Shown in pieces: positions 1-26,565 of a stretch of DNA of 26,565 nucleotides. The notes below the pieces were generated by a model, which did no database searches, was not told where the DNA came from, and worked only from the letters and a program-made list of their open reading frames with translations. The DNA lies in the IMG/VR virus record IMGVR_UViG_3300020043_003864, positions 1 to 26,565 of that record. One strand, 5' to 3'. This DNA comes from a virus (lineage: Duplodnaviria; Caudoviricetes). Each line of letters opens with the position of its first letter. Position 1 is the stretch's first letter. Made by a program: the position numbers and the translations under genes.

Positions 1-15
1 AGCCTTTAATAGCAT
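1..15 (-). CDS. 5' end of a gene running off the left edge (MLLKA...), probably portal protein
   Basis: ATG at 15 lies just downstream of a TATATTTG element (32-39). Portal identity is inferred only from position after TerL. Confidence 0.35.
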
Positions 16-19
16 AGCA

Positions 20-40
20 TATTCGTTTTAACAAATATAC
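20..40 (-). promoter_or_regulatory. Bacteroidota-type promoter (-7 TATATTTG) within a 21-bp motif identical to 22715-22735
   Basis: Minus strand GTATATTTGTTAAAACGAATA matches the TAnnTTTG consensus. Confidence 0.7.
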
Positions 41-205
41 CTATTTATTTTTTTCTAAAAATGCAAGTCCATAAAACCAAATTACAACCATAACCACTCG
101 AGCCAACCAATGCCAGGTAAGTGGATTAAAATCTAGCGTTACAAACACGATTAATAGGTAAGTGATAAACATCAAAATAAGCGAGGCAATTGTTTCTTTT
201 GTCAT
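41..205 (-). CDS. small membrane protein (54 aa, 2 hydrophobic segments)
   Basis: Likely start is ATG 205 (MTKETIASL...), overlapping the TerL stop (ATGA), rather than 253. Confidence 0.6.
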   Translation of the reverse strand: MTKETIASLILMFITYLLIVFVTLDFNPLTWHWLARVVMVVIWFYGLAFLEKNK

Positions 206-1419
206 ATTGAGAAAGTGAATTTTGAGCCTAATAATAGTTCGGTAAATCCCCAAACAAGCGCGTCCACGCGGTCAGGCGATTTGCCTTTGTCAGGGTCAAA
301 AGTAATCATTTGATTTTCTAAGATTGGAAATTGGCCAATGTGATAAATTTTATTTTGCTCATAAAGAGAGTAAATAGGCTCAGCTCGAACGTACTTGCCC
401 TTGGTTGCATTTACAAGTTTTATTCTTGCGGTCGTATTTTGCGACCTCAAAACGCTCTCAACCATATCTCCTCCCATGTTTTTCTCTGCTACGATGCAAT
501 CGGCGTTCCAGCGTTCAAATGCTTTAACGGCAACGGATGCCCATTGGCTAGGCGAATACTTTCCGCTTAAATCCTCCAAGACATAACCGTTCCCAATTGA
601 ATCTTTAGCGCAAACAATTATCCCCGTTTCGTCAGAGTCTAAGTTAGCCGATGCCGCTGGGTCAACCGATACAACGATGCGCTCTAATTGTGGCGGATTA
701 GCCATTCTAAGGCGTTCTATTATTTGCCTATTCCATAGCATTCCCTCAGCGTCTTCGAGCCACTCGCCAAGAAATAAATGGTTGTATCGATGTAGGTTTT
801 CGGTCTGTGTCCTTTTAGCCTGGTCGATAAATGACTGGCTTAAATTTCGCTGGTTGTCTAAGTATGTCGTATGAATGTAGCTCGTGTCGTTTCTTTGATT
901 CTTTACGAATCGAGAATAAATCCAATGAGATTTAAAGCTAGGGTTCATTACTAAAATAACGCGATTTGGCTTGTTTACGGCACGAATAGAAAGGTCTATG
1001 CGGTCGAAAACATCCTCATCCATCAACTCCTCCGATTCGTCGAGAATAAAGGTTGTAACTCCAGCAATTGATTTAAGATTTGCCGTTGCCGTGCCTTGGC
1101 TGGTCTTAATCCCACGAAACAAAATCTTTGAGCCAGTTGCCTTGTTTATAATCTCGCTTTGTGTAATCTCAAAGTCCTCCGCTTTATTCATCAACTCGAT
1201 TTTGTCGATAAATTCAGGGATAATCGAAATAAAAGCCGATGTCAAAGTCCAACGAGTAAAGAGGATAACGTGTCCCTCTTCATAGGTTAGATTTAAAAGG
1301 AACATCGAGAGAGTCCAAGACTTTCCCGAACCACGACCGCCAGTTATTAGATAATACCTAGTTTTAGGTTGGTCTAAAAAAAGAGGCTGATATTTATCAA
1401 TTAATTGGATTTTATCCAT
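202..1419 (-). CDS. terL: terminase large subunit (PBSX/SPP1-like ATPase plus RNase H-like nuclease)
   Basis: Walker A GGRGSGKS, Walker B FILDESEE, coupling motif MNP, HTTYLDN, nuclease VSVDPA...DETG...SPDRVDA. Confidence 0.95.
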   Translation of the reverse strand: MDKIQLIDKYQPLFLDQPKTRYYLITGGRGSGKSWTLSMFLLNLTYEEGHVILFTRWTLTSAFISIIPEFIDKIELMNKAEDFEITQSEIINKATGSKILFRGIKTSQGTATANLKSIAGVTTFILDESEELMDEDVFDRIDLSIRAVNKPNRVILVMNPSFKSHWIYSRFVKNQRNDTSYIHTTYLDNQRNLSQSFIDQAKRTQTENLHRYNHLFLGEWLEDAEGMLWNRQIIERLRMANPPQLERIVVSVDPAASANLDSDETGIIVCAKDSIGNGYVLEDLSGKYSPSQWASVAVKAFERWNADCIVAEKNMGGDMVESVLRSQNTTARIKLVNATKGKYVRAEPIYSLYEQNKIYHIGQFPILENQMITFDPDKGKSPDRVDALVWGFTELLLGSKFTFSI

Positions 1420-1661
1420 TCGATTGGCGGTGTTACTTTTTCGCCTTGAGTTGTAACATCAATTGATTGCTTAGGCATACCAAAGCGGTAATTTAACCAA
1501 GTCTTGATTGCTTGAATGTCGCCGTCTTTGCATCTGCTCCAAAGCGCTTTCCATGCCTCTTCAGGAACTGCGATTGCGTCCATCTGCTCGATAATTTTAA
1601 TCTCATCTGCCTTTGGCCTTCTGCCACCTCCTGGCCTTGCTCCTCCGTGTCCGTTGCTCAT
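1401..1661 (-). CDS. terS: terminase small subunit-like protein
   Basis: Directly upstream of and overlapping terL. GGARPGGGR N-terminus, GDIQAIK...G.PKQSIDVT C-terminus. Confidence 0.7.
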   Translation of the reverse strand: MSNGHGGARPGGGRRPKADEIKIIEQMDAIAVPEEAWKALWSRCKDGDIQAIKTWLNYRFGMPKQSIDVTTQGEKVTPPIEWIKSN

Positions 1662-1686
1662 CTTGCAAAAATTTGTTTATCCAAGT

Positions 1687-1694
1687 CAAAGTTA
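1687..1694 (-). promoter_or_regulatory. -7 promoter element TAACTTTG upstream of terS
   Basis: Exact TAnnTTTG match, 26 nt above the terS ATG and immediately after a terminator U-tract. Confidence 0.55.
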
Positions 1695-1695
1695 T

Positions 1696-1729
1696 AAAAA
1701 AAAACCTTGACCACTTAGCCAAGGCTTTT
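1696..1729 (-). terminator. intrinsic terminator between early/middle genes and terminase
   Basis: Minus strand CCTTGGC-TAAGTG-GTCAAGG (one G-U pair) followed by a T9 run. Confidence 0.75.
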
Positions 1730-1754
1730 CCAGTTAACACTAACCCAAAACTAT

Positions 1755-2003
1755 TTATTTAAGTGTAATGACCTCGCCAGTCTTATTGCCAGCAAAGTCG
1801 CAAAGTACTCCATTCCATTCAAAGCGTACCTCTTTCTCTCTTAGTTGATAAGATGCCGCCAGCGTTCTAATTTGCCTTTGTACAAGCTCAATTGTCTCAA
1901 ACTTACCTTTCCCTTTATTTGACCAAGGCGACCATTGTCCGTCTCTTAGTCGGTAACGAATCTCAAGCGAGTAGTCGGTTTTAGTTGGTTGTATTCTCGG
2001 CAT
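1755..2003 (-). CDS. hypothetical protein
   Basis: 82-aa ORF overlapping the upstream gene in operon fashion. Confidence 0.65.
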   Translation of the reverse strand: MPRIQPTKTDYSLEIRYRLRDGQWSPWSNKGKGKFETIELVQRQIRTLAASYQLREKEVRFEWNGVLCDFAGNKTGEVITLK

Positions 2004-2199
2004 CTTTTCGTCTAATTATAACCTCCAACCCAATCTCCTCGCAAATCTGCCTTAATCTGTTTAGGCTTATGCTTTCCCAACCATTTTCAACCTGGTTAAT
2101 TGGAGCTAAGGATAGTCCGATTTTCTCGGACAACTGCTCTTGCGTATAACCAGCGGCTTTGCGTGCCTTTCGTATGAGTAACCCTTCGTAAATGCTCAT
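1981..2199 (-). CDS. XRE/Cro-C1 family helix-turn-helix regulator
   Basis: IRKARKAAGYTQEQLSEKIGLSLAPINQVENG is a classic HTH_3 pattern. Confidence 0.9.
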   Translation of the reverse strand: MSIYEGLLIRKARKAAGYTQEQLSEKIGLSLAPINQVENGWESISLNRLRQICEEIGLEVIIRRKDAENTTN

Positions 2200-2215
2200 T
2201 TGTTTAATCTTTAGG

Positions 2216-2243
2216 CAAATATAAGATTAGGATTATAATACAA
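2216..2243 (-). promoter_or_regulatory. Bacteroidota-type promoter TTG-N17-TATATTTG for the XRE gene
   Basis: -7 element at 2216-2223, TTG at 2241-2243. Confidence 0.65.
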
Positions 2244-2263
2244 GTTAAAAACTAGATTTTTGT

Positions 2264-2605
2264 TTAAAACGGCAATAAATTATAAATACCCATCTGTATA
2301 AACTCCTCGCCTTTCTTAACAATGCATTTGCGGACGTTTAACTCGTAAACATTGGAATCGTTAAAGCCGTATTTTTTCTGAGCCAAATCCAATAATAACT
2401 TTACGGGATTGTCAAGGTCAGACGCTTTGTTGCTAAATCCAAAGAAAAACTCAACCCTTAGCATTTGCGCTGGGTCAACCTTAGACGCTGGCATACGCAA
2501 AAGCATTGCCTTCTCGTAATCTTTGTAAGCTGGCGTTTTAAACCGCTTACCTTGCCAGGCTAAATTGACGCTCAAAGGCTTTTCGTTTATCTTAAATTCA
2601 ATCAT
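2264..2605 (-). CDS. rusA: RusA-like Holliday junction resolvase
   Basis: KPLSVN...DLDNPVKLLLD...ND motif typical of RusA. Confidence 0.85.
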   Translation of the reverse strand: MIEFKINEKPLSVNLAWQGKRFKTPAYKDYEKAMLLRMPASKVDPAQMLRVEFFFGFSNKASDLDNPVKLLLDLAQKKYGFNDSNVYELNVRKCIVKKGEEFIQMGIYNLLPF

Positions 2606-2751
2606 TTACATTTGCTATAAACCCAAGACCAAGCCAAAGTCCACAAAGCCAAAGCCACCACAAATAGCAGCAAGCTAGAAACCTTTAGTAACGCCAGTAG
2701 GGTAATCCCTACCAACGCCGCAAAGATTGCGTATAAATCATTTTTTTTCAT
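2602..2751 (-). CDS. small membrane peptide (49 aa, not in ORF track)
   Basis: MKKNDLYAIFAALVGITLLALLKVSSLLLFVVALALWTLAWSWVYSKCK. Start and stop overlap both neighbours. Confidence 0.7.
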   Translation of the reverse strand: MKKNDLYAIFAALVGITLLALLKVSSLLLFVVALALWTLAWSWVYSKCK

Positions 2752-3023
2752 TAGAAAGGCAAAGTATCGGTTTCATCAATTCGTTTCTCTAATGGCTTGT
2801 TTGCCACTTGTACTGGCTTCCAGTCGTCTACCTCCAAGTAATGTGTCGGCTTGCCTTCTACTTTCTCTTGCTTTTCCTTTAATACCAGGTTTACCCATTC
2901 TGAATCGTTTGCGTTTAGGTATGCCAATAGCTTTTCTAAGTCGCTACGGCTTTGGCTAATCTTTGTCATTTCGCCAAACTTGGTTTGGATAATCTTTGCG
3001 TTTCCGCCGTAAATCTTGCTCAT
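2751..3023 (-). CDS. putative single-stranded DNA-binding protein
   Basis: Small beta-rich protein with an acidic ...DETDTLPF tail, in the replication module. Confidence 0.5.
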   Translation of the reverse strand: MSKIYGGNAKIIQTKFGEMTKISQSRSDLEKLLAYLNANDSEWVNLVLKEKQEKVEGKPTHYLEVDDWKPVQVANKPLEKRIDETDTLPF

Positions 3024-3034
3024 AATCGTTTTTT

Positions 3035-4126
3035 TTAGTTGTTTAATTTATTTATCCATTGGTTGTAAATTTCTGTTGCAATTTGTGCGGTCATTATTGG
3101 AGGAACTGACATACCAACTATGTAAGCATATTTATTTCCGTTAAAATCATAATCTTGAGGGAAAGTACCTATGCAACAAACCTCATATTTATTTGGCTTT
3201 CTTGGCTCATCAAATAAAACACAAGCATCCTCATTTGATGTAAAAGTTAAAGGTACATTTTCTAATTTTAAATATTTATTATTCCAAAATTTCATAACTC
3301 CTTCTCTTTGAGCGGCGTTACTCATATCCATATCTTCAGGTAATCTTAAATTCCACAACCTTAAAGCTTCTTGACCTGTTAACATCCTGTCATTTTCTGA
3401 ATTTTTTATGTAAAAATCTTTAAAACGGATAGATTTTTCATTGAAATATAATTTAAGATTAGGCAATTGAGTAAAGAAATCAACCTGTTGCAAAAATGGT
3501 TTTGCTAAATCTTTTCTGAGACAAATAAAAAAAACTCTTTCTCTTCTTTGAGGGACTCCCATTTTTGATGCATCTAAAAGCCAATGCTGACAATAATAAC
3601 CAGCCTCATCAAATGCTTTATAAATCTTTTTAACATATTCGATTGCATTACCTATTAACAATCCTTTTACATTTTCAGCAACAACAACTTTTGGTTGTAG
3701 TTTTTTTGCCAAATCTATAAAGTCAAAAAACAATGTATCTAGTACCTGGTCGGCTTGGCCTTCTCTAAATTTCTTCTCTTTTCCCCAATCGTCTTCACGA
3801 TTTCCAGCCATTGAAAAAGAACTGCAAGGAGGAGACCCATCTAATATATCTAAATCATAAAGTTCTTTTGGTAAATCATCTCTTAGTTTAAAAGTTTGAA
3901 TTGGCTCTAAAAAAGCAAATTTTGGATTGTGATTGGTTTTATATACCTCAATCATTTTTGGGTCTATTTCATTGCAACCTAAAACATCAAATCCAGCTAA
4001 TTTATAACCCATTGTAGAACCTCCACCACAAGCAAAACAAGAAAAAACTTTGCCTTTATCTTTAGTAAAAACTGAATCTTTTAAATTCCATTTATATGGG
4101 AATCTGTGATGATTATTATTTTTCAT
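3035..4126 (-). CDS. C5 cytosine DNA methyltransferase (orphan)
   Basis: Motif I FACGGG, catalytic SPPC, ENV, QRRERVF, terminal GMSVPP. Confidence 0.93.
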   Translation of the reverse strand: MKNNNHHRFPYKWNLKDSVFTKDKGKVFSCFACGGGSTMGYKLAGFDVLGCNEIDPKMIEVYKTNHNPKFAFLEPIQTFKLRDDLPKELYDLDILDGSPPCSSFSMAGNREDDWGKEKKFREGQADQVLDTLFFDFIDLAKKLQPKVVVAENVKGLLIGNAIEYVKKIYKAFDEAGYYCQHWLLDASKMGVPQRRERVFFICLRKDLAKPFLQQVDFFTQLPNLKLYFNEKSIRFKDFYIKNSENDRMLTGQEALRLWNLRLPEDMDMSNAAQREGVMKFWNNKYLKLENVPLTFTSNEDACVLFDEPRKPNKYEVCCIGTFPQDYDFNGNKYAYIVGMSVPPIMTAQIATEIYNQWINKLNN

Positions 4127-4144
4127 TAGAAATGATATTCAATT

Positions 4145-4324
4145 TTAGTTAATAGTTATTTTAATGGTGTTAAACTTTGTTTCAGATTTCATTGAATCGC
4201 TATGCTCAATCAAAATGTTTGAGTCAAAAGCTATCTTTTTGCGCTGGCAAAACATTTCTATTTGTCTAACCAATTGCGGCCCTTTCTTTTCTTTTCTGTT
4301 TGATAAAAAATAGGTAGTTGGCAT
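4145..4324 (-). CDS. hypothetical protein (59 aa, not in ORF track)
   Basis: MPTTYFLSNRKEKKGPQLVRQIEMFC... fills the gap between helicase and methyltransferase. Confidence 0.55.
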   Translation of the reverse strand: MPTTYFLSNRKEKKGPQLVRQIEMFCQRKKIAFDSNILIEHSDSMKSETKFNTIKITIN

Positions 4325-4326
4325 TT

Positions 4327-5376
4327 TTAAAATGGGGATTTAGTTTCTGTTTCAAACTCAAAATTATTTGTTCCCAAATTGGGAAACTTTTCTACTCCTG
4401 GGAATTGATGGCTTTTAACATTTGCGTTTGCAAAGTAATCGAATCCGTCTTTACCAATGTACCGGTTGCGTTTTCTGTTAAAATCAATTGTAATCTCGAA
4501 AGGTATTCCAACCAGCTTTTGTTTCTTAATCTTATCCGTCTTAATTATTACCGTTGTATCGTTAGGGTCGGTTGCTCTATTCGGTCTCCAAACGCTTATT
4601 GTATTGTCGGTCGAATCTGCAAAGGTACCCCCCCCCTTTATTTGGTAGAGACTTGGAGGAGGATAATTGCCGTCCTTCTCTTTTCGTGGTGTTGTTTGGT
4701 GCATGACCAAGTGATAGCTTACATTATTCTTTCGGGTAAAATTAATTCTATCCATCATAAAGCGAGAGGCATACAAATGCTCTTGCTCTCCTGGACTCAT
4801 CTCGTGGCGGATTTTTATGTACGGGTCAACAATTACCGCGTTAACTCCTCTCTCCCAAACTAGAAACTCAAAGACGCTTTCAATCTGTTCTATCCTAAAG
4901 TCAGGTACTCCGTTTTTTTCAGGATAAACAAAAAAGAAATTATCCTTTACCAAATCAAAGGCATTTAAATACTCCTCTTCGCTAAGGTCAAAATTCTTGT
5001 AAGCTCGGTCAGTACTCTTGCCAGTTATCGTGTGTATAATGTCATCAAAAAACTCGTCAGGAGGATAATTTTCAGGCGAGAAAAAAGCAAACTTCCAACC
5101 TTCGTTTATTGCCTTTAGGACGCAAAGAAAAATAAGGAATTGACTTTTACCTTCGTTGTTGTAACCCGTCCACAAGTTAAACTCTCCAGCCTTCCAAGAC
5201 CACATCTTATTTTGCAATCCTCCGCTAGTTACCTGGTCTATATCTCTTACATAGGTTTTGCTTCCAGCCTCTTTGCCTTTACGGAAATTGTTTAGCATTG
5301 ACTCGCGTTGGCCAGCAAATGTCTTAATTGATGCCTCGCAAAAATCTAGGTCGAACTCTTTGTTATGTTTTTTCAT
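4327..5376 (-). CDS. SF4 (DnaB/T7 gp4/Twinkle-like) replicative helicase, no primase domain
   Basis: Walker A TGYNNEGKS, FFSPE, VIVDPY, LVMH, L..IKGGGTFADSTDN. Confidence 0.85.
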   Translation of the reverse strand: MKKHNKEFDLDFCEASIKTFAGQRESMLNNFRKGKEAGSKTYVRDIDQVTSGGLQNKMWSWKAGEFNLWTGYNNEGKSQFLIFLCVLKAINEGWKFAFFSPENYPPDEFFDDIIHTITGKSTDRAYKNFDLSEEEYLNAFDLVKDNFFFVYPEKNGVPDFRIEQIESVFEFLVWERGVNAVIVDPYIKIRHEMSPGEQEHLYASRFMMDRINFTRKNNVSYHLVMHQTTPRKEKDGNYPPPSLYQIKGGGTFADSTDNTISVWRPNRATDPNDTTVIIKTDKIKKQKLVGIPFEITIDFNRKRNRYIGKDGFDYFANANVKSHQFPGVEKFPNLGTNNFEFETETKSPF

Positions 5377-5675
5377 TCAAAAAAGTATTTGTCAATTTCA
5401 GTTTTAAGTTCGTTGTATTTGCCTTGCTTCTTGGCTAGGTCTGTAAACCATTGCTTCTCAAATATCCTATTTTGCCTTGCCTCTTCTTGCAATGCTAATT
5501 TAGTACCTTTTACCTCGTAATCTTGTAAATTTATAATATTGACGTACTTTTTTTGTAGAGCGTACAACCTTTTTAGGTTTACTTCCATTAAGGCCCAATT
5601 CTTAGTTTGCTGAGCTTGTACAATCAATCCCCAAACATTTCTATTTAGGTCGTTTAATTCTTTTATCTCTTTCAT
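5373..5675 (-). CDS. hypothetical coiled-coil protein between initiator and helicase
   Basis: 100-aa helical ORF coupled to the helicase gene. Confidence 0.65.
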   Translation of the reverse strand: MKEIKELNDLNRNVWGLIVQAQQTKNWALMEVNLKRLYALQKKYVNIINLQDYEVKGTKLALQEEARQNRIFEKQWFTDLAKKQGKYNELKTEIDKYFFE

Positions 5676-5676
5676 C

Positions 5677-6387
5677 TTACCACCAGTTGTCTTCTATTGT
5701 TGATTTAGCGTATTTAGGAGGCTCAATTTCTTTTGTGCCTTGATTGCTGGTTAAACTATTTTTCAAGTAAAGATTAAATGAGTTCTGAGCTTTGCTTATT
5801 GTCATTGCTTCTCCTTCCTTCAATATTTTCCATTTAGTGAAATAGTCTTTTACCTGGCTTTCACTTATTCCGTGTATTTCTTGCATTCTTAAAAAGTAAG
5901 GTCTTTGCATTGGCTTCTCCTTTGCCATCTCTTGAGTAATCTCATCCAAAGAGATAAACATTTCTTTACTTATTTCCTTCTCTAATTCTTTTACTTCTTT
6001 AGTTGGTTTCACTTGCGTTTCACTTGCGTTTCGTGTGCGTTTCACTTTCGTTTCACTATCGTTTCGCTCACCTTGGTAAGTGTCATATTTACAGATAGTT
6101 ATCCGTGTCGTAACCGTTTCGCTTTTTAACACAATCATTGAATCTTTCTCCAGCATTTTTAAAAACCTCAAAACTTTAGATTTGTTAATTTTCCATCTAT
6201 TTGCCCAGGTTTCATAAGAATAAACAACCTCTCCTCGGTTGATTTCTATAAGCTGGTTTTTAATTAAAACCTTCTTTGGTTCAATGTTGGCTTGCATCAA
6301 AATGTCCAACCACCATTTTAAATATTCGGGTTTATCCCAAATCCAATGGTTTGATAATTGCCTGTGTACCTTAATCCATCCGCTCAT
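5677..6387 (-). CDS. phage replication initiator / replisome organiser (lambda O-like role)
   Basis: N-terminal GWIKVHR...W...YLKWWLDILMQAN...RGE...winged-helix pattern, internal tandem iterons, upstream of helicase. Confidence 0.8.
   Translation of the reverse strand: MSGWIKVHRQLSNHWIWDKPEYLKWWLDILMQANIEPKKVLIKNQLIEINRGEVVYSYETWANRWKINKSKVLRFLKMLEKDSMIVLKSETVTTRITICKYDTYQGERNDSETKVKRTRNASETQVKPTKEVKELEKEISKEMFISLDEITQEMAKEKPMQRPYFLRMQEIHGISESQVKDYFTKWKILKEGEAMTISKAQNSFNLYLKNSLTSNQGTKEIEPPKYAKSTIEDNWW
6006..6071. repeat. six tandem 11-bp iterons (GTTTCACTTGC consensus), putative origin of replication
   Basis: Units start at 6006, 6017, 6028, 6039, 6050 and 6061. An AT-rich pyrimidine tract lies adjacent at ~5955-6000. 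Confidence 0.8.
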
Positions 6388-6485
6388 AAGTAAAATAAAA
6401 AAGGCCCTATCGTGTCGGAGTCGATGGGCCTTGGGTGAATTTCACCTATGAAAGATTCAAGGCTCCGACCTCTTAAATCTCTCAT
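6384..6485 (-). CDS. putative 33-aa leader peptide coupled to the initiator
   Basis: MRDLRGRSLESFIGEIHPRPIDSDTIGPFLFYL*. Its TGA overlaps the initiator ATG (ATGA). Confidence 0.35.
   Translation of the reverse strand: MRDLRGRSLESFIGEIHPRPIDSDTIGPFLFYL
6397..6432 (-). terminator. intrinsic terminator/attenuator immediately upstream of the initiator ATG
   Basis: AAGGCCC-ATCG / CGAT-A-GGGCCTT stem ending in a U6 run. Confidence 0.7.
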
Positions 6486-6488
6486 TTA
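6397..6488 (-). ncRNA. structured cis-regulatory leader RNA (three hairpins, kissing loops, terminator)
   Basis: 14-bp stem 6448-6485 with two G-U pairs on the minus strand, small hairpin 6434-6446, terminator 6397-6432, complementary loops GUCGGAG/CUCCGAC. Confidence 0.7.
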
Positions 6489-6493
6489 ATATA

Positions 6494-6521
6494 CAAATAT
6501 AAACCTTTTCGATTTAACCAA
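6494..6521 (-). promoter_or_regulatory. promoter TTG-N17-TATATTTG driving the leader RNA and replication operon
   Basis: -7 element at 6494-6501, TTG at 6519-6521. Confidence 0.7.
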
Positions 6522-6663
6522 CCAGCGAGCGCTTCTTTAGTTGAAAATAAATACAACCGTAAGAAAGTCCCATTTCTTGAGCTATAACCTTAATTTGCTT
6601 TCTGTCTTGCCAGGCCTCAAATATTAGCTCCTTTTGATAATCAGTTAGATTTCGTCCCCTCAT
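6514..6663 (-). CDS. small helix-turn-helix protein (49 aa, not in ORF track)
   Basis: MRGRNLTDYQKELIFEAWQDRKQIKVIAQEMGLSYGCIYFQLKKRSLVG. IA.EMGLS...IY is an HTH pattern. Confidence 0.75.
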   Translation of the reverse strand: MRGRNLTDYQKELIFEAWQDRKQIKVIAQEMGLSYGCIYFQLKKRSLVG

Positions 6664-7006
6664 TATTATCTAAAATTAGTTCTATGGCATTTAAGCAATC
6701 GTGAAACAAAGAGCCGCCTTTGTCAATCGAATGATGCAGCTTTTCAAACAAGGTTACGAACTCGTGAAATTGCTTAATTGTAGCCTCTCCTCCGTCGTAA
6801 TTCTCTAAGAATCTAAACGCCTCGGTTGACTTTCTTTTAAGCGCGTTAATCATGTTTTTGTGCTTAGTTTTTAGGTCGCCGTCGAATGCTTTTAACATCG
6901 TTACGTCTTCGTAATAATCCAACATGATTTCTTGCAACGCGAGGTAAACCAAATACTTTTGGGTCGCCCTGTGATTTAGTTCTAATATTATTTCCTCTCT
7001 TGTCAT
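6641..7006 (-). CDS. hypothetical protein
   Basis: 121-aa ORF overlapping its neighbours. Confidence 0.7.
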   Translation of the reverse strand: MTREEIILELNHRATQKYLVYLALQEIMLDYYEDVTMLKAFDGDLKTKHKNMINALKRKSTEAFRFLENYDGGEATIKQFHEFVTLFEKLHHSIDKGGSLFHDCLNAIELILDNNEGTKSN

Positions 7007-7215
7007 TTCTTTAGAATATAGCGTGCAACTCTTTTTCCATTTTCTAAAGTAACCATGTCGGTTACCACGTTTAAACCTTTGTCTCTTAGGTTTGCAATCC
7101 TAGCAGCAAGCCTAAAGCATCCAAAGTGGGTTAAAGCTTCGAGCTGAGTAAGGGAATGGCCATTTAATAGCCATCCCTTGATTAATGCGTTTTGTGAGTC
7201 GGTCGATTCCATCAA
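7003..7215 (-). CDS. winged helix-turn-helix protein
   Basis: LLNGHSLTQLEAL..FGCFRLAARI.NLR..G pattern common in phage wHTH proteins. Confidence 0.8.
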   Translation of the reverse strand: MMESTDSQNALIKGWLLNGHSLTQLEALTHFGCFRLAARIANLRDKGLNVVTDMVTLENGKRVARYILKK

Positions 7216-7511
7216 TTTAAATAGTTTAATAGTTCAACACTTGCTTTGGTATACTCGTCCTTAAATTCTTGCTCGCTAATTGGAATTAATTCCTGTTTAA
7301 TAGTTTCGTCGTACCAGCGGCCAGCAGAATAGCTAATTGGATGGATTGAAATCTCAGGATAAATAAGTAATGTATTTTCTAGCCTAGACTTTACAAACAA
7401 GTAATTTTTGTCGTCCAAAATCATTTGGTAGTGATGAGCAATTTTAAAGTACTTTGGTATTTCAAAATCGGTTTCTACAAAATGCGTGGTTTTAATTTTA
7501 ATCGTTTCCAT
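7212..7511 (-). CDS. hypothetical protein
   Basis: 99-aa ORF preceded by the conserved early-gene leader motif. Confidence 0.7.
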   Translation of the reverse strand: METIKIKTTHFVETDFEIPKYFKIAHHYQMILDDKNYLFVKSRLENTLLIYPEISIHPISYSAGRWYDETIKQELIPISEQEFKDEYTKASVELLNYLN

Positions 7512-7532
7512 AGGTGTGTTTGGTTTTGGGGT

Positions 7533-7634
7533 TTAGGATAATTTTAAGCCAAGCATATAAAACAAGGCAAAGATTGGCGCGAAAGCCAGGATTGTGTAAA
7601 TGATTTTTCCGATTACTTTAAATAGCGTTTTCAT
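7533..7634 (-). CDS. small single-TM peptide (33 aa, not in ORF track)
   Basis: MKTLFKVIGKIIYTILAFAPIFALFYMLGLKLS. Start overlaps the upstream stop. Confidence 0.6.
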   Translation of the reverse strand: MKTLFKVIGKIIYTILAFAPIFALFYMLGLKLS

Positions 7635-7774
7635 AAGTACAATGAGTAAAAGTCCATTAATCGTTTTGCTCTTGGCCATTCAATAGAGCCAATGACTGCC
7701 TCAGCAGAATAAAAGCAATACCAATATTTTGCGCCTTGCTTTGTAAATGGGCCGTAATGTGTGTGATTTTCCAT
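7631..7774 (-). CDS. hypothetical peptide (47 aa, not in ORF track)
   Basis: MENHTHYGPFTKQGAKYWYCFY... preceded by the AAACCAAACAACT leader motif. Confidence 0.6.
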   Translation of the reverse strand: MENHTHYGPFTKQGAKYWYCFYSAEAVIGSIEWPRAKRLMDFYSLYL

Positions 7775-7832
7775 AGTTGTTTGGTTTAAATGTTTAGCAA
7801 TATTAAAACTAATCTTAGAAATAAAAAAGAAT

Positions 7833-8165
7833 TTATACTTTTTTCTGAATCATGTTTTTAGCCTCTGCCACATCCAGCAACTTTTTAACCTTGCGAAATT
7901 CTAGGTTTTGGTCTTCTGCTATTTCTCGGCAGCAATAGCCGTAAGTTGCCAAAGTTAAAATCCTACTAATTTGATGGTCGGTTAAAATCTGAAATATGTT
8001 TTCGTCCATCAATTTGCGAGGGTAAATCTCGTGAAGCTTCATTTTAGTGTAAAGTAGGTAACCAACTTTTTGGTCATCTAATCCGAGCGTTTTGGCTATC
8101 TTTTTTCGGGTTAATCCCTCAAGGTAAAGGGATTTAATTTGCTGGGTTATTTCATCAAATTCCAT
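7833..8165 (-). CDS. protein with two tandem HTH motifs
   Basis: LYLEGLTRKKIAKTLGL and YGYCCREIAEDQNL. Confidence 0.7.
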   Translation of the reverse strand: MEFDEITQQIKSLYLEGLTRKKIAKTLGLDDQKVGYLLYTKMKLHEIYPRKLMDENIFQILTDHQISRILTLATYGYCCREIAEDQNLEFRKVKKLLDVAEAKNMIQKKV

Positions 8166-8284
8166 AATCTTTCGAATGTTTCGTTAAAAGGTAATTTCTC
8201 TTCGTTAAATGTGGAGGCGACACCTTTTGGCGCCAAGTCTCCAGGGCGTTGTATAAACTTGCCTAAGTATGTGTAATGGCTCAT
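8147..8284 (-). CDS. hypothetical peptide (45 aa, not in ORF track)
   Basis: MSHYTYLGKFIQRPGDLAPKG... Start overlaps the Gp157 stop. Confidence 0.55.
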   Translation of the reverse strand: MSHYTYLGKFIQRPGDLAPKGVASTFNEEKLPFNETFERLWNLMK

Positions 8285-8763
8285 TTGATTTGTAGGTTAA
8301 AGTTTTCGATTATTCTAGCGCCAGTAATATTTTCGCCGCGTTTAATGGCTTCTTTGATTGCGACCTTATCAGCGGTAACCACGTTCTTAACATTTATAAA
8401 CTGGCTAGGTAAAGCCTCCACGATGTCAACCTCTACGGCTTCGCTACGGCGTAAAGAGAGCTTGAATAAAGGACTTTCTATCTTGTCGATTGTACTTACT
8501 AGCATCGCCTCTCTTAGTGCGTCCTTGAGCCTTGTAATGGCTCGCTCCTTACTGTCCTTCATTGCCTTGAGTCTTTTAATCTCTTGGTCGATTGCGTCTG
8601 AATCGCTTTGAATGTTTGCGATGACCTTGGCATAGTTGCCAGCCTTTGCCTGGAGTTGCTCTTGGTTAATTACTAGCATTTGCTCCAGCTCAGGTGTAAG
8701 CTCGTCAGTTTCAAGTAGAAAGGCTAACTCTTGAGCCTCTCTTGTTATTTCGTATAAGTTCAT
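8281..8763 (-). CDS. Siphovirus Gp157 family protein
   Basis: MNLYEIT..., coiled coil EIKRLK, F.LSLRRS, DK.AIKEAIK.G..I.GA.I.EN.NLQIK. Confidence 0.88.
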   Translation of the reverse strand: MNLYEITREAQELAFLLETDELTPELEQMLVINQEQLQAKAGNYAKVIANIQSDSDAIDQEIKRLKAMKDSKERAITRLKDALREAMLVSTIDKIESPLFKLSLRRSEAVEVDIVEALPSQFINVKNVVTADKVAIKEAIKRGENITGARIIENFNLQIK

Positions 8764-9311
8764 AATAATCCGTCTAAGGTGTCTTGTTGGTCTTGTGTTA
8801 AAATGTATTTACTCAAAGCCTCTTTGGCTTGCTTTTTTTGTGCATCCGTTCCGTTTAAATATCTAACGATGTAGGCAAATTGCTCGTCTGTCGGTTTGGT
8901 CTTGGTAACCGCTGGAGCCTGGCGTACTGGTCTTGTTGCCGCCTCTCCATCGTCATCGCTAATCGCTAGATTTAGAATGCTTGTAATTGCATATCTACGA
9001 GCGTAACTAATTGACGAGCCTTGAGCTTGTGGGTCGTTTTGTCTCACTACTTGGAGCGTGTAAGTTGCCGAAATGTACTCTCCACTCTCGGCGTGTATTA
9101 GCATTGTGGTTAGGCCGTCGCCGTTTGGAAATTGGCTAAGGATTAAACCAGCCTTTTCGAGAGGTTCGCTTACCTCTGTAATGATGTGAGGCAAGCTGGC
9201 GTAATTGGACTTGAAAAATGGGTTTTTAGCGTCTTTGCTAATTTTCCCAACCATAGCATGGAACTTGGCTAATCCTTGCGTTAGGTTTGTGATACTCTGT
9301 GATTTTTCCAT
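8760..9311 (-). CDS. erf: ERF family single-strand annealing protein
   Basis: K...NPFFKSNYASL, H.SGE, PQ..GS.ISYARRYAI...L.....DDDG. Confidence 0.9.
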   Translation of the reverse strand: MEKSQSITNLTQGLAKFHAMVGKISKDAKNPFFKSNYASLPHIITEVSEPLEKAGLILSQFPNGDGLTTMLIHAESGEYISATYTLQVVRQNDPQAQGSSISYARRYAITSILNLAISDDDGEAATRPVRQAPAVTKTKPTDEQFAYIVRYLNGTDAQKKQAKEALSKYILTQDQQDTLDGLL

Positions 9312-9325
9312 AGGTGTTTAAGTGT

Positions 9326-9592
9326 TTAAAGGTTGCGTTCAATTTCTATCTCTAATTCCATTAAAATGCTTGCCGTTGGGATAACCTCAATTACCTCATC
9401 GGTTGAGGGATTAAAATAAAAAAGGCTGGAGGTGTGGTCTATCACAATTTCTGTTTCGCCATATCCTGGCGCGTACTCGCTCTCGTCCTCGGCGGAATTG
9501 TTAACCGTGTAGTCGCCTTGCCAAACGTACTCAAAGCCTTCGTAAATAAAATTTACTTGCTGGTCGTAGTGTGTTTCTGTCTCGTAATTCAT
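9326..9592 (-). CDS. hypothetical acidic protein
   Basis: 88 aa, strongly Glu/Asp-rich, with the early leader motif. Confidence 0.7.
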   Translation of the reverse strand: MNYETETHYDQQVNFIYEGFEYVWQGDYTVNNSAEDESEYAPGYGETEIVIDHTSSLFYFNPSTDEVIEVIPTASILMELEIEIERNL

Positions 9593-9614
9593 AGGTGTTT
9601 TGGTTAATTAGTTT

Positions 9615-9866
9615 TTAGGCGTTAATTATATTTTTTACTCTAATTGCACAATCAATCATCGCTTTTTTTGCACTTGTATAAGTTGCAAAAGCACGGTAAG
9701 TTCTGCCATTGTGCAAAATATCAAACGTGTACTTATTAGGCTTAGAAATGCATTTATCAACATAGATTATAAAAATTTTGTCGTTGATTTTATAAACGGA
9801 TTTGTAAGAAACGGTTTCGTAACTTGATGTTGGGTTGATTTTTTCGAATTCTAGCAAATGGGTCAT
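9615..9866 (-). CDS. hypothetical protein, first gene of the early leftward operon
   Basis: 83-aa ORF with the early leader motif. Confidence 0.65.
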   Translation of the reverse strand: MTHLLEFEKINPTSSYETVSYKSVYKINDKIFIIYVDKCISKPNKYTFDILHNGRTYRAFATYTSAKKAMIDCAIRVKNIINA

Positions 9867-10010
9867 AGTTTTGGTGTTTTGGTTGTTGTTGTTCGTATTA
9901 CTGATTCAAATATCTCACAAATAAATTAGATTCCAAACTATTTGTAAAAATATTTTCATCAAAATCGAATATTTTTTTTTCGTCTCGGTTTTTATGCTTT
10001 TAACTTGCGT
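9867..10010. promoter_or_regulatory. divergent AT-rich promoter region
   Basis: Strand switch point. Minus-strand GATATTTG (9907-9914) with TTG 19 nt upstream, plus-strand TAACTTGC just before ATG 10011. Confidence 0.5.
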
Positions 10011-10331
10011 ATGGAAGAGGACAAAATTTTAAATCCGTTTGGCTACCTGGAGGCGACCAGGGTGCTGGACGAAAACAGAAAGCCAGTAGATTGGTGGCTG
10101 CAATATTTGGAGTTTAACCAGGCAGTCGAGGAAAACGAATTTTACGTTTTGTTTGCCGATGGCTTGCTGGTTAAAAAAGGACGGTCAAAATACAAAAGTA
10201 GCCAATACACGTTTGGAGACGAGTACAAATCATTTAAGCAATATTATGACGAGAAAAAGACTTTTAAGAATGACTCCAACGATGGTTGGTATTTTATTGC
10301 TCATGGCATTATTAATGAAAATTTTAAGTAA
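10011..10331 (+). CDS. hypothetical protein
   Basis: ORF track start is TTG 10005. ATG 10011 (MEEDK) is more likely. Stop overlaps the next start. Confidence 0.65.
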   Translation: MEEDKILNPFGYLEATRVLDENRKPVDWWLQYLEFNQAVEENEFYVLFADGLLVKKGRSKYKSSQYTFGDEYKSFKQYYDEKKTFKNDSNDGWYFIAHGIINENFK

Positions 10332-10591
10332 TGGAGCATAATTTCTTTGCCGTCCAAGTTTGTGTTGTACTAGACGAAATACGGGACTTGCTAATTGCCA
10401 AAAATCTAAAATACGGAAACTCAGCTCTTGAGCCTCTTGGCGTATTTAGTCAGTTGTCCGCTAGGGAGGGACTACTGGTAAGGATTGACGACAAGCTAAA
10501 GAGGATTAAAAACGGCAGCTTAGAGCGAGACGATGAGGACGTAATAAACGATTTGATTGGTTACCTGGTCTTGCTAAAGATAAACGGATAA
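10331..10591 (+). CDS. DUF1599 / nucleotide modification-associated domain 1-like protein
   Basis: KN.KYGNS...RI.DKL.RI......ED...DLIGY..L motif. Confidence 0.75.
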   Translation: MEHNFFAVQVCVVLDEIRDLLIAKNLKYGNSALEPLGVFSQLSAREGLLVRIDDKLKRIKNGSLERDDEDVINDLIGYLVLLKING

Positions 10592-10674
10592 AGTAAAATA
10601 AGTTTTACAAAAAGGCCGTTATTTGTGTAATATATTGCACATTATTAAAGTTTTTAACACTTAATGAATGAAAT

Positions 10675-10875
10675 ATGAGTCCCGACATCTGTATGTGCCT
10701 GGGGACAAATTGTCCCTACAAAGAAAGTTGTTATCGATTTACCGCTAAGCCAAGCGAGTATTGGCAAAGCTATTTTTCTGAGCCTCCAATTAAGGACGGC
10801 AAATGTGATTTTTACTGGGGAGATTTAAGCGAAGCTATTTGGGGTCAGCTTCAGGATATTGTAAAACCTAAATAG
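10675..10875 (+). CDS. Cys-rich small protein (probable zinc binder)
   Basis: MC-x4-C-x5-C.RFTAKP...Q.YF...C pattern. Confidence 0.75.
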   Translation: MSPDICMCLGTNCPYKESCYRFTAKPSEYWQSYFSEPPIKDGKCDFYWGDLSEAIWGQLQDIVKPK

Positions 10876-10896
10876 GTAACTCGGATAATTCCCGAA

Positions 10897-11445
10897 TTAA
10901 AACAACTTTTTAGCCACTCCGATTTGGTGTACTTTCTCCATAGGTTGGAACTGATATTGAAAAATGTATTTGTTATCCAGGTAGCTAACCGATGCGCTCG
11001 GATGAAGCAACGAATTGACTCCAGCGCCTAGGTAAATTCCTTTCGGTTTTTGCACAATTGATTTCGTTTCTGTGTTAGTTATTGTATTCGTTACGACTGG
11101 TATTTTAAAATCGCTTGTTGCGGTCATTTTTAAGACCTCTCCAAGGACTTCACCGCTTACGTTGGTACTTCCATACTCAAAAGGAAAGGACGCGTTAAAC
11201 TGGCTAATTTGTGGCTTATAATCGACTAGGATTGTATCCCTTAAAACTTGCGTTTTTATCTTTGTTTTTGGCACGTATATAGTGTCGGTTGATGATACGT
11301 ATAAAGTGTCCGTTTTTGTCACGGTTTCAAATTTGTAAACGGTTTCAGATTCAGTCTTTGGGAAAAATATGTAGGCAACAATTACCCCAGCCAAAAACGA
11401 TATCGTTGCTATTTTAATTTTTTCGTTGTCAGTCGAGAAATTCAT
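10897..11445 (-). CDS. membrane-anchored lysis-associated protein (spanin candidate)
   Basis: N-terminal TM, DT-rich linker, C-terminal amphipathic beta strands ending in Phe. Last gene of the lysis operon. Confidence 0.55.
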   Translation of the reverse strand: MNFSTDNEKIKIATISFLAGVIVAYIFFPKTESETVYKFETVTKTDTLYVSSTDTIYVPKTKIKTQVLRDTILVDYKPQISQFNASFPFEYGSTNVSGEVLGEVLKMTATSDFKIPVVTNTITNTETKSIVQKPKGIYLGAGVNSLLHPSASVSYLDNKYIFQYQFQPMEKVHQIGVAKKLF

Positions 11446-11663
11446 TGCTCTATAAATAAATTATCTTGCTCTAGTATTTTTCGTAACTCCTCACGGCAAA
11501 ATTTATAAGCCTGGTAAGTTTCGTCCGATAATTCTTTGTACTTCATCTCTGAGCGTAAAAGCTGGTCAAAATCCCAAATGGCATTCTTATAGTTATGGCC
11601 ATTTATTGCGGCTTGGAAATCGGTATTTTCCTCGGGTAAATAATATTCTAAAATTGCTTTCAT
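11442..11663 (-). CDS. hypothetical phage protein
   Basis: MKAILEY.LPE......A..G pattern, coupled to both neighbours. Confidence 0.75.
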   Translation of the reverse strand: MKAILEYYLPEENTDFQAAINGHNYKNAIWDFDQLLRSEMKYKELSDETYQAYKFCREELRKILEQDNLFIEQ

Positions 11664-12541
11664 AACGGAAATTTACAACTGTCTACTAATAATTCCCAAG
11701 AGTCATTATCCTTCGTTCTAATTCGAAGACCTTCCAAGGTTAAAATGCGGCCTCCAGTAGGTTTTACAGGCGCTCCACGTTCGACGTGCCATCCGCCAAA
11801 GCCATCCTCATGCTCCTCTTTATAACAACCGACTATTGCCAAATGAATTTGTTTTTGTACTATTTCATGGTAATGCTTTCCTGGATTATATTGTACGGTA
11901 TCCCTTGCATCGTTACGGCTAGAATTTTCGTGGATATGGCCCATAATAAAGATATCCATATTTTCGTAAAGCTCGAGCGCTCTAGTCAAGTTAATAGCTC
12001 CCTTGGTAACTACCCCACCCCCCCCTGAGCCGTGGAAATACTTCATCATTTTAGAAATGTAGGTATTCGTTTCTAGTTGCTTTTTAATGACTAGCCAACC
12101 CCCATAACCGCCAGTATATACGCTCGTCTTATTCGTGTAATTGAGCAAATCGACAAACCTTTGCAAAGGGTCGGTTTCTAAGTTTTTTATAATCGCAGTC
12201 TCGTGGTTTCCGTATCCAATAACGGTTAACAAGTTAGCGTAAGGAGTCCACCAATCTACGGCATCCTCAATTACCGCGTCAATATAGTTCGCCTTGTTAT
12301 GCTCGGGCAATACGTCCTTTTTGCTTCGCCTTGGGTCATACTTACCTTGCATTAAACAAAAGAAATCGCCGTTTATAAAAATGGGCATTTCTTGTTCTTT
12401 GCAGTAGTCTAAATGGCGCTTTAGCTTCTCTCGGTCACATTTGGGATTGTCCCAATGGATATCCGACAACAAGGCTATTTTTGACTCTTTTTGGTCGAGG
12501 TTAATTTGGTGCAAATTCCTCGAGATTTTTTTTATTTCCAT
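11660..12541 (-). CDS. calcineurin-like metallophosphoesterase
   Basis: SDIH, NGD, GNHE, HG, GHIH motifs. Confidence 0.88.
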   Translation of the reverse strand: MEIKKISRNLHQINLDQKESKIALLSDIHWDNPKCDREKLKRHLDYCKEQEMPIFINGDFFCLMQGKYDPRRSKKDVLPEHNKANYIDAVIEDAVDWWTPYANLLTVIGYGNHETAIIKNLETDPLQRFVDLLNYTNKTSVYTGGYGGWLVIKKQLETNTYISKMMKYFHGSGGGGVVTKGAINLTRALELYENMDIFIMGHIHENSSRNDARDTVQYNPGKHYHEIVQKQIHLAIVGCYKEEHEDGFGGWHVERGAPVKPTGGRILTLEGLRIRTKDNDSWELLVDSCKFPL

Positions 12542-13002
12542 TAAATAGGAATGTAGGTTGTTTTGCCTCCCGACCGAACGGCCTTTAGCTTTTGCTTTCT
12601 GTTTCCGCTTTTAACATAGCTAACGTGTACCCAGTCAGGATTAAAATCCGTTCCGAACTCCCAAATCAACTGGTCAAAATCTAACTTGTTTTTAATGTAA
12701 TCAAAAACCATTCTATTGGTAACCTCGCCGTTGCTTCCATCCATGTCGATGTCGATGGCTTGGCCTTTGCAATGCTGGGAGCTTGCGCTACCTTTTATAA
12801 AATCATTTAGAGCCTTTGAACGGTAACCGCTAGAAATAAAAATAGGCGTTTTAAAATGCTCCCTTATTGGCTCAAAAACTTTGTCCGCTAGTAACTTGAA
12901 ATTCTCAAGATGCTCGGCCGTTGGCGTGTTGTCAATTCCATGACGCTTGGCCGTATCGCTCCTGGTAATCTCGGCAAGGTTTAAATTAGGACTTATTTTC
13001 AT
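12541..13002 (-). CDS. endolysin, peptidase M15A family
   Basis: SSGYRS, SQH..G.A.D, WVHVS zinc-binding motifs. Confidence 0.9.
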   Translation of the reverse strand: MKISPNLNLAEITRSDTAKRHGIDNTPTAEHLENFKLLADKVFEPIREHFKTPIFISSGYRSKALNDFIKGSASSQHCKGQAIDIDMDGSNGEVTNRMVFDYIKNKLDFDQLIWEFGTDFNPDWVHVSYVKSGNRKQKLKAVRSGGKTTYIPI

Positions 13003-13210
13003 TGTCTGTTTTTTTAAATATTTTTTCGGCTGCCGTAATACCTAAAGCGGCCGCACTTAATGCAGCCACGGAATAAACTAAAGCGTCGTTAGGGTTAAAA
13101 TACAAAGTCCAACACAAGGCAATTGCAGTAAGGACACCAACAAGCCTTTTGCTAGACGCTTGTCCATGCTCGGATAAAAATCCCTTTGCCCATGTAAAAA
13201 AGTTTTTCAT
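12986..13210 (-). CDS. holin-like protein (2 TM)
   Basis: SSKRL followed by two hydrophobic helices and a charged tail, directly upstream of the endolysin. Confidence 0.65.
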   Translation of the reverse strand: MKNFFTWAKGFLSEHGQASSKRLVGVLTAIALCWTLYFNPNDALVYSVAALSAAALGITAAEKIFKKTDNENKS

Positions 13211-13332
13211 CGTCCCTGGCCTCTGTAAGTTTTTGGTTTTTGCTGGCTCTTTGAATAAGCCTTTTTAGCTTTTCCGTTTCTACGCTTGCCAAAAGAGTTT
13301 GGTTTTAAATTTGAGTTACTCCCCTTTTTCAT
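13207..13332 (-). CDS. small basic peptide ending YRGQGR (41 aa, not in ORF track)
   Basis: MKKGSNSNLKPNSFGKRRNGKAKKAYSKSQQKPKTYRGQGR. Overlaps both neighbours. Confidence 0.75.
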   Translation of the reverse strand: MKKGSNSNLKPNSFGKRRNGKAKKAYSKSQQKPKTYRGQGR

Positions 13333-13519
13333 TTTTGCGCTTTTCAAAAATTGCCTTTTCGTTTTTGATTTTAAACACCAGCCAAACGATGGAAAGTAAA
13401 GAAATGATTATTGTAAGGAAAATATTTACGTTCATGAGGTCGATTGCCTGAAAAACATTGGCTAAAATCGCCGCAAATGTGGATGGTAATCCTATTTCGT
13501 CCTTTTGGAAAATATTCAT
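13316..13519 (-). CDS. holin/antiholin-like membrane protein
   Basis: Hydrophobic helix plus basic C-terminus. ATG 13519 is preferred because TTG 13546 lies inside the promoter element. Confidence 0.6.
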   Translation of the reverse strand: MNIFQKDEIGLPSTFAAILANVFQAIDLMNVNIFLTIIISLLSIVWLVFKIKNEKAIFEKRKNEKGE

Positions 13520-13530
13520 TTCATTTAATT

Positions 13531-13551
13531 GCTTTTCGTTTACCAAAAATA
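13531..13551 (-). promoter_or_regulatory. lysis-cassette promoter (-7 TATTTTTG)
   Basis: TATTTTTGGTAAACGAAAAGC resembles the motifs at 20-40 and 22715-22735. Confidence 0.6.
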
Positions 13552-13569
13552 AGTCATTTTAAAGCAAAT

Positions 13570-13592
13570 AAAAAAGGCCTATTTCTAGGCCT
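13570..13592 (-). terminator. intrinsic terminator at the end of the tail operon
   Basis: AGGCCTA-GAAA-TAGGCCT ending in a U6 run. Confidence 0.85.
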
Positions 13593-13617
13593 CTAAATTG
13601 TCAATAATGGTTTACCA

Positions 13618-13905
13618 TTACTTTTCCTTTAAAGCCTCGTAAAGCGGCCCTAAAACAAGCACAGTAAAGCCTTTGGCCTTGACTTTTTCCTTTACTAAAT
13701 CTGCGTCCGATTTGCTTAGCTCAATGTCGCCATCGGAATAGTAAATTTTCTTTGCCAGCTCGTAAAGTCTTATCGGGTCTTCTTTCTCTTCAGCTGAAAA
13801 CAAAGCGTTTCCGACCATCTTAGACAAGTACATAAACTCGCCGTTTTCATTGGTAATTTTGTTGCCTTCGATGTCAGTTAGGGCAATTGCTAGGTTTACA
13901 ATCAT
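13618..13905 (-). CDS. hypothetical tail-associated protein
   Basis: 95-aa ORF downstream of the tail fibre. Confidence 0.65.
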   Translation of the reverse strand: MIVNLAIALTDIEGNKITNENGEFMYLSKMVGNALFSAEEKEDPIRLYELAKKIYYSDGDIELSKSDADLVKEKVKAKGFTVLVLGPLYEALKEK

Positions 13906-14183
13906 ATAAGTGTTAAGTTTAATTTGGTTGCAATATAGGAATAGGCATCGTTATTGTCGCCGTTCCAAAGCAAGTAATTTTCCCCGTCCATTGTTACGTT
14001 ACCCTCAGCAAGTGTTTGTCCAATTACCAAAGGCATTGCCTCTGTTCCTTCACCACTTGCACAAAGTGAATAGTAAAAAGAGCAAGACGATTGTAAATTG
14101 TCGTTGATAATGTAGGCGTTTAATAAGTTAGCCTCATGGCTTTCGCCGTTTTTCCAAATGGTTACTGGTTCGATTGGTTTCAT
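13902..14183 (-). CDS. hypothetical tail-fibre-associated protein
   Basis: 93-aa ORF coupled to the fibre gene. Confidence 0.65.
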   Translation of the reverse strand: MKPIEPVTIWKNGESHEANLLNAYIINDNLQSSCSFYYSLCASGEGTEAMPLVIGQTLAEGNVTMDGENYLLWNGDNNDAYSYIATKLNLTLI

Positions 14184-16795
14184 TTTATTTTTTCGTTTAA
14201 TTCTTGAATAGCTTTAACTAAAGTTGTAAATATTGCCTCTTTGTCAAGTCCTAAATACTCACCCTGTTTAACTAAGTCAGGCATTATTTTTTGTACTTCT
14301 TGAGCAATAAATCCGTATTGCTTGCCTTGGTTTATTGTGTCGTTTTTCCAATGGAAAGAAACTGGATTGAGTTTTAAGATTTCATTCAATCCGTAATTTA
14401 GAGGCTCAACATTAATTTTCAAATTTAGGTCGGATGGGTTGGTGTTTGTAAGTGTTCCACCATTTGAATAAACCGTTCCTGTTCCAAGACTATTAAATGT
14501 AGCTGCTCCTGAAATACTAATTGAAACACTAGAAATTCCAGTTCTTGAAATTACAATAGCATTAATTCCGTCTGTTTGGGCATCATTTCCAGCTCTTATT
14601 CTAAATTGTCCTGATGTATCAAGATTTTGAATGGACCAGTTTTTAGTATCTGTCCCGTTCCCCAAATTACTTAAAAAAAATGCATCTTGAGCTAAGGAAC
14701 TAATAGTTCCGTTTACTCTCAATTTTTTACTGTCATCCGTTGTCGTTCCAATCAGCACGTTATTATTTGAATTTACGACATATATTGCATCTGCTCCAAT
14801 ACTGTTATTATAAATACGATAATCAGTATTAGAACCAGTTACGCCAGTCCCTACAAGCCAATTATCTGTTCCATTAGTGTTATAAACTAACAAAGAACTT
14901 GCAGACGTTGTGCCTCTAGTTAACCTAAATGTTGGGGATGTTTTACTAATTGTTACATCTCCGCTAAAGGTAGCTGCTCCTGTGTTGGCTAAATAAAAAA
15001 CACTATTATTACTTGTAACATCAATAGTTGTTGAATTAACCCAAAATGCCATGCCTCCAGTTCTGTCGTAACCAATTGCAGCAAATCTACTTGTACCAAC
15101 ATAATTACTATCAAAAACTTGAACTGGAAAAGCCGATTGTAAAAGAGTGTTTCTTACCCAACCACCGCTCATAGTTACGCCGCCAGTTGAAGTTATTACA
15201 CCTCCAGCAGTTAAATTACTACTAATAGCAGCCGTTCCACTAACTTGAAACTTCGCACCATTGTCTGTGGTACTACCAAATATAAAGTTGCCACCACTTG
15301 ATAAAGTAAATGGTTGATTGGCTCCTGTTCCAATATATAAACTACTTGCTATGTTATAAATGTATCCTAAAACAGAGGATTGAGCAGAATTCCAAAACGA
15401 AATTTGTGATTCACTATTTAATCCAGCAGTTCGACCAACTAAATCAAGATTATAAGAGCTGCTAAGTGCTTTAATTTGAAACGTGCCGTAACTAGCATTT
15501 GGTGTTAATCCAACCCCTACTTGCGTTCCGTTGTCAATTATCTGACTATTTCCAATCGTTGTACTTCCTGTAAACTTTGGCAATGTTCCGCTCGTCCCTG
15601 TTCCAGTTACTGGGTTAGTCAAAGCGTTTTGCTTAGAGTTAAATGTTGTCCAATCCGTACTAGATAGGAATCCACTTTGCGAACCGCTAGCTTGTTGGAT
15701 TGTAATGTTTGGCGTTGTGCCTCCGCTGGATGCTAAAGGACTTGACGCAGTAACCGCGGTTACATAAGTTCCAGCCGCTTGATATTGCGGAATATTTAAG
15801 GTGCTACCTATTAAAGTAGCCGCACCACTTGTTCCAGTTGTGGTAAGCGTTAAAGCGTTTTGTTTGCCGTTAAATGTTGTCCAATCCGCCGAGCTTAAAG
15901 CGCCTCGATTTGTCGCGCTCGCCGTTGGTAAATTAAACGTATGGGTATCGCTTGCGCTAGAAATTCCAAAGTCCGTTCCGCTAGTCCCAACCGCAAAGAA
16001 TTGCACTTGGCTAGTCAATCCGTTTAAAGCGGTTAAACCAGTTGTAAACGTGGTAATAACTTGGCATAAATGATTGTCCTCTGTATGTAAAGTAATTGTA
16101 CGCCCTGAATGAGTAACGTAAAATCTAACCGCCAATCTATCTGTTAACGCTAGCACAGTTTCGGGAACTGCTAAGGTTGAGAAATAAGGGTTTAAGTTAG
16201 TTCCAAACGCAATCAATTCAGGAGCCGAGCTACTTGTTGCAAGTAAAGTAAATGTCGTGCCATTGTACTTGTAAAGCTCGACATAAAATGAGGGTGAACC
16301 TCCACTAGAAGACGCGCTAAAATACGTTTCAAAGTTCCAATTACCTCCAGGAATAAGCAATTTATTCGGGTCTAAAGCGTCCGTAATAAACGAGGCAATA
16401 TAGCCATCCGCATTAATACTTATATCCGTTCCAGTGCCAAAAACTGGCGTTCTATTCAACTCTTTATAAGCAACTCCTCCGATTGTACCTTGCGAAACCG
16501 AACCATTCAAATAGTAGCTAACCGATGAGCCTCCGCCAGTAGTTGCTGGAAAGTCAGCCAAAGAGCCATCGCCTCGGATGTATTGCCCAACCGTACCAGC
16601 TCCACCTAAAACTTGGCTTTCTGTAATCGACAAACCAGTTGCGGCCGTGGCAATGGTTACGGGCAAATGATTCTGACCGCTTCCACTTGGGTCGACTGGA
16701 TTCTGTCCCTCGGAAACAACAAAGCCAGGAGAGGCTGGAGTCGAGCCAGCTCTAACAACTTGCGCTCTGTATTTGCTAATATTTACGTCTTCCAT
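14180..16795 (-). CDS. tail fibre / receptor-binding protein with C-terminal intramolecular chaperone (peptidase S74)
   Basis: G/S/T-rich repeats, VGIG-like motifs, SD..LK.N...L.PV.F.W...GFIAQEV...LVKAIQEL. Confidence 0.88.
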   Translation of the reverse strand: MEDVNISKYRAQVVRAGSTPASPGFVVSEGQNPVDPSGSGQNHLPVTIATAATGLSITESQVLGGAGTVGQYIRGDGSLADFPATTGGGSSVSYYLNGSVSQGTIGGVAYKELNRTPVFGTGTDISINADGYIASFITDALDPNKLLIPGGNWNFETYFSASSSGGSPSFYVELYKYNGTTFTLLATSSSAPELIAFGTNLNPYFSTLAVPETVLALTDRLAVRFYVTHSGRTITLHTEDNHLCQVITTFTTGLTALNGLTSQVQFFAVGTSGTDFGISSASDTHTFNLPTASATNRGALSSADWTTFNGKQNALTLTTTGTSGAATLIGSTLNIPQYQAAGTYVTAVTASSPLASSGGTTPNITIQQASGSQSGFLSSTDWTTFNSKQNALTNPVTGTGTSGTLPKFTGSTTIGNSQIIDNGTQVGVGLTPNASYGTFQIKALSSSYNLDLVGRTAGLNSESQISFWNSAQSSVLGYIYNIASSLYIGTGANQPFTLSSGGNFIFGSTTDNGAKFQVSGTAAISSNLTAGGVITSTGGVTMSGGWVRNTLLQSAFPVQVFDSNYVGTSRFAAIGYDRTGGMAFWVNSTTIDVTSNNSVFYLANTGAATFSGDVTISKTSPTFRLTRGTTSASSLLVYNTNGTDNWLVGTGVTGSNTDYRIYNNSIGADAIYVVNSNNNVLIGTTTDDSKKLRVNGTISSLAQDAFFLSNLGNGTDTKNWSIQNLDTSGQFRIRAGNDAQTDGINAIVISRTGISSVSISISGAATFNSLGTGTVYSNGGTLTNTNPSDLNLKINVEPLNYGLNEILKLNPVSFHWKNDTINQGKQYGFIAQEVQKIMPDLVKQGEYLGLDKEAIFTTLVKAIQELNEKIK
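15621..15888. repeat. 37-bp direct repeat pair (33/37 identical) within the tail fibre gene
   Basis: 15621-15657 and 15852-15888, encoding DWTTFN(S/G)KQNAL. Confidence 0.8.
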
Positions 16796-19700
16796 TTATG
16801 TCGTTGGTTCTATTCCTAAATCGTAAAGCTCAATTCTCGCCGTTCCTTTTCTGCAATCAAGTTCGTAACTCATTAGCGCCCAATATCGTCCGTTAAATAA
16901 GAAACTTCTAAAAGGGTCAATTGGTCTACGCTCAATAGTTGCTAAAACTCTGTAATTGGTTCGGCCTTTCAAGTTAGCTAATTCTTGCACGATAATATCT
17001 AGCAAAGGTAACTCTTCAACTCCATCTCTTGTCCAATCAGTAGAAACTGCATTGTCAAAATCTAGCAATCGAATAGCCGAAACTGAGTTGCTCGTAATTG
17101 CGTCTCCAATGTATGTATTATAGTCAGGATGCACATTGGCATAAGGTGAGCCAGTAACCGCTTTAACTCCTAGCTTAGACAAAGATAATCCGTCCGTTTT
17201 CTCAATCTTTAGCGAGAGATTTTCATACCTTACAACGTACCTGTTAGGAGTTCCGCCGTTGCAGATTAGTTGATGCAATCTAATCTCTACCTCGCCGTCA
17301 ACTGGGACTAAAACATTGTTTATTGCAATGCTATTCCAAACCGAGCCAGCAGTAACCGAGAACTCCATTACCGTACTTGTGGCAGTCCAAGCAAAGGTTG
17401 TGGCTCCACTTCTTGACAAGTATTGGTTGCCAATTTTAATCATTAATCCAACGGCATGAGCGCCAGGAGTAACCGCGTAACTCGTACTTACTCTTTCAAC
17501 CATGTATTGAAAGGTCAAAGAAATGGTATTAGCCGTCTCCTCTGCGATTGTAATGGCTCCTCCAGTTGTGTTCGTGCTTGCTGAAATCCAAGACAAGTTC
17601 GGGTCGTCTATTCCGTCCGTTGTGGTTGTCGTCCATATTTGCACATACTCGCCACCACCCGAAACGTACTGCACTAAGGCCGTACTTCCACTTGGCACGC
17701 TTGATGGCTGGTTACTTGGGATTGCCTTGTGATAATCCCAAAGCTTTAGCTGGTAAATCCCATCATAAGTCGAGCCTACTCCGTTTAAATTCCACTCCTC
17801 AATAGCAAACTTAGCATCAAATATTCCGCCTTGACTATTTGGGTCTAATACTCCTAGATTTAAATAAGAGTTAAACTCTGTAAATACTCTTCTTGCGGTC
17901 TCCTCAGGTAAGTTAATATCCGCGTTTAAATCGTCTCCGTTTACAATTGTATTTGTTGCCGTTAAACTTAAATCGGGTAAAAACTCATACATCTTGTAAG
18001 ATAACTTGCCTAACTCGGTCAATCTCACAACGTAGAATTGATTTTTCCACAAAAAGACACGACAAAGGAAAGGATTAACCATTCTCTCGATTGTGTCCTT
18101 TAGATAAAGTTGCTCGTTTTCAATCCTTACTCCGTTTGTGAATTTAGCGTCTAGTCCATCGGTAAAGATTGCGTTTTGTGGCACGTTAAATTGACGGAAA
18201 ACGCTTTCGTCATAATCCATCCTAGCCTCGTGAATTTCGCAACCAATAAACACTGGTCTTGGTTCAACAAAGGATTGATTTAAAGCTCCAACAACTGCCG
18301 ACAAAGCCTGTGTTCTTGGGTCAGGCCAAGAGGTAAAGTTTGAGCGGATAGAATCAAAACCTTTCAATCCATCAATTGCAGTAAAAGAGAAAAGCTTTGG
18401 GCCACTCTTATAAGGTGATGTTATAAAGTCAGGGGCAATGTATCCGCTAAAGAAAGGAATTTGCCCTTCAAATAGTAAATAGTTTATTCTATTTGTGCCT
18501 CCGCTTCCAACTGAAACAAATGTATTCTCCCCAAATGTTACACCTTTAAAATTTGACGTATTTGGAGGCGTGTCAGCCGTCCAATTTATTCCATCAACAG
18601 AATATAGGTATTTTATTTCGGTGTCTGTAACGGCCATAAAATAGCCATTTCCATAAGTTATTGATACTGGAGTATTAGGTGAGCTTGCAGCATTCCAAGA
18701 AATTCCGTCAGTTGAATAATACTTACCAGTTGTAAATATACCATTGGCAAAATATACAGTTGAGCTAGAAAATCCAGTAGACTGGTCAGTAAAGGTACTG
18801 CCATCGTAAGAAATTAGCATTGTACCTGGACTTCCTGACATTGATATAACCCAAGTACCTATTCCATAAGTTATTGCAGTAAAGTTTCCGCTTACAGATA
18901 TAGTAGATTCAAAATTCCAAGTTATCCCATCTGTACTATTATACACCTCTTTTGATGAACCTTGAACAATCCAAACGTATTTTCCATTGGCATACTCAAC
19001 ATCAGTAAAAGTCTTAGTTGAACCGCTAACCGTTACTCTTAAATCCCAAGCAAATCCATCAACGGAGGTAAAAACTTTTGCGTCAGTTCCTGATATTCCA
19101 GCATTTACAAATAAGCCATTACCATAAATAATTTTACCGCCTATAAATCCAGCTGGGTTAGTTGCATTCCAAGTTATCCCATCGTTTGAGTAATGTACTC
19201 CGTTTGACCTAGTAGCAACAAAAACTCCGTTACCATAAGCAACATCTATAAAATTATTGGTATTGGTTACTTGTTGCCAATCCGTTATATCATTGTTAGC
19301 GCTAATTTGATTTAAATCTACTCTCCAAGTACGATTGCCACCAACGAGAAACTCGTTAAAATCGCCAGTTTCGCCAGCGATTGTAAAATCAACTGAGGAG
19401 CCTATAATTGTCTCTAATGGGTCGTTTCCAGTATTACCCCAATTGTATGTAATATCGTTAATCTGCAAAGGAGTAACCGCTCCTGAGTAGCCAGCTTTAA
19501 GTATTTGCAAGTTCCAAACATTGCCTCCGTAGTTGGTTGCATAACCTCCTTCGTATTTTAGGCCGTAGTCATTTATAGGAGCGTTTTGGCCAGTTAAAAC
19601 AACGTATGCTTTAACATCCTCACTCGGCATCGTGTAGCTAAAAGACAAGTTAGAAGACAATAAAGTATTGCCTGGCGAGGTATACCACATAGCCGTGTGA

Positions 19701-19834
19701 TATCCCGACTCGGGTGCAACTGCAATCGTAAGCGAATCGCCTTCGGTGTAGAATTCTAAAGGAGCAACGCCGTTAACGGTAATCGTTCCAAGACCTTCTC
19801 GAACTGCAAGGAGTAATCTGTAATCGTTTGCCAT
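16796..19834 (-). CDS. tail tip/baseplate protein with inserted repeat (beta-propeller-like) module
   Basis: Follows the tape measure gene. Repeats of YGNG.FVA and S.DGI.W occur around aa 180-455. Confidence 0.75.
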   Translation of the reverse strand: MANDYRLLLAVREGLGTITVNGVAPLEFYTEGDSLTIAVAPESGYHTAMWYTSPGNTLLSSNLSFSYTMPSEDVKAYVVLTGQNAPINDYGLKYEGGYATNYGGNVWNLQILKAGYSGAVTPLQINDITYNWGNTGNDPLETIIGSSVDFTIAGETGDFNEFLVGGNRTWRVDLNQISANNDITDWQQVTNTNNFIDVAYGNGVFVATRSNGVHYSNDGITWNATNPAGFIGGKIIYGNGLFVNAGISGTDAKVFTSVDGFAWDLRVTVSGSTKTFTDVEYANGKYVWIVQGSSKEVYNSTDGITWNFESTISVSGNFTAITYGIGTWVISMSGSPGTMLISYDGSTFTDQSTGFSSSTVYFANGIFTTGKYYSTDGISWNAASSPNTPVSITYGNGYFMAVTDTEIKYLYSVDGINWTADTPPNTSNFKGVTFGENTFVSVGSGGTNRINYLLFEGQIPFFSGYIAPDFITSPYKSGPKLFSFTAIDGLKGFDSIRSNFTSWPDPRTQALSAVVGALNQSFVEPRPVFIGCEIHEARMDYDESVFRQFNVPQNAIFTDGLDAKFTNGVRIENEQLYLKDTIERMVNPFLCRVFLWKNQFYVVRLTELGKLSYKMYEFLPDLSLTATNTIVNGDDLNADINLPEETARRVFTEFNSYLNLGVLDPNSQGGIFDAKFAIEEWNLNGVGSTYDGIYQLKLWDYHKAIPSNQPSSVPSGSTALVQYVSGGGEYVQIWTTTTTDGIDDPNLSWISASTNTTGGAITIAEETANTISLTFQYMVERVSTSYAVTPGAHAVGLMIKIGNQYLSRSGATTFAWTATSTVMEFSVTAGSVWNSIAINNVLVPVDGEVEIRLHQLICNGGTPNRYVVRYENLSLKIEKTDGLSLSKLGVKAVTGSPYANVHPDYNTYIGDAITSNSVSAIRLLDFDNAVSTDWTRDGVEELPLLDIIVQELANLKGRTNYRVLATIERRPIDPFRSFLFNGRYWALMSYELDCRKGTARIELYDLGIEPTT

Positions 19835-21621
19835 TATCCTTTATTTATCCTGTTATTAGCTTGACCAAGCACATAAACTAGGTCTTGTCCTCTTACTACA
19901 AACTCGCCGCTTACATCTCTGTTTTGCTCAAATAAACCTCCCTGAGCGCCACCAGTAAAAGAAGAGCCACCTCCTCCAACTCCTGAGGTTCCTACGGACG
20001 AACCTCCACCACCGCCACCGCCTCCAATTCCTGAGGTAATACCTCCACCTCCGCCACCTCCGCCAATCTTAGCTCTAATGAAACCAGCTAATGCAATTAA
20101 GGCAACACCAGCGGCAATGGCCGTGGCTGGGTTTTTAAATGCTAATTTAATAGCAATCATTCCGACACCTACTTTAATTGCCGCTTGTCCCAATCCCTCG
20201 GCAATTGTAGCAACTCCACCTAAAAGAGCCTTACCAGCAGCCTTTACAACATCGCCACCAGTAGCTAAAGCCTCACCAATCGCAAAGCCAATATCTCCTA
20301 ATCCATTAACCGCTCCATTGGTTATAATAGCTGAAGCTTCAGCGTTAAACTCCTTTAGAGACAATAAGAATTTGGTTTTTTTAGAGTCGTCAATATCTGC
20401 AACTTCAGGCTCTATAACTATGCTTTCCGCCAATTTATCTAAATCTAAACCAATCGGCATTGGCTTTGCAATTGATTCAGCCATAGCAAGAAAACTTGCG
20501 TCTAATTCTTTTGCTAGTTTAGTTTGCCTTTCTAGTAGAAAATTAGCGGTATTCATTTCGGGATTTCCAGCCAAAATTACTTTATTAAGCTTGTCCCATC
20601 CTTTGGAATACTCTTCAAACGCCTTCGCTCTTTCCTCTGCCTTTGTTTCGTCGCTTACTTCATTAAATGTCTCAACACCAGCAGCAGCTTCAACAGATGC
20701 TTTTTGAATTCCCTTAATTAATATTGCCTGACCTTCTAATTTATTGGCATATACTGGATTTAAAAGAGCCAGCAATTGTTTGCCAAAGGTCATAAAACCA
20801 TTTTCCCCAGTATATTGGGCAACTGTATTAACTGAATTTAAAGAGGTTACCAATTTGTTGGTTAAACTATTGGCCAAATCTAAAACACCCGAAACTAAGC
20901 CACTCGAAGAGTTACCAATTGCTAATTGTAATTGGGTAAAGTTGTCTCCTAAATTGGATATTTTACCTCCTACTGTCTCAGAAATTGCAGCCATTGAGCC
21001 TGTAACTCCCTCGGCCTCTCCAAGGCTAATTAAATAGTCTTGTATTGCCGTATCTGTATTTTTTACTTCAGTAGTTACACCTTTAAAAGTAAAGGCTACG
21101 TTATCGCCTTCGGCTTTTGCTCTAACGCCAAATTCCTTTAAACGCTCAAACTCTCCAGTCATTGCGTCCAAAGTTGCTTCCGCTAATTGGTCAAAAGATT
21201 TACCAGTTGACGAGGCCAAGTCGCCTAAAGCAGTCATTTCTTTAACTGTTGGCGTGAACCCTCGGTTGGCTAATTTTACAAAAGCGTTGGTTAATTCGTC
21301 AACCTGGAAAGGAGTTTTGGAAGCAAATTCTACGATTTGATTCATTGCAACCTGAGCCGCTGAGCTACTACCTAAAGTATTAGTTAAAACCGCTTCCATT
21401 TTTTGGAATTGTGCGGTCGTATCAATTATCGCCTTTCCAAAACTTAAAACCGCTCCGACAGAAAATGCAGCTCCTAAAGATGTTAATGCAGTTGAGGAGA
21501 TTTTTTCAAATTTGCTAAATTCTTTTCCTGACTGGTCAAGTTTAGAATTTACCTCATTAAACTTTTTATCGAACTCGCTAATTTTAGCGCCTATCTCAAC
21601 CTCTATTCTTGGATTTGCCAT
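19834..21621 (-). CDS. tape measure protein
   Basis: Helical Ala/Gly-rich, FA.KTPFQ..E, GE.ERLKEFG motifs, downstream of the tail chaperones. Confidence 0.9.
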   Translation of the reverse strand: MANPRIEVEIGAKISEFDKKFNEVNSKLDQSGKEFSKFEKISSTALTSLGAAFSVGAVLSFGKAIIDTTAQFQKMEAVLTNTLGSSSAAQVAMNQIVEFASKTPFQVDELTNAFVKLANRGFTPTVKEMTALGDLASSTGKSFDQLAEATLDAMTGEFERLKEFGVRAKAEGDNVAFTFKGVTTEVKNTDTAIQDYLISLGEAEGVTGSMAAISETVGGKISNLGDNFTQLQLAIGNSSSGLVSGVLDLANSLTNKLVTSLNSVNTVAQYTGENGFMTFGKQLLALLNPVYANKLEGQAILIKGIQKASVEAAAGVETFNEVSDETKAEERAKAFEEYSKGWDKLNKVILAGNPEMNTANFLLERQTKLAKELDASFLAMAESIAKPMPIGLDLDKLAESIVIEPEVADIDDSKKTKFLLSLKEFNAEASAIITNGAVNGLGDIGFAIGEALATGGDVVKAAGKALLGGVATIAEGLGQAAIKVGVGMIAIKLAFKNPATAIAAGVALIALAGFIRAKIGGGGGGGGITSGIGGGGGGGGSSVGTSGVGGGGSSFTGGAQGGLFEQNRDVSGEFVVRGQDLVYVLGQANNRINKG

Positions 21622-21961
21622 TTCTTTCTAGTTTAGATGCAATTTCTAACAATTTCTTTGCTTTAGCAAAGTCTTGAGGCGTTGACTCCAAAGGCTTTGG
21701 ATTATTATCCCAGGACAAAGGCCAAATTTTTGTTGGGTCTAAATTTACTCCTTTCTTTAAATGAGGTTGTAATAAAATTATAGCCTGTTTACGCATTGCC
21801 TCTACCATGTCTTTTTGGTCTATCTCGTGGCCTTTTATTAAAACCTTTAACTCTTTACGGCTTAAATGAAAAAGCTGCTCATAAGGGATTTTTGTCCGAC
21901 CTACGAGCAGCAATAAATTTTCGCGAGCATTGTAATTCTCGCTTTCGTCTTCACTTACGTT
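21596..21961 (-). CDS. tail assembly chaperone, -1 frameshift extension (gpT-like part)
   Basis: Frame is open from the slippery A9 run (21960-21968) through ORF 21596..21913. Confidence 0.75.
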   Translation of the reverse strand, partial: NVSEDESENYNARENLLLLVGRTKIPYEQLFHLSRKELKVLIKGHEIDQKDMVEAMRKQAIILLQPHLKKGVNLDPTKIWPLSWDNNPKPLESTPQDFAKAKKLLEIASKLERNGKSKNRG

Positions 21962-22284
21962 TTTTTTTGTTCGGTACTTTCACCAATCCCCAACTCCAAA
22001 AGCAAGTCGGCCAAAACGTCGTTAAATAAATTAATTACTTCTTTACCCTCAACCCAAGTTTTTAACTCATCTAAGCTAATTGGATTTGCCGATTTACGAA
22101 TGCAAGCAACTTTGTGGCATTCAATAAGCAAAGCGTAAATTAAATCTAGCTTTGGCATTTTTCCGTTTTGGAAAACTTCACCTAAGCTTTTGCCAGTAAA
22201 GTCCTCAAAATTAGCCAATGCCCCAAGATTTGGGTAAAAGAAAATCTCCCCTTCTTTAAAGGGAGTAGAATGGTATTTAGCCAT
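21955..22284 (-). CDS. tail assembly chaperone (gpG-like)
   Basis: Between tail tube and tape measure. Ends CAA AAA AAA ACG TAA. Confidence 0.8.
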   Translation of the reverse strand: MAKYHSTPFKEGEIFFYPNLGALANFEDFTGKSLGEVFQNGKMPKLDLIYALLIECHKVACIRKSANPISLDELKTWVEGKEVINLFNDVLADLLLELGIGESTEQKKT

Positions 22285-22293
22285 ATATGTTTA

Positions 22294-22710
22294 TTAGGTT
22301 GGTATAACGCTAATTACTGGAGCGCCAGCAAAGTCGAAAGTTCCTGAGAAAGATACTTGAGAGTTTCTTTCAGCGGTAATTTCAAGAGAATTTAACTGAG
22401 CGTCAACGGTAATGATTTTGTCACCTGACTCAGTACCACCAAAAACCAATTCAAATACTTTTCCGATGTCTTCCATCAAGTCAAAAGCTGAGAGGTTGGA
22501 TGCTCCAGTAGATGCAAAATCTAGGTCTCCACTAAAAGAGAAAGAGCCTGATTTGTCGCCGCCTTCAAGTCTAACTCCGTAATCGCCTGTACAATCGTTT
22601 CTTACAATTACAGACTCGTTGGAGATTGAAACAGAAGCGGAGGTTTTACAAACGACTGGAAGAGAGTTCCACTCGAAAGTAAAGAAATTGCCTAATTGAT
22701 ATGTTGCCAT
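22294..22710 (-). CDS. major tail (tube) protein
   Basis: 138-aa beta-rich protein, ...SLEITA......SFSGTF...G.P pattern, canonical position. Confidence 0.8.
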   Translation of the reverse strand: MATYQLGNFFTFEWNSLPVVCKTSASVSISNESVIVRNDCTGDYGVRLEGGDKSGSFSFSGDLDFASTGASNLSAFDLMEDIGKVFELVFGGTESGDKIITVDAQLNSLEITAERNSQVSFSGTFDFAGAPVISVIPT

Positions 22711-22714
22711 TGCT

Positions 22715-22754
22715 TATTCGTTTTAACAAATATACATAAATTTTTATTTATCAA
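22715..22754 (-). promoter_or_regulatory. promoter TTG-N17-TATATTTG for tail tube gene
   Basis: -7 element at 22727-22734, TTG at 22752-22754. Confidence 0.7.
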
Positions 22755-23200
22755 GATACTTGAAAAATATCCAAGGTATAAGACAAGATTTTTTGGTAAG
22801 CGATTTGGCTACTGCCTTGCTCAATTTGAGTTCTGCTAAAGTTCTTTCGAATATTTATAGCTTGCAAATCGGCTGGCAAAATCAAATAATCCAAAGTCAT
22901 TTTCAATTGAATAGCATTGGAGATATTTTCAGAAAGCTTTTTACCCCCGTTACCTTGTGCAAATTTGGTTACGATATTAATTTGAAAGGTTGCGTTTTGT
23001 CTAATCGAGCAATCGTTGCTTGTTGTCTCGGCTTCGTTTTGGTCTGTAATAAGGACGAAAGCTTGTGAGCCTTGGTAGTTAGCTGGATTAATGCTAGGAG
23101 GTAACTCCGTATCGTAAACTGGCAAAGTCACACCGCTAAGCGTTAAAGGTGAGATTGCTGCAATAATTGCCTTTCTTATGTCCGTAGCGATTTCTCTCAT
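22751..23200 (-). CDS. tail terminator / tail completion protein
   Basis: Position and VYD..P......FV.I pattern. Confidence 0.7.
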   Translation of the reverse strand: MREIATDIRKAIIAAISPLTLSGVTLPVYDTELPPSINPANYQGSQAFVLITDQNEAETTSNDCSIRQNATFQINIVTKFAQGNGGKKLSENISNAIQLKMTLDYLILPADLQAINIRKNFSRTQIEQGSSQIAYQKILSYTLDIFQVS

Positions 23201-23661
23201 TTAATATCCTTTTTAATTTCGTTTTCGATTTCTTGCACCAAGTTAGCGGTATTTTTGAAAAAGGATGGCATTAAATAGGGACGGCCAACAATTCGGCCTT
23301 GTCCATTTCTGTAAAACCTTCTTGCAATATCTCGGACTTCTTGCGTGTATTCTGCACGACTTAAAATTTCTCTTGCACTTAATCCAGTTCCAAATTCCAA
23401 CCAAGCCTCAATCTCAAATACTGGGTCGCCTGACTGCACGCCAACTCTCCAAGCTAATCCATTGTTTTCAACTACTTTATCAATCCTTTGCTTAATGTTT
23501 AATGGTAAACCATTCCAACTACTTGGAGCGTTTCTTATAGCCTCTATTTCAATATCTGTTGCAGCGCTTGCCAAAGCGTCTTTAACGGCTTCAACAACTG
23601 CATCGCTTTTTTTATTTAAATCAATTAGAGCTTTGTCCAAGCCTTTTACCGTAACCGCCAT
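23197..23661 (-). CDS. HK97 gp10-like neck/tail completion protein
   Basis: VKGLD, A...AP, LEFGTG, RPYLMP motifs. Confidence 0.85.
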   Translation of the reverse strand: MAVTVKGLDKALIDLNKKSDAVVEAVKDALASAATDIEIEAIRNAPSSWNGLPLNIKQRIDKVVENNGLAWRVGVQSGDPVFEIEAWLEFGTGLSAREILSRAEYTQEVRDIARRFYRNGQGRIVGRPYLMPSFFKNTANLVQEIENEIKKDIK

Positions 23662-23987
23662 TACACTCCGACCATGTTTATAATGTACTCTTTGTGTTGG
23701 CGCTCGTCATTCAATTGAACGCCAGTAATTTTGTAATATTTGCTCCGATAAAAAACTTGGTAGTTTTCGCTAGGGACAAAAGAGACACGATATTGGATTG
23801 CGATTTGGTAAGTGTTTGGCAATACCATTTCTCCAGCCTCCAAAGCGTTATTGGCTCTAGTCTGTTTAACCGATGCAAACGTAGACAAGAAAGTCCCTGG
23901 AGTAACCGTTGTGCCTCCAGCTCCGTCGCTTATAGTTTGAAAGGAAACAAACTCAACTTTTTGGTCGTATTTTCCAAAGTTTATCAT
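23661..23987 (-). CDS. head closure protein (SPP1 gp16-like)
   Basis: G....V.F......DG.GG, I.I.YR, Y.I..V pattern. Confidence 0.8.
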   Translation of the reverse strand: MINFGKYDQKVEFVSFQTISDGAGGTTVTPGTFLSTFASVKQTRANNALEAGEMVLPNTYQIAIQYRVSFVPSENYQVFYRSKYYKITGVQLNDERQHKEYIINMVGV

Positions 23988-24451
23988 ACGAATAAGTCCG
24001 CTCTATATTTTAACTCGGTTGAAATACTAGCCTTTTGAGCGTATTGCTCTTGTACTGTGATTAGGTTTTGTCTAAAAGCAAAATCCGTTGCAATTCTTTT
24101 AAGCATCGCAACGTGCAAGTCTTGAGGCAAAGGATTTAAAGCATTAAATCCAGCCGTATAGGTGTAATTCTGAACCTCTGTTTCGTCCGTTGTTACATCC
24201 GCCACCCAAGGGCCAATTGGATATATTCTCTCGCCTCTTTTATTATTCGTGATAACCACATTTCTTTCCACATAAAGCATTCCGCTTGCCTTCTCACTTT
24301 CAATCCTAGCCGCTGGGATTAGTTCGTTAGTAATCAAGGTATCCCAATCTGAGAAATCAATTTGCATCCAAGCCTTTGCCTCTGCCAAAGTAATTGGCTC
24401 CGTTGCTACTTGGGTACTGTATCTAATGTCGAGGGGTCTTACTACGCTCAT
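23984..24451 (-). CDS. head-tail connector/adaptor (HK97 gp6-like)
   Basis: EPITLAEAK...ID...D.LI..LI.AAR...E, Y.AG, P.DL..A.L motifs. Confidence 0.85.
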   Translation of the reverse strand: MSVVRPLDIRYSTQVATEPITLAEAKAWMQIDFSDWDTLITNELIPAARIESEKASGMLYVERNVVITNNKRGERIYPIGPWVADVTTDETEVQNYTYTAGFNALNPLPQDLHVAMLKRIATDFAFRQNLITVQEQYAQKASISTELKYRADLFV

Positions 24452-24588
24452 TTCGTTTTTATTTCTTGTTTGTCAACTTTTATCCAAACCGCTAAGCCTT
24501 TGTCTACCAAATATGTGTCGTAGGTCTTGCCAACGGTCAATATTTCGCCTTTCTGAAAGGGTGCCAGGTCAATTAATAATTTTATCAT
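24448..24588 (-). CDS. small head-associated protein (46 aa, not in ORF track)
   Basis: MIKLLIDLAPFQKGEILTVGKTYDTYLVDKGLAVWIK... resembles the small K..G..V.V....L...G.A proteins often found between capsid and adaptor genes. Stop overlaps the adaptor ATG. Confidence 0.65.
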   Translation of the reverse strand: MIKLLIDLAPFQKGEILTVGKTYDTYLVDKGLAVWIKVDKQEIKTK

Positions 24589-24599
24589 AAAGATACTAT

Positions 24600-25154
24600 T
24601 TATTTCATTAAATGTTTTTTCTCATTCCAAGGCTCGGAATCAGTCCAAGGTCGGTAACTATGGAAAACGTAAAGCGAACGGATTAAACCAATCTTTAAGC
24701 CAAGCTCTTTAACTCTCATCGAAAACAGAGAATCAAAAGCCAAGCTATTCTCCACAAACTTTATTTTTTTCCAAGTCTTGAACTGAAATGCCATAAAAAA
24801 CCCCGCAATGTATTCGTTAATTTCTTGCACCCCACCCCCCCCGTATGACATGGCAATGTTGTAATGATTTCTAATGTTTAAATCGTTACTAAAGGCTTTT
24901 CCATGCAATTGGTGTTTTGACCTTAGCCGATTCGTATAACATCCAACCAAGCCAAATTTGTCTCCATCTAATGCCAAGGCATCGTTTATTCTTTTGCCCC
25001 AATCAGGAGTCAGATACAAAATATCTCCGTCTTGCATAACTACCCAATCCTCGTCGTTTGCATTTAGGCTGGCTAAGTATTCATTGTAGGCTTTACCTAT
25101 ATTTTTATCTAAGTCAAACGGGTTTGAATAAAATATCTTTAAAGGCTTTTCCAT
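24600..25154 (-). CDS. GT-A fold glycosyltransferase-like protein
   Basis: I..AYN, WVVMQDGD (DxD), W...I, GLVG, GFFMAF, D..F, G, YVFH.Y layout. Confidence 0.7.
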   Translation of the reverse strand: MEKPLKIFYSNPFDLDKNIGKAYNEYLASLNANDEDWVVMQDGDILYLTPDWGKRINDALALDGDKFGLVGCYTNRLRSKHQLHGKAFSNDLNIRNHYNIAMSYGGGGVQEINEYIAGFFMAFQFKTWKKIKFVENSLAFDSLFSMRVKELGLKIGLIRSLYVFHSYRPWTDSEPWNEKKHLMK

Positions 25155-25780
25155 GTCCGCTCGTCGTAGTAATTAAAATTCTTATTAAAGCTTGGATACT
25201 GAAACAAACACTCGCTTTGTTTTGCGATTACCGCTGGAAACCTTTCGCTTAAATGCCTATCCATTGGCATATCTTTGATTCTAGCTTTTACTTTGTCGGT
25301 GTTAAACCAATAAAAAGAGCCTGAGTAGTGAAACTCTTGCGGAACGTATGGAGGGCAAGGCAAAAGCTTACCGCAAACGCTGGAGAATAGCTTCTCTGAG
25401 AGGTCAGGAATTGCCTTTAGATTGCCTTCGTATAAATGGGCAATCCATTTGTCTAGTCCACCCATTAAAGGCCGTGAGACGCCCTTACAATGGCTATAAA
25501 AGGTAATACCTCCACTCACTCGATTGATTGAATCCATAAAGTGTACGGCTTCGCCAAATGTCCTATTATTTTCGACAAATTCCACTTTACAATCCTTTGG
25601 CAAAAGCTCCAATATTGGCTTTGCATTGTATCCCAAATCCAAAGCAACCTTTACAACCTTTTGACCATCGAACAAATGCCAGTACTTGTTTAAATAGCTT
25701 AAATTAAGCCTGTGGTAATGTCCAATCTTTCCTGGGTAATAGATAAAGTAGATTAGATTTTTTGGAACGTGAGCGCCCAT
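25139..25780 (-). CDS. putative glycosyltransferase-like protein (YxHxKG...HYSGxFxW type)
   Basis: FYSHCKGVSR, HYSGSFYWF, R...E motifs recall a viral family loosely related to rhamnan synthesis RgpF-like proteins. The function is an inference. Confidence 0.5.
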   Translation of the reverse strand: MGAHVPKNLIYFIYYPGKIGHYHRLNLSYLNKYWHLFDGQKVVKVALDLGYNAKPILELLPKDCKVEFVENNRTFGEAVHFMDSINRVSGGITFYSHCKGVSRPLMGGLDKWIAHLYEGNLKAIPDLSEKLFSSVCGKLLPCPPYVPQEFHYSGSFYWFNTDKVKARIKDMPMDRHLSERFPAVIAKQSECLFQYPSFNKNFNYYDERTWKSL

Positions 25781-26286
25781 TGTGTTGGTGTTTTTGGCTT
25801 CTCAATTAATTTATATCCTAACGCTTTAAACATCGCAATCCATTCTTTTTCTTGCTTGATGTTTATGTGTCCCCAATCAGCGTCAAAATCTGTCGTTTCA
25901 GGAGTCGAAGAGAAAAGTATATACTTTGGATTAATTACCTTTAAAGCTTTGCCTATTTCGTCGTCGGTCATGTGTTCGGCCACTTCAATCCACAACATTA
26001 AATCGGCTTGTTTTGGCTTTTGCAATACCTTTAACTTCGGGTAATTCTCTTTGCAATAATCTCGATGCGACTTAAAAATGTCTTGGGCCGTAATCTCAAA
26101 ACCATTTTGTCTCAGTACTTCGGAGTAAACGCCAGTCCCACATCCAAAGTCTAACACGCTTTCGGGTTTAAACTTTTTGCAATAGTCGGAAACCTCTTGA
26201 GCCAAGGCTACAAAGTCGGGATTATGCATCGTTAAATTAAAATTCTCAATTTCTTTTTTTAGGAAATCGTCTTCGCTAATGTTCAT
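25753..26286 (-). CDS. class I SAM-dependent methyltransferase (small-molecule/glycan type)
   Basis: VLDFGCGTG, D, EVAEH, GHIN motifs. ATG 26286 (MNISEDDF) is preferred over 26379. Confidence 0.85.
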   Translation of the reverse strand: MNISEDDFLKKEIENFNLTMHNPDFVALAQEVSDYCKKFKPESVLDFGCGTGVYSEVLRQNGFEITAQDIFKSHRDYCKENYPKLKVLQKPKQADLMLWIEVAEHMTDDEIGKALKVINPKYILFSSTPETTDFDADWGHINIKQEKEWIAMFKALGYKLIEKPKTPTQWALTFQKI

Positions 26287-26296
26287 ATTTTGGTTT

Positions 26297-26473
26297 TTAG
26301 ATTTCGCCACAAGGCTTACAATTCTTTTTAAAATATACCTCACACGAGGTTCCGTCAGGATTGCTTGGCTCCTTATCAAAGTAAATTTGAGTCTCTCCAG
26401 GCTTTGCAGTAAAGCGCTCGCAAGTTAGTTTCAGCTTGCATCTCTGAGGCTTACACATCGTAAATGTTGCCAT
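26297..26473 (-). CDS. Cys-rich small protein (58 aa, not in ORF track), paralog of 10675..10875
   Basis: MATFTMCKPQRCKLKLTCERFTAKPGETQIYFDKEPSNPDGTSCEVYFKKNCKPCGEI. Confidence 0.75.
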   Translation of the reverse strand: MATFTMCKPQRCKLKLTCERFTAKPGETQIYFDKEPSNPDGTSCEVYFKKNCKPCGEI

Positions 26474-26519
26474 ATCTTATAATTTATTTTTAAAGTAAAT
26501 GATTTTGAACGCGTTAAAC

Positions 26520-26549
26520 AAAAAAAGGCGGGAAAAATTCCCGCCCTTT
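26520..26549 (-). terminator. intrinsic terminator, probably after the major capsid gene (off window)
   Basis: GGCGGGAA-TTT-TTCCCGCC followed by U7. Confidence 0.85.
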
Positions 26550-26565
26550 CACCATTAAACTAAAC

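Follow-up and report, generated by a model that had tools for sequence, protein, structure and literature searches.

The window analyzed here is a 26,565-nt stretch of a caudoviricete phage record. On its minus strand, the genes follow one another in the order ERF and Gp157 recombination genes, small HTH genes, a replication initiator, a 100-aa ORF and a DnaB-like helicase. An element of three hairpins (6501-6397) stands ahead of the DNA-replication genes on the same strand. It had been recognized in a sequence-only reading, and all the coordinates given there for the promoter box, P1, P2, P3 and the loops proved correct when they were rechecked against the sequence (Table 1). The array of 11-bp repeats about 330 nt downstream of the terminator is a probable replication origin, internal to the initiator gene in the manner of lambda O. 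The 49-aa HTH-like ORF had a homolog just upstream of the element in seven of nine relatives, and it is a candidate regulator of the promoter at 6501-6494. Farther upstream, a 110-aa ORF with two HTH motifs (7833-8165, minus strand) gave sub-threshold matches to Sigma70_r4 and Phage_antitermQ (E = 0.015), and its homologs were also found in seven of the nine relatives. At the contig end (26514-26565, minus strand), there was a strong terminator hairpin. The hairpin and its U tract explain a weak L20_leader match (E = 0.18) at the same place.

Table 1. Features of the three-hairpin element and of the genes around it in the window
Feature	Position	Strand	Evidence or remark
HTH-like ORF, 49 aa, stops 12 bp before promoter box	6514..6663	-	HTH_28 E = 0.0054, below cut-off
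Promoter box TATATTTG, Bacteroidota sigma-A-type -7	6494..6501	-	predicted
Predicted short RNA, ~93-95 nt, P1-P2-P3-U tract	6395..6489	-	ends predicted
P1 hairpin, 14 bp including two G-U, 10-nt loop	6448..6485 (arms 6485-6472/6461-6448)	-	fold
L1 kissing code GUCGGAG (family consensus GU-nnn-AG)	6463..6469	-	exact complement of L3
P2 short hairpin, in P1-P3 linker	6434..6446	-	-5.1 kcal/mol
P3 intrinsic-terminator-type hairpin and U tract	6397..6432	-	-15.3 kcal/mol, predicted terminator
L3 kissing code CUCCGAC, inside P3 loop	6414..6420	-	exact complement of L1
Replication initiator / DnaD-like, 236 aa, first gene past terminator	5677..6387	-	phrog_2514 E = 1.8e-32; also phrog_186, 428, 270
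About six 11-bp direct repeats within initiator gene, iteron-like	6003..6068	.	families D1 and D2, spacing 11
100-aa ORF, operon gene two	5373..5675	-	no Pfam or PHROG match
DnaB-like / primase-helicase-type helicase, operon gene three	4327..5376	-	phrog_239 E = 8e-28, phrog_19

Between 7957 and 4627, the box at 6501-6494 is the single TAnnTTTG on the minus strand. The Bacteroidota box is described as lying at -12 to -5 relative to the transcription start (PMC9723704), and this placement puts the predicted start at about 6489. The promoter type also points to a Bacteroidota host. The short RNA predicted to begin there would double as the 5′ leader of a read-through mRNA. Folded at its predicted length of 95 nt, it reached -36.2 kcal/mol (z = -5.65), and none of 200 shuffles equalled it. 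P1 had been described as containing two irregular pairs that are G-U on the minus strand only; its fold energy was -15.8 kcal/mol on the minus strand versus -7.5 kcal/mol on the plus strand. When P1 was folded alone, a rival pairing inside its loop was favoured over the open state by about 1 kcal/mol. P2 has 1 nt on either side in the window. P3 comprises 11 bp with a 1-nt bulge and a 9-nt loop, followed by U6-A-U4, and the U tract ends 9 nt before the initiator ATG (6387). A GC-rich hairpin followed by a U tract in one orientation is what is expected of an intrinsic terminator, and P3 is predicted to be one. It did not appear in a simple terminator scan, in which the loop limit was 8 nt. The apical part of P3 is weak by itself (-0.8 kcal/mol). 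The exact complementarity claimed for the two loops (GTCGGAG at 6469-6463 and CTCCGAC at 6420-6414 in DNA letters) was correct, and an L1-L3 match of at least 7 bp arose in 147 of 200,000 shuffles.

We then looked at relatives. An initiator-based search gave 71 viral loci, in which the element was detected by its promoter, loop, complement and terminator. It was present in 37 of the 38 closest loci, and the one miss had no upstream DNA. The next 14 loci included 12 positive ones, which carried a related two-hairpin form, and the last 19 included none. Among 32 aligned members, 87% of the cells were paired and 26 of the 34 pairs showed two-sided changes. None of 500 shuffles matched the observed pairing and covariation, and structures slid along this alignment paired in 34-56% of the cells. 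P1 had two-sided changes at all of its 12 aligned pairs, with 93.5% of the cells paired, and P2 was the least conserved helix (75.6%). P2 was nevertheless retained, with three or more base pairs in 62 of 63 cores and a median energy of -3.7 kcal/mol. Counted over 137 elements, the first eight bases of the tail held at least seven U in 128, where the search pattern demanded four, and the box stood 16-36 nt upstream of the L1 code in 126. In the P1 cells, 152 G-U pairs favour the sense strand. One P1 position was C-A in 64 of 100 cases; it would be a wobble on the opposite strand and speaks against a sense-strand RNA.

Kinship inflates the covariation counts of this alignment, and seven short-loop rows were shifted by one column. 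Because of these two problems, we ran scans that were blind to the loop. Re-alignment with the model left the one-column shift, and our counts for the kiss (the L1-L3 pairing) rest on the loop-blind scans and on the comparison of codes. The loop-blind patterns specified either the terminator stem only or that stem together with the P2 end, and put no constraint on the loop. The counts refer to unique matches with an upstream complement of at least 7 nt, after dropping the one to four matches per scan that had no upstream DNA. Among the matches listed for pattern A, the complement was found in 33 of 34 with a promoter box versus 3 of 68 without one. The listed matches of viral scan C gave 60/60 with the box and 1/9 without, and those of viral scan D gave 20/20 with the box. 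Pattern B (3/8 with the box and 3/93 without, among the matches listed) and the metagenome scan (21/28 and 1/72, likewise among those listed) were weaker, and we counted them against the attenuator reading proposed below. The metagenome misses that we inspected resemble unrelated terminators admitted by the loose promoter expression. In the genome scan, none of the 115 matches listed had an upstream complement. Covariation between the loops of relatives, which had been suggested as a check of the sequence-only reading, was present. As the complement accompanies the promoter box in the loop-blind scans and the codes covary, the kiss is under strong selection. The L1-L3 complementarity is real and goes beyond chance.

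Seven codes were found, each perfectly paired between L1 and L3 and each following the pattern GU-nnn-AG. Their counts among 121 leaders were 35, 26, 24, 20, 12, 3 and 1. All of the 92 positive cores from the loop-blind scans read GU-nnn-AG; the outer pairs (GU...AG with CU...AC) were constant, and the three central pairs of the seven varied freely. The code of L023 is one compensated pair away from that of the window. Duplex energies ranged from -8.9 to -10.7 kcal/mol for cognate loops and from -6.8 to +1.7 kcal/mol for non-cognate ones, and the seven codes are mostly orthogonal. Five of the seven were each shared by two or more initiator families. On a tree built from the upstream flanks, the code changed 42 times and the P1 haplotype also 42 times, compared with 54 changes after shuffling; the element is poorly predicted by this tree, probably as a result of mosaicism. 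Because the codes switched no faster than the P1 haplotypes, the tree gave no evidence of diversifying selection on the code.

The fixed-code viral scan gave 85 matches; the hairpin filter retained 63, of which 62 had the promoter box. The first gene after the element belonged to the phrog_2514 type, Lin1244_N (DUF4373), DUF6291, HTH_36 or phrog_6251, and further members stood ahead of BT4734-like primases. Sometimes a passenger gene came first (HNH, PD-(D/E)XK-type or a small ORF) and the cassette was still in front; in L023, L036, L082, L089, L132, L137, L149 and L277, an initiator-type gene followed the passenger. Since the first genes vary while the cassette stays, the element marks the start of a replication operon rather than one protein. 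The sequence-only reading had taken it for the gate of the replication initiator. Its place at the head of the replication operon is indeed fixed, but it is not tied to one initiator, as several initiator families and a primase family follow it.

In the window and in each of nine relatives, model R1 found a single copy. Tape-measure homologs were present in just three of these nine relatives, whose structural modules differ. In the relatives G006-G013, the early and replication arm was about 60-95% identical to that of the window and the structural modules were different; initiator family and RNA code were freely reassorted among them. A tyrosine integrase (PF00589) was absent from all 10 carrier records, seven of which are at least 90% complete. 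No recombinase, repressor peptidase or ParA was present among the 53 ORFs of at least 75 aa in two complete-looking relatives. In bacteria, the element was seen on one MAG contig (Ekhidna), ahead of an HTH_36 initiator, and model R1 found none in 151 sampled genomes of one Bacteroidota family. The fixed-code genome scan gave 122 matches, of which eight passed the hairpin filter and only one (L235) looks real. Locus L278 (E = 0.0018) was rejected as a member, having two hairpins and no kiss. None of the cultured phages matched the DNA of the element, and their best initiator matches were less than 60% identical. Two other genes of relatives were recorded. In the early region of one (L520:7390-7746, plus strand), a gene product of 119 aa contains an RNA polymerase alpha C-terminal domain (PF03118, E = 7e-14) and is a possible transcription modulator. 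A 32-kb relative (L519:2652-3416, plus strand) has a TET-associated glycosyltransferase (PF20691) adjoining the terminase region, which hints at possible DNA modification.

The two-hairpin form, found upstream of the initiator in L039-L052 and also in L056 and L067, has a short P1 joined by a single-stranded linker to a longer terminator, whose AGUA/GAA-type internal loop we take to be loop-E-like. Model R1 at E 0.001 did not detect this second form. About 6-7 of 11 loci checked had a repeat of the code at -7 or -10 relative to the start codon, and its three versions covary. This third copy was present in L039, L046, L049, L040, L056 and L041, and absent from L042, L043, L045, L051 and L067. 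In the members with three copies, the kiss would also free the start codon. There were two hybrids (L088:880-983, plus strand, and L094:728-832, minus strand), which combine a long P1 and the code of the window with the longer terminator and have no TAnnTTTG box. They precede homing-endonuclease genes (GIY-YIG/NUMOD3), after which comes a 5′-3′ exonuclease or a ribonucleotide reductase. We infer that the two- and three-hairpin forms are one superfamily with an optional translational layer.

Several other functions of the window sequence were tried and rejected. For a distant target in trans, an extra GTCGGAG lies at 23672-23666, just before the start of a tail gene, and it differs in a relative with the same code. 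Counts of the own code in nine relatives had no clear excess beyond the two element sites and were taken as chance. The 3′ end of P1 together with P2 can pair with the start region (6456-6380, minus strand, -14.5 kcal/mol); this is the best fold of the read-through RNA and hides the ATG. As a family feature it was rejected, for only L002 shares it and permutations gave helices as strong in 202/300 and 73/300 cases. A leader peptide was rejected too: the 33-aa ORF of the window (6485-6384) is not conserved, and an ORF crosses the element in 20 of 62 cases with mixed start codons. For an antisense RNA, an antisense TAnnTTTG occurred in 15 of 137 elements, scattered, and no A run that could give an antisense terminator tail followed P1. 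A third copy of the seqC kind was absent from the 62 elements, where no 7/7 match lay near the start and the own code matched no better than foreign ones. Finally, an inverted repeat acting as DNA or an invertible segment does not fit, as all aligned members have the same orientation and the G-U pairs favour RNA.

We propose, by analogy with the guanidine-IV riboswitch, that the element may be a cis kissing-loop attenuator, in which the kiss would hinder completion of the terminator and permit partial read-through into the initiator-helicase operon. In our judgement, this has an even chance of being right. A cis switch between termination and read-through is what the sequence-only reading had also suggested, and it is common to that reading and our best one. 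Host RNA polymerase would start near 6489, and P1 and P2 would fold first. In 60 of 63 cores, the distance from the end of L3 to the sixth U was 15-16 nt, a value partly set by the search patterns. A polymerase covers roughly this length, and L3 would therefore appear when the polymerase enters the U tract. It would leave the polymerase only at that point, with the 5′ arm of P3 still single-stranded, and L1 could catch it. Finishing the zipping of P3 would take away the slack of the linker, and termination would have to break the kiss or melt P2. The race between kiss and terminator would fix the fraction of read-through, and with it the supply of initiator and helicase and the level at which the iteron array is transcribed. 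Candidate inputs that might shift the race are polymerase speed, Mg2+, a phage protein and the short RNA itself. Early transcripts coming from upstream would run into the same terminator.

Some observations bear on the steps of this attenuator. The U tract was 4-20 nt from the start codon across the family and an internal promoter box occurred in 1 of 137 elements; because of these two facts, the operon genes would need read-through. No conserved nested or strand-swap anti-terminator was seen in 63 cores, so that the kiss is the one conserved contact with the terminator. The cost of forbidding P3 in these cores had a median of 8.3 kcal/mol (range 0-14.4). The kissed P1 and P3 would span about 58-81 Å for bends of 90-180 degrees, a crude estimate with an assumed geometry. 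Because P2 has a single nucleotide on either side in the window, the kiss, P2 and the full P3 probably cannot coexist there. The linker had a median of 19 nt (range 12-21) and most members are slacker than the window; the steric argument against a bent compact fold that keeps the kiss is crude, and the modelled geometry is borderline in members with longer linkers. The low cost of melting P2, given its median energy, also weakens the argument. In guanidine-IV, as far as the accessible parts of the two reports describe it, the full stem is impeded by the kiss onto the terminator loop, and as the stem grows, the linker becomes shorter and the kiss is strained (PMC11611296, PMC7736828). We hold the attenuator at the level stated because its direction is borrowed from guanidine-IV and the geometry is borderline where linkers are longer.

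The same parts can be read in other ways. The terminated 93-nt RNA might be a self-targeting small RNA, whose free L3 would pair in trans with nascent L1, block the cis kiss and force termination, so that the replication genes would be under negative feedback and phages sharing the code would be excluded, as in P4 CI or IsrK. We think this unlikely, and it would be compatible with the cis attenuator as its input. The promoter and terminator predict an abundant short RNA with both loops, the codes are largely orthogonal and most of them are shared between initiator families, and the terminated IsrK leader is reported to act in trans on its own read-through mRNA (PMC4825925). Against it, codes and P1 haplotypes changed equally often on the flank tree, the 62 elements had no third target copy, the YUNR motif occurred in L1 in 0 of 137 elements, and the carriers, with no tyrosine integrase in 10 records, look non-temperate. 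Because no integrase, recombinase, repressor peptidase or ParA was found in the records searched, no prophage state that needs immunity is evident. It is rather doubtful that the element goes as far as an RNA-only, address-coded governor of replication in phages without lysogeny genes. There, the nascent kiss would allow transcription, and the terminated RNA would block the kiss in trans, shut the operon after an early burst and exclude co-infectors with the same code. If this were true, the terminated RNA, which can no longer kiss itself after completion of the terminator, would accumulate, and at least seven exclusion groups would be defined.

It is also conceivable, and in our opinion quite improbable, that the element is a stand-alone structured small RNA, in which the kiss would be its own tertiary fold or would join molecules hand in hand into dimers or rings, for stability or a separate function. 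In phi29, pRNA forms rings by intermolecular loop-loop pairing. Transcription would then enter the replication genes by simple leakage or with the help of a phage antitermination protein, for which the upstream 110-aa ORF with its sub-threshold Phage_antitermQ match might be considered. A bent compact fold is compatible with our estimate of the geometry, and P2 is retained though short. However, the element always lies directly before the start codon of an operon for replication or DNA metabolism, with one copy per genome; it is common to phages with different structural modules, and the window and nine relatives gave no conserved distant target. We see little probability in the opposite direction of the kiss, by which L1 would pre-organize or stabilize the terminator or shield the terminated RNA, and the operon would be turned on by a factor that disrupts the kiss. 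The apical part of P3 is weak alone, and loop-loop pairing might stabilize the stem that it caps; this was raised for guanidine-IV, where experiment gave the reverse (PMC7736828). P3 as a whole is strong unaided. In the relatives with three copies of the code, L3 released from a broken kiss would be able to cover the start codon, and this would oppose an ON state. A riboswitch that senses a ligand, such as a nucleotide or ion, on a platform of the guanidine-IV type is very improbable. It would explain the same kiss-onto-terminator-loop topology, the position before non-homologous genes of one pathway and the constant outer pairs of the kiss. However, three of the seven kiss pairs vary freely, unpaired bases of loops and junctions were at most about 75% conserved, and the two-hairpin class swaps the entire kiss sequence. 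In addition, one bacterial MAG contig was positive, against none of the 151 Bacteroidota-family genomes and none of the 115 genome matches listed.

The sequence-only reading could not assign the element to a named family, and this still holds for Rfam 15, in which the window, a 361-nt region, 20 related loci and 20 kb of a relative had no relevant match (best E = 0.74 at the element, far below the gathering score; zero hits for the 20 loci and the 20 kb). Rfam includes the c4 family RF01695 (PMC2864571), and the accessible part of the motif list in the same paper held nothing matching. We found no description of the element in the literature within our search coverage, outside which most subscription papers fall. 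However, an automated catalogue of 2023 may already list part of the family, as compared by its table descriptions alone (PMC10690425). According to these descriptions, DNAVirus_4859, _704 and _187 are motifs of 49-106 nt from mostly or wholly freshwater IMG/VR phages, at most 25 bp upstream of DUF4373 genes, and DNAVirus_4859 also precedes HTH_36 and Phage_rep_O genes (PMC10690425). They appear there as automated entries with one to three covarying bases, flagged as having no terminator and given no function (PMC10690425).

Two precedents named in the sequence-only reading did not hold as memberships. Regarding P4 immunity, the CI RNA (seqA/seqB/seqC) is similar in having short complements in one leader and premature termination before replication genes, as far as it is described in PMC4825925. 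Unlike P4 CI, the three-hairpin family has two copies only (no third in 62 elements), a terminator within the RNA itself and carriers without an integrase (10 records). The likeness to P4 CI is closer in part of the related two-hairpin class, by its covarying third copy at the start codon. Regarding IncI/IncB plasmids, their rep control involves a leader peptide coupled to the initiator. The phage element, in contrast, has no conserved antisense promoter or leader peptide, given the scattered antisense boxes and the minority of leader ORFs counted above. The accessible text on IncI-alpha/IncB repZ describes a similar long-range pairing, made through a loop and lying ahead of a replication initiator. 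There the pseudoknot turns on translation, and the opposite-strand Inc antisense RNA blocks it (PMC8383071), whereas the partner in the phage element is a terminator loop.

The IsrK RNA of Gifsy-1 is another relative in design. It is described as having a promoter and a short RNA that stops at a Rho-independent terminator, past which part of the transcription continues into phage regulatory genes, and its short form could act on the long form (PMC4825925). IsrK has its pairing partner in a downstream ORF and acts by translational coupling (PMC4825925), whereas the complement in the phage element is internal, from loop to loop. The phage element also differs in having no conserved downstream target or leader ORF.

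Guanidine-IV (GGAM-1 / mepA), absent from the sequence-only reading, is a closer mechanistic precedent than P4 or IncI/IncB. In the accessible descriptions of it, an operon is likewise headed at its 5′ end by an intrinsic terminator whose loop pairs with that of an upstream hairpin, there is likewise no classical strand-swap anti-terminator, and a steric block of the outer terminator pairs was proposed (PMC7736828, PMC11611296). According to the same sources, its ligand-binding bases are more than 97% conserved and it precedes guanidine exporters of the sugE/mepA type, whereas the phage element has seven variable kiss codes and precedes initiators, primases and nucleases in Bacteroidota-type phages. 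The phage element also has the extra hairpin P2 in its linker, unlike guanidine-IV, and its flanking unpaired bases, at most about 75% conserved, gave no sign of a ligand pocket of highly conserved loop bases. The topology is carried before replication genes by many freshwater Bacteroidota-type phages, which form a natural variant series for loop-loop control of termination. In small phages that have no lysogeny genes, it may reveal how the initiator is metered, and it could provide orthogonal RNA parts for Bacteroidota genetics. The element is a real RNA element, a variant of kissing-loop terminator control that is akin to the guanidine-IV platform and falls outside guanidine-IV, P4 CI and IncI/IncB. 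Experiments on guanidine-IV have established the kiss to a terminator loop, and here the same topology is combined with a swappable 7-nt code and shows no sign of a ligand pocket.
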